Of a stretch of 64,000 nt of DNA, positions 1 to 64,000 are shown one piece after another. Position 1 is the stretch's first letter. Each line of letters begins with the position of its first letter. A model generated the notes under the pieces. The model saw only the letters and a list, made by a program, of their open reading frames with translations. It was not told the DNA's origin and ran no database searches. The position numbers were made by a program, and so were the translations under genes. The stretch is taken from positions 23,972 to 87,971 of the forward strand of contig JBMYRH010000019.1 in the NCBI GenBank assembly GCA_049602155.1, given 5' to 3'. The DNA comes from Myxococcota bacterium. Lineage in GTDB: Bacteria; Myxococcota_A; UBA9042; PHBI01; JBMYRH01.

Positions 1-1
1 C

Positions 2-1549
2 GTACGCGGGCCGGATGAGCAGAGGCGTACGCCGCTTATCCTCGAAGGCGAGCACCTCTACCTCGATCGTTACTGGGCCTACCAAACGCGCCTAGCGACG
101 CAGGTCGTCGAGCGCTTAGGTGGCCCCCCACACCCCATCGACGAGGACTGGCTCGACACCACGCTCGACCGGCTCTTCCCCCCAGGGAAAGACAAGAAGG
201 AGCTCCAGAAATTGGCTGCCAAGATGGCGGTCATGTCCCGCTTTACGATCATCACTGGGGGGCCGGGGACGGGCAAGACCACGACCATCAAGCGGCTGAT
301 GGCGCTCCTCATCGAGGACGCTCGACGGCGCGGAGACCGAGACCCGCGCTTTGTGCTGATGGCGCCCACCGGCAAGGCCGCAGCGCGGATGAAGGAGTCC
401 ATCCAGGCCAGAGAGACGCACGTCCCGCTCAAGACGACCGAGGACGTCATCGCGGCATTCCCCACCACCTCGTCGACGATTCACCGAGCACTAGGCTGGA
501 CCCCAAAACATCGAACACGCTTCAAGCGAAACGCCGAGAGCCCCTTGGCCGCTGACGTCATCATCGTGGATGAGGCCTCGATGATCGACCTCGCGATGAT
601 GACCAAGCTCTTTGAGGCCGTGCCCCAAGACGCGCGGCTCATCCTGCTCGGCGACTCAGACCAGCTGAAGTCCATCGAGTCCGGGGCCGTGCTCGGCGAC
701 CTCGTCGCAGGGTTAGCGCCAAGACAGACCGGGGTCGTCAAGCTTGAGTACACCCATCGCTTCGGCAAAACGAGCGGCGTGGGTGCGCTGAGCCGGGCCA
801 TCAACCGTGCGAGCCTCTCAGACGTTCAAGCCTTCCTCACGAGAAAGGCCTCTGAAGATCCAACCATCGCCGCCTATGACACCCTCACCTGGCTGCCGCT
901 TGACGCTCAAGAGAGCCTCCCCAGGCTCAAGCAGCGCATCACCGCACACCTCAAGGGTCGTATCCTTGAGGCGATGAAGGGGTTCCGCGAGGCGGTCGAC
1001 AAGGCAGACTGGGGCGTCGCGCTCAAGGCGCTTGACAGCTTCCGAGTGCTCGCCGCGCACCGTCGCGGTCCCCTCGGCGTACAAGGGCTTAACCGCAGCA
1101 TCGAGAAGTGGCTGTCCAAGGCGTATGATTTCTCAACCAAAGACGAGCACTACCTGGGCCGTCCAATCCTGGTCACCGAGAACGACAAGGATCTAGAGCT
1201 CTACAATGGCGACGTCGGCTTCATCGGCAACGACAGCCAAGGCCGCCGAGTGGGCATCTTCCCCGAGACAGAGGGCTACAGGCAGGTACCAGTCGCGAGG
1301 CTCCCTCCCCACGAGACGGTCTACGCGATGACCATCCATAAGAGCCAAGGGTCCCAGTTCAACCACGCGCTCGTGGCGCTGCCTGTCACCCCGTCACGGA
1401 TCATCACCCGTGAGCTGCTCTACACTGCGGTGACCCGAGCAGCCCACCTGGTGACCATCATCGGCAGCGAGGCCTCGCTTGAGACCGCCGTGGGTCAACC
1501 GGTCTCTCGATCCTCTGGACTCCCAGCCGCGCTGGCCAGGCTGCCCTAA
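2..1549 (+). CDS. recD: Exodeoxyribonuclease V alpha subunit (RecD), 5'-truncated at the window edge
   Basis: Frame is open from position 2 (PLILEGEHLYLDRYWAYQ). Walker A GGPGTGKTT, APTGKAAAR, IVDEASMID, LLGDSDQL, YAMTIHKSQGSQF and RELLYTAVTRA helicase motifs. Confidence 0.93.
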   Translation, partial: VRGPDEQRRTPLILEGEHLYLDRYWAYQTRLATQVVERLGGPPHPIDEDWLDTTLDRLFPPGKDKKELQKLAAKMAVMSRFTIITGGPGTGKTTTIKRLMALLIEDARRRGDRDPRFVLMAPTGKAAARMKESIQARETHVPLKTTEDVIAAFPTTSSTIHRALGWTPKHRTRFKRNAESPLAADVIIVDEASMIDLAMMTKLFEAVPQDARLILLGDSDQLKSIESGAVLGDLVAGLAPRQTGVVKLEYTHRFGKTSGVGALSRAINRASLSDVQAFLTRKASEDPTIAAYDTLTWLPLDAQESLPRLKQRITAHLKGRILEAMKGFREAVDKADWGVALKALDSFRVLAAHRRGPLGVQGLNRSIEKWLSKAYDFSTKDEHYLGRPILVTENDKDLELYNGDVGFIGNDSQGRRVGIFPETEGYRQVPVARLPPHETVYAMTIHKSQGSQFNHALVALPVTPSRIITRELLYTAVTRAAHLVTIIGSEASLETAVGQPVSRSSGLPAALARLP

Positions 1550-1569
1550 GACGACCGTAATTCGCCGAG

Positions 1570-2550
1570 TTAAGACGCTGGCGGGAGCGGATGGAGCTCG
1601 AGCCGATCACCCTCGGCGCAGGGCACTAAGAGTCGCCGTCGCGATGCGTCCCAGCCCAGATCTCCCGAGACGTCTACAGACGTCGCGATCGGCGTAAAGG
1701 GCCCCTGGACAGGTCCCGCAAAGAGCGTGCGGTGCGCCAAACTTGAGAAGACGACCTGATCGTCCGCCTTCACCATCCCAGAGAGCTCACCGTCGACAGG
1801 GGGCGACGCCCCATGAACAAGGCGACCGCTCGGAGCGACCGCATAGAATGACACGGGCTCACGGGCCGCGATCCACGCTTGAGAGCCATCGGTCACGATG
1901 CCGGTAGGGCGTCCAAGCACCGATGAGTGAGCGATCGCAGATACCCCCCCTCGCACGCCAACCCGGAAGACCGTCCCGAAGCGACCCGACTCAGTGACAC
2001 CAGAGTCGGTCACAAAGACCTCCCCCCGAGCGCCGATCGCGACATCCGAGAGGCGGTACGAAGTCGGCACGTGAATCGAGGCTCGATAGGCCCCTGATTG
2101 TCGATCAAAGACACGCAGATGTTGGCCGTCAGAGACGATCAGACGGTTCCGAACCAAGGCCATCGCTGCAGGCTGACCAAGGGGTGCCTCTTTGCTGGCA
2201 CCGTCGATCCAACGGGCCGACTCCACCGTGCCGTCAGGCAGGACACTCGTGATGAACGCAGGGGCACCGCTGCGAGGAAGGTTGGCCACCAAGTACACAT
2301 CGGCCGCCGGGTCATGAAGCGCGGCGACAGGTCCATCCAGGCCCACTTGTTCGAGGGCCTCCACCTGGCTAGACGGGTCCACCAAGAGCTCCACCTTCGA
2401 CTCCCACACGGGCTCGGGCTCAGGGAGCGGGAGGGGCGCAGGGGTCGCAGCGTGTGCCTCGGGCACCGGGCTCGGCAGCTCAGAATTGCTGCAAGCCGAC
2501 GCGAGCAGGGCCAGCGAGACGATGACCAGAGAGCTTCTTAGGCGCTGCAT
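1570..2550 (-). CDS. Lipoprotein, SMP-30/gluconolactonase-like beta-propeller
   Basis: Lipobox LASAC. Blade-like repeats (LIVSDG, VFVTDSG, PTGIVTDG). Paralog of the adjacent gene. Confidence 0.65.
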   Translation of the reverse strand: MQRLRSSLVIVSLALLASACSNSELPSPVPEAHAATPAPLPLPEPEPVWESKVELLVDPSSQVEALEQVGLDGPVAALHDPAADVYLVANLPRSGAPAFITSVLPDGTVESARWIDGASKEAPLGQPAAMALVRNRLIVSDGQHLRVFDRQSGAYRASIHVPTSYRLSDVAIGARGEVFVTDSGVTESGRFGTVFRVGVRGGVSAIAHSSVLGRPTGIVTDGSQAWIAAREPVSFYAVAPSGRLVHGASPPVDGELSGMVKADDQVVFSSLAHRTLFAGPVQGPFTPIATSVDVSGDLGWDASRRRLLVPCAEGDRLELHPLPPAS

Positions 2551-2606
2551 ATCCCTCCATCCAATCCGTTGGACGACAAGGGATACGGGAGGTTCCCCGA
2601 AGAACT

Positions 2607-3776
2607 TCAGCCGCGCGGTCGAGTCGCTGTCTCTTTGTCGGACAGAATCAAGACGTGGACCTCTCCCGACGCCTCAGACGGGACGAGCAACCGGCGACGC
2701 TTAGGATCCCACCCAGGGTGGCCCGGCATCACGATCCCACCCCCAAGGTAGGAGAATTCTCCGGTCAACGATCCCCGGTACAGACCTTGGGCAACCTGAC
2801 TCGTCACGACGACGTCCCCAGGCCCAACCTCGATGATGCCGGTGAGCCGCCCTTCATCAAGGGTCGGCCCCGAGCGCAGCGCCCCGTTGGCCTTGAGGCC
2901 GTGGAGCTTGCCCGAGCCCTGCGTCGCGATCCAAACAGTCTTGTCGGTGTAGAGCACCCCGGCCGGGTGCCCAAGCACAGATGAGCGGAAGAGAGCCGTG
3001 ACGCGCCCCGCGCGGTTGACGCGATAGACCGCGTCCGTCCCCGCAGGCCGGCCGTCGACGCCGTAGCTGGCGTCCGACACCAGGAGCGACTCGGCCGCTC
3101 CGCGCGCAAGCCCGTTGAGTTGACTCGCACCCGGCACCTTGATCGTGCCGCGAGGCACCCCCGTCTTACGATCGTAGACGCGGACATCCGAGCCATCTGC
3201 GACGTAGAGGCGCCCCCGGATGATCGTCATCCCCCTCGGGGTCTTCAAGCGCGTGCGGGGCGACGCACCGTCGATCCAACGCGGCGCCTCGAGCTCCCCC
3301 TCTGGAGTGACCCGCGCAATGTAGCCGGGGCCAGCACCATCCGCGCCGCTGACGAGGTTGCTCACCAAGTAGCGGTCTGAGGCTGCGTCATAGAGCACTG
3401 CACTCGGTCGCTCAAACCCGGTGATGACGCGCAATTCACCGGCGTCAACGTCCGTCACATCCGCCGCATCCGCCACCTCGGGTGCGCGGGACGAGGCCTT
3501 CGTCGCCTTGATCTCCTCCGGCAACATGGTGAGCGGGGCGACCCCATTCGACGTCACAGACGACGCATTGAGCGCCAACGCGTCTGCCTCGGGTACCTCA
3601 ACGGACGTCGCCAGCTCCCCCTCATCCGAGGTGGCTGCAGCTCCCTTCATACCCGCCGTGGCCGTGGCCGTCGCGGGGTCAGGTGGGGTGGCGTGTACCT
3701 CCGTCTCAGCATCGTCACTGCACGCGACGAGCAGGAGGGCCACGCACCAGATGGGAGAGTTGGTGTGGCGATTCAT
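2607..3776 (-). CDS. Lipoprotein, SMP-30/gluconolactonase-like beta-propeller
   Basis: Lipobox LVAC and Ala/Thr/acidic linker, then GFERPSAVLYD..YLVSN, PRGM..LYVADG and GWDPKRRRLLVP. Confidence 0.7.
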   Translation of the reverse strand: MNRHTNSPIWCVALLLVACSDDAETEVHATPPDPATATATAGMKGAAATSDEGELATSVEVPEADALALNASSVTSNGVAPLTMLPEEIKATKASSRAPEVADAADVTDVDAGELRVITGFERPSAVLYDAASDRYLVSNLVSGADGAGPGYIARVTPEGELEAPRWIDGASPRTRLKTPRGMTIIRGRLYVADGSDVRVYDRKTGVPRGTIKVPGASQLNGLARGAAESLLVSDASYGVDGRPAGTDAVYRVNRAGRVTALFRSSVLGHPAGVLYTDKTVWIATQGSGKLHGLKANGALRSGPTLDEGRLTGIIEVGPGDVVVTSQVAQGLYRGSLTGEFSYLGGGIVMPGHPGWDPKRRRLLVPSEASGEVHVLILSDKETATRPRG

Positions 3777-3864
3777 CGTAGGCTTTTCCGGTAGAGCTAC
3801 ATCCTGCCGCCGGAGACCTTTGAAGTCAAGAATCGCAAGGGTTTACGGGCTATTCAGCCCCCTG

Positions 3865-4959
3865 TTAGCCGGTCTCGAGATCGCGTCGATAGTCCCGCGT
3901 CAAGAGCGTGTGGAAGTGGTGCTCTCCCTGCTCCACCCGAGGCGCATAGCGTCCTCGGTCATAGCCACTAGATGAGAGACCGCGCTGCACTGAGGCACAA
4001 ATCATCGCGTCCTCACCCTGCACCTCGCGGCTCTTCATCCGGCTCCGCTCCATGAAGCGCTGCGCAGCCGCGCCCTCGGTCTCTTCAAACCAATAGTCAA
4101 AGCGGACGGTCGTGCGATCCACCGCCTCTGGTAAGACGATGTTTATGTCTAAAACCGGCCCATAGCGGTTGACCATCAGGTTCGGATAAATCCAGACATA
4201 ATCAGCGCCCTGTCCAACCCGTGGATTATCTTCGTCTCCGGCGACGCGCTGTACCGAGCTGCGATCAAGGAGCGTGACCTCATAGGTGCTCATGTCCAGG
4301 TCTTTGGTGAGCCCCTTGTGAAGCACGGGCACGTGATAGCCCCCGTCGAGGTAGTTATCGACGTAGACCTTCCAGTTGCTCTCCACCGGGTGCGCCTCCT
4401 CCCCCGACCAGGTCAACCCGTCGAAGAGATCATCGCGCAAGAGCGCCTCCAGCGGCGCGAGCTGAGACGCCAACTCCGGTGGATCGCTTCCCATGTAGAG
4501 GAAGAGCAAGGGCCCCCAGGTGGCGGCGTGCCGGCGGCGCAGGCCCATCGAACCCCTGTCGAAGGCCGCGACACCGGCCATGCGCGGGGCGCTCACCAGG
4601 CGACCATCAAGGTCATAAGTCCACCCGTGGTAGGGACATGTGAAGCGCTCCGCGCAGCCCTCCCCTCGGACCAAGGTCGTCGCGTGATGACGGCACACAT
4701 TGTCGAACGCATAGAGCGTCCCGTCTTGGCTCCGCACGATGATGTACGGATCGCCCAAAAGGGTACCGCTGACGAAATGGCCGGGCTCAGATACGGCATC
4801 GGCGCGCCCGACTGCGACCCAATTGTCTCGAAAGACAGTGCGCTTCTCGAGGTCCAGGATCGCCGCCTCGGTGTACCACTCCGAGGGGGGCGTGGACGCT
4901 TTACTGATCGCCACATCGGCGTCGAATCCCTCGACAATGGTGCGAAGTGCTTGGTCCAT
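3865..4959 (-). CDS. Rieske non-heme iron oxygenase alpha subunit (choline monooxygenase-like)
   Basis: Rieske CRHH...CPYHGW motif and NWKVYVDNYLDGGYHVPVLH iron-binding motif. GGAGG precedes the ATG at 4959. Confidence 0.88.
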   Translation of the reverse strand: MDQALRTIVEGFDADVAISKASTPPSEWYTEAAILDLEKRTVFRDNWVAVGRADAVSEPGHFVSGTLLGDPYIIVRSQDGTLYAFDNVCRHHATTLVRGEGCAERFTCPYHGWTYDLDGRLVSAPRMAGVAAFDRGSMGLRRRHAATWGPLLFLYMGSDPPELASQLAPLEALLRDDLFDGLTWSGEEAHPVESNWKVYVDNYLDGGYHVPVLHKGLTKDLDMSTYEVTLLDRSSVQRVAGDEDNPRVGQGADYVWIYPNLMVNRYGPVLDINIVLPEAVDRTTVRFDYWFEETEGAAAQRFMERSRMKSREVQGEDAMICASVQRGLSSSGYDRGRYAPRVEQGEHHFHTLLTRDYRRDLETG

Positions 4960-5005
4960 GGCCGCCTCCACGTTGACGCTTGCACGATGCGGCGATGCGG
5001 GTCAA

Positions 5006-5779
5006 ATGGACATCATCATGTCTTGGACGCTCTCCAACCTCCGCCGTGAGTTCGATTGGTTCTTAAAGCGCTGCTTACGCTGGTCAGCGCCTGTGGTACG
5101 TCGCCCAATCGGTGAGATCGCCCCGTTCTTAGAGCGGCTAAGCGAGGCAGAGTTGCGCCGCTACCATGCGCTCACTGAGGTGTATGATCTGAGCCGCTTT
5201 GCGGAGACCTGTACGGTCACGGAGCTCTTTCAGAGCATCGATCGCTTGGACCTGCTGGATCAGCACGTCGGCGCGACGCCACCGGGGGGCTTGGACGTCG
5301 GCGCGCTGAATTGGACGTACCTCCCGGCATTGACAGCCTTCAAGCCCGGCCCGTGGCTCGGCATCGAGCTGGACGGCTTTCAACGCTACGTGTCGATGGA
5401 CACCCGTGGTGCGCAAGCGCGACACCGAGCCTCCCAGTTCCCCGGCGCGACCTACAGGGTTCAGGATGTCCACATGGTCGAGGGCCAATGGGGGCTCGTC
5501 ACGTGGTTCTTTCCTTACGTGACGCCCGGGCCTCTTATCTCCGCAGGGTTGCCCGATCGCTTCTTTGATCCCGTCGCGATGCTCAAGCACGTCTGGTCGT
5601 TGGTCGCGCCCGGCGGGACCCTCTTCGTGATGAACGTCGACCTGAATGAAGACGGATACCAGCGCGAGCTCTTCGATCGGGCAGGGATCGAAGTGACGCA
5701 GCTCGGTCGGATCGTGTCCGTCTTCGATGACGACGACGACGAGAACCACGGCTGGGTCGCTGTCAAGCCCGAGCGCTAA
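5006..5779 (+). CDS. Putative class I SAM-dependent methyltransferase-fold protein
   Basis: Motif I-like GLDVGA, WLGIELDG and LVAPGGTLFV. Start moved to the ATG downstream of the divergent Rieske gene. Confidence 0.55.
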   Translation: MDIIMSWTLSNLRREFDWFLKRCLRWSAPVVRRPIGEIAPFLERLSEAELRRYHALTEVYDLSRFAETCTVTELFQSIDRLDLLDQHVGATPPGGLDVGALNWTYLPALTAFKPGPWLGIELDGFQRYVSMDTRGAQARHRASQFPGATYRVQDVHMVEGQWGLVTWFFPYVTPGPLISAGLPDRFFDPVAMLKHVWSLVAPGGTLFVMNVDLNEDGYQRELFDRAGIEVTQLGRIVSVFDDDDDENHGWVAVKPER

Positions 5780-5816
5780 GGTTCAGCGCGCAGCGCACCT
5801 CAGCTCAACGCCCAGG

Positions 5817-6209
5817 CTATTCGTCGTCGTAAAACAGCGAACCGCGCTGACCGATGAAGGCGTTGATCGCCTCGGTCGCTGCTGCATCCACATCAAGGAA
5901 CCTGAGCCCGATCCCCGGCATCGAGTCGACATGTGGCTGCTCAAGGCGCTGCCAACGCACCTCGCAGCGCGCGGTAATCTTGGCGTCACTCCCAGGCAGG
6001 GAGAAGGCGATCTCCATGATCGTGCCGATGGGCTTGAGGTCGCGCGTGGCGACGAAGAGGCCTCCCGAGGAGATGTTCTCGGTGAAGCCCGTGTAGAAGT
6101 TGTGATCACTCTCATTCGAGAGCTCAATCTCGGCCTCAAACGCTTTCCGATCAGAGACGCGGCCCTCAGGGCTCGCACCGCTACTGTTCTGTTCCTCAGT
6201 GGTAGACAT
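5817..6209 (-). CDS. PilZ-like domain protein (myxobacterial TIGR02266-type paralog family)
   Basis: RVSDR (RxxxR) and NFYTGFTENISSGGLFVAT ... GIGLRF, typical of PilZ-like c-di-GMP receptors. Confidence 0.85.
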   Translation of the reverse strand: MSTTEEQNSSGASPEGRVSDRKAFEAEIELSNESDHNFYTGFTENISSGGLFVATRDLKPIGTIMEIAFSLPGSDAKITARCEVRWQRLEQPHVDSMPGIGLRFLDVDAAATEAINAFIGQRGSLFYDDE

Positions 6210-6413
6210 AGACGCATCTCCTGCGCGGCCAGATCGGTCGGGCGTTGGGGGCTCGCGAGGGAAGCTAACGCGAGACCACAGACCAATCAAGGGGTCTTCA
6301 TCCCCCCCAATCGGCCACCTATCGAGGTGACTTGAGCAGAAATATCGCGAGCCATCGGAGCACAGAGGGCGCGACTGGTGAACGAAGGGAGGTGGCCGCG
6401 ATGACGACGCGTA

Positions 6414-9400
6414 TCACTCCGAAGGCTTTGCGCGCTCAAAGGCGTCCGCAAAGGGGGCGATGCCGTCGACAAGTTCACCGAGGGTCGCGCCTGGAGAGGT
6501 GGCGATCTGCTCGACCATCGCCTCATAGGCCTTGGCGACCGCCTGAACGGCTGCTGGGCTATATCGCGCCTGAAAGAGCCCCTTGATGCCGTCGGAATCG
6601 CGGTGCAGGTCCATCAGCGGATCTCCCGGGATCGCCTCTGGCACATTGACCGGGGTTCGGAGGGCCCGGATCGGCAAACGCGACGAGCCCAGCGGCGCAA
6701 AGGCGCTCAAGGGGGTGGTGATGCTTATCACGCACCCCGCTGTGCGAGTCCGTGCCCGACGAAACCAGCGCGTAACCCGGCGCTCTAGCGCATAGCGCGC
6801 AGAATTGATGACGAGGTCGACCCTGTGGGTCAGCTCGACCCGAGGCGTCGCGCTCTTCATCGACCACAGCGCCCCGACAAGCCGGGAGAGGGCATACGGG
6901 CGCACCGTCCCGCGCATGAAGAGCTGCCGACTGATCCCCAAGAGGACCGTGGCCGGCAGCCGCGCGTGGTCACTGGCAGAGGCGTAGCGCTCTGCGAACT
7001 CGGACAGCCCCTCTAAAAGGCGCTGGTCGCGGTCGAGCTGGCTCTGCTGATACATCGCGCCGGCCATCACCAGCGGGAGGCCCTTGAACGCCGCTTCATC
7101 ACGGTTGTGGTAGGCCGATAAGCAACGCATCAGAGGGGCACGATGGACCCCATGGAGCGTCAAGAACACGCAATAGGTGAGCGCCGCCTCGAGCGAGATG
7201 CCGAGCTCTCGGGCCGTCCCCTCGAGCGACTCCGTGGCCGACGCGCTGAGGTGCGCGGTCTCTCCGTGGACGGTGTCTTGGAGCAGGCGTGTCGGGACGG
7301 TCCAGCTGGCATCGCCGTCCTGGGTCTCTCGATAATAGGCGACGCTCGCCTCGATGCTCGTCTCCGTGATGCGCTCCCGCTCCCACGCCATATAGTCGGC
7401 CAGGGCCATCGGCTCCGGGGGTGAAAAGAGGGCGCCATCAAGCCGGGCCATATAGGTGTCATGGAGTTCACGGACCAAGAGCTGAGTCGTGTGACCATCG
7501 ACCAGCGCCTGAGGCGCAACAAAGGCGAAGTACCAGCTCATATGGTCCGTTTGCGCGAGCAGCGCCGTGAGCATCGGCGAGCGGTTTCTGAAGGGCTCAT
7601 TCACGGTGCGGCGCACCCGAGAGAGGACCTGATACTCCGCGGCATCGGGGGCCAAGCGTCGGAGATCCATCCGAGTGACGTTACACATCCTGATGTCCGC
7701 ACGTCGCATCACGGGCGCGCTCATGTCGAACTGCATCCAGGGGAGCTCATGGCGCGCCAAGACGTCATCCCATGCCTCGAGGAAGACCTCCGCGTCGATC
7801 CGCCCCTGGAGGTGCAGCACACAAGGAGAGGTGTAGTTCATGCCGCGCCGCAGCAGATGCCAGTGGCCCATTTGAGCCTGGCCAAGAGGCACCCTCGCCG
7901 GTCGCGCCACGGCTGGGACCGTTGGTTCGATTGAGACGGCATTGTCTGGCGACTTGTGCGCTTCGTCTAGGGCCGCAGCGATCGCGCGGATCGTCCCCAG
8001 GCGATAGATGTCGGCCACGCTCAGTGTGCCGCCCATCGTATCTCTTAGCTGCGCGACCATGCGCACCGCGCGGAGTGAATCCCCCCCCACCTCGACGAAG
8101 CGGTCCAAGACACCGAGCGCGTCGTGCGCCAGCAGCCCAGACCAGATGGCGAGTAAGCGGCGCTCTGTGTCGGTCTCTGGGGGCGCATGGGTGCGCTCCC
8201 GGAGGACAGGCTCGGGTGCAATGGCGAGGATCGCGGCGACGTCGAGCTTGCCGTTCGCGTTCAAGGGCAGCGCTCCCATGCGCACCCGGCGCGTCGGGAT
8301 CGCGTGCGGTGGAAGGTGCAACGCCAAGTGCTCCAAGAGCTGCACGTCGTTAAGACGAGAGCGCGGCCCTAGGGTGTATGCGAGGACCAGCTGTGGGGGC
8401 TCGCTGTGGGTCGACACAGCCGCTGCTTGGCGGACGTCCTCGTGACGCATCACCGCAGCGCTGACCTCACTGGGCTCCAGCCGCTGTCCGCGGATCTTGA
8501 GCTGCTGATCCACCCGCCCCAAGAAGTCCAGCTGACCATCGGTCCGCCAGCGCGCGCGGTCGCCTGTTCGGTAGAGGCGACCCGCCGAAGCGCCTAAGGC
8601 CTTGGGCGCCATCACGAAGCGCGCTTGGGTCTCCTCTGCGAGGTCATCGTAGCCGAGCGCGAGGCCGGCCCCGCCAACCCAGAGCTCCCCTGGGAAGCCC
8701 TCCGGGAGGAGCGCACCGTCGGGATCGAGGACGTAGCACGTGCTCCCGGCGATAGGGCGACCGATCGGGACCGCGTGACCCGGTCGATCGGGCTGAACCC
8801 GCGCGATCGTCGAGAAGACGGTGTTCTCTGTGGGCCCATAGCCATTGAGGAAGCGCTCTGGGCGCCCCTCGCTCTGCCCGAGCACGATGCTCGCAGCGCC
8901 TGGGTCGAGGACATCCCCGCCGATGAGGAGGAGCTTCAAGGTCGTGAAGCTCTCCGGCTGCGCGTCGACATGAGCGTGGAAAAGCGGCGTGGCTAAGCCC
9001 AGTGCGGTCACTTGGTGCGCAGCGATCTCCTCAGAGAGGCGCAGCGCATCCAGCATCTCGACGCGAGAGAGCACGACGAGGCGCGCGCCCATGAGCAGCC
9101 CGCCCCAGATCTCCCAGGTCGAGAGGTCAAAGGCTAAGCTCGCCCCGTGAACCACCACGTCCTCTGAGGAGAGGGTGTGTGGTCCACCTCCGCAGGCCAG
9201 ACGCATCACAGCGCGATGAGGTACCACGACCCCCTTCGGCTCCCCTGTTGAGCCGGAGGTGAACATGACGTAGGCCCCGGTCTCAGGGTCCGCGTCACTG
9301 GAGACTGGGCCGTCCGGTTGTCCCGAGAGGCAACCGGGGACATCCAGTGAGAACCTCGGCAAGGTGACGGTCTCGGGCAGCTGCTCGAGCAGATGGTTGT

Positions 9401-11057
9401 GACCCATCACTGCGACAACGCCGGCAGCCTCGAGCTGTGACACCCAACGCGTCACAGGATCTGTCGGTCGAAGGGGGACGTAGGTGAGCCCCAACTTCAC
9501 CGCGGCGAGCATCGAGACGATGGCCTCGGCGCTGCGCTCAAAAAGCAGCGCGACGCGTCCACCTACCGGGGGCCGCGTGTCGCATTTCGACAAGAGCGCA
9601 TGCGCCGTGCGATTTGAGCGCACATCAAGGGCCCAATAGGTCATCCGGTCGGGCCCTGTCTGAATCGCGACGTCGTCGGGGTACTCGGTGGCGATGTGGG
9701 CGAACCGATCCGCGAGGGTCCCGCGAGCACCGGGATCAAGGTCGCGCCCTTGGGCATGCGCCAACAAGCGGCTGCGCTGAGGAGCGTCGACCAACGTCAA
9801 GGTCGTGAGGCGCGCATCAGGCGCCTCACAAGCCCGCTCAAGGAGGCTGAAGAGTGCGCGCATGAAGGACTGCACCAACCAAGGCGCAAAGCGATCTTCT
9901 CGACCGGACAACCTCAGCCGAGTGGGCGCACCAACCTCTACTTCGAGGAGCAGTTCCCAGATCGCCTGTACGGGTGGCGGCACCTCAGCGGTCACCTCAA
10001 CCCCTGCGAGCGCCAGCGGCGCAACCCTGAGGTGCGTCGCCGCGAACCCCACGTTGAGGAAGTGCTCGTCGGGGCCCAGATCGTTGTGGGCGCGCAGCGT
10101 CTCCACGATCCGCTCCCAGGGGACATGCTGATGCGCCCTGGCGGTGCGACGCGCGTCGCGTACCGCGCAGATCACCTCCGCGAAGCTCGCCTCGCCGACC
10201 TGCAAAACCATCGGGAGCGTGTTGATAAAGCACCCCAGCTGCGCAGCCGCATCTTGAGGTCGCAGACTGACCGGGTAGCCGAACGCGATGACGTCCTCGC
10301 CCGTCAGGCGGTGAATCCACGCGGCCCAGCCCGCCACGAGGACATGCAACAGGGTCGCATCGTGGACCTCGGCGAGGCGATTGAGGGCCCCCTCAAGGGC
10401 CTCGGGGAGCGCCGCGATGTGCACATTTGAGCGGTCACCGGGGCCAGCGGAGAGCGAAGAGATCGGGGTATGCGCGGAGGCCGAGCCCGCGACATCACGC
10501 CAGTATGAGAGGTCCGACGCAGTGACCTCGGCGGTCGCGTCGTCTTTCACGGTAGACAGTGGCCACTGAGGGAGCTCGCCCCCCGAGACGATGGCATCGT
10601 AGGCCTCACCGAGCTGGCCAAAGAGGACCGGGATCGCCGCGCCGTCCAGCGCGATGTGATGAACGACCGTCACGAGGAGGCCCGTGTCGGGCCCCGCCGC
10701 GAGCACCCCAGCGCGCAACAGCGGACCCTCCTCCACGTGACACGGTGCGTGATGCAGACGCGCCACAAAGGCGTCGCGTGCATCGTCGAATTCCTCTGGG
10801 TCGACGCGCTGGTTGATGAGCGGCGCGCTCATCTGCTCGTGGACACGCAGGGACAAGCCATCCGCCGTGTCATGGAAGGTGGCGCGCAAGATCTCGTGAT
10901 GGCCGATGACTGCATCGAAGGCGGCTTGCAGGGCGTCCAAATCGACGAGGCCATCCACCCGGTGCACAAAGGCCACGTTGTAGGCAGAGTTCGAGGGGTC
11001 AAGCTGCGCTTGAAGCCAGAACCTCTCGTGAATTGGCGACGCTACGACGGTCTTCAA
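6414..11057 (-). CDS. Stand-alone single-module NRPS, C-A-PCP-C(degenerate)
   Basis: C domain HHIALDG. A domain YVMFTSGSTGEPKGV, FDLS, NGYGPTE, LYRTGD and PLNANGK. PCP FVEVGGDSL. Second C-like domain with PQALVDG. No TE or R domain. Confidence 0.9.
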   Translation of the reverse strand: MKTVVASPIHERFWLQAQLDPSNSAYNVAFVHRVDGLVDLDALQAAFDAVIGHHEILRATFHDTADGLSLRVHEQMSAPLINQRVDPEEFDDARDAFVARLHHAPCHVEEGPLLRAGVLAAGPDTGLLVTVVHHIALDGAAIPVLFGQLGEAYDAIVSGGELPQWPLSTVKDDATAEVTASDLSYWRDVAGSASAHTPISSLSAGPGDRSNVHIAALPEALEGALNRLAEVHDATLLHVLVAGWAAWIHRLTGEDVIAFGYPVSLRPQDAAAQLGCFINTLPMVLQVGEASFAEVICAVRDARRTARAHQHVPWERIVETLRAHNDLGPDEHFLNVGFAATHLRVAPLALAGVEVTAEVPPPVQAIWELLLEVEVGAPTRLRLSGREDRFAPWLVQSFMRALFSLLERACEAPDARLTTLTLVDAPQRSRLLAHAQGRDLDPGARGTLADRFAHIATEYPDDVAIQTGPDRMTYWALDVRSNRTAHALLSKCDTRPPVGGRVALLFERSAEAIVSMLAAVKLGLTYVPLRPTDPVTRWVSQLEAAGVVAVMGHNHLLEQLPETVTLPRFSLDVPGCLSGQPDGPVSSDADPETGAYVMFTSGSTGEPKGVVVPHRAVMRLACGGGPHTLSSEDVVVHGASLAFDLSTWEIWGGLLMGARLVVLSRVEMLDALRLSEEIAAHQVTALGLATPLFHAHVDAQPESFTTLKLLLIGGDVLDPGAASIVLGQSEGRPERFLNGYGPTENTVFSTIARVQPDRPGHAVPIGRPIAGSTCYVLDPDGALLPEGFPGELWVGGAGLALGYDDLAEETQARFVMAPKALGASAGRLYRTGDRARWRTDGQLDFLGRVDQQLKIRGQRLEPSEVSAAVMRHEDVRQAAAVSTHSEPPQLVLAYTLGPRSRLNDVQLLEHLALHLPPHAIPTRRVRMGALPLNANGKLDVAAILAIAPEPVLRERTHAPPETDTERRLLAIWSGLLAHDALGVLDRFVEVGGDSLRAVRMVAQLRDTMGGTLSVADIYRLGTIRAIAAALDEAHKSPDNAVSIEPTVPAVARPARVPLGQAQMGHWHLLRRGMNYTSPCVLHLQGRIDAEVFLEAWDDVLARHELPWMQFDMSAPVMRRADIRMCNVTRMDLRRLAPDAAEYQVLSRVRRTVNEPFRNRSPMLTALLAQTDHMSWYFAFVAPQALVDGHTTQLLVRELHDTYMARLDGALFSPPEPMALADYMAWERERITETSIEASVAYYRETQDGDASWTVPTRLLQDTVHGETAHLSASATESLEGTARELGISLEAALTYCVFLTLHGVHRAPLMRCLSAYHNRDEAAFKGLPLVMAGAMYQQSQLDRDQRLLEGLSEFAERYASASDHARLPATVLLGISRQLFMRGTVRPYALSRLVGALWSMKSATPRVELTHRVDLVINSARYALERRVTRWFRRARTRTAGCVISITTPLSAFAPLGSSRLPIRALRTPVNVPEAIPGDPLMDLHRDSDGIKGLFQARYSPAAVQAVAKAYEAMVEQIATSPGATLGELVDGIAPFADAFERAKPSE

Positions 11058-11086
11058 CGCGCTCCGGGGGCCTCGAACTCTGCTAT

Positions 11087-11119
11087 CAAATAGGCGCCGG
11101 GAAGGGAACCCGGTGCGCC
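11087..11119 (-). terminator. Possible weak intrinsic terminator between the Cys-rich gene and the NRPS
   Basis: GC-rich hairpin GGCG-CCGGG/CCCGG-(TG)-CGCC followed by TATTTG on the minus strand. Confidence 0.3.
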
Positions 11120-11158
11120 GATCTTCATCGCCTCACGCTGTCACGACCAAGCGCCGTC

Positions 11159-13672
11159 CTAGGGCTGGCCGCCGTAACACTCCGCTGAATTCTCGGCGCA
11201 CATCTCGTCAGTGCACGTCTGGCACTCAGGGCCGCCTCCCATGCACTCGCTCAGGCAGAACTCCATGCTGCACGTGATCAAGTCCCCCATGCAATACGCG
11301 CACTCCTCGCTGAGGCCATTGGTGAAGAGGCAGTCTCCGACGCAGGTCGGCTGATCTTCCGCCGCGAAGCACTGCTGCCCACAAGTGGAATTCATCCAGG
11401 GCTGACTCTGCATCAGAGCGCTGTCGGCCTGCCCCATACACAGCCCCTCGTTATCCCCACCCGGGTCGCCCGGGCCGCCGGGGCCACCGGGGCCGCCGGG
11501 GCCGCCAGGGCCACCAGTGCCGCCCCCTTGTTCGCCGTAACAGGCTGCCATCTCCTCGGCGCACTCGGTCTCGGCGCACTCACCACACGCGTCAGGGTCG
11601 GACGAGTTCGAGCAGGCGTCATTGCACTCGGTGAGCGTGCACCCGAGCATCCAAGACACACAGCCTGAGCACCCATCGGAGAGCCCAAGGTCCATGAAAC
11701 ACTGGGTCAAGCACGCCTCAGCTGTGTTCGGATCCACCATGCATGACCCCATGCAGGTCTCGACGAGGGTCGGGTTCGCCTCCATGATCCCCTGGTCACC
11801 CGCGCCCCCACACATGGCGCCCGCCCCGGGGCCATCATCGCCCTGGAAGCACGCAGCCTGCTCGGAGCCACACTCTTCTTGGACACAGGCCTCACACGCT
11901 TCACCCGTGGTGTCATTGTTGCACGTCTCCCCGCAGGCGAGGGTTGCGCACGCGGTCAGCACCCCGAGGCAGTCCGAACATGAGGGCGAAAAGCCCGCCT
12001 GCTGCAGACACGTGGTCAGGCAGCCGGCTTGATCAGGCGAGTCGACACAGGCCGCCTCGCAGACCCCCTTCGGGTCCGTGTCGCTCGTCAGCAGCGCGCC
12101 GTCCTGCTCGTTCACACACGCAGGGCCCTCACCCGGCCCCGGCATCCCGGGGCCACCATCATCGCCAAAGCAGTCTTGCGATTGATCTCCGCAGGCGGTC
12201 TTTGTGCAGGTGTAGCAAGCCGCACCGCCGTCCTGCGCTTGCGCTTGGGGGTTACACGAGGCGCCGCACTGCTCCATCGTGCAGACAGCGAGCACCGCCA
12301 TGCAGCCAGAGCAGTCCTCAGAGAGACCCGCGTCGGCCAAACACTGTGCGGCACACCCGAGCGGATCTGCGTCGTTCGCGCAGGTCCCAGTGCACGTCCC
12401 GATGGTCTCTTGGAGGGTCTCGATCAGGGGACCATCCTCGGGGTTCATGCACGCCGCAGGACTCTCTGGGCAGATCGGACAGTCCTCGGCGAAGCAGCTG
12501 TCGCGCTCGACGGCGCAGCTGTCATTGACGCACTGAGCACAGGTCGGATCGTCCGAGTCCACCGTGCACCCCGGTGCACAGTTCGCCTCCACGCAGCCCT
12601 GCAGGGGCGCCAAGCAGCCCGCGCACTCTCCCGAGATACCAGCGGTCGTCAGGCAGTCACTGAGGCACGAGGCGTCGGCGTCATCAGCGGCGCAATGCAT
12701 CACGCAGTCGCTGAACGGGGCGGCATCCGAGGTGAGGGTCGCGGTGTCGTCACCGCCGTCGCACAAGCCAGCATCTCCGGGCGTCAGCACCTCATCCTCC
12801 CAGAGGTCTAAGCCGCTGCAGCCCTGGAACGCTGGGTCGCAATTGGCGACGACACATGTGGTGCACTCGACCGTGTCGAATGTCGCGGCGCTACAGACAT
12901 CCGGGCAGCTCGCGACGGCGCAGGTGCCGAAGTCCGCAAAGCAACCACTGCAGTCGTTCGTCAGCCCCTCTTCAGAGGCACAGGTCCCGAAGCACTCACC
13001 GGCGTCATCCGCATCAAAGCAGGCGGACAGGCAGCCCGACATATCGTCGACCGCTCCAGCCTCGATCGCCTGTTGATCCGCTGGGTTGATGCACAAGAGC
13101 GCGGGCGGTGGGGCTTGATCGACCCCCATGCAGGTCTGAAGCCCATCTGAGCACGCGTTGGCGGCGCATTCGTTGCAGGCCTCGATATCGGTGGGGCAGA
13201 AGCTCGAGCAGTTGAACATCACGCACTCGGCCATCTCACCAAAGCAACCAGCGCATTCGATGCCGAGCGTGGTGGCGGCCTCGACGCACTCAGCGACGCA
13301 GACTGCGAGATCGGTCGCCCCTGACATCATGCATTCGGCCGTGCACTGACCCATCAGCTCCTCGATGTTCATGCTGGCGACGGAGTCAGCCTCTTCCGGA
13401 GTGCACTGTCCGGAGGGGGTCGTCGGTCCGGCGTCCTCTTCATCGGGGTCGACGGGATCGCCCGTGGTGTCCTCCATCGCTGTCGTCCCGTCCGCGACGC
13501 TTTCGCCGTCGGTGGTGCCGGCCGCAGCAGACGAATCGCTCTGGTCATCGACCGCGACGCTGGCATCGTCATTGATCTCTGGACCGCTCGTGTCATCACC
13601 GCTGCACGCGGCAGCCGTCATGATCAAGGTCGCACAGAGCACGAGAGAAGAGAGTCGAAGTGAAACACGCAT
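11159..13672 (-). CDS. Acidic Cys-rich lipoprotein with 7 tandem ~95-aa 14-Cys domains
   Basis: Lipobox-like AAAC-SG and D/T/S-rich linker. Seven repeats of C..D....CxxxC...CxxxC...GLSxxCxxC...CxxxxCxxxC...CxxC....C......C. (GGP)n linker. Confidence 0.8.
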   Translation of the reverse strand: MRVSLRLSSLVLCATLIMTAAACSGDDTSGPEINDDASVAVDDQSDSSAAAGTTDGESVADGTTAMEDTTGDPVDPDEEDAGPTTPSGQCTPEEADSVASMNIEELMGQCTAECMMSGATDLAVCVAECVEAATTLGIECAGCFGEMAECVMFNCSSFCPTDIEACNECAANACSDGLQTCMGVDQAPPPALLCINPADQQAIEAGAVDDMSGCLSACFDADDAGECFGTCASEEGLTNDCSGCFADFGTCAVASCPDVCSAATFDTVECTTCVVANCDPAFQGCSGLDLWEDEVLTPGDAGLCDGGDDTATLTSDAAPFSDCVMHCAADDADASCLSDCLTTAGISGECAGCLAPLQGCVEANCAPGCTVDSDDPTCAQCVNDSCAVERDSCFAEDCPICPESPAACMNPEDGPLIETLQETIGTCTGTCANDADPLGCAAQCLADAGLSEDCSGCMAVLAVCTMEQCGASCNPQAQAQDGGAACYTCTKTACGDQSQDCFGDDGGPGMPGPGEGPACVNEQDGALLTSDTDPKGVCEAACVDSPDQAGCLTTCLQQAGFSPSCSDCLGVLTACATLACGETCNNDTTGEACEACVQEECGSEQAACFQGDDGPGAGAMCGGAGDQGIMEANPTLVETCMGSCMVDPNTAEACLTQCFMDLGLSDGCSGCVSWMLGCTLTECNDACSNSSDPDACGECAETECAEEMAACYGEQGGGTGGPGGPGGPGGPGGPGDPGGDNEGLCMGQADSALMQSQPWMNSTCGQQCFAAEDQPTCVGDCLFTNGLSEECAYCMGDLITCSMEFCLSECMGGGPECQTCTDEMCAENSAECYGGQP
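11460..11516 (-). repeat. 9-bp tandem repeat encoding GGPGGPGGPGGPGGPGDPGG
   Basis: Repeated ccggggccr units inside the CDS. Confidence 0.7.
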
Positions 13673-13895
13673 GATGCGATCCTCAATGCCGTTGCTGATC
13701 GTCGTTCACCGGGTATCCTCCGATCCCCCGTCACGACAATGCGTTCAATGAACGAGCGACCGACCGCTTGGCCGAGCAACTCATCGTTCCGCACTATCTT
13801 GCGGACTGACCTGCTCGGGCGCAAATTGCGGGGGATGCGGTCGATAAAGGAGCCCGAACCCGTCGAAGTATGGCGCTCAAGGGACCTCGTCGCGT

Positions 13896-15152
13896 ATGAT
13901 TCCCCCCACAACGGGGGCGGGTCTCGACCCGAAGCAGCTAAAAGGAAGCGTCTTGGCCAATCTGGGCTACTTACAGGTGGTGCGTCACTGCAACCACTTC
14001 TGTGGATTCTGCTCGAACCCGTCGACGCCGTACGCCCACACCTTCGAGACCATGAAGGTCCTGGTCGATGACTTCGTCGAGCGAGGCTACTTCGGCGTGA
14101 TCCTGACAGGCGGTGAGCCGACGCTGCACGAAGAGCTGCCCGTCATCGCGCGGTATGCGCGTGACCAAGGCCTCCACGTCCGGATGATCACCAACGGGCA
14201 CAAGCTCGCCGATCCACGCTTCGCCAAAGACTTAGCCGAAGCGGGCCTGCAGCATGTCCACGTGTCGATCTACTCCGTGCGCGAGGACGTCGAGGAGTCC
14301 TTGCGCGGCATCCCCAACACCCTGGGGCGGGCCTTCCAGGCGCTGCACAACGCCAACGAGAACGGGATCGACATCAACATCAACTGCGTGATCAACAAGC
14401 AGAACGCAGACCACCTCGATGAGAACATCGAGTATTTCATCGAGCATCACCCCTACATCCGTCACTTCGTCTGGAACAACCTCGACCCCTCGATGGGCCG
14501 CGCCGAGACGAATATGGACGGCTATATGCACCGCCTCGCCGACTGCGAGACCTCACTGAACCGCGCACTTCGCTTGCTCCATAACTCGGGGCGCACCTTC
14601 CGCGTGGAGAAGATGCCGCTGTGCTACCTCACCGAGTTCGCCTGGGCCTCGACCGAGACGCGTAAGATCGTCAAAGGCGAGGAGCGCATCGTGCACTTCC
14701 TCGACTCCAAGCAGACCGTGCGTCAGACCCAGTGGGGGCATATGTACGCCGAGGGCTGTGACGTCTGCTCACTCCGCACCATCTGCGGCGGCATGTTCGA
14801 TCGCGGCGATGGCTACGATCCAGCCGAGCTCTACCCGGTCTTCGTGGATCGTGATCGCATCGTGAGTCAGATCATCCATGACGGCACAGATCCGAGCTAC
14901 GCGAACCGCAGCCTCGCTGACTGGCGAGAGGAATTCGAAGCGCGCCTCCGAGAGGCACCGACGGGCCCCCCCGAAGAGGGCTACGAGGACGGTGGACCCG
15001 AGGGGCCGGAGATCGGCTTTGTCGACGAGTCATCGATGCGGCTCTTTGAAAAGAAGCGGAAGGTAGAGTCCAAAATGGCGGTTAAGAAAGGCGTCACGAT
15101 GGAAAAAACAGACGTGGCCTTGGGCGACAAGCAGTCGCAAAAGGCCTGGTAG
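13896..15152 (+). CDS. Radical SAM protein with C-terminal auxiliary Cys motif
   Basis: CNHFCGFC, LTGGEPT and ITNG motifs, then PLC...CDVCSLRTICGG. Confidence 0.9.
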   Translation: MIPPTTGAGLDPKQLKGSVLANLGYLQVVRHCNHFCGFCSNPSTPYAHTFETMKVLVDDFVERGYFGVILTGGEPTLHEELPVIARYARDQGLHVRMITNGHKLADPRFAKDLAEAGLQHVHVSIYSVREDVEESLRGIPNTLGRAFQALHNANENGIDININCVINKQNADHLDENIEYFIEHHPYIRHFVWNNLDPSMGRAETNMDGYMHRLADCETSLNRALRLLHNSGRTFRVEKMPLCYLTEFAWASTETRKIVKGEERIVHFLDSKQTVRQTQWGHMYAEGCDVCSLRTICGGMFDRGDGYDPAELYPVFVDRDRIVSQIIHDGTDPSYANRSLADWREEFEARLREAPTGPPEEGYEDGGPEGPEIGFVDESSMRLFEKKRKVESKMAVKKGVTMEKTDVALGDKQSQKAW

Positions 15153-15158
15153 GTCGGG

Positions 15159-16850
15159 ATGACGGATAAGACCGGTCACAGCGAAAAGCATCTCCGCGAG
15201 GCGCGGGAGCTGACCGTCTTTGGGGGCGGCGAGCAGCAGCATCAAATTGAGCTGCAGCTGGGGCACGTCTGCAATAACCGCTGCGTCTTCTGCGTCTCCG
15301 GGCAGCTCACCGAGCAGCGCGTCGCCAAGCAGATCCCCGCGGACCCCGTCCTCGGCGCCCTGCGCAAAGGGCGAGAGGACGGCTGCCGTCGCGTCACCTT
15401 CTTAGGGGGGGAGCCCACCACTCAGCGCAGCTTCATGCCAGCCCTGCGTCTGTCGGTCGAGCTCGGCTACGAAGAGATCGTCATCTTCACCAACGGTATC
15501 CGCACGAGGAAGCCTGAGTTCATCCAAAAGATCGTCGACTTGGGCGGCAACTATGAGTGGCGCTTCTCCGTCCAAGGTGGCACCCGAGAGGCCCATGACG
15601 CCGTGACCAAGCGCCCGGGCTCCTACGACCGCATCGTCGCGGGGATGCGCACCTGCGCGGACATGGGCGAGGACGTCACGATCAACATGTGCATCAACCG
15701 GTACAGCTATGAGTCGGTGCCGCACTTCCCGGAGCTCTGCAAGGAGTACAACGTCCGACAGCTGCACATCGATCAGGTGCGCCCCTCGGACGCCGGCACC
15801 CGGGACATGGACTACTTCCTAGATATCATGCCGCGCTACTCGGAGATGGCCCCGTACTTCGCCGAGATGCTCGAGGGGTTCCACGCGATGGACCCGAACT
15901 TCGACGTCAACCTCGGCAACTACCCGTACTGCCAGCTCCCCGAGTGGGCGCAACATATCCACCATGACGGGCAGAAGACCTACACCTACCCAGCCAATAC
16001 CGATGGGCTGCTGCCGGCCTTCGACAAGTACCCTGTGAAGCGGGCCGACAAGTACCACCCGCCGCAGTGCGGTCAGTGCGTCTTCGTGAAGGACTGCAAT
16101 GGGGTCTTTGAGACCTACGCTGAGATGTACGGCGTCGACGAGTTCGTCCCGGTCACCCGCGAGAAGCTGATGACCATCGACCGCGACATGAACTTCTTCG
16201 TGCAGCTCGTCGAGCCTTACCTAGCCGGCGTGCTCTCCTCCCCGTGTCCCGAGCCCTGGAGCGCCGTCGAGCGCTTCTCAAACACGCGCGATCGCCTCCT
16301 TGAGCTCCGCTATGCCGACGGAGAGGGGCGCGCTGCGACGCTGATCTTCACGCCCCCTGAGGGCGTCGGGAAGCCCGTGAGTGTGCATCGCCCCTTGCTT
16401 GAGACCGAGCGCTACCGCATGTCATTGCTCGCGGACAGCAACGCGGACATGCGGCTCATCACCCAGCTCGTCCGGTGGGCTGACACGATGCTCGCCCGAG
16501 AGGACGTCGAGGTCACCCGCCCCGTCGACTACAAGCGGCTCGCAGCGGGCTTCTTCCCTCCCGCTCGTTTGGAGAAGGGCCGCTCACGCATCCAACGATT
16601 GGCGGGCGCCGTCGCGAGCCAACGCACCTTCGGGGAGTGGTCTTGGGTCGGCACGCAGCCCCTCGACGTCGGCCTCGGAGCTGTCCTCCGGGTCGCACAC
16701 CCCGAGGGGGGCACCGTCGACCTCGTCCTCGAGCTTCAACCCGAGGCGGATCGACCGCTCGTGGGGGTCAGCTACCGGATCGACGACGATGTGTCGGCCG
16801 AAGAGGCGCGCCCTGTGGTCAGCGAGTTGATGCAGGCGCTCCGGCGTTGA
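15159..16850 (+). CDS. Radical SAM protein with auxiliary Cys motif and ~220-aa C-terminal extension
   Basis: CNNRCVFC, FLGGEPT and FTNG motifs, then PYC...CGQCVFVKDCNG. Starts 6 bp after the upstream stop. Confidence 0.9.
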   Translation: MTDKTGHSEKHLREARELTVFGGGEQQHQIELQLGHVCNNRCVFCVSGQLTEQRVAKQIPADPVLGALRKGREDGCRRVTFLGGEPTTQRSFMPALRLSVELGYEEIVIFTNGIRTRKPEFIQKIVDLGGNYEWRFSVQGGTREAHDAVTKRPGSYDRIVAGMRTCADMGEDVTINMCINRYSYESVPHFPELCKEYNVRQLHIDQVRPSDAGTRDMDYFLDIMPRYSEMAPYFAEMLEGFHAMDPNFDVNLGNYPYCQLPEWAQHIHHDGQKTYTYPANTDGLLPAFDKYPVKRADKYHPPQCGQCVFVKDCNGVFETYAEMYGVDEFVPVTREKLMTIDRDMNFFVQLVEPYLAGVLSSPCPEPWSAVERFSNTRDRLLELRYADGEGRAATLIFTPPEGVGKPVSVHRPLLETERYRMSLLADSNADMRLITQLVRWADTMLAREDVEVTRPVDYKRLAAGFFPPARLEKGRSRIQRLAGAVASQRTFGEWSWVGTQPLDVGLGAVLRVAHPEGGTVDLVLELQPEADRPLVGVSYRIDDDVSAEEARPVVSELMQALRR

Positions 16851-19584
16851 GCCCCCGCGTCGACCTCGAACTCTCGCCTCGGCTCGATAACTTCACGGCC
16901 GTCGCGAAGCAGGCACGCGCTGTGACAGAGGGCGGTGAGCAGGTCGTCGTCTCGGTGCCCGTGAACACGCACACCTACCGCCGGCTGCCCGACGTGGTCC
17001 GCTGGGTCGATGACAGACTGCGCGGCATCGCTGGGCTTCAATTCACCCATGAGGCTGCCGATCCGGTGAGGGGCGCCGCTGACTTTCAGGCCTGGTGGGA
17101 GGCGACACGGCACGCCTGCGAGGTCCGAGAGGTCGGCTGCCTGATCGGCGACACGCTGCCCGGCGCACCGGGCCCCGGTCTGAAGCCCATGGGGCCCAAG
17201 AGACGCCCAGAGCCCCACCCCGAATTGCTGACGACGTGGCCCTTAGCCGGGGCTGAAGAGATGGAGGACAGCATCACCGCGCTGATGGAGGGCGTCGGCA
17301 CCCTGGCGCGCTTCGTGAACCTCCCCCGGCTCACAGAGGCTCACCCGAAGATGCTGGCCTATGTGCGCCAAGATCCGCGGGACATGGCTCGGTACGAACG
17401 CCACACAGCGAGCACGCAACTTCGAACGCTGATCCACGCCCACGATGCCGTGGATCAGGCGCTCATCGACAGCCTCGCGCGCTCCTGTGAGGCCCTAGAC
17501 TCCCAAGTCGTCATCGCACGCGGACAGAATGTGGAGGCTGCGGACACCCTCGACACCTTCACAGCCCGCATCACCCTGGGTCGCGTCCAAGCTGCCGACT
17601 ACACCTCGGTGACCGAGCAAACGCTGGGCCTCTTCCCCGACGCACAACGGCACGCAGCGATGCTGGCGCTCGGCAGCGATTGGCTGCGACCCACGCCGCC
17701 CTCCACCTGGCACCCATGCCTCGGCGCAGACCTGTGGCTTGTCGATGCGCCGGGCCTAGGGCTCATCGCCGCTGGCAGCGACCCAGTGACGCTAGACCGC
17801 TTCTTCCTCGAGGCACTTGAGCTCGACGATGAGGGGTGCCCATGGATGTCCGACGCCCGTGAGGCAGAGAGCCACTGGGTAACACGAGAGGCCGTCGTTC
17901 CTGGGGGAATATTGCCCCTCGCAGCCGTCGATCGACCGCGACCCGCGCGCTCGGAGCGACCGCTGACCATCCTCGGGATCGCCTCGACGACCCTGGCGAA
18001 TCACTCCGCAGTCGTCCTCCGCGACGGCGAGATCGTCGCGGCCGTCCAAGAGGAGCGCTCGAGGCGTCGAAAGCAGCTCGGCTGGCACCCCGTCGGGGAG
18101 CCCGGCGTCACGGTGGTCAGCGACGCGACCCTGCCGCTCGAGGCCAGCTGGCCAGAGCGCGCGATTCAATCCGCGCTCGACATCGCCGGGATCACCCTCG
18201 ATGACGTTGACCACGTCGCTTACAACGGGATCCCTGCGCGCTTCTTCCCGACCTACGACCTCAGGGACCCGGACCGGCCCCCCAAGACCATCTTTGACGG
18301 GAGAGACTTCTACGTCCCCCATCACCTCGCCCACGCGGCGTCAGCCTTCAGGGTCTCCGGGATGGAAGACGCCTTCATCTTCACGGTCGACGGGCGCGGC
18401 GAACGCGAGACAGCGGGGTTCTTCGTCGTCGAGGAGGGGAAGATACGGAGGATCTTCGACGTCTTGGTCAACGAAGACAGCCTGATCGGGGGGGTCTACG
18501 AATACCTGACCACCATCCTGGGCTTTGGTCACCACGGTGCGGGCTCCACGATGGGCTTGGCGCCCTACGGTGAGGCGCGCTTCGACCTCTCACCCTGGTT
18601 GAGCGCACGGAGCCGGGACGACTACACGATCCACGACCGAGGCCTCGACGCGCCCTTCGGCCACCTGACGCGCAAACGCAACGGGGTGATGACGCAAGAT
18701 CACAAAGACCTCGCGGCGAGCGCGCAGAGGGCCCTTGAGGAGACCGTCTTGGCATTCGTGCGCGATGGCGCCGGTGGCCGACCTGTCCCCCGGCTGTGCT
18801 TGGCGGGCGGGGTGGCGCTGAATTGCTCGATGAACCAGCGGCTGCGGGTCGAGCTCGGCGTCGAAGAGATCTACGTGCAGCCTGCGGCCAATGACTCGGG
18901 CACTGCGCTTGGGGCCGCGGCCGAGGCACACTTCGAGCTGACCGGTGAGAACATCACGCCGATGCACCACGCAAAGCTCGGCCCTTGCTACTCACGGGCC
19001 GAGGTCGAGGCGGCCCTCTGCCGCTTTGGCCTCGCCTACACCACGCCAGAGGACCTCCCGGTGGAGGTCGCCAGGCGGCTCGTCGATCAACAGGTCATCG
19101 CTTGGTTTGATGGCCGGCTGGAATTCGGGCCCAGGGCCCTCGGGGGGCGGAGCATCCTCGCCGATCCGCGCACACAAGCGATGCAAGACCGAGTCAACGC
19201 GCACAAGGCCCGACAATCCTGGCGCCCCTTTGGCCCCTCGATCCTAGCCGGACATGAGGCGGACTGGTTCCTGACCCCCTTTCATAGCCCGTTCATGCTC
19301 TTCACCTTGCCCGTGAAGCCCGAGCGGCTGGATCAAATCCCCGCTGTGGCACACGTCGATGGCACCACGCGCCCTCAGTCTGTCACCCAAGCTGACAACC
19401 CGAACTACCACGCGGTCATCTCTGAGTTTCACCGCTTGACCGGCGTCCCGATGGTGCTCAACACCTCGTTTAATACAGCATTTGAGCCGATCGTGCAGAG
19501 CCCGGAGGACGCCATCTCGAGCTTCTTGCAGCTGGGCGTCGACGCCCTAGCGATCGAAGGCTACCTCGTCGAGCGACCACGCCC

Positions 19585-19588
<4 letters not shown>
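16847..19588 (+). CDS. NodU/CmcH (TobZ-like) carbamoyltransferase with ~370-aa N-terminal extension
   Basis: HHLAHAASAF, DGRGE, LAGGVALN, QPAANDSGTALGAA, EFGPRALGGRSILADP and LNTSFN. The TTG start overlaps the upstream TGA (TTGA at 16847-16850). Confidence 0.88.
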
Positions 19589-21942
<2,354 letters not shown>

Positions 21943-21990
21943 AGCTGCTTGCGCTGTCCGTGGCGAACACAGCAGTGGTAGGGTTCGCGC

Positions 21991-23004
21991 ATGAGAGCCC
22001 TCGTTTTAGCCTGCGTTTGCCTGATCATCAGCGGCTGCCCCGCCGAATCATCAACGCCCCAAGTGCCAGTGAGTCAAGGTGATGCAGCGGCCGCGTCGGC
22101 CCAACCTTGGCCACGGTTGAAGGCCATCATCATCGCGGATCTGACGGCCCCCGAGAACCGCCCCGTCGATCTTGAGGCCGAGGAAGACAAGGCTGTACGA
22201 GGCGCGCTGACGGCCCCCGGTCGCTTCCACTCCGCCCTGTCCAAAGACCCCGGCGCCTGCGCGGTAGAGGTCAAGACCTTCTACGGACTCCTCGTCAACG
22301 GAGAGCTGACCGCGAAGGCAGACCAAGGCAAGGCCAAGCTCGTCATGGAGGCCGAAGCACACTGCCCGACCCAAGGGCGCAGCGATGGCGAGGTCGAGAC
22401 CTACCGCACGACGCTCTTCCGCGAGGCCCCGTTCTCCAACGTCGACGGCGACCCGAACACGGACGGTGTCGCCGCGCTGCGTGCACTGCTCATTCCGCTG
22501 AGCGATCAGGTCGCAGCGACCCTCTATGGTCAAGTGACCGTGCGCCACGCCGAGGACGCAGCCGTCTTAGAGGCCTTGAGCACCGAGCAACCCGCAGGGG
22601 TCTTGATGGAGGCGGCGGCTGAGGCCGGTGAACGCAAGCTCCTAGGTGCGCTGGAGAGCCTGATCAGCCTCACCCGCCACGACGATGACGTCGTCGTCCT
22701 CCGAGCCGGAGCCGCGCTAGGCCTCCTAGGCGTCGCCGAGGACCGTGTGATCACAGCGCTCGCTGCGATGACGGAGGGCCCCGACCACGAGCGCCACCTC
22801 ATCGCAGTGCACGCAATGGGGGATATTGGGGGCGCCCGCGCGGCACGTTATCTGGACACGTTGGCCGTCGGGCATCCCCGACCGGCTCTGCGCGAAGCCG
22901 CGCGCCAAGCAGCCAAGCGAGCCAAAGCCCGGGCAACGAAAGCTGACACCGGAGATCGGTCGGGGCATGATGCGCCGCCTGGGACGGGAGCGGAGAGACC
23001 ATGA
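21991..23004 (+). CDS. Lipoprotein with C-terminal HEAT/PBS repeats
   Basis: Lipobox ISGC and HEAT-like repeats (AAAEAGER, AGAALGLLG, AVHAMGDIG). ATGA overlap with the next gene. Confidence 0.65.
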   Translation: MRALVLACVCLIISGCPAESSTPQVPVSQGDAAAASAQPWPRLKAIIIADLTAPENRPVDLEAEEDKAVRGALTAPGRFHSALSKDPGACAVEVKTFYGLLVNGELTAKADQGKAKLVMEAEAHCPTQGRSDGEVETYRTTLFREAPFSNVDGDPNTDGVAALRALLIPLSDQVAATLYGQVTVRHAEDAAVLEALSTEQPAGVLMEAAAEAGERKLLGALESLISLTRHDDDVVVLRAGAALGLLGVAEDRVITALAAMTEGPDHERHLIAVHAMGDIGGARAARYLDTLAVGHPRPALREAARQAAKRAKARATKADTGDRSGHDAPPGTGAERP

Positions 23005-24383
23005 TCGACGGCGTGACACGCATTCACTTAATCGGAATTGGCGGAGTCGGCGTGTCCGGCGTGGCGCGGATGCTGATGGCGATGGGCCATCAGGTCAGCG
23101 GCTCGGACGTGCGGGAATCGCAGCTGACCCTCGCCCTGCGCGCCGAGGGCGCGACGGTGCACATCGGTCACGACGCCAGCTACGTCGAAGACGCAGACCT
23201 GGTCATCTACTCGACCGCTGTCCCGGACACCAACCCAGAGCTCGCGAGAGCGAGGGAGCTCGACCTCCGAGTGGAGCATCGCGCCCAAGGGCTCGGCCAT
23301 GTGCTCGCAGCCCACGCGCAGACAGTCGGCGTGATAGGGACGCACGGCAAAGGCACGGTGTCGAGCATGCTCACGTGGATCCTTGAGAGCGCAGAGCGCC
23401 AACCGGGGTTCATCATCGGCGGACTGCTTGAGAACTTCGACAAGATCAACGCCCGATGGACGGATGGGCGCCTCGCGGTCGCCGAGGTCGACGAGTCCGA
23501 TGGATCGCTTCGTCACGTCCACCCCGACGTCGTCGTGATCAACAACCTCGAAGCCGATCACCTAAACTACTACGACGACTTGGCCCACATCCAAGACACC
23601 GTCATCGCGGCGCTCGCCGCGAACCCTCGACTGCGACACGCCGTCGTGAACCACGACGATCCGGGGGCAAGAGCCCTGATCCCGAGGCTGTCAGTCCCGG
23701 TGACGACCTTTGGCCGTGGTGAGGGCGCCGATGTCCGCGCCACAGCGGTCGAGACCTCCGCTGGCACCTCTCGCTTCACCATCGTGACCAAGGCCCAAGG
23801 CGAGCTCGGCGAGGTCACCCTTGAGGTCCCCGGGCTCTACAACCTCGACAACGCTGTCGCCGCGACCGCCGCCTCGCTGCTCCTTGATGTGCCCTTCTCT
23901 GCCATTCAGAGCGCCATGCCAGTCTTCCGTGGCTTGGAGAACCGGTTCACCGTGGTGGACGCCGCCGGCGTGCGCGTGATCAAGGACTACATCAGCCACC
24001 CGACGGGGATCCGCCGCGTACTCGAGGCTGCCAAAGCAGATGGTCGACGCATCACAGCCGTCTTTAAGCCCTACCGCTTCACGATGATCAACTACCTACA
24101 GGACGACTACGCCGAGGCGTTCCACGACGCGTCCGAGACGGTGATCACAGAGCTCTATACGGCGGGAGAGGTGCCCATCCCAGGCATCGACACCGAGTTC
24201 CTCTGCGACAAGATCCGCAGCCGAGGCCCCAAGGTCACCTACATTCAATCGATGGAAGACATCATCCCCTATCTGCACGAGGCCGCGAGCGTCGGAGAGC
24301 AGGTGATCTTCTTTGGGGGAGACGACCTCTTCCAGCTCGCAGACCGCTACGCTGATGGGCTCATCGAAGGCGCCTCGGCATGA
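23001..24383 (+). CDS. murC: UDP-N-acetylmuramate--amino acid ligase, MurC-like (divergent motifs)
   Basis: IHLIGIGGVGVSG, GSD, GTHGKGT, EVDESDGS and NLEADHL. The C-terminal motifs are altered. Confidence 0.8.
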   Translation: MIDGVTRIHLIGIGGVGVSGVARMLMAMGHQVSGSDVRESQLTLALRAEGATVHIGHDASYVEDADLVIYSTAVPDTNPELARARELDLRVEHRAQGLGHVLAAHAQTVGVIGTHGKGTVSSMLTWILESAERQPGFIIGGLLENFDKINARWTDGRLAVAEVDESDGSLRHVHPDVVVINNLEADHLNYYDDLAHIQDTVIAALAANPRLRHAVVNHDDPGARALIPRLSVPVTTFGRGEGADVRATAVETSAGTSRFTIVTKAQGELGEVTLEVPGLYNLDNAVAATAASLLLDVPFSAIQSAMPVFRGLENRFTVVDAAGVRVIKDYISHPTGIRRVLEAAKADGRRITAVFKPYRFTMINYLQDDYAEAFHDASETVITELYTAGEVPIPGIDTEFLCDKIRSRGPKVTYIQSMEDIIPYLHEAASVGEQVIFFGGDDLFQLADRYADGLIEGASA

Positions 24384-25693
24384 ACGTGAAGGGGGACCAC
24401 TTCACGGTGGTCGGCGCGGGTCGCTCCGGGCTCGCCGCCGCCAACGCGCTCGCCGCGCTGGGTGGCGACGTGCGCCTCGTCGACGGGGCCGATAAGCCTC
24501 GCCCTGACGCCCTCGATAACCGAGCTGAATACCGTGGCGGCACGAACGCAGTTCGCCCGGGGGATATCGCTGTCCTGAGCCCGGGCATCCCCGAGGTCTC
24601 TCCGGTGCGTCAAGAGGTCGCCGCCGTCGCCCGCGAGGTCATCGGCGAAGTCGAGCTCTTCGCCCGCCTCTGCCCCGCACCCATCGTGGCGATCACCGGG
24701 ACGGACGGGAAGAGCACCACGACGACCATGATCGGCGCCATCCATGAAGCCTCCGGGCGCCCCACCTTCGTCGGGGGCAACCTCGGCAACCCCCTGACCG
24801 AAGCCGTGGGGACGCTCAGCGCTGAGCACATCGTCATCGCCGAGGTGAGCGCCTTCCAGCTGACGACCTGCGATCGCTTTCACCCCGTCGTAGCCGTCGT
24901 GACGAACATCTCAGAAGATCACCTCGACTACCACGGCGGCTACGCGCCCTATCAATCCGCCAAGCAGCGGGTCTACGCCACCATGGGTGAGGGCGACGTC
25001 GTCATCTTGAACCGCGATGACGACGAGATCAGCCGGTGGTCTCTCCCCGAGGGCCCCACGCTGAAGTGGTTCTCCATCGCGGGAGCAGACGCAGACGCCA
25101 CCTACCGTGACGGCGTGCTCTACCTCGGTAGCCGACCCCTGATGACCCGTGGAGAGCTGCCGCTGCTGGGCCGACATAATGTCGCCAATGCCTTGGCGGC
25201 GGCCTTGGCCGCGGAGGCCAGCGGCGTCGAGGACGCCGTGATCAAGCAGGGCTTGATGGGCTACGCGCCTTTGCCGCACCGCCTTGAGACCGTGGCCACG
25301 CTCGACGGGGTCCGGTGGGTCAACGACAGCAAGGCCACCAACCCAAACGCTGCGGCCGCCGGGATCAGGGCGATCGAGAGCCCGCTGATCTTGCTCGCGG
25401 GGGGCTCCAGCAAAGACGCTGACTTCTCGGAGATCGGCGCGCTGATGCGCGCACACACCCGGCACGCCATCCTCTTCGGCCAGACCCGCGACCAGCTGGC
25501 GGAGGCGATCGGTGAGGGGCACCCCGTCACCCGGGTCGAGACCATGGACGAGGCGGTCGCGCTCGCGGCCGAGATGGCCGAAGACGGCGACACCGTGTTG
25601 CTTGGCCCCGCCTGCGCGTCTTACGACCAATTCCGAAGCTACGAGCACCGGGGTCAGGTCTTCTGCAGCCTGGTGAACGGGCTCCGAGCCTGA
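24380..25693 (+). CDS. murD: UDP-N-acetylmuramoyl-L-alanine--D-glutamate ligase
   Basis: GAGRSG, LSPGIP, ITGTDGKSTTT, GGNLG, EVSAFQL, DHLDYH, PHRLE, NDSKATN and PACASYDQFRSYEHRG. Confidence 0.9.
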   Translation: MNVKGDHFTVVGAGRSGLAAANALAALGGDVRLVDGADKPRPDALDNRAEYRGGTNAVRPGDIAVLSPGIPEVSPVRQEVAAVAREVIGEVELFARLCPAPIVAITGTDGKSTTTTMIGAIHEASGRPTFVGGNLGNPLTEAVGTLSAEHIVIAEVSAFQLTTCDRFHPVVAVVTNISEDHLDYHGGYAPYQSAKQRVYATMGEGDVVILNRDDDEISRWSLPEGPTLKWFSIAGADADATYRDGVLYLGSRPLMTRGELPLLGRHNVANALAAALAAEASGVEDAVIKQGLMGYAPLPHRLETVATLDGVRWVNDSKATNPNAAAAGIRAIESPLILLAGGSSKDADFSEIGALMRAHTRHAILFGQTRDQLAEAIGEGHPVTRVETMDEAVALAAEMAEDGDTVLLGPACASYDQFRSYEHRGQVFCSLVNGLRA

Positions 25694-25694
25694 G

Positions 25695-27218
25695 CTAAGC
25701 GGGCGCGTCGATGCCGAGCAGGTCGAAGACGTAAGGCTGCAGCCATGGGAACACCCCGGTGATCGCCCCGGCGTTCTGCAAGAAGCCTCGCGCGATGTCG
25801 ATGTTCTTGCCCCGCAAGACCACATCTATCCACGCCTTCATCGCTTGGTCGGCGTCATGCTGACTCAGCTCAAGGCTCACGTTGCTGTCCTGCCCCAAGC
25901 AAAGGTCGCACATCACCAAGCCGATGCCCGCCTCGGGTAACTCGTCGACCATCTGGGCCACGAGCGCGCGCGTCCCATGGATATCGCCAGACATCATGAG
26001 GGCGCGGGCGAACGTGATACCATCAGCCCCTGACGGCGGATCGCCAGCGAGCGGACGCATCAGCGCCATCGCTTCCTTAGCGTCACCATCGGCGAGCGCG
26101 AGGTCCGCCATGGCGCGGGCCGCGACGGAGATCTCGTCGTCCATCACGTTGTAGGTCATGGCCTCGATGATCAACGTGTGGGCCTCTGCGAGTTGACCCG
26201 TCGCGAGCGCGATCCGGCACATCCCCATCAACGGACGCACCGATGACAGCTGTAAGTTTCGCGTCCCAGGGTGCCCGAGCGCGCGCTGATAATCAGCCAC
26301 CGCGGACTCAAATTGACCGAGGAGTTCACGTTGATGGCCGCGCCAGTAGTGAAACGCCGCCGAGGGCAAAATTCGTGTCTCCCAGCCCTCCAACCACACC
26401 AACGTGCCCTTGGCGTCATCGGGGTAAAGCCCTAAGGCCGTGAGCACGACCAGTTCGCCTCCGTAGTGAGCATCTGCGATGACCGATGCTCCCCCCCGGT
26501 TGAGGGCGGCAGAGGCATCCTGAGCCGCCGCCATCCACAAAGCTTTGTCATGCCAATAGCGCGCCTGCTCCATGCGCTTGTAGTGACTGTAGAGGTCGTC
26601 GGGATCGTCGGCGAGGCACTGCTCCAATAGAGAGATGTCGCGTGTTCTCTTGTCTTTCGCGGACGCCACGTCGCGCACATAGCCCAGGTGATCCACGACG
26701 CCAGTCAAGGCCTCTAGGTGACGCCCTGTTCGCCCGAGGGCGTCAGACACGGACGCTGAGATGTCTTCATGAATGCGATGCACGAAGCGCACCGCTGGGT
26801 CGTTCCTCCAGACGCGAAGCAGAGGCGCCGCGTGGATGTGACCGCTGGGGTGACGGTTCTCCATCACCACCGTCGCTGCACCGGCGTTGTCCTCGGGCAG
26901 GTTCACGAGCACTTTGAGCTGAGCGTGCAGCTCGGGGCTGATGCGCTCATCGGCATCGAAGAACGCGACCCACTCCCCGGTGGCGAGCTCAAGGCCGGCG
27001 TTGCGCGCGGCCGAGAAGTCATCGTCCCACGGTCGATGCGTCACGGTAGCGCCAGCCTGTTGGAGGATCTCCACGGTCGCGTCTACGGACCCAGTATCGA
27101 CCACAACAAGCTCATCCCAGAGCCCCTCTACAGAGCGTAAAAAGTCAGGCAGCATGCCAGCTTCATCACGAACAATCATGCACAGCGAAAGACGTATATC
27201 GCGCATAGAAATCGGCAT
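25695..27218 (-). CDS. Glycosyltransferase family 2 with TPR-like C-terminus
   Basis: LSLCMIVRDE, VVDTGSVD, WDDDFSAARN, FFDADE, RIHE and HLGY, followed by a helical repeat tail. Confidence 0.85.
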   Translation of the reverse strand: MPISMRDIRLSLCMIVRDEAGMLPDFLRSVEGLWDELVVVDTGSVDATVEILQQAGATVTHRPWDDDFSAARNAGLELATGEWVAFFDADERISPELHAQLKVLVNLPEDNAGAATVVMENRHPSGHIHAAPLLRVWRNDPAVRFVHRIHEDISASVSDALGRTGRHLEALTGVVDHLGYVRDVASAKDKRTRDISLLEQCLADDPDDLYSHYKRMEQARYWHDKALWMAAAQDASAALNRGGASVIADAHYGGELVVLTALGLYPDDAKGTLVWLEGWETRILPSAAFHYWRGHQRELLGQFESAVADYQRALGHPGTRNLQLSSVRPLMGMCRIALATGQLAEAHTLIIEAMTYNVMDDEISVAARAMADLALADGDAKEAMALMRPLAGDPPSGADGITFARALMMSGDIHGTRALVAQMVDELPEAGIGLVMCDLCLGQDSNVSLELSQHDADQAMKAWIDVVLRGKNIDIARGFLQNAGAITGVFPWLQPYVFDLLGIDAPA

Positions 27219-27327
27219 CTCTCCGTCTAAAAGAGCCGGTTGACTCTCTTGAATTACGTAGCCGAATCATCCGTCAGAGCGCCGAGACGGTCCAGAAGAC
27301 CACCCCCCTGTCTCCGAGTCCTCCGTT

Positions 27328-28995
27328 CTAGGGAGGTGGAGGGGAGCAGTAGCCAGGCTCTGCATGACACTTGCTGTTGACGCACACACCATCGCACTGC
27401 GTGCTCGCGGTGCAACTCTGCCTCAAACACCCACCAGCGTCGCATCCAAAGTTCGCAGGACACTCAGTCGCATTCTGACAGCTCATCGTCGTGCAGTGAC
27501 CATCCTCTCCGCAAACCTCACCCTCCTTGCAAGAGTCTGCGGTGCACGCTGGCACACAGACCTTAGAGGGCTCGCAGAGGCAGCTCTGAGCATCCCATTC
27601 ACAGACCGACCCAGCAGCACACTCGGCGTCCTGGTCACAGGTGTCAGCCATCTCGGCGGGCATGCACATCCCGCAGCCCATGGACTGACCCGGCGCCCAG
27701 CACATCGCGAAGTTGTCTTCACATGGCGTCTCAGCCGTACAGCCACCGTCACAGACCTTGGCAGTGCACTTCGGCATACCGTTAGGCATGCACTCGCAGG
27801 TGTTGCAGTCGACCTCCCAGGTCTCCCCCTCCGGATAAAACTCTCCGTCCCACTCGCAATCGGCGGAGCACGCCATCTCGGTGCAGGCCACGCTCCCATC
27901 AGCCTCGCACGTGCAGGTGTTGCAATCGTCCGCCCAGCTCTCGCCTACAGCGTACGTCTCTTCACCGACAGTGCAGGTGATCGCGCACGCCATCTCGGTG
28001 CAGGCCACGCTCCCATCAGCCTCGCACGTGCAGGTGTTGCAATCGTCCGCCCAGCTCTCGCCTACAGCGTACGTCTCTTCACCGACAGTGCAGGTGATCG
28101 TGCACGCCATCTCGGTGCAGGCCACGCTCCCGTCATCTGTGCAGGTGCAGGTGTTGCAGTCATCGTCCCAGCTCTCACCAGCTTCATAGGTCTCTTCGCC
28201 CACCTGACAGGTGACCGGACAGGCCTCCTCGGTGCAGCTCACGGTCCCGTCGGACTGACACCCACAGGTGTTGCAGGCGACCTCCCAGCTCTCTCCCTCT
28301 GCGTAGGTTTGACCGTCGAACTCACAGGTCACGGGGCAGGCCTCGTCTGTGCAGCTGATCGCGCCCGCAGCACAGGTGCAGGTGTTGCAGTCCGCCTCCC
28401 AGCTCTCGCCGTCGGCGTAGGTCACGTCGCCCACCTGGCACGAACCCGAGCAGTCCAGCTCCGTGCAGCTCATGGCGCCGTCAGCGCAAGAGCAGGCGTT
28501 ACAGTCATCGAACCACTCGTCGCCGTCGGCGTAGGTCATGTCGCCTACCTGGCACGAACCCGAGCAGTCCATCTCCGTGCAGCTGATGGCGCCGTCGGCG
28601 CCGCAGGTGCACGTGTTGCAGTCGACCGTCCAGGTCTCACCCTCGACGTGGATCTCGCCGTTGACCTCACAGGTCGGAAAGCACGCCATCTTCGTGCAGC
28701 CGACCATCCCTTCGGTGCAGGTGCAGGTGTTGCAGTCCACGTCCCAGCTCTCGCCATCCGCATAGGTGAGCCCATCCACCTCGCAGCTCGCCGCCGAGGT
28801 GCAGTCCATCTCGGTGCAATCAAACGCGCCTGACGCATTGCATGTGCATGTATTGCAGTCGACATCATATCCCTCGCCCTGAGCGTAGGTCTGACCGTCC
28901 GCATCGCAAACGACTGCTTCCGAAGGTGAATTCGACGCGTCACACGCCATCATGGTGGCAATGAGGAGTGCCAAAGATAAGAGAGTCAATCGCAT
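27328..28995 (-). CDS. Lipoprotein with 10 pacifastin/VWC-like 6-Cys repeats
   Basis: Lipobox MMAC. Ten copies of C-x16-CNxCxC-x2-3-G-x3-CTxxxC and a Cys-rich tail. Confidence 0.8.
   Translation of the reverse strand: MRLTLLSLALLIATMMACDASNSPSEAVVCDADGQTYAQGEGYDVDCNTCTCNASGAFDCTEMDCTSAASCEVDGLTYADGESWDVDCNTCTCTEGMVGCTKMACFPTCEVNGEIHVEGETWTVDCNTCTCGADGAISCTEMDCSGSCQVGDMTYADGDEWFDDCNACSCADGAMSCTELDCSGSCQVGDVTYADGESWEADCNTCTCAAGAISCTDEACPVTCEFDGQTYAEGESWEVACNTCGCQSDGTVSCTEEACPVTCQVGEETYEAGESWDDDCNTCTCTDDGSVACTEMACTITCTVGEETYAVGESWADDCNTCTCEADGSVACTEMACAITCTVGEETYAVGESWADDCNTCTCEADGSVACTEMACSADCEWDGEFYPEGETWEVDCNTCECMPNGMPKCTAKVCDGGCTAETPCEDNFAMCWAPGQSMGCGMCMPAEMADTCDQDAECAAGSVCEWDAQSCLCEPSKVCVPACTADSCKEGEVCGEDGHCTTMSCQNATECPANFGCDAGGCLRQSCTASTQCDGVCVNSKCHAEPGYCSPPPP
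27868..28131. repeat. Near-perfect 117-bp tandem duplication (~2.3 copies)
   Basis: gcacgccatctcggtgcaggccacgctccc begins at 27868, 27985 and 28102. Protein units 8 and 9 are identical. Confidence 0.9.
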
Positions 28996-29112
28996 GCAGG
29001 GCTCCAGTGAATCGTGCCGGTCACACTATAGGTCAACCTGAACAATGAGCACGAATCTGACTCACTGCGAGGGACCTCAACCGACGTCGAGGGCCACCTG
29101 AACAAAAAAAGC

Positions 29113-31194
29113 TCAGTGAGCGAGGGCGGTCTGAGTGCGCCCGGGTATGCGCGCCTCAAGGACTTCGTTGGTCCAATGATTCAAGAGCCCAGTGAGCCGA
29201 CCGCGCGTCTTTGTTGGCAGTATCGTGTGCAGGTTTGTGCGCTCTTTGGGGTCGTCCTCGAGGTTGTAGATCTGAACCTCGTTGTACGCCATCTTGATGA
29301 TGACCTTGTAGGGCCACAGCACCATGCCCTTCTGCGGCAGCGCCGAGCCCTTGTGCTTCTCAAAGAACACGGGCGGGTGCGGGCCGTTGCCCCCCTCAAG
29401 CCAGTGCGTCAACGAGACGCCGCGAAGCGAGGCGTCGATGGGCAGCTTGGCGACGTCGAGGAAGGTCGATGGGAGGTCGATTAAGGAGACCGAGGTGCTC
29501 ACTCGACGAGGCACCACCCCCGCACCACACACCATCAAAGGCACCCGAACAACCTCATCGTGGAGGTTAGGCCCATGATAGCGGTGACCATGGTCCTCCG
29601 CCTCGTCCAGACCTTCGCCATGATCACTGGTGAGGACGATCAAGGTGTTCTCAAGGAGCCCCTGCTCCTCTAGGCCATCGAGCAGCCGGCCTACGTGATG
29701 ATCGGTGTAGGCGATCTCGTTGTCGTACACGTCCTTCATCCACGGTCCAAAGCTCGGGAAGCCGCGGTGAAAAATGTAAGGCGAATGAGGATCCGAGTAA
29801 TAGGCCCAAAGGAAGAAAGGCTTCTCCGACTCTTGCTCTGCGAACGCCAAGGAGTCGACGTACTCGAGCGCGTGGTCTGTCACATAGTCACTGGTCGACT
29901 TAAACCGTGAGCGTGGACGCTCGACCAACACGGAAGCGTCGTAATGGGCGAACCCCTGGGCGAACCCGAACCGTGGGGCCAAGTAGCCGATAGAGTGAAA
30001 TGCTGCCGTATGATAGCCCCCCTCTCGAAGACGCTCAGCGATCGTCGTCTCCTCGTTCAAGATCGTCGGCCACTTCCCGTCGGTCCGCGCGATCTCCGTG
30101 AAGTACTTCCCGATGATCATCGGCGGCACACTGAACCGCGTCTGGCTGCCTGTCGCGCGCGCTTGGTCAAACACCGCACATCGCTCGGCCCACCTGTCGA
30201 GGTTCGGGCTCGTCGGCTTGTTGTAGCCATAAAAGCCAAGGTGATCAGCGCGCAACGTGTCGATCGTTACGAAGACAATGTTGGGCGCGCGGGACCGAAA
30301 GTCCTCCTCACCGACCTCCTCCGGGCTGTCCTCGGGCGCAGCCTCTTCAAGGACCACTTTAGGGGCTGGTGGGACCGTCCCCGCCGCCATCAACTGCGCG
30401 AACACGGCCGTCGCCTCACGGGTCAGGTCCTCACCATCGCAGTCTTCGTCGTACCCATTTGCGGCGATCTCTGCGGCCCCTGGGTGCACGGTAGGGTCTG
30501 CATCATTGCAGTCACAGTCCCCCGCGCAGAGCCCCGCCGGGAACCCATCACCATCGGCATCGAGGGCATCACGTGCGGCTGCCACGAGCCAGCGACCGGA
30601 GGCCGCATCCTCACCGAGGCGGGCCGCAGCCACCCCGGCCGAGCGTGTCCCCTCGGCCCAAAGACTGGCCCCGGAGACGCCACCCACTACAAAGAGGCCC
30701 AGCGCGAAGACCCCCTGACGCCAACGCCGAGGGAGCTCGCTAGCGACGAGCCCCACCACGATCAAGCCGACCGAGAACCCTGGCAATCGCCAATCGATTG
30801 CGTCCCACTCAATCCATTGGCCCAACTTGCGCCAGGCGAAGACCACGAGGAGGCCACTGAGGAACCCTGCGAAGAGGGTCAAGAAGCGCTGAATCGGTCG
30901 ATTGAGGGCGCTCCACCCTGTCCACAATGCTTGGATTGTCCGGACGATCAGGCGACCAAAGACGAGCCCAAACACAGCCCCAAGGCAGACATGCAAGCTA
31001 ACGTCGAGGGCGAGGGTGGCCGCGAGGACCTGCCCAGGGAGCGCCTCGGTGCCCGGTAAGGTCGCCATCATCAGCGAGTCCGTGACCCCGATCAGCGCCC
31101 CCGCGACGGCCCAACCCAAGGCATGTCGAGAATCCCACATATGACCGAGTTTGAGGCCCAAGCGACGCAATTTGGTGAACGGTATACGCATCAA
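29113..31194 (-). CDS. Membrane-anchored sulfatase-like / alkaline phosphatase superfamily hydrolase-transferase
   Basis: N-terminal TM helices and DCNDADP..HPGA.EI..NGYDEDCDG motif. PNIVFVTIDTLRADHL, DPHSPY, YDNEIAYTD and SDHGE. No C/SxPxR motif. Confidence 0.8.
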   Translation of the reverse strand: MMRIPFTKLRRLGLKLGHMWDSRHALGWAVAGALIGVTDSLMMATLPGTEALPGQVLAATLALDVSLHVCLGAVFGLVFGRLIVRTIQALWTGWSALNRPIQRFLTLFAGFLSGLLVVFAWRKLGQWIEWDAIDWRLPGFSVGLIVVGLVASELPRRWRQGVFALGLFVVGGVSGASLWAEGTRSAGVAAARLGEDAASGRWLVAAARDALDADGDGFPAGLCAGDCDCNDADPTVHPGAAEIAANGYDEDCDGEDLTREATAVFAQLMAAGTVPPAPKVVLEEAAPEDSPEEVGEEDFRSRAPNIVFVTIDTLRADHLGFYGYNKPTSPNLDRWAERCAVFDQARATGSQTRFSVPPMIIGKYFTEIARTDGKWPTILNEETTIAERLREGGYHTAAFHSIGYLAPRFGFAQGFAHYDASVLVERPRSRFKSTSDYVTDHALEYVDSLAFAEQESEKPFFLWAYYSDPHSPYIFHRGFPSFGPWMKDVYDNEIAYTDHHVGRLLDGLEEQGLLENTLIVLTSDHGEGLDEAEDHGHRYHGPNLHDEVVRVPLMVCGAGVVPRRVSTSVSLIDLPSTFLDVAKLPIDASLRGVSLTHWLEGGNGPHPPVFFEKHKGSALPQKGMVLWPYKVIIKMAYNEVQIYNLEDDPKERTNLHTILPTKTRGRLTGLLNHWTNEVLEARIPGRTQTALAH

Positions 31195-31356
31195 TCCGTC
31201 ACACTAGAGGTGTCTTGGAAGACGCTCCAAAAACTCGATCATTTCTCTTTGTCGGCGCGGCAATCAAGGCGGGCCTTGAGCCCCTCTACGAGGACCCAGG
31301 GGCGATGCACGACAGCACGAAAGCACTACCTCCACGACCGCTACAGTGCTCAGCGG

Positions 31357-32691
31357 TTAGACCCTGGCAGACTCTCGCTTGAACCACTGCATGGACGCTG
31401 CGAAGAGGAGCGCGCACGCGACCCCGGTGACGTAGCTGGCGCCCACGAAGAAGTCGAGCCACGAGAGATCGGGCTGACCGAGGCTCTTGTAGAGCAACAG
31501 CGCGACGCTCCCGAGGTAGCCAGATGCATCCGCGACGTAGATCAAGAACCCCGCGGTCGCGGCCTTGCCCACGGCAGCGACGAGGCGATCGAAGAGGACA
31601 CAGTTGAAGGGAACGTAGCCCAAGTAGAGGCCGAGACCGACCCCGATCATCCACGCCGCGGGACCGATGATCTCCATTTGATAGAGCACGGTCGAGCCCA
31701 AGGTCAGGGCCGCGCCAGTGATGAGGATCCCGTGAATGACCTGGAGAGCGTTGCGGTTGTCGCGCACCCGAACGACGAGGGCGATCGCCAGCAAAGACCC
31801 CAGCGCGATCGGCAGCTCAGCGGTCGTCAAAATCGAGGGCTCACCCGCGTACCCGAGCGCATCCCAAAGCTCCCGCGCGAAGTTGTCTCGAAAGTCTCGA
31901 TAGGCCGTCAGCAGCACGTAGCCCGCGATCAGCAAGGTGAGGCCTGGCGCATATGCGCGAAAGAAGGCCCGCCGAGCGCCGGCGTCCATGGGCTCACGGC
32001 GCGTGCGCTCCTGCACGTCCTCCTCTGTGGGCTCAGGGACGTGCGCCAGGAGCCAAAGGACGAGCAAGAGCGGCGGAAAGAACACCAAGCCCGTGAAAAA
32101 CGGCATCCAAAGCTCGGGGACCCCAGCGTCCATCAAGAGCTTGCCGGTCATCTTGGTGAAGCCCGAGGCCACGATGAAGCTGGCGCAGAGCCCCGCACCG
32201 AGCAGATCGCTGGTTTTTCTCCCCTCGAGGAAGCCGAAGACGAGCCCCCAGATCATCCCGAGGGGCAGACCGTTTAAGACGAGCGCGAAGGCATTATAAG
32301 GGGTCGGGATCACCGCGAAGAGCAGGAGGGCGAGCTCTGCCAGCGCGATGAAGGCCAGGATCGCCCCTGCGCGACGGTGCGGTTCAAGCTCACTGACGAC
32401 CTTGATCCCCAGGAATTTTGAGCTCGCGTAGCCAATGACCTGGCTGATGATGAAGAGGATCTTGAGGTCGAGCGGCCCGATCCCCGGTAAGTCGACGGTC
32501 CCCTCGTAGGTCCCGACCGCGAAAGGCTTTCGAAACGCATACATGCAAAAATAGGTCGCGAAGGCCGCGCCCATCGCCCAGGCAGCGAACACGCTCGAGG
32601 GACTCGATGCCAACCAGCGCTGCAATCGTGTCGAGATCATCGCCACCGATTGGACCACGTCTTGGCCATGTTGCGAAGTCGGTACCGGCAA
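31357..32691 (-). CDS. MFS-like membrane protein (DUF5690-type)
   Basis: YFCMYAFRKPF, NGLPLGMIWG..F.FLEGR and YRDFRDNF motifs with about 11-12 TM helices. Confidence 0.75.
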   Translation of the reverse strand: MPVPTSQHGQDVVQSVAMISTRLQRWLASSPSSVFAAWAMGAAFATYFCMYAFRKPFAVGTYEGTVDLPGIGPLDLKILFIISQVIGYASSKFLGIKVVSELEPHRRAGAILAFIALAELALLLFAVIPTPYNAFALVLNGLPLGMIWGLVFGFLEGRKTSDLLGAGLCASFIVASGFTKMTGKLLMDAGVPELWMPFFTGLVFFPPLLLVLWLLAHVPEPTEEDVQERTRREPMDAGARRAFFRAYAPGLTLLIAGYVLLTAYRDFRDNFARELWDALGYAGEPSILTTAELPIALGSLLAIALVVRVRDNRNALQVIHGILITGAALTLGSTVLYQMEIIGPAAWMIGVGLGLYLGYVPFNCVLFDRLVAAVGKAATAGFLIYVADASGYLGSVALLLYKSLGQPDLSWLDFFVGASYVTGVACALLFAASMQWFKRESARV

Positions 32692-32722
32692 TTACTTACG
32701 CAAGCGTCGCGGTCAATGGCGC

Positions 32723-33559
32723 TCAATCAAGCACCCCACAAGCGGTCATGCCCTCACTCAGTAGACGGTCTAGGAGCCGCTGACCGACGAGCTGCCCACC
32801 CGCTGGCGTCAGGTGAATGCCATCCTCACGGCGGTAACGCACGGGATGCCCGTTCACATCGGCACCGGCCTCGAGCCACGCCCCTGATGCATCTGAAGAG
32901 AGGGGGAACATGTCGATCCAAGTGACCCCTTCGAGCCCCTCAAGGGCGCGCTCCTGTGCCGCCCTGACGCGGATCATCTTCTCCCGAGCGAAGCGCGGTC
33001 GTCGGTTGGTCGGAGAGAGGATGAAGACCCGCCGCGACGACCCGCGGAGCAAGAGCGCGAACTCTCGAATGCGCTGTTGATAGGCGATCTCCCACGCCTC
33101 ACCCGAGTTCATCTTCACAGGTGAGCCGCTGGCGTCGTGAAATTCCATGCGCTGACCGTCGTTGCCACCAAACATCGCGATCACGAGGTCCGGTCGGTAC
33201 GTCGCCAAGAGGCGCCGCGCCTCGGTGGGCCAATCGAAGAAGTCGGGGCGCGCCAAGCCGCTCGTCGCCTTACCACGCCGTTGGACATCGAAGCCGAGCG
33301 CCCCAAGGCTCCGCTCAAGGGACTTCCCTAGGGGCCCAAAGATGTTCGAGTCCCCCACGATTAAGGCAGGGATGCGGGGTGGATCTGGCAGCTGTAGAAC
33401 CCGCATGAATGCCACCTCCACAGCCTCTACAGGGGCCACATCCTCAGCCGCAGGCTCAGGCGCTTGAACTGGCGGTGCGAGCTTGAGCGTCGCCGCGACG
33501 ACGCACAGCCCCACGCACAGCACGGCAACCAGCGCCATATCGGCGAAACCATGGCGCAC
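32723..33559 (-). CDS. SGNH/GDSL hydrolase (DUF459-type)
   Basis: VGDS, TSGLARPDFFDW, FGGND and DGIH. Confidence 0.8.
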   Translation of the reverse strand: MRHGFADMALVAVLCVGLCVVAATLKLAPPVQAPEPAAEDVAPVEAVEVAFMRVLQLPDPPRIPALIVGDSNIFGPLGKSLERSLGALGFDVQRRGKATSGLARPDFFDWPTEARRLLATYRPDLVIAMFGGNDGQRMEFHDASGSPVKMNSGEAWEIAYQQRIREFALLLRGSSRRVFILSPTNRRPRFAREKMIRVRAAQERALEGLEGVTWIDMFPLSSDASGAWLEAGADVNGHPVRYRREDGIHLTPAGGQLVGQRLLDRLLSEGMTACGVLD

Positions 33560-33643
33560 CGGGCTCCGCTACACCGAAGCGGCGCGCCGCCCAGCGCGCC
33601 GCAGAGCGTTGGTTAACGCAGAGTCCATCATCACGAGGAGCCC

Positions 33644-34549
33644 CTAGAGCTTCTTGAGGTGATAACACGCGGGCTGAACCTTGCCCTCACAAGCGAGCTG
33701 CAGGAGCTCCTTTGCGCGAGAGATGTTCTTCGAGCCGCCCTCACCGCGCATCACCATGACGCCAAGGTTCGAGCACGCGACCATCTCTTCCCCGTCGCAG
33801 GCGGCCTGAAAGTACTTCCGCGCCTCCTCGAACTTCTGCTTCGTCCCGATGCCCTCTTGGTAGAGCTTCCCAAGGTAGAGGCAGCCCTCGATGGCGCCGC
33901 CGTCGCAGGCCTTCTTGGTCATCGCCATCGCCGACTTGCCTTCACGGTTGATGTAGTGAAGTTTCCCCTGGCGGGCACAGCCGAGCATGTCCCCTGCGTC
34001 GCACGCCTTCGTGAAGAGCGCTGACGCCTTTTCTTCACTCTTGTCGACGCCGAGCCCTGTGACATGCAGCGTCCCAAGCTCGACACAACCGGAGAGCTCG
34101 CCCCCGTCGCATGCGGTCGTAAAGTGAGCCCCCGCCTCCTTCGGATCTCGCGATCCTACCGGCCCTTGGATGAGCGCCTGACCTGTGGTGACACACACCT
34201 TCATGTCGCCGGCTTTGCAGGCAGCGCGGTCCTTATCGAGCGGATCCACCTTCTCCTGCTCTGGCGCCTTTGGCGCCTTGCAGATGACGTCGGTGTTGTA
34301 GGTGGCCGAAGAGCTCCCCGGCATCGACATCACTGCGATCTCACCCTTGCAAGGCTTGCCATCCTTCTTCGCGACGACCTTGAACGCGTTGGTGGAGCCA
34401 TCTTTGGCGGTCACCTCAAGCTCCAAATACCCCTCTCCGCGCAAATGATCTGTCGCCATCTTTTGCTTGTCTGGGCACCCGGTGAGCGTCGTCAACGCGA
34501 CGAGTGACACGAGCCAGAAGAGCGACGTGGGAGTAAATCGAGATGACAT
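33644..34549 (-). CDS. Sel1-like repeat lipoprotein (Cys-bridged, Hcp-like)
   Basis: Lipobox LTGC and repeats AC.G....C..LG.LY..G.G. GGAGG precedes the ATG at 34549. Confidence 0.8.
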   Translation of the reverse strand: MSSRFTPTSLFWLVSLVALTTLTGCPDKQKMATDHLRGEGYLELEVTAKDGSTNAFKVVAKKDGKPCKGEIAVMSMPGSSSATYNTDVICKAPKAPEQEKVDPLDKDRAACKAGDMKVCVTTGQALIQGPVGSRDPKEAGAHFTTACDGGELSGCVELGTLHVTGLGVDKSEEKASALFTKACDAGDMLGCARQGKLHYINREGKSAMAMTKKACDGGAIEGCLYLGKLYQEGIGTKQKFEEARKYFQAACDGEEMVACSNLGVMVMRGEGGSKNISRAKELLQLACEGKVQPACYHLKKL

Positions 34550-34671
34550 GATGCCTCCAGGCATGACAATCGCGGGCGCCTCTCCGTCAAGGCGTCCACA
34601 GAGGTTGACCGTGGACTTTTACACCGACTCCCTTAGACTTCGCCACCAACTCGTGCCGTAGGGAACACCTT

Positions 34672-35442
34672 ATGAACCTGAACCAGACCATCGCATTCGT
34701 CACCGGCGGCGCCTCAGGCTTAGGCCGCGCGACCGCACTTCGACTCGGGCGAGCGGGCGCCAAGGTGCTCATCGCTGATCTCAACGAAGAGGGCGGCAAG
34801 GCCGTCCAAGCCGAGCTCGGGGACCAAGGCCTGTTCGTCGCGACCGATGTCACCAACGAAGAGAGCGTCAACGCTGCATTAGACGCAGCTGAGGCAACCT
34901 TTGGCGGGACGGTTAACTGCCTGGTCAACTGCGCTGGGATCGGCATCGCGAGCCGAACCCTCGGGCGAGAGAAGCCCCACAGCCTCTCGCTCTTCCAAAA
35001 GGTGCTCACCGTCAACACAGCTGGGAGCTTCAACACCATCCGCCTCGCAGCGTGGCGCATGGCTCAGAGCGAGCCCAACGACCTGGGTGAGCGTGGCGTG
35101 ATCGTGAACACGGCGAGCGTCGCGGCCTATGACGGTCAGATCGGCCAGGCCGCCTACGCCGCCTCCAAGGGCGCCATCGTGGGCATGACGCTCCCCATCG
35201 CGCGCGACCTCTCTCGCAGCGGCATCCGCGTCTGCACCATCGCCCCTGGCATCTTCAAGACCCCGATGCTCGCGTCCTTGCCCGAGAAGGTCCAAGACGC
35301 CCTCGGCGCCCAAGTACCCTTCCCCTCTCGCCTGGGCCTGCCCGACGAGTATGCACAGCTGGCGCAGTCCATCGTCGAGAACCCGATGCTCAACGGCGAG
35401 ACGATCCGCCTCGACGGTGCGCTCCGAATGGCGCCCAAATAG
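34672..35442 (+). CDS. SDR, 3-hydroxyacyl-CoA dehydrogenase type 2 (HSD17B10-like)
   Basis: [26 protein letters not shown] and [14 protein letters not shown]. Confidence 0.92.
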
Positions 35443-35473
35443 CCCATGACCGCTTCTTAGCTCGGAGGACCCT

Positions 35474-36061
35474 ATGTCGCTGACACCCTCGACCATGCTC
35501 GAGCTCGGGACACCGGCGCCCGACTTCTCGCTGATCAACGCTGTGGACGGGCGACGCGTGTCCCTGGCAGATCTCTCGGAGGCCAAGGCCCTCGTGATGA
35601 TGTTCATCAGCAACCACTGCCCCTACGTCATCCACTACAAAGAGGCCCTCGCGGATTTCGGGCGCGAAGCGATGAACCAAAACGTCGCGGTGATCGCCAT
35701 CGGCAGCAACGACATCGACAACCCCAAGTACGCCGCCGACCGGCCGGAATTGATGAAGGAGGACGCTGAGACCTACGGCTACCCCTTCCCCTACTGCTTC
35801 GATCCCGACCAGTCCGTCGCCAAGGCGTACTCAGCGGCCTGCACCCCGGACTTCTACCTCTTCGATGGTGACCAACGGTTGGCCTACCGAGGGCGCTTCG
35901 ATGCGAGCCGCCCCGGCAACACTGAGGCGATCACAGGGGATGACCTTCGAGGGGCCTTGATCGCCGTCTTGAGTGGTGCGTCTCCGCCAGAGGAGCAGTA
36001 CCCATCCATGGGCTGCAACATCAAGTGGAAGCCTGGCAACGCCCCCCCGTACTTCGGCTGA
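35474..36061 (+). CDS. Thioredoxin-like AhpC/TSA family protein
   Basis: APDFSL, SNHCPYV, AACTPDFYLF, YRGRFD and PSMGCNIKW. Confidence 0.88.
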   Translation: MSLTPSTMLELGTPAPDFSLINAVDGRRVSLADLSEAKALVMMFISNHCPYVIHYKEALADFGREAMNQNVAVIAIGSNDIDNPKYAADRPELMKEDAETYGYPFPYCFDPDQSVAKAYSAACTPDFYLFDGDQRLAYRGRFDASRPGNTEAITGDDLRGALIAVLSGASPPEEQYPSMGCNIKWKPGNAPPYFG

Positions 36062-36107
36062 GGCGCGCCTATTCGCTCCAGAGACGAAGTGCTACGCTGG
36101 TGCCACA

Positions 36108-37067
36108 GTGTACTACGATCGCCACATTGACGACGCGCTGGCTGACACCTTAAAGCCCGGCGGAGCTCTCGCTTGGCTGAGGGCTCACGTCGACTCTCCA
36201 GAGGGTCAACGGCACCATGCACACCTCCAGTTTCGGAGGGCCAAGGGAGGTCGAGAGCGCGGCAGCATTCAGCTCTACTGGGGCCGCACGAGCCCCATTG
36301 AGTTCCAATCCCGTCGTGACGGTTGCGTCCGACTTCAGGCGCACCGCACTTACCACGATGCGCACCCAGAGCTCTTCTCAAGCGCCGTGCAGCTCAGCGC
36401 CCTAGAGGCCCTCGAGCCCAAACTTCGCGCCCACCTTGGCGCCGCGTCGGCGATCCTGCTCGGCCCCGAAGCCAGGCGCCAAGCCTTCCTCAAAGGGGAA
36501 GCGACGTGCCACGCAGGGATGATGCGGCGCTATGGGCATAAGTGGCGCGCTGCAGACCCGCTTGTTGCCTTGGATGCAGAGGCCCGCGTCGGGTTCGACT
36601 CCCGCGACGCCCAGCGACGAGACGACGAGGCCCTCACCCGGCAGTTGGGCCTGGGGGACGACGAAGCGCTGCCAAAGAAGCTCGACACCATCGGGGTCTC
36701 CCCTGAGGGTGACCTCGTGTTGGTTGAGGTTAAAGACGCCCAGGGCGATATCAGCCGCGCCGTCACTCAAGCCGCGGCGCATGTGGCGCGCTTTAGCCGC
36801 CTCCTTGAGGGTGGTCTCGGAGCCCGGGCACAGCGCATGTTGGATCAGAAGCGACGGGTCGGGCTGCTGCCATCGGGCTGCCCTGATATCTCTTCGACGG
36901 CGCGGGTGATCCCGTGGGTCGCTGCGCCAGACACGGACCCGGACTGGGCCACGCGTTGGTCTCGCGACACCCTGGCCCTACGGGCACGATTAGGGGCGCT
37001 CTTAGAGGACCTTCGATGGGTGCGATTGACCGAGCATGGTGACGTGCTAGAGGTGACCATACCGTGA
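36108..37067 (+). CDS. Hypothetical protein with PD-(D/E)XK nuclease-like C-terminal domain
   Basis: KLDTIGVSPEGDLVLVEVK...AVTQAAAH (D..ExK..QxxxY-like). Likely GTG start at 36108. Confidence 0.6.
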   Translation: MYYDRHIDDALADTLKPGGALAWLRAHVDSPEGQRHHAHLQFRRAKGGRERGSIQLYWGRTSPIEFQSRRDGCVRLQAHRTYHDAHPELFSSAVQLSALEALEPKLRAHLGAASAILLGPEARRQAFLKGEATCHAGMMRRYGHKWRAADPLVALDAEARVGFDSRDAQRRDDEALTRQLGLGDDEALPKKLDTIGVSPEGDLVLVEVKDAQGDISRAVTQAAAHVARFSRLLEGGLGARAQRMLDQKRRVGLLPSGCPDISSTARVIPWVAAPDTDPDWATRWSRDTLALRARLGALLEDLRWVRLTEHGDVLEVTIP

Positions 37068-38119
37068 GCGAACGACCCGCACCGACCGCCTGGCGCCAAC
37101 GCGCCGAGGCTCAACAGCTTCAATGGAAAGCGCGCACTGCCTCTCTACCTGAGGAGGCCCGCGAAGAGGGCTCGTACTTCTCTAAGAGCTTTGGACGGGG
37201 CGGCCAAGTGACGTGGCAAGAGATGGGCCCCTACCCCCATTGCCTCCCGCGCGAGTTCGCAGCGCATAACCTCTTGGCGTCCATTCGTCAGGAGGCATTG
37301 ACCCGCCTGGATCGCTTTCAAATCGCTTGGCATGGCGAGACCCCTCGCAGTGGTCTGAACGGCAATGAGGGGCCAACGACAAACCTGCTGAGCTCGCAAG
37401 TTCAGTGCATCAACAGCCTCCTGGCCCTCGAGTACGCCCCCGATGTCCTCCTTGAGCGCCTGCAGAGCGTCGTGCCATCGGCGCGCAAAATCATCCCGAT
37501 TCGACACACCAACCATGCCCGAGCCGAGGGGCTCGTCGCCTTCGAGTGGATCGGGAGAGAGAACTACCTCCGCGAGCGCGTGCGTGGGGTTCGCACGCGA
37601 GGCAGCTTCGTCACCAGCGCTGACGCGTTGATCGTCGTTGAGCGCGAAGCCGGGCGCCGCACAGGCGTCTTGATCGAGTGGAAGTTCACGGAGAGCTATC
37701 ACGCAGCCATGAAGCCTATCAGCCCCGCAGGGACGGACCGGCGTGAGATCTATCGAGCGGCCTACGAGGGAAGCGCGAGTCCGTTTATGTCAGAGAGACC
37801 TCCCATCGACGCCTTCTTTCACGAGCCACACTATCAACTGCTCCGGCAGAGCTTATTGGCCCAAGGCATGAAGCAGGCCAAAGAGCACGGTGTCGACAGC
37901 ATGGTCGTGTTGATGCTGATGCCCTCCGGCAATCAAAGCCTGCGCGCGACCGTCCCGACGGCCCTGCGTCCCTATGGCGACACCCTCGATGCTGTGTGGG
38001 AGACCTTGGTCCCCGGGCCTGAGGTGCGCTTCGTCTGCCAAGACAGCAAAGCCTGGCTGACCGCGACCCCTGAGCTCACCGAACGCTACGGGGGGCTCTT
38101 CACCCGTGAAGGCTCTTAG
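37064..38119 (+). CDS. Putative restriction endonuclease-like protein (PGN_0703-type)
   Basis: NLLSSQVQCIN, FEW, TSADA....LIEWKFTE and YQLLRQ.LLA. GTGA overlap with the upstream gene. Confidence 0.7.
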   Translation: MSERPAPTAWRQRAEAQQLQWKARTASLPEEAREEGSYFSKSFGRGGQVTWQEMGPYPHCLPREFAAHNLLASIRQEALTRLDRFQIAWHGETPRSGLNGNEGPTTNLLSSQVQCINSLLALEYAPDVLLERLQSVVPSARKIIPIRHTNHARAEGLVAFEWIGRENYLRERVRGVRTRGSFVTSADALIVVEREAGRRTGVLIEWKFTESYHAAMKPISPAGTDRREIYRAAYEGSASPFMSERPPIDAFFHEPHYQLLRQSLLAQGMKQAKEHGVDSMVVLMLMPSGNQSLRATVPTALRPYGDTLDAVWETLVPGPEVRFVCQDSKAWLTATPELTERYGGLFTREGS

Positions 38120-38913
38120 CCCTTCTTGAGCCGCTTTAGCGCGTCCTTCGCGTACTCTTGCACCTCGACAGAGGGGTGCGTGAGGTGAGGCTCAATGACA
38201 GGGAGCGCTTTGGGGTCACCTAGCTCTCCCAGGGCATGCAGCGCCGCAGCGAGCGCCTTCGCGTCCTTCTCCTCTCGGGCTTGAGCCATGAGCGGCGCGA
38301 GGCTCTTGGGGTCCTTGAGTTTGCTCAACGCCATAGCAGCGAATCCACGCACTTGAGGCTTAAGATCCTCTCGCAGTCGCTCGATCAGCTTCGGAGTAGC
38401 GACGCGATCTCGGATGTCCCCTAGCGCGAGCGCAGCGTAACCCCGCACATCCTCATCTTTATCTCGTAAGGCGCCAATGAGGTCTGGGATGGCGGCTGGA
38501 TCGCGCACGCGACCAAGCCCGACGACCGCAGCGAACCGAACATTCAGGTCCTTGTCTTTGAGCGCCTTGAGCAACCAGGGCGTGACCGCCTTATCGCGGT
38601 GAGCACCCAGGGCATAGGCCGCTGCGGCGCGCACGCGGATCTCTCGGTCGTCGAGCAACGCCGCGATCGAGCCCTGAGAGGCCGCGACGGTCACCTCGCT
38701 CAGGACCCCTAGGGTCCAAAAGCGTGTCATCTCATCGGGCGCCTTTAGGCCCAGCTCAACTGCCGGCCAAATCGACGGACCGCGCTGTATCAATGCCTTG
38801 ACCGAGGTGCAGGTCTCCAGGCTCTCGCACCCCTTGAGTTGGTCGACGAGCTCGGGGACCGTCGGCGGCGCGCTCAAGGTCAACGCCACGCACGCAGTGA
38901 GTAACACGCTCAT
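38116..38913 (-). CDS. Exported HEAT/PBS-repeat protein
   Basis: Signal peptide and repeats LxDxDxxVRxxAAxALG. Confidence 0.85.
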   Translation of the reverse strand: MSVLLTACVALTLSAPPTVPELVDQLKGCESLETCTSVKALIQRGPSIWPAVELGLKAPDEMTRFWTLGVLSEVTVAASQGSIAALLDDREIRVRAAAAYALGAHRDKAVTPWLLKALKDKDLNVRFAAVVGLGRVRDPAAIPDLIGALRDKDEDVRGYAALALGDIRDRVATPKLIERLREDLKPQVRGFAAMALSKLKDPKSLAPLMAQAREEKDAKALAAALHALGELGDPKALPVIEPHLTHPSVEVQEYAKDALKRLKKG

Positions 38914-39653
38914 CCCTTACCTCCACCCGATGCCAACGCCTCAGGGCCCGAAGCGATTCCGTCCCAGGTCAGCGCGCTGAAGGCGCGCGGATCCGTGAGG
39001 TCGTGACACACGAGATCACCGCCGGCGTCTATCAGCGCCTCGTAGCTCGCGCCCCCCGTCGCCACAGCGATGCAGACGCCCCCATTGTCATGGGCAGCGG
39101 TGATGTCTTTTGGGGTGTCACCCACAATCAGAAGACGGCACTCACTCAAGGGCCGCCCCAACCGCTCGGCGCCGCGACGGGCCCCCGCCGCGATCAACCC
39201 CGCGCGAGGCTCTGCGTCACAGCCGAAGCCGCCGAAATCAAAATACCTGTTGAGGCCCACACGCTCGATCTTTGTGCGGGCTCCCGCCTCGACGTTCCCG
39301 GTCCCCAGGCCCAGGGCGACGTGGGGCAAGTCCACGAGAGCCTCCAGCGCGTCTATGACCCCTGGGTGCACATCGTAAACCTCAGCCTCGGCGACTTCAT
39401 GGGCTAAATTGGCCAAATAATCCTCGAGCAGTCTGTCGATCTCCGCCTCGGTCCCTTCGGCCGCGATCGTCCGCAACCCTTCGCGGAAGATGGCGCGATC
39501 CGTCATCCCTGCGAACGAAAAGTGCTCGCACGCGTCTGCACGGTCATAGAGGCGCTCAAAGGAGCGCACGAGCGCCTTGCGCCCCGCCCCACCACTGGTG
39601 ATCAAGGTGCCATCCACATCAAAGAGGATCACAGTGGGGCGTCGAGGGCTCAC
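38910..39653 (-). CDS. HAD-family hydrolase (phosphatase)
   Basis: FDVDGTL, TGN and VGDTPKD. Confidence 0.88.
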   Translation of the reverse strand: MSPRRPTVILFDVDGTLITSGGAGRKALVRSFERLYDRADACEHFSFAGMTDRAIFREGLRTIAAEGTEAEIDRLLEDYLANLAHEVAEAEVYDVHPGVIDALEALVDLPHVALGLGTGNVEAGARTKIERVGLNRYFDFGGFGCDAEPRAGLIAAGARRGAERLGRPLSECRLLIVGDTPKDITAAHDNGGVCIAVATGGASYEALIDAGGDLVCHDLTDPRAFSALTWDGIASGPEALASGGGKG

Positions 39654-40537
39654 GGCGTGACCGGAGATGAAATCGAACCGACCCGCTCTCGGATGCCAGG
39701 TTCAGAGGATTGATTGACGATCGCGACGACGAGGCGTCGACGATCACCGCCCGGCACGTCGAGTTGCGCGGTCATGGTGTGAGGCTTGAGCGTGTCTCCC
39801 AGGGGGATCATGCGCCAGACGACGCCGTACCAAGCCGGCTTGGCGTCAAAGACTGGCTCGTACGCATGCGTCGAGGCCTTGAACGCGCGGCGCACAGCGC
39901 GGCCGTCGAGCGCCAACTTACCGATCCTCACCGACGGCGACGCTGAAGGCACAAAGACCTCCTCGAACACCATGAGCTGAAGCACGGGCCCGGGCACCTC
40001 ATGCACCTTGAGATCTCGCTTCGTGCGCCCGAGCGCGACCGTCGTCGCCTGATCCGGTCCACAGGGGGTGTAGACGCCGTACCACGCACCCTTCTTGTCG
40101 ATACGAGCGATCCGCGGCGAACCGTCGGGGTTGCGATAATTGCCACGCCAACCGCTGCCCGAAGAGAGCGCCTCAACGAAGGGGCGCACCGGAGTCTGGC
40201 CAAGCTGGAGGACCCCACCGGAGTAACACCCCACCGGCACGGTGCCACCCGTCTTGCCGTCGCCGTCGAGGTCCATGGCCAAGCCGGAGTCAAAGAGGTT
40301 GTACTCCACGACGCCAGAGGATGGCGTGACGAGGATCGAATAGGGCTCGGCCGTAAACGGGACCTTGCCCGATGGATACGCCGCCCCCTCGATCGGGGTG
40401 AGCTTCACGGTCACTTGGACGTGATCTTCGCCCTTCTCGAGGGTCATCGTGGGTGGCTCAAAGGGGCTCGCGGCGTGCGCCGATGTCGCGGTCACGACAC
40501 CACAAAAGACGAGCGCTATCAGGGAGGCGCGGATCAT
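39650..40537 (-). CDS. Secreted hypothetical protein
   Basis: Signal peptide ending AHA-A and a DLDGDG motif. Overlaps the HAD gene start. Confidence 0.6.
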   Translation of the reverse strand: MIRASLIALVFCGVVTATSAHAASPFEPPTMTLEKGEDHVQVTVKLTPIEGAAYPSGKVPFTAEPYSILVTPSSGVVEYNLFDSGLAMDLDGDGKTGGTVPVGCYSGGVLQLGQTPVRPFVEALSSGSGWRGNYRNPDGSPRIARIDKKGAWYGVYTPCGPDQATTVALGRTKRDLKVHEVPGPVLQLMVFEEVFVPSASPSVRIGKLALDGRAVRRAFKASTHAYEPVFDAKPAWYGVVWRMIPLGDTLKPHTMTAQLDVPGGDRRRLVVAIVNQSSEPGIRERVGSISSPVTP

Positions 40538-40590
40538 GGCGGTTACCTTAGGCGGAGGCCGCTCCGCCGTCTAGCTAGACTACCCCTGCC

Positions 40591-41352
40591 TCAATGGGAG
40601 CCGAGAGCCCTCAGGGAGGGTGCGCCCTCACGCTGATTGGCCTCGAAGCTCGAGTGAACCGCGCGAAGGTGCCCCCAGAGGGCGACGGTGTCTGGCGCAA
40701 CGCCCTCTTCTTCAGAAAGTCGTGCCTCACACTCCGGGGTCCCAAAGCGACATGGAAAGAGGTGCACATTGAGCACCCGCTGACCGCGATCACGGGCCAT
40801 GACAGTGGCGAGGTAGAGGCGCTCCATCGGGCCATCTTCTATCGCGAGGCAGCCGATACTGGCGCACCCTCCATGAATGAAAATGTCGCTGCCCGGGGGG
40901 GCGTCGCCAGCACGTGTGCGGTCGACATCGGTCGGGTAATCAAGCCCCAGAGAGAGGTGAAACGCTGAACGTGGGTTGAAGCGGTTGATGCGATATAGCC
41001 CCTCTGGGATCTGGCCATCACCTTCACGGCGCTTTGGGCCCAGCCGTCCACTTCGCGCACAGATCGGCAGTGTCCAAACAGGGACCAACTGTGGCCCGTC
41101 TGCGGCACCGGCCCAGACCTCTAGGACGCCCTCGTGCTTGTACCCCGTCAGAAAGAGCGCCCGAGGAGGCCAGTCCGCTCGAGCGTCCTCAAAAGCCTGA
41201 CGCAATGGGGTCGCCTGAGCCTTTAGGGCGGCCGTCACCCGGGGCGCTCGAAGTTGGCGCGTCAAAAATGTCCCGGCACCCACCGGCGACGTCAGCGCCA
41301 GCGATGTGAGTGCGAGAAGAGAGGCGATAATATAGGGAGATCGTGCATGCAT
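40591..41352 (-). CDS. L,D-transpeptidase family protein (YafK/DpaA-like)
   Basis: GPKRREGDGQIPEG.Y, FHLSLGLDYP and DIFIHGGCASIGC. Confidence 0.88.
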   Translation of the reverse strand: MHARSPYIIASLLALTSLALTSPVGAGTFLTRQLRAPRVTAALKAQATPLRQAFEDARADWPPRALFLTGYKHEGVLEVWAGAADGPQLVPVWTLPICARSGRLGPKRREGDGQIPEGLYRINRFNPRSAFHLSLGLDYPTDVDRTRAGDAPPGSDIFIHGGCASIGCLAIEDGPMERLYLATVMARDRGQRVLNVHLFPCRFGTPECEARLSEEEGVAPDTVALWGHLRAVHSSFEANQREGAPSLRALGSH

Positions 41353-41385
41353 GACCCGTAGGGACGGGTCAGCCGCGATTTCGAT

Positions 41386-41874
41386 CTATCCCTTAGCGGG
41401 CCCCACCAACCACGTGGCGATGGCGCGCGCTACCACCTCACCGTCGGTATTCATGATGTCGCCCTGAATCTCAAGCTCGCGACGCTCTGTCGACTCGCTC
41501 ACCGCGGCCTCACACTCCGCGACCAAGAGCCCCCGCGCTTTCTTCAGGTACTCGATACGGAGCCCCTTCAGGATACCGCGCGCGCCATCGGGCAACCCAG
41601 AGGTCATCGCGAGGCCGGTGGTGGCCTCAGCGAGGTTCATCAGCGCGACCGCATGCACACAGTTCAAGTGATTCCGGACCTTCTTCTTGTCTCGCATCTG
41701 AACCCGAGCGAACCCTGGGCGCAGCTCAAGCACCTCCGCACCAATGGTCCCGGTGTAAGGCGCGGCCTTACCCACGGCCTTACTGAAGAGCAGCTTGCCA
41801 CCGGGGAGGTCGCTGAGCTTCGCCCACATCTTCCTGACCATCGGCCCTGGTGATCGGTTGCCATCGAGTTTCAT
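41386..41874 (-). CDS. Hotdog-fold thioesterase (PaaI/DUF4442-like)
   Basis: APYTGTI, NHLNCVHAVALMNLAE and IEYLKKARG. Confidence 0.82.
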   Translation of the reverse strand: MKLDGNRSPGPMVRKMWAKLSDLPGGKLLFSKAVGKAAPYTGTIGAEVLELRPGFARVQMRDKKKVRNHLNCVHAVALMNLAEATTGLAMTSGLPDGARGILKGLRIEYLKKARGLLVAECEAAVSESTERRELEIQGDIMNTDGEVVARAIATWLVGPAKG

Positions 41875-42878
41875 GCGTCAGCCTCTAGGTCCAATTGGGT
41901 CACACCTGGCACCGCAGTGCGCACTTCATCCTCAAGTCGATCGACCTCTTCACCCAGCGCCTTGAGGAGATCCTCAGCGAAGCCCTCGAGCCACGCAGCG
42001 AGCGCCTCGTCGCTGTCCAATTCGGCCCGCAGCGCCGTCAGATCTCGCTCGGACAAGACCGCCCGGGCCAGAGCACCGCCGTCAAAGTCCAAATCCGCGG
42101 CGACTCGGTACTTGCCCATCGTCAGGACCACGCCTGTCATCGAGACTACGTCAGAGACGATGGGGTGCTTCTCAAAGACCCCTCGAATCGCTTGCTCTAC
42201 CTCCGGGTCAATGGCCCGGCTGAGCAAGAAGACGCGGTTCACCCGGACGAGGAAGATGGCGACCCCGGCAAGCAAGACGCCAATCGACAGGGTCGCGATT
42301 GCGTCCCATAGCGGAGAGCCTGTGACCGACTCTAAGGTGATCCCCGCAATCGCAAAGAGGAGACCTAACACCGCGGCGGCGTCCTCTGCGAGGATCGCGA
42401 TGAGCGTCGGATCACGCCCCTCCTTGAAGTACTGAGTCGCGCTCACGCCGGCGGCCTTGGCGTCCTTAAAGAGCCCGCGCGTAGCGACCGCCAACGCTCC
42501 ACCCTCGAGGACCACTGCAAACGTCAGAACAGCCCAAGTCACCCAAGTGTGATTCGAGACCTCTGGGTGCATCAGCGCATGGACCCCGTGCCACAAGGTC
42601 ACCCCTGCCCCGAGGAAGAAGATCCCTAAGGCGCTGACGAGCCCCCAAAAGAAGCGATCTCTGCCGTAACCCTCCGGGTGCACCTCGTCGGCGACACGCT
42701 CGGAGCGCTTAAGGCCCAAGAGTAAGAGCGCTTGATTGACCGTATCGGCGACCGAGTGGATCGCCTCCGACAACATCGCCCCAGAGCCCGAGACACTGAA
42801 ACCGATAAACTTCGCGATCGACACCAGCGAATTGGCGCTGATCCCCGCGATAACTGAACTGGTGCTGCTTCCTGCCAT
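41871..42878 (-). CDS. Cation diffusion facilitator transporter
   Basis: SGSGAMLSEAIHSVADT.NQ, HPEGYG, EDAAA and six TM helices. Confidence 0.88.
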   Translation of the reverse strand: MAGSSTSSVIAGISANSLVSIAKFIGFSVSGSGAMLSEAIHSVADTVNQALLLLGLKRSERVADEVHPEGYGRDRFFWGLVSALGIFFLGAGVTLWHGVHALMHPEVSNHTWVTWAVLTFAVVLEGGALAVATRGLFKDAKAAGVSATQYFKEGRDPTLIAILAEDAAAVLGLLFAIAGITLESVTGSPLWDAIATLSIGVLLAGVAIFLVRVNRVFLLSRAIDPEVEQAIRGVFEKHPIVSDVVSMTGVVLTMGKYRVAADLDFDGGALARAVLSERDLTALRAELDSDEALAAWLEGFAEDLLKALGEEVDRLEDEVRTAVPGVTQLDLEADA

Positions 42879-42954
42879 GGGACCATCATGGCCAGGAGTC
42901 ACCAGCGTGCAAGCCCGAGAGGCCTCTAACCGACAAATTTCGTCAGGAACGGCC

Positions 42955-43362
42955 CTATTTGCACTGCGCAGGGATGTCGCTCAATTGCCCCCAGGCCGCG
43001 AGCGCTTGCTCGCATAAATCTCCCAGCTTTGCCTTCGCATCAGGGGTCTTAGCGGCGCGAAACGCATGACGCTGGGCATCACAGCCCACTTGCGCAGTGG
43101 GGGTGACCTTGACCCACGCGTCACAGCACGTCAGGAGCTTCGTGCAGATCGGCGGCAGATCAGACTCTGGGGACTTCACTTCCGCCACGGCGACCGCATC
43201 AGCAGGGGCGGTCGTCGGCTCTGGGACCGCCTCGGGTGCCCTCTCAGGGGGCGCGACGGCAGGGGCAGCGACTGGGGGAGGAGGAGCCGACGACTTATCA
43301 CACGCCACCAAGCAGAGCGCTCCGCTAAGGGCGATGAGAGACCACAACAGTTTCCGAGTCAT
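42955..43362 (-). CDS. Hypothetical lipoprotein with small Cys-rich domain
   Basis: Lipobox LVAC, Pro/Ala linker and C..LLTCC...C...C...C. Confidence 0.6.
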   Translation of the reverse strand: MTRKLLWSLIALSGALCLVACDKSSAPPPPVAAPAVAPPERAPEAVPEPTTAPADAVAVAEVKSPESDLPPICTKLLTCCDAWVKVTPTAQVGCDAQRHAFRAAKTPDAKAKLGDLCEQALAAWGQLSDIPAQCK

Positions 43363-43446
43363 CGGGCTTCCTCTTCAAGATTCAGGGGCCCACGTCATGT
43401 GCGTGTGTATCGGAGTGTCTCGCGGAGCGACCCTGTCGATCAAACG

Positions 43447-43480
43447 AAAAAAGGGCAGACCCTATTCAGGATCTGCCCTT
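43447..43480 (-). terminator. Intrinsic terminator of the PAAK lipoprotein gene
   Basis: AAGGGCAGA..CCT-ATTC-AGG..TCTGCCCTT stem with a T-run on the minus strand. Confidence 0.8.
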
Positions 43481-43515
43481 CAACTTCAATCACGAAGCCG
43501 ACTAAGCGCGAAGCG

Positions 43516-43809
43516 CTATTTCTTCGCCGCAGGTGCGGCTGGCTTCGCAGCAGGTGCAGCAGCAGCTGGCTTAGCAGCAGGTGCAGCAGCAGCTGGCTTA
43601 GCAGCTGGCTTCGCAGCAGGCTTCGCAGCCTCCTTCTTAGCAGCAGGTGCAGCCTTCTTGTCGTCTGCCTTCTTGTCGGCCTTCTTGTCGTCAGCCTTTG
43701 CAGGAGCGGCAGTCTTGTCAGCCTTACCAGCGTCTGCCTTCTTGTCGCAGGCAGGTGCCACGAACATAAGGGCAGCCGCCAAGATTCCGAATCCAATAAG
43801 CTTGCGCAT
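43516..43809 (-). CDS. Small Ala/Lys/Pro-rich lipoprotein (ADDKK and PAAK repeats)
   Basis: GAGGAGG RBS, signal peptide ending APAC, low-complexity mature part and its own terminator. Confidence 0.8.
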   Translation of the reverse strand: MRKLIGFGILAAALMFVAPACDKKADAGKADKTAAPAKADDKKADKKADDKKAAPAAKKEAAKPAAKPAAKPAAAAPAAKPAAAAPAAKPAAPAAKK

Positions 43810-43905
43810 GGTAGTTCCTCCTCTACTCGCGCGACAGACACGTACACGTAGCCTGTCAAATGTTCGGCGAGTATGACCGACATCGCGCAGAGTGCAAACG
43901 AGACA

Positions 43906-43925
43906 GTGCGTAAAAAATAACGCAC
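43906..43925. promoter_or_regulatory. Inverted repeat GTGCGT-N8-ACGCAC, possible regulator site
   Basis: Perfect 6-bp arms with an AT-rich spacer, in the AT-rich region upstream of the PAAK lipoprotein. Confidence 0.4.
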
Positions 43926-43953
43926 CTTGTTAATGTGCTGTTATTAAACAACT

Positions 43954-44235
43954 TTATCTTATCACGTGAAAACCATTTCCGTGCTCGAGGGGGGAATTCA
44001 CCCGTAAAACTCCCTCGACAGAAGCCGCTGAGCTCCCGACTTCGCACCACGCCACAATCGCCTCGACCGCCGAGACAGGGCCTTCAAAATGCGCCTCGAC
44101 GGTGCCGTCAGAGCGATTCCTCACCCAGCCGCGCACCCCAAACTCGGTGGCGCGCTCCGCGGTCGTCGCGCGGAAGAAGACCCCCTGAACACGTCCCCGG
44201 ACGACGACACGTACAGCGACGACAGCGGCTGTCAT
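43954..44235 (-). CDS. acyP: Acylphosphatase
   Basis: VRGRVQGVFFR and GWVRNRSDGTVE. The ATG overlaps the SDR stop. Confidence 0.92.
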   Translation of the reverse strand: MTAAVVAVRVVVRGRVQGVFFRATTAERATEFGVRGWVRNRSDGTVEAHFEGPVSAVEAIVAWCEVGSSAASVEGVLRVNSPLEHGNGFHVIR

Positions 44236-44954
44236 GTGCTTGGATACGGGGTCCGTTGAGGTCGAATCACGATCTCGGTCGGGCACGCGGTGGATGGAAA
44301 TTCAGCCACGAAGAGCGCGGTCTTGGCGATATCCGCCGGCTGGATCATCCGCTCCATGAGCAAGCCGCGACCCGCGACCATCTCGGTGTTCACAAACCCT
44401 GGACACAGCGTCGTGACCTTGACCCCTGCCTCGCGGACATCCTCAAAGACCGACTCCGAGTAACCGAGGACCGCGTGCTTTGACGCACAATAGGCGCCGC
44501 CCCCTGCGAAAGAGCCCTTCCCAGCCACAGACGCGATTTGAATCACCGACCCGCCTTGGGCGGCGATCAGGTGGGGCAGCGCGTATCGGGTCACGTGCAT
44601 CAGGCCGTTCACGTTGACGTCCATGACGTGCGCGAAGACCTCTGGCTCCAATACCTCAGCCGAGCCTTTGGCGTAGACGCCCGCGTTGTTCAGGACGACC
44701 CCCAGTCCGCCGAGCTCATCCACACAGCGATCGACGGCTGCCGCGACCTGCTCGGCCTCGGTGACGTCGACAGGCAGGACCAGCACTCGCGCGCCAAGGG
44801 CACGACAGCGCTCAGCCACGGGGGTCAATGTCTCTGCCCGACGGGCCACTAAGGCGACGTCATAGCCAGCCTCTGCGAAGCCCTCGGCACACGCTGCGCC
44901 GATGCCACGGCTCGCCCCGGTGATCAGAGCGACCTTGGTGACCTCGGTGCTCAT
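44232..44954 (-). CDS. Short-chain dehydrogenase/reductase
   Basis: TGASRGIG, NNAG and YCASK. Confidence 0.9.
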   Translation of the reverse strand: MSTEVTKVALITGASRGIGAACAEGFAEAGYDVALVARRAETLTPVAERCRALGARVLVLPVDVTEAEQVAAAVDRCVDELGGLGVVLNNAGVYAKGSAEVLEPEVFAHVMDVNVNGLMHVTRYALPHLIAAQGGSVIQIASVAGKGSFAGGGAYCASKHAVLGYSESVFEDVREAGVKVTTLCPGFVNTEMVAGRGLLMERMIQPADIAKTALFVAEFPSTACPTEIVIRPQRTPYPST

Positions 44955-44963
44955 CTCGTCCCC

Positions 44964-46748
44964 CTAGCCGTAAAGCGCGACGAGCGCGTCGCCATGAGCC
45001 GCCATGATGACCCGTCGCTTCAGCGACATCTTCGGGGTCAGCATACCGTTCTCGGTCGAGAACTCCTCGGCGATGAGGACGAACTTCTTCGGCACCTCGT
45101 AAGCCTTAAACGCCGGTGCGCGATCCTTGATCTCAGCCTCGATGAGCGCCGAGACCGCAGGATGAGCGCACAGCTCGGCGTCACTCAGCTGCCCCATCCC
45201 TTGAGCCACTGACCAAGGACGCACTGTCTCAAAGTCAGGGACGATCAAGGCGACGTTGTACGGCCGGTTGGTGCCGTCGATGAGCGCTTGATTGATGAAC
45301 CCGCTCAGCTTCAGCTGCTCCTCAAGCGGCGCAGGGGCGACGTACTTACCGTTCTCCAGCTTGTACTGCTCTTTGACACGCCCAGTGATGTAGAGGAAGC
45401 CATCGCTGTCGAGGCGCCCAAGGTCACCTGTGCGGAAGCCCCCATCGTCGGTCATGACCTCTGCGGTCTTCTCCGGCAGGTTGTGATAGCCCTGCATGAC
45501 GTTTGGACCATAGACGATGATCTCACCCTGACCTTGCGGCGCGGCCTCGACAGGGTCGATCTTGATCTCGACCCCCGGGATCGCGCGTCCCACCGAGCCA
45601 ATGACCTGACCCGCAGGACAATTGCCGGTCGAGATCGGGCTCGTCTCCGTCAAACCGTAGCCCTCGTAGACAGTGATCCCCAGGTTGTCGACGAATTCAC
45701 CGACCTCCTTGGACAGGGCCGCGCCACCGCTGAATGCGTAGCGCAGACGGCCACCAAAGCGGGCACGAATCTTCTTACCGACGAGCGCATCCAGCACACG
45801 GAACTGGAGCTCCAACCGAAGCGAGGTCTTCCCTTGCTTGGAGAGCGCCTTTCGGCGGCTTGCGACATCAAGTGTTCGGTGAAAAAGCTTCTCCTTCAGC
45901 CCACCCGCCTCGGCCATCTTCTTGTGCACACCTGCGTAGATGCGGTTGAAGATCCGCGGGACACTGAAGAGCAGCGTCGGGCGCACCTCCTCGAGGTTCG
46001 CGATGATCGTCGTGACGTTCTCCGCCAAGCCGAGCGAGGCCCCGTAGCTGAGCAAGGTGTTGAGCTCGACGTTCTGACCAAAGGAGTGCGCCCAGGGCAG
46101 AAACGACAGGGAGACATCGCTCTGATCCATCGGGAAGATCTGATGCACTGCGTTGATGTTCGATGAGATGTTGCCGTGGCTCAGCAGCACGCCCTTCGGG
46201 TTACCCGTGGTGCCGCTCGTGTAGATGAAACCGCAGATGTCCTCGGGGGACGGGCTCACCGAGGGAGCGGGCGCCGCGCGACCTGCTGCGCAGATCCCCT
46301 CAAAGCTCGTCGTGTCGGGCGCCGTGCCGTCGAAATTCACAACGTGCTCAAGGGCATCGAGCTCATCCACGAAGCCCGTCGTCTGACCGTAGATTAAGTC
46401 ATTCGCGGCCAACAGGACCTTCGCTCCACAGTCGTTGAGGATGTACTTCCACTCCTTGGGGAGCTGCGCCTCATACATCGGCACATATTTCGCACCGAGC
46501 CCGTACGTCGCGTAGGCCGCGACCGCCCACTCAACTCGGTTGTTCGCGATGACAGCGACAGCGTCACCAGGTCCCACTCCCAGGCTCGCCAGTCCGCCAC
46601 GAAAGGCGTCGACCAACGCGCCGACCTCGGTGTAGGTGATCCACTGGTATGTGCCGTTCACCTTCGTACCGAATAGGCGGTTGGGGCCGAACGCCTCGAC
46701 ACTGCGCTCAAACATCTCGACCAAATTATTGAAGACAACAGCGCTCAT
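44964..46748 (-). CDS. Long-chain fatty acid--CoA ligase
   Basis: IYTSGTTGNPKGV, EGYGLTET, FRTGDLG, ITGRVKE and LTPKMSLKR. Confidence 0.92.
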   Translation of the reverse strand: MSAVVFNNLVEMFERSVEAFGPNRLFGTKVNGTYQWITYTEVGALVDAFRGGLASLGVGPGDAVAVIANNRVEWAVAAYATYGLGAKYVPMYEAQLPKEWKYILNDCGAKVLLAANDLIYGQTTGFVDELDALEHVVNFDGTAPDTTSFEGICAAGRAAPAPSVSPSPEDICGFIYTSGTTGNPKGVLLSHGNISSNINAVHQIFPMDQSDVSLSFLPWAHSFGQNVELNTLLSYGASLGLAENVTTIIANLEEVRPTLLFSVPRIFNRIYAGVHKKMAEAGGLKEKLFHRTLDVASRRKALSKQGKTSLRLELQFRVLDALVGKKIRARFGGRLRYAFSGGAALSKEVGEFVDNLGITVYEGYGLTETSPISTGNCPAGQVIGSVGRAIPGVEIKIDPVEAAPQGQGEIIVYGPNVMQGYHNLPEKTAEVMTDDGGFRTGDLGRLDSDGFLYITGRVKEQYKLENGKYVAPAPLEEQLKLSGFINQALIDGTNRPYNVALIVPDFETVRPWSVAQGMGQLSDAELCAHPAVSALIEAEIKDRAPAFKAYEVPKKFVLIAEEFSTENGMLTPKMSLKRRVIMAAHGDALVALYG

Positions 46749-46806
46749 GGGGATCTCCGTAAAGGATGGACGCGTAGCTCGGAGAGCTCACATTGGCCAG
46801 GGGGGG

Positions 46807-48207
46807 TTACCGCTTGGGGATGCCGGGCTCGGTCATCGAGCGCGCGTCAAGCAGCCTCTCGAGTTCTTCACCGGTCAGGATCTCGAGCTCCTCACAGAGG
46901 GCGCGGACCGTCTTCTGCTCTTTGATGGAGCGCTTGGCGATGTCTGCGGCCTTATCGTACCCGATGACCGGAGCCAGGGACGTCACCATCGAGAGTGACC
47001 ACTCGACGTAACCCTCCGCCTTCTCGGCGTTGGCCTCCATGCCCTCCACGGCGCGCTCGACGAAGGCATCGATGCCTCGCCCCATGAAGGTGACTGACTC
47101 CAAGAGGTTCCGCACGATGACGGGCATCATCACGTTCAGGTCGAGGTTGCCGTGGGTGTTGGCGATCTGCACTGCATTCGCGTTGCCCATCACTTGGCTC
47201 GACACCATCATCAGCGCTTCGCAGAGCACAGGGTTGACCTTACCTGGCATGATCGAAGATCCAGGCTGAATGCTCGGGAGCTTGATCTCCCCGAACCCAC
47301 AGCGCGGACCGGAGGACAACCACCGGATGTCGTTGGCGATCTTGAGCATAGACGTCGCCACCGTGGCCAACTGCCCAGCCAACTCGGCGCATGCATCACG
47401 GGAGTGCTGAGCCTCACAGTGATTGGTCGCCTCGCGGAAGGGGAGCCCAAACCGCGTAGCCAACTCCGCAGCCACGCGACCACCAAACTCAGGGTGTGTG
47501 TTGAGCCCCGTGCCGACCGCCGTTCCACCCTGAGCCAACTCGTAGAGGTTGGGCAACGTGCCCTCAATGCGCGTGATAGACAGCTCGACCTGACGCGCCC
47601 AAGCACCAGCCTCTTGGCCCATGCGGATCGGGGTCGCGTCCATCAAGTGCGTGCGGCCAATCTTGATGACGTCATCCCAAGCCTTGGCCTTCGCCTCGAG
47701 CGCCCCGTGGAGGCGACGCAGCGCAGGGAGGAGGGTCTCGTTGACCTCGACCGCGACGGCGACGTGAATCGCGGTCGGGATCGTGTCGTTCGAGGACTGA
47801 CCAAAATTCACGTGATCGTTCGGGTGGACCGGCGCCTTTCCGCCCCGAGTCCCCGTCAAGATCTCGTTTGCGCGCCCGGCGACGACCTCATTCGTGTTCA
47901 TGTTCGTCGACGTGCCACTGCCCGTCTGAAAGATGTCGACTGGGAACTGACTGTCGAGGGTCCCCTCGATCACTTCATCAGCAGCTTGCCGGACCGCTTG
48001 GGCGCGCTCGGTGTCCACAGCACCCAAGGCCTCGTTGACCGTGGCTGCGGCGTGCTTGATTGCGCCCATCGCTCGGATAAAGGTCCGCGGAAAGCGTAAA
48101 CCGCTGATCGGAAAGTTGGCGACTGCGCGCGCCGTCTGCGCCCCATAGTACGCGTCATCAGGTACTTGGAATTCGCCCATGGAATCGCGCTCAATTCGGA
48201 AACCCAT
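46807..48207 (-). CDS. fumC: Class II fumarate hydratase
   Basis: RIERDSMGE, FQTGSGTSTNMN, HPNDHVN, GRTHLMDA and GSSIMPGKVNP. GAGGAGG precedes the ATG at 48207. Confidence 0.93.
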   Translation of the reverse strand: MGFRIERDSMGEFQVPDDAYYGAQTARAVANFPISGLRFPRTFIRAMGAIKHAAATVNEALGAVDTERAQAVRQAADEVIEGTLDSQFPVDIFQTGSGTSTNMNTNEVVAGRANEILTGTRGGKAPVHPNDHVNFGQSSNDTIPTAIHVAVAVEVNETLLPALRRLHGALEAKAKAWDDVIKIGRTHLMDATPIRMGQEAGAWARQVELSITRIEGTLPNLYELAQGGTAVGTGLNTHPEFGGRVAAELATRFGLPFREATNHCEAQHSRDACAELAGQLATVATSMLKIANDIRWLSSGPRCGFGEIKLPSIQPGSSIMPGKVNPVLCEALMMVSSQVMGNANAVQIANTHGNLDLNVMMPVIVRNLLESVTFMGRGIDAFVERAVEGMEANAEKAEGYVEWSLSMVTSLAPVIGYDKAADIAKRSIKEQKTVRALCEELEILTGEELERLLDARSMTEPGIPKR

Positions 48208-48292
48208 CGTGTCCTCCTCTGCTTTCGTCGATCCTCTAACACGAGAGACGTTGGGCAGAGAAGCCCCCCGTTCATCCCGACAGATCAGCCGG

Positions 48293-49396
48293 CTATAAGA
48301 AGCGCCCCTTGAGCGACTCGGGGACCAAAGGACAAACGCTCGCAGGCCGCGCAAAGAGTCGATGACGCACCCCAGCTATCCCGTCATAGGCGGCGTCGCG
48401 GAGGACACGCGGAGTCCATCGAAGGCACCACGCGAAGAGCCGCCAAAGCCCGCCCAACCTCATCAAACAACGCACCACTGCGTCGCTCTTGCACAAAACT
48501 CGGCCATCCGCGGTCAGCACGATCAAGCTGTCCGGTAACGTCGCACGCACGTCAGCGCTCACCCGCGCGGTAAAGGTGTCGCTCTTGAGGGGCGCGTAGT
48601 GAAAAAGGCGCCCCTCGATGTCCTCAGCGAGACAAAATCGCACAGCGCGGTGACAGAGCCCGCAATCACCGTCGTAGAAGAGGCGCTCAACGGGGCCGGA
48701 GGCAGAGGCAAACCACGAGGGCGTCAGGCAGGCCAAATGGGCCGCGATCGCCAGGACAACGCTGCCCTCAAGTGGCCCAAATGCCACACTCATGAGCCCC
48801 AGGATCAGCGCCATTGGTCGCGTCGAGCGCCAAAGCGCCAGGGGCAGAAACACCAGATGCACGCTCACCCCTACCCAAGCTGACAGTCCAGCTGCGGGGC
48901 TCCATGACATCGCCATGCCAGAGGCCAGGCCGGCCAAGAGATGCGACAGACCGACGACCAGCCACGCAATGTCGTGGAGCCGGTCGGAGAGGCGCCAGCC
49001 TCCCCCGGGATCCATCCGACCACGCGCCGACCACGACCCGTAGGGTGCCGGCCGCACAAAGGCGTGCAGCAAGAGCAACGACTCGAAGGCTGGCCACGCG
49101 ACCAGGAGTTCAGGTGCAGGGATCAGGAAGCGATGCAAGAGCAAGAGCGCACAGAGCGAGACGGCTGCTAATCTGTCCAGCACCCCGAGCGCCAAGGGCA
49201 ACGCGACGAGAGTGAGCAACCCAACCGCTCCCCAGCGTTGAGCAACCGTGCCCTCCGCCCCACCGAGCCATGCGTCCGCAGCGTAGAGCACGGCGGAGCA
49301 GGCAAAGAGCACCCTCAAGAGGCTGTATTGACCGCCTGTCCACCCATTGTGGGACCGCTCAGGGCGCGCGCGATGAGGCGTCGTCTCAGAGCTCAT
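48293..49396 (-). CDS. Membrane protein fused to a DCC1/DUF393 thiol-disulfide oxidoreductase domain
   Basis: N-terminal TM segments, then YDGDCGLC and RDAAYD..A..R.RLF...CP. Confidence 0.75.
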   Translation of the reverse strand: MSSETTPHRARPERSHNGWTGGQYSLLRVLFACSAVLYAADAWLGGAEGTVAQRWGAVGLLTLVALPLALGVLDRLAAVSLCALLLLHRFLIPAPELLVAWPAFESLLLLHAFVRPAPYGSWSARGRMDPGGGWRLSDRLHDIAWLVVGLSHLLAGLASGMAMSWSPAAGLSAWVGVSVHLVFLPLALWRSTRPMALILGLMSVAFGPLEGSVVLAIAAHLACLTPSWFASASGPVERLFYDGDCGLCHRAVRFCLAEDIEGRLFHYAPLKSDTFTARVSADVRATLPDSLIVLTADGRVLCKSDAVVRCLMRLGGLWRLFAWCLRWTPRVLRDAAYDGIAGVRHRLFARPASVCPLVPESLKGRFL

Positions 49397-49497
49397 CTCA
49401 CCCTCACGGGTCGCGGTCGATCATCTGTCGTGGAGTCCCACACGTCTCCACAGTAGACTCTGAGGGAGGCGACGCAAGGTCCTCGGAGGTGGATGCG

Positions 49498-50520
49498 ATG
49501 GTGGAACGGACTTCTCCCTATACCCTGGTCGTCGAGCGGGCTCCGCTCCCGATCGTGATCGTGCACGGCGGTGCAGGCTCGTACCTTCAGACCACGACGG
49601 CCGCGCAGCGGGCCATCCGGGGCGCACGCCTCGTGAAGGCGGCGGAGCTAGGGATGGGCGCGCTCGCGCGCGGGGGCGCGCGAGGCGCGGTCCTCGCAGC
49701 TGTGGGGTTTATGGAGGATGACGAGCGCTTTAATGCAGGTCGAGGGAGCCGGCTCCAGTCTGATGGCGTGGTCCGAATGTCCGCAGCCTTGATGGGGGGA
49801 AGAGAGCTACGGAGCAGCGCAGTGTACAACGTCCAGGGCTGCCCTCGGCCAAGTCAGCTCGTCGATGTGCTTCAGTCCCGAGGGGATCGCAACCTCGATG
49901 GGGAGGGCGCCGCGCACCTCATGACCGAGCTCGGCATGACCCCGGAAGACGTCCGCACGCCACAGAACATTGCGCGGTGGGTCGCCCTGTCTGAGGGGGC
50001 GGATCATGTCGACCGAGATTCAGCGATCGGCGACGCAGACGACGCCGCGATTCACGCTGCCCGAGAGGCAGGAATCGCCGTGCCGGACGACCTATTGCCA
50101 CCCAAAGATCAACGGTACGGGACCGTTGGCGCCGTCGCGATCGACACCTCGGGGCAGATCTGGGCCTGCACGTCGACTGGAGGCAGAGGCCATGAAGCCG
50201 TCGGCCGCGTCAGCGACACCCCCACCCCCGCTGGGAACTACGCCTGTGAGCGGGTCGGCCTCTCAGCCACAGGGTTTGGGGAGCAGATCCTCGACCTCAA
50301 TGTCGCCGGGCGCATCTGCACCCGCGTGATCGACGGCGCCACCCTCACAGACGCGCTGCAGCGCACATTCGATGACGTCATTGCACATCGGGGCCTCTTG
50401 GGCGTCATCGCGCTGACCGCTGACGGCGATGTCGGCTACGCCCACTCCACAGAGGCCTGCGGAGTCGCGTGGATTGATGGGGCGGGTAACCGACATATCG
50501 ATCGACATGGAGACGACTGA
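49498..50520 (+). CDS. Isoaspartyl peptidase/L-asparaginase (Ntn hydrolase)
   Basis: IVHGGAG, FNAGRGS, GTVGAVA (Thr nucleophile), TSTGG, GRVSD and SATG.GE. Confidence 0.88.
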   Translation: MVERTSPYTLVVERAPLPIVIVHGGAGSYLQTTTAAQRAIRGARLVKAAELGMGALARGGARGAVLAAVGFMEDDERFNAGRGSRLQSDGVVRMSAALMGGRELRSSAVYNVQGCPRPSQLVDVLQSRGDRNLDGEGAAHLMTELGMTPEDVRTPQNIARWVALSEGADHVDRDSAIGDADDAAIHAAREAGIAVPDDLLPPKDQRYGTVGAVAIDTSGQIWACTSTGGRGHEAVGRVSDTPTPAGNYACERVGLSATGFGEQILDLNVAGRICTRVIDGATLTDALQRTFDDVIAHRGLLGVIALTADGDVGYAHSTEACGVAWIDGAGNRHIDRHGDD

Positions 50521-50590
50521 ACAGTGCCACAGTCGATCGAATGTTCACCGATTGTCCGCTCACGGTGAGTGATCCATTTCGTCACCTGGG

Positions 50591-50605
50591 TGACAATTTT
50601 TGTCA
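50591..50605. promoter_or_regulatory. Palindrome TGACAA-TTT-TTGTCA, candidate enhancer site for a sigma54 activator
   Basis: Perfect 6-bp inverted repeat about 160 bp upstream of the -24/-12 box. Confidence 0.5.
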
Positions 50606-50765
50606 TCTCGCCGAAAAGCCGCGTAAACACTGGGCGATAAGGCTCGCACAAGATGTCACTCGGCCGCGGTTGACGCAGAGCGACATGACGCGCTTTGGAA
50701 ATACGACGATCTGCGCAACCTTTCAGAATCGAATAATTACAAGCACTTATCCGCGTCATAAATTT

Positions 50766-50781
50766 TGGCACATTACTTGCT
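50766..50781 (+). promoter_or_regulatory. Sigma54 (-24/-12) promoter of the pilin gene
   Basis: TGGCACATTACTTGCT matches TGGCAC-N5-TTGC with canonical GG-N10-GC spacing. Confidence 0.85.
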
Positions 50782-50946
50782 GACATTGATGGGCGGAACT
50801 ACATTGGCGAACCAAGATGGACCACTTCCTGACGGGTAGCTTCCAGTGAGTTCAGTGGTTCATCGCCATAGCGGCAAACAACGCGAACGATATCGTTCAA
50901 GTTAACAGTGGTTCGGACAGAGCCAAACACAAGAGGGAGAACAAAG

Positions 50947-51534
50947 ATGATGATGCGAATTCGCAACACGGATAAGGGCTTTACGCTCATCGAGTTGATG
51001 ATCGTGGTCGCGATTTTGGCCATTTTGGCTGTGGTCGCGGTTCCGGCGTTCATTAAGTACATGCGTCGCGCCAAGACGACTGAGGCCATCGACCAGATGG
51101 ACAAGATCTACAAGGGCTCGGCCATCTATTACACCACCCCCCACATCAACAAGGCCGGCGCCAAGTTGCCCTGCCAGTTCCCGACCAACCAGGGCGTGAC
51201 GCCGATTGAGGGCACCTGCTGCTCCACTGGCGGCCTTCCCGGTCCGGACGCGAACAACGATGACCGCTGCGACTCCGCGCCGAACACGTGGAACACGGAC
51301 ACTTGGTCCTCAGTGAACTTCCAGATCACTGACGAGCACTACTTCGTGTACTCCTACGCGTCCTCCGGCGTGCTGATTGATGCTGGCTTCACGGTCACGG
51401 CTAACGCCGACCTCGACTGTGACGGCATTCAGTCCACGTTCCAGCGCATGGGCTTCGGTGACCCTCAGGCGAACTTCGCTGAGTGCTCACTGCGTGGCTC
51501 GGCTGCCTTCTACGTGGAGAAGGAGACCGAGTAA
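50947..51534 (+). CDS. pilA: Type IV major pilin
   Basis: Prepilin cleavage site G|FTLIELMIVVAILAILA and AG-rich RBS. Monocistronic, with a sigma54 promoter and a strong terminator. Confidence 0.88.
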   Translation: MMMRIRNTDKGFTLIELMIVVAILAILAVVAVPAFIKYMRRAKTTEAIDQMDKIYKGSAIYYTTPHINKAGAKLPCQFPTNQGVTPIEGTCCSTGGLPGPDANNDDRCDSAPNTWNTDTWSSVNFQITDEHYFVYSYASSGVLIDAGFTVTANADLDCDGIQSTFQRMGFGDPQANFAECSLRGSAAFYVEKETE

Positions 51535-51557
51535 TCGGTTGATCCAGGCCTGAGAAG

Positions 51558-51590
51558 AAAGGCGCCTCCTTCGGGGGGCGCCTTTTTTTT
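51558..51590 (+). terminator. Intrinsic terminator after pilA
   Basis: AAAGGCGCCTCC-TTCG-GGGGGCGCC-TTTTTTTT. Confidence 0.92.
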
Positions 51591-51599
51591 GTCGTTTCA

Positions 51600-52694
51600 T
51601 TAGCGAAGCGACAGCGGCGCCCGCGCCAACCAGCGCTGACCCCGAGGGGGCAGACTCCCCAACTCATCCGCGGTGGGCGTCGCCAATGGCGCCGAGCTCT
51701 TCGTCGACCAAAAGAGCACAGGCCCCTGGGTCTGAAAGCCAGACAGCAGATGTGCGGCAGCCTTGGCCGAGTAGGTCGTATCCAGCCCTGGAGCGCCGCC
51801 CTCAGCGAAGCGGACTTTCGCGGCGATGCCCTCCTTCGTCGGGCAGCCATATCCGCCCCCCGTCAAGCCACCCGATGTCCTCAACCTCGGGGCCCGCCTC
51901 AGCACGTCCACCACATCCGGACCGCCTAAGTCGCGCAACATGGCCGCGGTTCGGAGCGCGAGACCGAGGATCCTGAAACGGGCCGTCACAGGCCATGGGC
52001 TGATGCGTACGGCGTGAACCCATGGACCGGCACCGGAGAACCCAAGCCCCATCGCGGCGGCGACTGCGAAGCCCACAAGTAGCCCAGCTGACGTGCACGT
52101 GCTCCCCACTGGGAGCACCACATGAGCCGGGGGCGGCAAGACAGCATCCTCAACGTCCTGAGCGACCTCAAGCGCCGCCCCAACGTGCCCCAATGCCCCG
52201 AGCGGCGTCGCTGCCCCCGGAGGGATGATCCGCTCATCTGACCGACGACAGCGGCGTGAGACCGCCCACACACCGATCGGAAATGTGAGGATAGAGCCGG
52301 TTAACCGAAGCTCACAGGGGGTCGTCGCGAGCGCCCTCAAGTTCGCTTGAGCGGTCTCAGTCGCCGGCTGAGGGAAGAGCAGCGCCCCCGTCGCCAACCC
52401 GACGGTCTGTGCGTGCGTCGCGATCGCTACGGCCTGATTCGATCCATAGGCCCCCATCGCCCAAACCCGCGCGACGCCGTCAGCCTTGGCGGCCCCAAAG
52501 ACGGTCTCGAGGCATCGCACCTTGTTGCCTCCGTAGAGCGCGGCGCTCTTGTCCTCTCGCTTCACAAAGTGAGGCCCTTGAAGTCCCGAGACGGCGAGCG
52601 GCTCGATGGGGGTCGGCCATTCACCTAAAGAAACCCTCGGAACCTGCCGGGACACTGCGGGCAATACCGCTTCGAGCGCGTCGTGACTCACCAA
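51600..52694 (-). CDS. PLP-dependent D-cysteine desulfhydrase/ACC deaminase family enzyme
   Basis: PTPIE, VKRED....GGNKVR, GSNQ, PVGSTCTSAG and LDTTYSAKA. Confidence 0.82.
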   Translation of the reverse strand: MVSHDALEAVLPAVSRQVPRVSLGEWPTPIEPLAVSGLQGPHFVKREDKSAALYGGNKVRCLETVFGAAKADGVARVWAMGAYGSNQAVAIATHAQTVGLATGALLFPQPATETAQANLRALATTPCELRLTGSILTFPIGVWAVSRRCRRSDERIIPPGAATPLGALGHVGAALEVAQDVEDAVLPPPAHVVLPVGSTCTSAGLLVGFAVAAAMGLGFSGAGPWVHAVRISPWPVTARFRILGLALRTAAMLRDLGGPDVVDVLRRAPRLRTSGGLTGGGYGCPTKEGIAAKVRFAEGGAPGLDTTYSAKAAAHLLSGFQTQGPVLFWSTKSSAPLATPTADELGSLPPRGQRWLARAPLSLR

Positions 52695-52826
52695 AAGAGA
52701 GTCTGCTTCACGCGACTCAAGGTCAAGCGACCATAGACAGCGCCCCTGCGGCCCCCTAAACTCTCCTGGTCAGTGGTCTAGGAAAGAGCGGCCAGACCAG
52801 AGGCTGAGTTCCACACACGAATTTCT

Positions 52827-55088
52827 GTGAGGCTAGCGCCGTTGCGTATCGCGTTATTAGCGTTCGTCGTATTGGGTATGTGGGGATGCCAAGAGAACTC
52901 TTGGATGAACTGGAGCAGCATACCTGGCGTCGGCGAAGTCGTCCCGGACGACACCACGGAGGTCACGACCACGGACAAGACGTCGGTCGAAGACCTCCTC
53001 AAGGTCCCCTGGACGCCTAGGACACCCGCTGAGGTTCGACAGCAAGGCAACTTCCTAAAAGATGCGACGTCGCACTACCTGAAGCAGCACTCTCAGAACC
53101 CGATAGAGTGGTACGGGTGGCACCCCGCAGCCATCGAGCGAGCGACCAAAGAGAACAAGCCCATCTTCCTCTCCGTTGGCTACTCCGCTTGTCACTGGTG
53201 CCAAGTCATGGAGGGAGAGGTCTTCGACGACGATGACACCGCTGCGTTCATGAACAAGCACTTCGTGAACATCAAAGTCGACCGCGAAGAACGACCAGAC
53301 ATCGACGCCATCTACATGGACGCCGTGCTGAAGATGAACAAGGGTAACGGCGGTTGGCCCATGACGGTCGTCTTGACCCCCAGCCTCAAGCCGTTCTTCG
53401 GGGGTACCTACTTCCCCAAGGCGCGCTTCGCCGCTCTGATGCGTCAGGCTGCAGAGCGCTTCAAATTCGATCGTAAGACGATCGAGGCACGGAGTGAAGA
53501 GGTCGTCGCGGAGATGAACCAAACGATCCAGGGCAACCCAGCGCTCGTCTTCAACCATCGTGCATTACGGGCAGTCATGCGCCGCGCCCTCGACTCCCTC
53601 GACAAGGAGAACGGCGGGCTCGTCGGAGAGATGAAATTCCCCACTCCTGTGCGATGGCGCTACCTCGTCAACGCGTATCGCAAGTGGGGCAACAGCGACC
53701 TGAAGAAGGCCCTGCGCCTCACCTTGGATCAAATGAGCCTCGGTGGCCTGCACGACCACATCGGTGATGGGTTCCACCGTTACACCATCGACGCCACGTG
53801 GACGACGCCCCACTTCGAGAAGATGCTCTACGACAACGCGCAGCTCGCGAGCCTCTTCCTTGAGGCAGGAATCGCCTTCGACGATGCGCGCTACCTAGGG
53901 ATTGGGAAGTCCTGCGCGGACTTCTTAGTCAAGGAACTGCTCGACCCGAAAGGTGGCTTCTACGCGAGCTATGCCGCAGACAGTGACGACAAAGAGGGGG
54001 CCTTCTATGTGTGGACCCCTGAGGAACTCCGAAAGATCGCGGGCGACCGAGACGGGACGGCGCTTGCTGCGGTCATGGGCGTCACTGCAGAGGGCAACTT
54101 CGAAGAGAAGACGAGCGTCGTCACCCGGCGCGCAGATCTCGAGGACATCGGCCGCAAGCTCAACCGCCCGGTGAAGGCACTCCGCGAGCTCTTCGACACC
54201 TGGAAGCCGACCCTGTACCAGGTCCGCGCCAAGCGCACCTGGCCGGCGCTCGACCCAAAGATGGTGACGGGGTGGAATGGGCTCGCGATCTCGGCGGTCG
54301 CGAAGGCCTACGTCATGACGCGCGAACCGCGCTTCCTCGAGGCGGGCATGAAGACGGCGGAGCGGATCTGGACGCTCCATCGACACTCGGACGGCTCCTT
54401 GGCCCGCGCATCCACAGATGGTCAGACCTCCGAAGAGGCGATCTTAGACGACTACGCCTTCCTCGCAGTCGGGCTCCTCGATCTCTTTGAGGCGAGCGGC
54501 AAGCCCGCGTACCTGAGGTGGGCCCGGACCCTCGTCGCAGACGCCGATAAGCGATTTCGACGACCACAGCCTGGCTGGTTTCAGACCCCGCAAGGCGATA
54601 AGACCCTCATCTATCGGCACTTTGAACCCTACGACTCCGTGCTGCCCTCCGGGAACTCCCAGATGCTGGAAGCCCACCTGCGCCTCGCGGGGCTGACGGG
54701 CGCGACCGCGCACTTCGATACAGTGCGAGACACCCTCGCGACCTACACCGACACCTTCACAAAGTCTGGGCTCGGCATGGGGGGCTGGGCCTCTGTCGCG
54801 CTGCGCAATGAGGGCCCGTTCTACGAGGTCGTGATCGCCGGCGACGGCGTCCAACGTGACGCCCTAGAGAGCGCTTGGCGCTCGATAAAGCCGACCTGGG
54901 CTGTAAAGGTCGACGTCCCCGCTGGAGGGCTCCCGAAGTCACTGGAGCAAGAACTCGTCCCGGCTCGCGGCAAGCTCGCTGAGCTTGGCAAAGCAAAGGC
55001 GTATGTCTGTGTCCGAGGCGCCTGCCAGAAACCCACAAGCGACCCCAAAGAATTCATCGCTCAGCTCAGCTTAGGCTGGCGGCACTGA
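52827..55088 (+). CDS. YyaL/SSP411 (DUF255) thioredoxin plus alpha-barrel protein
   Basis: FLSVGYSACHWC, IKVDREERPDID, GGWP, PHFEKMLYDNAQL and AYVC...C..P. Possible N-terminal lipobox (MWGC). Confidence 0.9.
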   Translation: MRLAPLRIALLAFVVLGMWGCQENSWMNWSSIPGVGEVVPDDTTEVTTTDKTSVEDLLKVPWTPRTPAEVRQQGNFLKDATSHYLKQHSQNPIEWYGWHPAAIERATKENKPIFLSVGYSACHWCQVMEGEVFDDDDTAAFMNKHFVNIKVDREERPDIDAIYMDAVLKMNKGNGGWPMTVVLTPSLKPFFGGTYFPKARFAALMRQAAERFKFDRKTIEARSEEVVAEMNQTIQGNPALVFNHRALRAVMRRALDSLDKENGGLVGEMKFPTPVRWRYLVNAYRKWGNSDLKKALRLTLDQMSLGGLHDHIGDGFHRYTIDATWTTPHFEKMLYDNAQLASLFLEAGIAFDDARYLGIGKSCADFLVKELLDPKGGFYASYAADSDDKEGAFYVWTPEELRKIAGDRDGTALAAVMGVTAEGNFEEKTSVVTRRADLEDIGRKLNRPVKALRELFDTWKPTLYQVRAKRTWPALDPKMVTGWNGLAISAVAKAYVMTREPRFLEAGMKTAERIWTLHRHSDGSLARASTDGQTSEEAILDDYAFLAVGLLDLFEASGKPAYLRWARTLVADADKRFRRPQPGWFQTPQGDKTLIYRHFEPYDSVLPSGNSQMLEAHLRLAGLTGATAHFDTVRDTLATYTDTFTKSGLGMGGWASVALRNEGPFYEVVIAGDGVQRDALESAWRSIKPTWAVKVDVPAGGLPKSLEQELVPARGKLAELGKAKAYVCVRGACQKPTSDPKEFIAQLSLGWRH

Positions 55089-55091
55089 CCG

Positions 55092-56372
55092 CTAAGGCGC
55101 GTCCTCGACGACGGGATCAGGTCCCCAAGGCGCGACCCACTTGAGCAAGATCATCCCAGGGATGGCGATGAGCGCACAGAGGAGGAAGAAATTCGTCCAG
55201 CCTACGCCCTCGACGATGAAGCCCGTCGAGGCGTTCGCGAAGGTGCGCGGGATCCCCATCACGCTCGTGAGGAGAGCGTACTGCGTGGCTGTGTAGCGCC
55301 TATCTGTCGTCCGGGCCATGTAGGCGACAAAGGCCGCGCCCCCCAGCCCGACCCCGAGGTACTCAGCGCTGACGACCCAGAAGAGCCACGTCGGGTCATT
55401 GCCGACCTCGGCGAGCGCGGCGAAGCCCAAGATGGTGACGAGCTGAACGACCCCAAAGCACCATAACGAGCGGTTGATTCCCATCCGAATCATGAAGAGG
55501 CCGCCGAGGGTGGCGCCGGCAGCCCCAGCCCAGAGCGCGGCCGCCTTCGCCACGGTCCCGATCTCGGTCTTACTAAAGCCCAGGTCGAGGTAAAAGGGGG
55601 TCAAGAGCGCCGTCGCCATGCTGTCGCCCAGCTTATAGAGCAACATGAAGGCGAGGATGAGCAGCGCAGAGCGCACGCCGTCGCGCGCAAAGAACTCCTT
55701 GAAGGGCTCAACGACGGCCTCCTTGAAGGTCTTCGAGGTGCCCTCGACAGCCGCGGGTTCGGGCATCATGAGCGTCGTGATTATCCCAACACCCATAAAC
55801 GCCGCGACGATGAGGTGCACCGTCGACCACGGCATCTGATCGGCCAAGATCAAAGCCAGGGAGCCTGGGACGAGCATCGAGAGCCTATAAGCGTTGACGA
55901 ACATCGAGTTACCGATCCCGAGTTCCACGTCGGGTAAGAGCTCCCGTCGGTGAGCGTCTAGGACGATGTCCTGGCTCGCGCTGAAGAAAGCGACGATGCC
56001 GACGACCGCGGCGACGCTCCAGATCTCGGTGGTGGGATCCAGCGGTCCAAAGCCCGCGATGGCGCCGAGCAACGCGATCTGCGTCATAAGCGCCCAACCT
56101 CGTCGGCGCCCCAAGATGGGGGGCTTGAAGTGGTCGATAAGCGGCGACCACAGGAACTTCCACGTGTAGGGGAAGCCGATGAGTGAGAAGAGCCCGATGG
56201 TCTTCAGGTCGACCCCCTCATCCCGGAGCCAGGCTGGGATCAGGTGATAGAGGACATAGAGCGGCATCCCTGAAGAGAAGCCACTGAAGATGCAGACCAA
56301 CATCCGTGTGTTGGCCAGCGCCTTCCAGATCGATGGCTTGGGGGGGTCAGGCGATGGGGCAGAGTCGCTCAC
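55092..56372 (-). CDS. ampG: AmpG muropeptide permease (MFS)
   Basis: GFSSGMP, PYTWKFLWSP, GRRRGW, SASQDIVLDA, YKLGD and ATQYALL. Confidence 0.9.
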   Translation of the reverse strand: MSDSAPSPDPPKPSIWKALANTRMLVCIFSGFSSGMPLYVLYHLIPAWLRDEGVDLKTIGLFSLIGFPYTWKFLWSPLIDHFKPPILGRRRGWALMTQIALLGAIAGFGPLDPTTEIWSVAAVVGIVAFFSASQDIVLDAHRRELLPDVELGIGNSMFVNAYRLSMLVPGSLALILADQMPWSTVHLIVAAFMGVGIITTLMMPEPAAVEGTSKTFKEAVVEPFKEFFARDGVRSALLILAFMLLYKLGDSMATALLTPFYLDLGFSKTEIGTVAKAAALWAGAAGATLGGLFMIRMGINRSLWCFGVVQLVTILGFAALAEVGNDPTWLFWVVSAEYLGVGLGGAAFVAYMARTTDRRYTATQYALLTSVMGIPRTFANASTGFIVEGVGWTNFFLLCALIAIPGMILLKWVAPWGPDPVVEDAP

Positions 56373-56426
56373 CCACCGATGATGCCCGCATCCCTACAGC
56401 GCGCCAGTTTGCTGCCCATCAGGGCG

Positions 56427-57233
56427 CTAGAACATCGGCGCCGTGCCCGGTGTCCATGGGCCTGGGGGATCGTCACCACGGGACGTGAGGATGATCGGCC
56501 CATCATCCGTGACCGCGATCGAATGCTCCCAATGTGCGCTCACCGACTTGTCCGCCGTGATCACCGTCCAACCATCGTCCATCATCTGGGTGGCGTGGGT
56601 GCCGAGGTTCACCATCGGCTCAATGGCGAGGCACCAGCCACTCTTCAAGCGTCGACCGGTGCCGGGGATGCCGTAATTGGGGATCTGCGGGGCCTCATGG
56701 AGTCTGCGCCCCACACCGTGACCGCAGAAGTCTTGAACGATGCCGTAGCCGAAGGGGTCGATGTAAGACTCCACTGCGCTCCCGATATCCCCGACGCGGT
56801 TCCCAGGAATGCTCACAGCGATCGCCTCATACAAGCTGGCCCGGGTCCGGTCGACCAGGTCTTGGACCTCTTTGGAGACCGAGCCGATGACGAGCGTCAC
56901 CGCGCTGTCACCGACGTAGCCGTCTAGGGTGGCGCCACAGTCGACGCTGACGACGTCACCGTCCTGAATGACGCGATCTGAGGGGATCCCGTGGACGATC
57001 TCCTCGTTGATCGAGATGCAGAGCGTCGCCGGGAAGACCTCGGGCCCGACCTGGTAGCCCTTGAAGGTCGGGGTCGCGCCCGCCTTGCGGATGAGCGCCT
57101 CAGCGCGGCTGTCCATCTGACTGGTCGTGATCCCCGGCACGACAAAGTCGCGGAGCATCTTGTGCACGTCACCGACGATCTGACCGGCGCGGCGCATCTT
57201 CTCAATCTCGGCTTTGGATTTTCGGACGATCAT
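56427..57233 (-). CDS. map: Methionine aminopeptidase type I
   Basis: CISINEEIVHGIP, GDSAVT, GHGVG..LHE, AIEPM and SAHWEH. Confidence 0.95.
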   Translation of the reverse strand: MIVRKSKAEIEKMRRAGQIVGDVHKMLRDFVVPGITTSQMDSRAEALIRKAGATPTFKGYQVGPEVFPATLCISINEEIVHGIPSDRVIQDGDVVSVDCGATLDGYVGDSAVTLVIGSVSKEVQDLVDRTRASLYEAIAVSIPGNRVGDIGSAVESYIDPFGYGIVQDFCGHGVGRRLHEAPQIPNYGIPGTGRRLKSGWCLAIEPMVNLGTHATQMMDDGWTVITADKSVSAHWEHSIAVTDDGPIILTSRGDDPPGPWTPGTAPMF

Positions 57234-57390
57234 CAGTGACTCCAAGGAGAGAGCGAGGGACCTAGCACGCCCTGAGCAGCGACTTCAAGCATCGGCGCAG
57301 TCCACCTCGGAGACGAACACTGTCCCCACCTTCTTGCCCGGACCGCCTCAGATGCGGACAATGACGCACGGTGTTTACTTGGAGGCCCCA

Positions 57391-58611
57391 ATGATTCGAC
57401 TGTTGGTCATCACACTCACGACCCTCGCCCTCGCCCTCGCCGGGGTCGCCTGCGACAGCGGCACCACCGGTGGCTCAGGGGACAACGCCAACCTCGAGCA
57501 GACGTGCTCGCCTAACCTGCAACAAGAGTGTCCATGTGGCGGCGGCGTCACGGGGATCCAAGCCTGCGCTGAAGACGGCATGGGGTGGACACCTTGCCAG
57601 TGCGGAGAGGACAGTCCCGAGGCCGATCTCCCCCTCACCGTCGATGGCAACACCGGCTCCACGGAGCCTGTCCCAGCTGGGCCGATGATCGATGGCCCGT
57701 GTGACGACAACGGAGAGGAGCTGTGCGCCGGCGACGAAGAGGCCGTGCTCATCTGCTCCGGCGGCACGTGGCGCGAGTCCTTCGCTTGTAGCGAGGGTGA
57801 GCTCTGTGAAGACGCCGACTGCGTCGCAGATCCAGCCGTGTGTGCCCCAAGCTGCTCAGGCATGGCCTGCGGTGATGACGGCTGTGGCGGCTCCTGTGGC
57901 TCCTGCCCACCTGGAGAGACCTGCAACAACATCAGCGGCGTCTGCGAAGGGGGCGACGGCAACTGTGTCCCTAACGCCTCGAAAGAATGCGTCGAAGCAG
58001 ACGGCGTCGTGGCCGCCTACTGGTACAACTCCTGCGGCGAGCAGGGCGCGTGGATCGAGACCTGCCAGGGCGATGACTACTGCAGCGGCGGAGAATGCGT
58101 CCAAGGGTGCACCTACCACGCCGCCAAGCGATGCAGCGGCGACACCATCATGTGGTACGACTCCTGCGGCGAAGAAGAGAGCGCCTTCCAGGCCTGCGAG
58201 AGCTACGAGTACTGCATCCACACCTCGGACACAGAGGCCGCATGCCTCAAGGGCGTCTATGCCGGGCAGTGGATGGTCGAAGCGAGCCCGTCTGACCCCA
58301 TGTTCTACGACAACGTCTTCACGCTCACTGAGGACTCTGAAGCCGGCACCGTCACCTTCCAAGAGAACATCCCTGGGGTCGGGATGACCTATTACACGGG
58401 GACCCTGGATGGAAAACTCCTGATCGCCGAGGGCAGCTACGACAGCGGCGGCGCCACCTACGCGATCACGATCCAGATCACCTTCTCTGTCCCCCCCGAC
58501 ACCAACGGCGTCGCGCCGACCGCTTTCACAGGCTTCTGGGCGACAGACGCCCAGCTCGAGGGCATGAGCTTGGGCTCATTCGTGACCAACATCGTCGGCA
58601 CCAAGCAGTAG
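57391..58611 (+). CDS. Cys-rich lipoprotein with a CGDDGCGGSCG unit and beta-rich C-terminus
   Basis: GGAGG RBS, lipobox GVAC, CGDDGCGGSCGSC and YWYNSCG/WYDSCG repeats. Confidence 0.72.
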   Translation: MIRLLVITLTTLALALAGVACDSGTTGGSGDNANLEQTCSPNLQQECPCGGGVTGIQACAEDGMGWTPCQCGEDSPEADLPLTVDGNTGSTEPVPAGPMIDGPCDDNGEELCAGDEEAVLICSGGTWRESFACSEGELCEDADCVADPAVCAPSCSGMACGDDGCGGSCGSCPPGETCNNISGVCEGGDGNCVPNASKECVEADGVVAAYWYNSCGEQGAWIETCQGDDYCSGGECVQGCTYHAAKRCSGDTIMWYDSCGEEESAFQACESYEYCIHTSDTEAACLKGVYAGQWMVEASPSDPMFYDNVFTLTEDSEAGTVTFQENIPGVGMTYYTGTLDGKLLIAEGSYDSGGATYAITIQITFSVPPDTNGVAPTAFTGFWATDAQLEGMSLGSFVTNIVGTKQ

Positions 58612-58695
58612 CCAAACGAACTTGAGAAAGATGCGCCTTGCAAGACGAGGGCTGGGCATTTAGTCCTCCCCCGGCCGCCACTATCTCTATTGATG

Positions 58696-58724
58696 TTGAC
58701 AAAACCGAACAGGTGTTAGATAAT
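58696..58724 (+). promoter_or_regulatory. Sigma70-type promoter TTGACA-N17-GATAAT, probably giving a leaderless mRNA
   Basis: Perfect -35 box, 17-nt spacer and 5/6 -10 box. The ATG is 6 nt after the -10 box and there is no SD. Confidence 0.65.
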
Positions 58725-58730
58725 GAACCC

Positions 58731-59630
58731 ATGAACACACGACTCACACAGCTCGCGCTCGCAGCGCTCCTCCTCACCCTCCCCATGTTCGCCACCGCCT
58801 GCGGTGAACGCGAGGCCACCGACACCGGCAACGCAGCTGGCGACGTCATCGCGTCGGACGCCGAGGCCACCCCGGACAACGACACCTCTGGTGTGTCACC
58901 AGAGGGTGACGCGACAGAGCCTGTCGAGGACGACGCAGCAGAGCCTGTCGAGGACGACGCGACAGAGCCTGTCGAGGACACGACCGAGTGCACGCCCGCA
59001 TGTGATGGGAAGGCCTGCGGTGATGATGGCTGCGGCGGCTCCTGCGGCGACTGCGCCGAGGGAGAGGCGTGCACCGTAGAGGGGACGTGCGCTGCGTTTT
59101 GCATCCCCGATTGCACTGACCTGACCTGCGGCGAGGACGGCTGCGGCGGCTCCTGCGGCGACTGCGCCGACGGTGAGACATGCACCGAGGGCGCGTGCAT
59201 CGCGGACTGTGTCCCGGCCTGCAACGCGGCGAACTGTGGTGACGACGGCTGCGGCGGCTCCTGCGGCGACTGCGCCGAAGGTGAGGCCTGTACAGAGGGC
59301 ATGTGCATGGCCGAGTCTAAGGGTGCATGCGACAACGCGGCAGACTTGGCGGTCATCGAGACGGCCGACGTCGCCCAGCTAAGCCAAGATGCAGCATTCG
59401 CCTGCCTCCAAGGCTTCTCGGTGGACCTGGACTGTGCGACCGACAAGATCGCTGAGGACAGCGGGATGACGCTTGATTGCGCGCTCTGCTTTGGCGAGCA
59501 AGCGGTCTGCGTCGCCTCCAACTGCGCCTTCCAATGCTTCGATCCCAACTCACAGAGCTGTAACGACTGTCGCAACTCGAACTGCACGCCGCTCTTCGAG
59601 CCCTGCGCGGGGATCGAGCCGATTCAATAG
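58731..59630 (+). CDS. Cys-rich lipoprotein: 3 x CGDDGCGGSCGDC repeats plus one 12-Cys domain
   Basis: Lipobox ATAC and acidic linker. The C-terminal domain is homologous to the repeats of the 11159-13672 protein. Confidence 0.78.
   Translation: MNTRLTQLALAALLLTLPMFATACGEREATDTGNAAGDVIASDAEATPDNDTSGVSPEGDATEPVEDDAAEPVEDDATEPVEDTTECTPACDGKACGDDGCGGSCGDCAEGEACTVEGTCAAFCIPDCTDLTCGEDGCGGSCGDCADGETCTEGACIADCVPACNAANCGDDGCGGSCGDCAEGEACTEGMCMAESKGACDNAADLAVIETADVAQLSQDAAFACLQGFSVDLDCATDKIAEDSGMTLDCALCFGEQAVCVASNCAFQCFDPNSQSCNDCRNSNCTPLFEPCAGIEPIQ
58908..58979 (+). repeat. 24-bp tandem repeat x3 (DATEPVED)
   Basis: gacgcgacagagcctgtcgaggac at 58908 and 58956, with a 2-nt variant at 58932. Confidence 0.85.
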
Positions 59631-59671
59631 CTCGATGTGACGGTTTTCATGAGGCGCCCGAGAAGCGAGTC

Positions 59672-60493
59672 ATGAAGTCATTACAACGATGTCTCGCGCT
59701 CACTGCGCTCCTCACCGCCGCCCTCCTGACCGCCTAAGGCGGCGGTGATGAGGGCAGTGAGGCGGCTGGAGCGGAGGTTGAGCAGGGCGATGACGCAGCT
59801 GGGTCAGAGACCGACGGTGAGGTCTCTGGGACTGAGAAAGACGGCGAAGACCCCAGCGAGACAGTAGGGCCCGCTGTAGGGACCACCTGGGCCATCGACA
59901 TCAGCCAGGCTACCTGGGTGACCCCAAATGATGTGGAAGATCTGGTTGAGCTGATGACCGCCGATTACCCGGTCCTGCTCGGGATCTCAGGCGCCGACAG
60001 CACCACAGTCAACGCGATGCTCGGCACCGGCGACGCGACTGGGCAGCTCATGTGCAATCGCACCGTCGAGATCATCGAGCTGACCGTCGACGACGACGGT
60101 GCCCTGACGTTCACGTCTGAGAGCTTCAGCTTGGCCAACGGGATGACGATGGTCGACATGACACTGACCGCGGCCATCGACGCCGAGACCGGCGGCATCA
60201 CGTCCTTGGATGCACAAGGCCACGTTGTCATGAGCTCCATCCCCGCCGACCTCTTGCCGCTGAGTGAGGGACAGACCGCCTGTGATATGACTGCGGGCCT
60301 CGGGATGCCGTGCATCCTCTGTCCATCTGAACCGGCGACCGATGGCGTGCCCGACTGCATCGAGGTTCAGGTCACAGGCCTCCAAGGGAGCGTCCTGACC
60401 GACATCGACCTCATCCCAGTCACCGGGGCCGATTGTCACCCCGAGTGCGACGACAACGGCGAGGACTGTGACACATCCGGCTGGGAGCGCTAA
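59672..60493 (+). pseudogene. Lipoprotein gene interrupted by an in-frame TAA at the lipobox Cys codon
   Basis: MKSLQRCLALTALLTAALLTA-TAA(59735-59737)-GGGDEGS... continues in frame into the 59918..60493 ORF. Confidence 0.75.
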
Positions 60494-60723
60494 CCCTCGT
60501 CCGGCGCATCCAAATCAACATCTCCCCCGACAGACGCCTCGCTGGGCCCCACGTCGGGCGCTGACGCCTGCATCTCCTCTGCACCGGTGTCATGTGGCGG
60601 GCACTCGCCGCCACCGCCCGTGTCATGGCACACGAGTACCCAGTCAGGGACCGGCTGAGCCTCGATACATCCACCCAGCTGGATGGCGAAGACAATGAAG
60701 AGGATGCGGCGAGCGAAGATCAC
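60490..60723 (-). CDS. Small acidic lipoprotein (hypothetical)
   Basis: GTG start and signal peptide MIFARRILFIVFAIQLGGC with lipobox LGGC. Confidence 0.5.
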   Translation of the reverse strand: MIFARRILFIVFAIQLGGCIEAQPVPDWVLVCHDTGGGGECPPHDTGAEEMQASAPDVGPSEASVGGDVDLDAPDEG

Positions 60724-60773
60724 GGGCTGAGGTCGTCCTGTCGGCTTTGACACCCACATGATAGGACGAGCGC

Positions 60774-61991
60774 ATGTCATCGACCACCCCGCCCGGTCAG
60801 GATTCGGGAGCGCGCGATCTGCGGCTCCTATATTTGCTGACATTTCTTTTCATCGGGGCCCAAGGAAACTTCTTCCCGCTGTGGTTGCGTCACAATGGAT
60901 GGACAGCGACCGATCTCGGGTGGCTCGACGGCCTCCGCTACGCCACCGTCATCGTCATGCCCCTCTACTGGGGGCGCTTGATCGATCGCCGCGGAGACGC
61001 AGTCGGCGTATTGAAGTGGCTCGCAGTCGCCGGGGTCATCGGTTTTTTACCCATCCTGTGGTCCGTCGACTTCTGGGTCGTGCTGGGGGCGATGACGGTC
61101 TGGGCTGTCTTTCGCGTCGGTCAAATCCCGGCCCTCGACGCGCTGACCCTCTCACGGGTCAAGCGCCATGGCGGCACCTACGGACGCTTTCGAAGCTGGG
61201 GCTCTGTAGGCTTCATCGCCGGTGGGCTGCTCCTTGGCTGGCTCGTCGAGAGCACTGATCGCACGATCATCCCTGGCGCGCTCGCGGTCACCCTCGTGCT
61301 CGCCCTCATCATCGTGTGGCGGGTCCCAAGCGAGCGCGTCGAGCGGCGCTCGACCGTCAAGGGCTGGGGGGTGGTCAAGAGCTTGGTCGCTCATCGAGGG
61401 CTACGCGCACTCTACTTGAGCGCCTTCCTCTCCCGCTTCACCCAGCACGGCCTCTACGGCTTCTTACCCCTTCACCTCCAAGATCTTGGCGTCGACGACT
61501 GGGCCGTCCCGCTCTACTGGTCGGTTGGGGTGCTCAGCGAAGTGTTGCTTATCCGCAACACACCGCGCCTCTTCGCGGGCCGCTCGACGCGCTCAATCCT
61601 CCTCGTCTGCTTCGTCGTCGCCGCGCTCCAATTCGCCTGCACTGCGCTCGTGACCAACCCCTTGCTGCTCCTCTGCATCATGGCCCTCCACGGGGTGAGC
61701 TTTGGGCTCTGGTATGTCGCCTCGATGGAGTACCTAGGCGCCCAAGTCGATGAGACCCAGCGCGGCACCGCACAGGCGCTCTTCCAGATCATGGCCTTTG
61801 GCTTCGGAGGCACACTCTCCGCCATCACGGCGGGGTACCTCTTCCAGGCCGGGGCAGGGGCGCTCATGTTCACCGTCGCAGCGGCCGCATCGATCGTAGT
61901 CATCGCCATCACCTGGCTCGTCTTCCCGACCGAGAGCGCGACACCCGGCGCACAGCCAGCGCCCCGAGTTGATGAATCGCGCACGCTTTGA
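60774..61991 (+). CDS. MFS transporter (YcaD/HcaT/nucleoside-symporter-like)
   Basis: Twelve TM helices with YGRFRSWGSVGF, GVLSEV and LHGVSFGL. Confidence 0.85.
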   Translation: MSSTTPPGQDSGARDLRLLYLLTFLFIGAQGNFFPLWLRHNGWTATDLGWLDGLRYATVIVMPLYWGRLIDRRGDAVGVLKWLAVAGVIGFLPILWSVDFWVVLGAMTVWAVFRVGQIPALDALTLSRVKRHGGTYGRFRSWGSVGFIAGGLLLGWLVESTDRTIIPGALAVTLVLALIIVWRVPSERVERRSTVKGWGVVKSLVAHRGLRALYLSAFLSRFTQHGLYGFLPLHLQDLGVDDWAVPLYWSVGVLSEVLLIRNTPRLFAGRSTRSILLVCFVVAALQFACTALVTNPLLLLCIMALHGVSFGLWYVASMEYLGAQVDETQRGTAQALFQIMAFGFGGTLSAITAGYLFQAGAGALMFTVAAAASIVVIAITWLVFPTESATPGAQPAPRVDESRTL

Positions 61992-62003
61992 TTAGCTCAC
62001 GTT

Positions 62004-62408
62004 ATGGCTGAGAATTTCCGCAACCCCACCCCGACCGTCGACGTCATCATCGAGACGAAGCCGGACCACGTCGTCCTGATTCGACGAAAGAATCCGCCCC
62101 ATGGCTGGGCCTTACCGGGGGGCTTCGTCGACTATGGAGAGTGTCTCGAAGACGCCGCCGTTCGAGAGGCTAAGGAAGAAACCGGGCTGGACGTCACCCT
62201 GACGCGTCAGTTCCATAGCTACAGCGATCCACAACGAGACGCCCGACAGCACACCATCACGACAGTCTACGTGGCCATCGCTCAGGGAGAGCCCTTGGGC
62301 GCCGATGACGCCGCAGAGGCTCGCGTGTTCCCCATCACTGCGCTCCCCACACCCCTGTGTTTCGATCATGGCGAGATACTAAAGGACTGGACCCTTGGCC
62401 GATATTAA
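62004..62408 (+). CDS. NUDIX hydrolase
   Basis: Nudix box [24 protein letters not shown]. Confidence 0.93.
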
Positions 62409-62964
62409 GCCGCTCGTGCTCGACGACCGCGATGACCTCCTGGACCTGGCGCGCAAGGCCATCCTGACCCACGTCCAACGTGGAGCCCTGCCCGATATGG
62501 ACTTCCCTGAAGGGCCGCTCCACGACGAGGTCGGCGCCTTCGTCAGCCTCCACCTCAAGGGAGAGCTTCGAGGCTGTGTGGGCCGCCTCGAGGGAGAGGG
62601 TCCGCTGTATCAAACCGTCGCAGAGATGGCCGTGGCCGCCGCGACCGAGGATGCCCGCTTCGAGCCGCTCCCCGCGGGTGATCTGCGACACACCGAGATC
62701 GAGATCAGCGTCCTCGGCCCTCTGCGCCCCATCAAAGCCGAGGCCATCGAGCTCGGCACCCACGGACTCTACATCGTGCAAGGTCGCTTTCGCAGCGTCT
62801 TGCTCCCCCAAGTGCCTCTTCAATTCGGCTGGTCACGAGAGGAATTCCTCGCCCAAGGCTGCCGGAAAGCGGGCCTCGCTGAGGACGCCTGGAAAGACAG
62901 CGCCACGATGCTCCTGAGCTTCACAGCGCAGGTCTTCGGCGACACCGACGACATCGTCGCTTAG
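62395..62964 (+). CDS. AMMECR1-domain protein (AmmeMemoRadiSam protein A)
   Basis: GAFVSL...[24 protein letters not shown] and KAGL. Start is uncertain (62395 TTG or 62416 GTG). Confidence 0.88.
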
Positions 62965-62973
62965 CGCCGCTGA

Positions 62974-63795
62974 TTACCAGCTGAGCTCGAAGGTCACCGT
63001 CGTCGTCGGCATACCCGGCGGCAAGATGAGCTGATCGAGCGCCCGGCTCACGCACCGGTGCGCCTCGGAGGCGCTGCCGGCGCTCATCACAGAGCGATCC
63101 GTCAGAGAGCCGTCCGGCTGCACAGTCGCCGTCACCCACACGGGCACCTTTGTGTGCGCTGGGCACCCTTCACTCTGGGTCACCTTCTCACGCAACATCA
63201 CCTGAATCTCTGCGCCCAAATCCACCACGGGCTCCGGGACCGGCGCCGCGGCGGGTACGACGGGCTCAATCCGGGTCGGCGTAGACACCACCGGAGGCGC
63301 CTCGACGGGTAACCGAGCCATCACCTCAGTCGGGACCATGGTCAGCTGTGGAGCGACGTGTGCGGGGGTAGCCGGCGCCTCGACGCGCACTTGAGAGCGC
63401 GTGTCGATCTGTCGAAGCTGCTCTCGCGCCCCACCCGCCCAGAAGGCGAGCAAGACCGCAGCGGCAGCCATGACGATGACAGCGGCCGCCGTACCTCTAC
63501 GAACCCCAGCGCCGTGACGACTGACCGTAATGCGACCGTCCAGAGTGTCCGCGCGGAGCAGAACCTGGTCCAAGAAGTCATCAGGGAGAGAGTCGACGGG
63601 GCCGGTCGCATCGGCGATGAGCGCCTCAACCCGGGCGAGCTCCCTAGAGAAGTCCGCGCAGCGGTCACAGTGTTGTTCATGGTCGCGCAAGGTCGCGTCC
63701 ACAGAGCCCTCGCTGAGCGCGGCCTCAAAGCGGGCGCACATCAGGTTCAAGACCTCCGCTGACTGCGGGCGATCGCTGGGAGGACGGACGCTCAT
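62974..63795 (-). CDS. Zinc-binding anti-sigma factor with TM helix and periplasmic domain
   Basis: C...HEQHCDRC (HxxxCxxC), one TM helix and a Pro-rich linker. ATGA-coupled to the upstream ECF sigma. Confidence 0.75.
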   Translation of the reverse strand: MSVRPPSDRPQSAEVLNLMCARFEAALSEGSVDATLRDHEQHCDRCADFSRELARVEALIADATGPVDSLPDDFLDQVLLRADTLDGRITVSRHGAGVRRGTAAAVIVMAAAAVLLAFWAGGAREQLRQIDTRSQVRVEAPATPAHVAPQLTMVPTEVMARLPVEAPPVVSTPTRIEPVVPAAAPVPEPVVDLGAEIQVMLREKVTQSEGCPAHTKVPVWVTATVQPDGSLTDRSVMSAGSASEAHRCVSRALDQLILPPGMPTTTVTFELSW

Positions 63796-63998
63796 GCCTG
63801 CTCCCCCTCACGTCGAAGTAACCCACTGCGCACACGCTTGACTGCGCGCCAGATGCGCTGCTTGACCGCCGCACGGGACAGCCCAGCTTCATCTGCGATG
63901 ACGTCGTAGGAGACACCATGCGTGTAGTGCAATTCGAGCCACGTCCGATCGGGCTCTTTCACAGCCGACAAGACGTCTCGGACGGTCGCCAGCTGCTT
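63792..63998 (-). CDS. ECF RNA polymerase sigma factor, C-terminal region 4 (truncated by the window edge)
   Basis: Minus-strand translation DRTWLELHYTHGVSYDVIADEAGLSRAAVKQRIWRAVKRVR...EQA*. Not in the ORF track because the start lies outside the window. Confidence 0.8.
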   Translation of the reverse strand, partial: KQLATVRDVLSAVKEPDRTWLELHYTHGVSYDVIADEAGLSRAAVKQRIWRAVKRVRSGLLRREGEQA

Positions 63999-64000
63999 GT

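Follow-up and report, generated by a model that had tools for sequence, protein, structure and literature searches.

A radical SAM and carbamoyltransferase gene trio of a Myxococcota bacterium is most likely a detached piece of a type-4 His-Xaa-Ser system

Three co-directional genes of a Myxococcota bacterium, two encoding radical SAM (rSAM) enzymes and one a carbamoyltransferase, lie in the window analysed here, a stretch of 64,000 nucleotides. We read the trio not as a stand-alone pathway but, most likely, as one detached part of an expanded 'type 4' His-Xaa-Ser (HXS) system; this type is catalogued as a cousin of the HXS anti-phage system and is predicted to modify a His-Gly-Ser repeat peptide. 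In our judgement the trio probably forms a satellite operon of a dispersed type-4 system and acts on an HxsA4 precursor of the form leader-HCS-(HGS)n-W encoded elsewhere. An initial annotation had proposed a single, undescribed pathway of radical chemistry followed by carbamoylation on a substrate encoded elsewhere. The coupled chemistry on a distant substrate is supported, whereas the self-contained trio is not, and the pathway can no longer be called undescribed since both enzymes map to the catalogued HXS system.

The reading frames (13896-15152, 418 aa; 15159-16850, 563 aa; 16847-19588, 913 aa from a TTG) are all intact (Table 1). The junction of genes 1 and 2 reads TAG-GTCGGG-ATG and genes 2 and 3 share a TTGA start/stop overlap, bearing out the 6 bp spacer and overlap first described. 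Gene 1 probably starts at the TTG at 13953 (399 aa) because the orthologue consensus opens MANIGY and AAGGAAG lies just 5' of this codon. The anatomy first given overlooked two extensions, of ~365 aa at the N terminus of gene 3 and ~220 aa at the C terminus of gene 2. It was right that no precursor flanks the trio: the 280-nt gap upstream holds no His-x-Ser repeat ORF and, on the other side, the next gene overlaps the stop codon of gene 3. A promoter and terminator scan gave signal at chance level only, and among the sequencing runs listed no holder is an RNA run. Ordinary chromosomal genes surround the trio.

Table 1. Features of the gene trio, in window positions
Feature	Positions	Strand	Assignment
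Gene 1 (rSAM1)	13953..15152	+	HxsC orthologue, type-4 His-Xaa-Ser system; TTG 13953 start probable, ORF open from ATG 13896
Spacer, genes 1/2	15153..15158	+	6 bp, from sequence
Gene 2 (rSAM2)	15159..16850	+	Accessory HxsC-like radical SAM enzyme; core ~residues 25-335
Gene 2 C-terminal extension	16191..16847	+	Two tandem ~100-aa alpha/beta domain copies, no named family
Gene 3 start	16847..17146	+	Cluster-less, truncated half rSAM barrel; predicted non-catalytic docking module
Gene 3 N-terminal extension, second part	17147..17959	+	Predicted folded alpha/beta domain, family not named by searches
Gene 3 catalytic part	17960..19588	+	NodU/CmcH/TobZ-type carbamoyltransferase: Kae1-like plus YrdC-like domains

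Sequence comparison identifies gene 1 as an HxsC orthologue. Its product matches Pfam Radical_SAM (85.8 bits; cut-off 29.5) and carries CxxxCxxC and a late motif, P241-x-C243...C288xxC291-x5-C297-x-G, whose four cysteines are invariant across 37 aligned orthologues; both motifs align with those of two annotated HxsC proteins. The best NCBIfam model is TIGR03977 HxsC at 107 bits, below the 267.9 cut-off, and HxsC4 (NF038332) scores 69.4 bits, its cut-off of 500 not being reached. Gene 1 and HxsC are best matches in both directions. Among the 4,699 called proteins of the source genome, K. pneumoniae HxsC finds gene 1 first (E 4e-20, against 2e-12 for the next paralogue), as does Roseomonas HxsC (E 1.5e-17, against 8e-12). 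Moreover, gene 1 and both canonical HxsC proteins form one clade with support 99/95 in a 32-row IQ-TREE that holds just these two HxsC rows, on long stems. Orthologues 63-77% identical to gene 1 occur in 80 loci, and patterns derived from gene 1 had no match in viral contigs.

The same tree bears on whether the rSAMs come from another characterised family (MoaA, NirJ/Ahb, PqqE or viperin) that would explain the cluster. Weak matches to these models exist, but viperin reaches 54.9 bits against a cut-off of 180 and AhbD 78.9 against 500, and the MoaA-like and NirJ-like proteins of the source genome branch away from the gene 1/HxsC clade; we regard this origin as exceedingly improbable. MoaA, NirJ, PqqE and viperin identities were accordingly rejected as generic rSAM similarity far below cut-offs. 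The initial annotation had asked whether the rSAMs fall into characterised families, and the answer is divided, the families being catalogued but their chemistry uncharacterised.

Gene 2 is classed as an accessory HxsC-like paralogue. The two rSAMs had been described as paralogous, which holds only at a distance (21% over 325 aa, E 5e-9). As first reported, both carry CxxxCxxC and the late motif; gene 2 (Radical_SAM 70.5 bits; cut-off 29.5) has the latter as P256-x-C258...C304xxC307-x5-C313-x-G315, with the four cysteines kept in 15 of 15 aligned sequences. Its best NCBIfam model is HxsC4, at 108.8 bits against a cut-off of 500, and TIGR03977 HxsC gives 68.7 bits, short of 267.9. The structure model (pLDDT 86.9) has the RiPP maturase SkfB as nearest solved fold in an all-against-all fold search (Z 20.5, r.m.s.d. 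3.3, 250 aligned), and the nucleoside enzyme BlsE as top Foldseek match. The late cysteines had been called SPASM/twitch-like. The motif itself is confirmed and is common to canonical HxsC, but Pfam SPASM matched it in neither rSAM; the four conserved cysteines and SkfB as nearest fold are compatible with one auxiliary cluster. At its C terminus gene 2 has a duplicated extension (HHalign between halves: probability 84%, E 7.8e-6). The extension has no Pfam match, and fold and Atlas searches did not name it, the whole-chain searches barely probing such parts; its likeness to the cluster's small stand-alone protein is not significant (probability under 5%).

Gene 3 encodes a full NodU/CmcH carbamoyltransferase, as the initial annotation held. 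It exceeds the cut-offs of both carbamoyltransferase Pfams, PF02543 and PF16861 (121 and 214 bits), and matches TobZ at E 4e-79 (fold Z 25.0, r.m.s.d. 3.6, 458 aligned); against the NodU equivalog NF041651 it scores 137 bits, the cut-off of 1000 not being reached. Its HHLAHA, DGRGE, ANDSG, K787, FMLF and NTSFN align with TobZ/GdmN. H492, H496, D515, D683, K787 and M817 are invariant in 17 homologues, and presumably serve the HxxxH/D metal site and the nucleotide site. The half-barrel at the start of the N-terminal extension is predicted to be a non-catalytic docking module. It scores 21 bits against a profile of 129 local rSAM cores (18 long-form homologues, 9-41.6; best of 210 shuffles, 5.3), a score that does not set HxsC apart from other SPASM-type barrels. 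The second part of the extension is modelled with pLDDT mostly 80-95. Pfam has no match to it in 17 homologues and the Atlas none over TM 0.5, the whole-chain searches again barely probing extensions; it may resemble DUF362, which Pfam did not report there.

Gene 1 co-occurs with HxsA4 at the level of genomes. Among 150 genomes of the phylum, all at least 90% complete, 52 carry both, 93 neither, four gene 1 only and one HxsA4 only; the genomes and loci counted here are kin and partly duplicated between searches. The four gene-1-only genomes all show HGS repeats by DNA pattern, in two of them at the end of a contig; the converse, HxsA4 without gene 1, is seen in G188. Of the 52 double positives, four fall under the HxsA4 cut-off, and G174 and G108 score like the false match in the source genome described below. 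Where families are mixed, gene 1 and HxsA4 are present in the same genomes (3/11, 3/5, 3/10, 1/8 and 1/2), and in 60 relatives both occur in 41, neither in 13, with six discordant. The system is present in ~37% of the genomes sampled. Gene 2 orthologues occur in 18 of the 150, every one with gene 1. Cultured carriers of gene 1 include Plesiocystis pacifica, with a precursor nearby, and Minicystis rosea, which has genes 1 and 2.

Within genomes the arrangement varies. The 80 gene-1 loci include a precursor in 21, another HxsC-like gene in 30, HxsB in 12 and HxsD in 11, and all five precursors scanned pass the HxsA4 model NF038313. No other Hxs gene lies in the fetched flank of 48 of the 80 loci, or of 24 of the 38 long ones; a full carbamoyltransferase core is found in one of the 80. 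The order of the trio recurs once in the 80, there with one inserted rSAM. Co-location, proposed at the outset as a check, holds in that homologues share genomes but not in gene order, which is shuffled. These loci also speak to the neighbouring NRPS (6414-11057), whose product the trio might tailor. Carbamoyltransferases often tailor NRPS or PKS products, and the gene lies ~2.8 kb away. This proximity is all that favours it: the NRPS is on the opposite strand with a Cys-rich lipoprotein gene in between, the phyletic pattern tracks HxsA4, and an NRPS A or C domain matches in none of the 80 gene-1 loci. We consider an NRPS substrate, one of the options first listed, highly improbable.

Other genes of the system are present on further contigs of the source genome. 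HxsB is on contigs C5 and C21 (TIGR03978 521.6 bits on C5, over cut-off), and C21 also carries HxsD (TIGR03976 72.2 bits, over cut-off) and an HxsD-like protein (NF038315 68.5 bits; cut-off 41); an HExxH hydroxylase is over cut-off too. In all there are 17 HxsC-like genes and four carbamoyltransferases of the gene 3 clade, with Hxs genes spread over at least eight contigs. In one cluster, on C43, there are GNAT-like domains and an SDR as well as ferredoxin-fused rSAMs.

The precursor of the source genome is probably encoded in the assembly gap before C43, where both synteny and a contig end point. C43 begins ~41 codons inside a carbamoyltransferase whose orthologues directly follow the precursor, and in G003 and G005 the precursor is preceded by genes matching the start of C11, a contig that ends inside a gene. 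A contig of sequencing run X1, which may be the source of this DNA, extends 315 nt beyond C43:1 and then stops, the repeat being expected 225-285 nt away; this extension is known by its length. In the assembly itself no genuine HxsA4 gene (NF038313) was found. Six-frame scans of the assembly, contig ends and N gaps for HxS repeats were negative, as was a leader-only profile built from 39 leaders (best 11.6 bits); no called protein has three or more HxS in 30 residues, and an exact 24-mer from the C43 start had no match in metagenome contigs. The top NF038313 match, on C11, was rejected as the antisense of an unrelated Asp-Pro-Thr repeat.

These negatives would also suit a lineage that has lost its precursor, the trio being a leftover or a repurposed juxtaposition from rearrangement, as would the widely varying gene order and a genome (G008) that has HxsB, HxsD and a clade carbamoyltransferase and in which searches turned up no gene 1 and no HGS repeats. 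We think such a loss improbable: all three frames are intact, the start of C43, the C11 synteny and the X1 contig end converge near the expected repeat, and HGS repeats break other assemblies likewise.

The carbamoyltransferase clade of gene 3 is linked, and in places fused, to HxsC-like domains and to the precursor. An HxsC-like domain or precursor lies within 7 kb of 20 of 25 clade members versus 4 of 39 other carbamoyltransferases, the clade being drawn from a quick tree without bootstrap and the 'HxsC-like' profile built from these same neighbourhoods. Fusions to a high-scoring HxsC-like domain occur in eight genomes (G010, G037, G055, G085, G090, G100, G113 and G157), and rSAM2 and the carbamoyltransferase recur as neighbours. 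Two clade members (C10:89829 of the source genome, and one in G008) have no rSAM neighbour within ~9 kb on each side. The clade is found in 11 of the 150 genomes (E<=1e-100), so carbamoylation appears optional, most HxsA4 genomes being without it. A peptide was among the substrates first suggested, and HxsA4 is the likely one.

It is conceivable, if unlikely, that only gene 1 acts on HxsA4, and that gene 2 and the carbamoyltransferase have a small-molecule substrate: a sugar, nucleoside, cofactor or lipid head group, produced by accessory enzymes and later joined to the peptide or employed alongside it. All solved relatives of the carbamoyltransferase (TobZ, GdmN, NovN and VtdB) are known to act on small molecules. 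BlsE tops the Foldseek list for gene 2, the C43 cluster holds the GNAT-like, SDR and ferredoxin-fused rSAM genes, and G157 (96% complete) has its clade-like carbamoyltransferase::rSAM fusion with neither gene 1 nor HGS repeats found. Against this, the precursor gene lies directly upstream of a clade carbamoyltransferase in four genomes of three families (G002, G005, G014 and G029), SkfB ranks first for gene 2 in the all-against-all fold search, and no glycosyltransferase is prominent by eye among neighbour families common to at least three loci. NodU-like enzymes with ribosomal peptides as substrates are, moreover, described (PMC13174530, PMC10070186).

A peptide-directed pathway, the reading we prefer, would have three steps. 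Gene 1 very probably acts on HxsA4; in trans with HxsD and HxsB it would place the core radical modification on the repeat His and Ser, by analogy with the +8 Da change reported for canonical HxsA. A further radical modification would quite likely come from gene 2. With ATP and carbamoyl phosphate, gene 3 would form carbamoyl-AMP and move the carbamoyl group (+43 Da) onto a peptide hydroxyl, either the repeat serine or a hydroxyl made by the HExxH hydroxylase of the system or by an rSAM, with the half-barrel docking gene 3 on the maturation complex; we lean slightly towards this third step as a whole. Antiphage action of the type-4 system is possible by analogy. An equally plausible function is that of a metal-binding or surface peptide, because the precursor has no peptidoglycan-binding domain and the genes around the trio are ordinary chromosomal ones.

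More speculatively, and with some doubt on our part, a third of the phylum may decorate (His-Gly-Ser)n with at least 17 HxsC-like rSAMs and, in some lineages, dedicated carbamoyltransferases fused to live or dead rSAM barrels, gene 3 O-carbamoylating the repeats while its dead half-barrel docks. If true, this would define a novel class of His-rich peptides bearing many modifications, and gene 3 would be a radical-SAM-coupled peptide carbamoyltransferase. StdF is described as only the second RiPP-associated carbamoyltransferase (PMC13174530), so gene 3 would add to a short list and, within the literature searched, would be the first such enzyme coupled to radical SAM. With a small, uniform substrate and a simple expected shift (+43 Da), the question lends itself to direct testing. 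Irrespective of this, the analysis names the true HxsC orthologue among many type-4 paralogues, ties a carbamoyltransferase clade to it, and recasts what looked like an orphan operon as a marker of a widespread system. Searches of main texts, with few subscription journals, found no literature on type-4 HXS, the HxsA4/HxsC4 names or their carbamoyltransferases, and the main text of a 2026 Myxococcota survey mentions neither Hxs nor radical SAM.

The canonical HXS system is an antiphage HxsD-HxsB-HxsC-HxsA unit (TIGR03976-TIGR03978 and HxsA), kept as four genes in over 99.8% of cases and 99.7% confined to Pseudomonadota; its HxsA has five HxS repeats, a peptidoglycan-binding domain and a reported +8 Da change (Li et al. 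2026, PMC13128918). Even in the one system studied the chemistry of HxsB and HxsC is unresolved, in vitro reconstitution having failed (PMC13128918). Gene 1 shares the HxsC-type core with the same P-x-C...CxxC-x5-CxG motif, HxsB and HxsD are encoded in its genome, and relatives have a His-x-Ser repeat substrate. In contrast to the D-B-C-A operon, the genes here are dispersed and gene 1 does not adjoin hxsB; gene 1 also lacks the ~90-aa N-terminal segment of canonical HxsC and has a conserved C-terminal tail. The precursors of relatives differ from HxsA in being 90-250 aa long, ending (HGS)n-W and having no peptidoglycan-binding match, the two scanned both matching only Pfam Collagen. The closer counterpart is the NCBIfam type-4 set of HxsA4 (NF038313), HxsC4 (NF038332) and HxsD-like (NF038315): precursors beside orthologues pass NF038313, the HxsD-like protein is over cut-off, and gene 2 scores best with HxsC4. 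Yet the highest HxsC4 score in the source genome is 120 against the cut-off of 500, and no NCBIfam model is dedicated to any of genes 1-3.

Gene 3 shares its two-domain fold and its metal- and nucleotide-site motifs with TobZ (3VEN), GdmN (7VYJ) and NovN (9S2T). It differs from TobZ, NodU and CmcH in the 365-aa N-terminal extension with half an rSAM barrel, in a ~28-aa insertion after QEER and in the linkage or fusion of its clade to HxsC-like enzymes; generic paralogues of these genomes read HD where gene 3 has an N-terminal NH motif. Nearest in predicted role are CgnI of the myxobacterial crocagin pathway (PMC10070186) and the NodU-like StdF, which adds +43 Da from carbamoyl phosphate and ATP (PMC13174530). 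The partners described for them (a dioxygenase, or else YcaO and MNIO enzymes) include no radical SAM, and their substrates are not repeat polymers. As described, both are carbamoyltransferases acting on a ribosomal peptide, as is predicted for gene 3.

The operon is built as the initial annotation described, with three open reading frames joined by a 6-bp spacer and a TTGA overlap. Both radical SAM (rSAM) proteins and both carbamoyltransferase (CT) domains of gene 3 score above Pfam cut-offs. The GC content of the locus equals that of the rest of the window and therefore gives no sign of a recent island. Gene 1 and gene 2 share 21% identity, and their top NCBIfam models are HxsC and HxsC4, respectively, of the His-Xaa-Ser (HXS) system, both far under cut-off. 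Among 4,699 proteins from our own gene calls, gene 1 is the top match of two annotated HxsC proteins, and the late Cys motif already pointed out in gene 1 is common to both. The three form a single clade (support 99/95) in a 32-row IQ-TREE phylogeny with paralogues and outgroups; a 70-row FastTree phylogeny supports the grouping at 86, with long branches flagged. Because of these top-match and tree results, combined with a score under the cut-off, gene 1 is likely an HxsC orthologue outside the curated equivalog. Gene 2, a distinct paralogue, ends in a duplicated domain of ~100 aa, and its structure model (pLDDT 86.9) is closest to SkfB in a wide fold search and to BlsE in Foldseek.

Neighbourhoods of gene 1 relatives point to a peptide substrate. 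Relatives numbered 172 in genome contigs, and we analysed the best 80 (63–77% identity; named records mostly Myxococcota). In these best 80 of 172, an ORF of the form leader-HCS-(HGS)n-W occurs at 21 loci, a second HxsC-like gene at 30, HxsB at 12, HxsD at 11, a gene 2 orthologue at 7 and a full CT core at 1, while 48 have no Hxs partner within the fetched flank. The neighbouring NRPS product, initially among the candidate substrates, loses its footing here, with an NRPS domain at 0 of these 80 loci. All five precursors scanned pass the NCBIfam HxsA4 model. Precursor leaders have a common motif, LP-x-x-K-K...FL-S-x-E-E, which presumably resembles Flp-pilin and SbtA leaders. The (HGS)n tract places Gly at each third position and gave a Pfam Collagen match; a triple-helix-like assembly is conceivable.

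The genome-level match of gene 1 with HxsA4 is tight. Among 60 relatives, 41 carry both, 13 neither and 6 only one, gene 1 being partial and at a contig edge in one of the six. Among 150 genomes of the phylum, a sample that overlaps the first and in which kin genomes are not independent, the two genes are both present in 52 and both absent from 93, while gene 1 stands alone in 4 and HxsA4 alone in 1. A DNA pattern search found HGS repeats in all four gene-1-only genomes; four of the 52 double positives have HxsA4 scores under the cut-off, two of them doubtful. Within families of mixed presence, gene 1 and HxsA4 are carried by the same genomes.

Gene 3 has a core that is TobZ-like in sequence and fold, preceded by about 365 additional N-terminal residues. 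The first ~100 residues of the protein align with the latter half of an rSAM barrel and lack the cluster motif, scoring 21 bits (9–41.6 bits in 18 homologues; top of 210 shuffles, 5.3). A quick tree was built from 64 CT cores, fetched from search matches and earlier loci and including near-copies; gene 3 sits in a 25-row clade (SH-aLRT 99). An HxsC-like domain or precursor lies within 7 kb in 20 of the 25 clade rows versus 4 of 39 outside; of the five unlinked rows, three are at contig ends and two are isolated. The source genome has four CTs of this clade: gene 3 itself, two on contig C10 and one on C43. Among 11 further strong matches in the phylum sample, seven are linked, five of them as fusions with an HxsC-like domain, and the four unlinked are borderline scorers.

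Gene 2 is present in 18 of the 150 genomes, all with gene 1. Its pairing with a CT recurs in G010, G014, G019, G027 and G113, and in G005, where one small rSAM intervenes. The CT clade occurs in only 11 of 150, nine with gene 1; gene 1 and the repeats alike were not found in the other two, G157 and G134. The G157 CT::rSAM fusion is possibly a repurposed copy.

Coordinates of features in the window, the source genome (contigs C5, C10, C21, C43) and fetched loci (L)
Location	Strand	Feature	Remarks
Window 6414-11057	-	NRPS	Single module (C-A-T-C); tailoring or release genes not evident alongside
Window 11159-13672	-	Putative Cys-rich, repeat-bearing lipoprotein	No family
Window 13953-15152	+	Gene 1 (rSAM1)	Start probably TTG 13953
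Window 15159-16850	+	Gene 2 (rSAM2)	
Window 16847-19588	+	Gene 3 (CT)	
Window 19585-21942	-	Putative Cys-rich, repeat-bearing lipoprotein	LVIVD plus Dictyostelium repeats
Window 25695-27218	-	GT2 glycosyltransferase with TPR repeats	Top NCBIfam match SunS peptide S-glycosyltransferase, 57.6, far below cut-off 350
Window 27328-28995	-	Putative Cys-rich, repeat-bearing lipoprotein	VWC/pacifastin-like repeats
C5:55150-56658		Lone HxsB	Above cut-off
C10:200382-205106		CT fused to weak-scoring C-terminal rSAM domain	Beside HxsC-like gene; adjoins fatty-acyl/ACP/methyltransferase gene set
C21:3681-5801		HxsD, HxsD-like, divergent HxsB	HxsB below cut-off
C43:1-21400 (L208, L210)		Main cluster of the system	Truncated clade CT, seven HxsC-like rSAM genes, one further rSAM, GNAT-like domains, ferredoxin-fused double rSAM, SDR, DUF483, HExxH hydroxylase
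L188:3564-4046		(HGS)n precursor	Pfam Collagen, 33.7 bits
L202:4839-5594 (G036:C16)		Precursor with 58 HxS triplets, HGS and HAS mixed, C-terminal HGQW	Compact HxsD/HxsB/rSAM operon; non-clade CT nearby
L211:3287-3802		HxsD of the source genome	
L273 (G157:C148:7504-11445)		CT::rSAM fusion	Genome 96% complete; gene 1 and HGS repeats not found

The lipoprotein genes lie on either side of the operon and are not conserved beside gene 1 orthologues.

The partners of gene 1 are dispersed in the source genome. Scored against a profile of local rSAM cores, 17 HxsC-like genes on 8 contigs reach at least 190 bits each (top unrelated control, 188), a descriptive count since the profile contains these same sequences; 7 of the 17 are grouped on C43. 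More than one HxsB is likewise present in G008 and G012. Past the TIGR03976 domain, type-4 HxsD proteins extend into a conserved acidic tail whose last residues are DDPLGIAxxWEEK. The orthologue of gene 1 in G003 and G010 lies within the counterpart of the C43 cluster, and the window operon therefore looks like a piece relocated from such a cluster.

Scans of the assembly and called proteins found no HxsA4 gene in the source genome. In G002, G005 and G014 the precursor is followed by a CT and then an rSAM; both enzymes match the first C43 genes at 59–69%, and C43 starts 41–42 codons inside that CT. In G003 and G005, genes 5' of the precursor correspond to those at the start of contig C11, which terminates within a gene. 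A contig from run X1 reaches 315 nt past C43:1 and stops, the precursor end being expected 225–285 nt away; this fits a precursor in the assembly gap, and is suggestive only, since the DNA studied here may itself derive from X1.

We infer every substrate and product assignment for genes 1–3 from these data. In canonical HXS, as reported in PMC13128918, HxsD is bound by HxsC, processing of HxsA needs HxsB, HxsC and HxsD, and HxsA undergoes a +8 Da change on SHRSS by chemistry that the source leaves unresolved. By orthology, gene 1, acting in trans with HxsD and HxsB, would perform the equivalent core step on HGS repeats, and gene 2 would perform an additional, lineage-specific radical step. Gene 3 would make carbamoyl-AMP, which we take to be its intermediate, and then transfer the carbamoyl group onto a peptide hydroxyl; the title of 7XB6, a fold-search match, names a carbamoyl-adenylate complex. 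The main rival reading is that genes 2 and 3 act on a small-molecule acceptor. CgnI (PMC10070186) and StdF (PMC13174530, preprint) are precedents for CTs on ribosomal peptides, and RRE-fused carbamoyltransferases are reported in PMC12710340. The biological role may be antiphage, by analogy, or that of a metal-binding or surface peptide, the latter considered because the peptidoglycan-binding domain is lost and the layout is chromosomal and dispersed.

HxsB and HxsC are credited to Haft and Basu in PMC9062424, and the type-4 kind is already catalogued as NF038313 (HxsA4), NF038315 (HxsD-like) and NF038332 (HxsC4). No account of the type-4 branch or of its CTs was found in the literature searched. 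The locus extends these catalogued families by identifying the orthologues of HxsC as a family, by a dedicated clade of CTs with fusions to live or dead rSAM domains, and by its dispersed layout.
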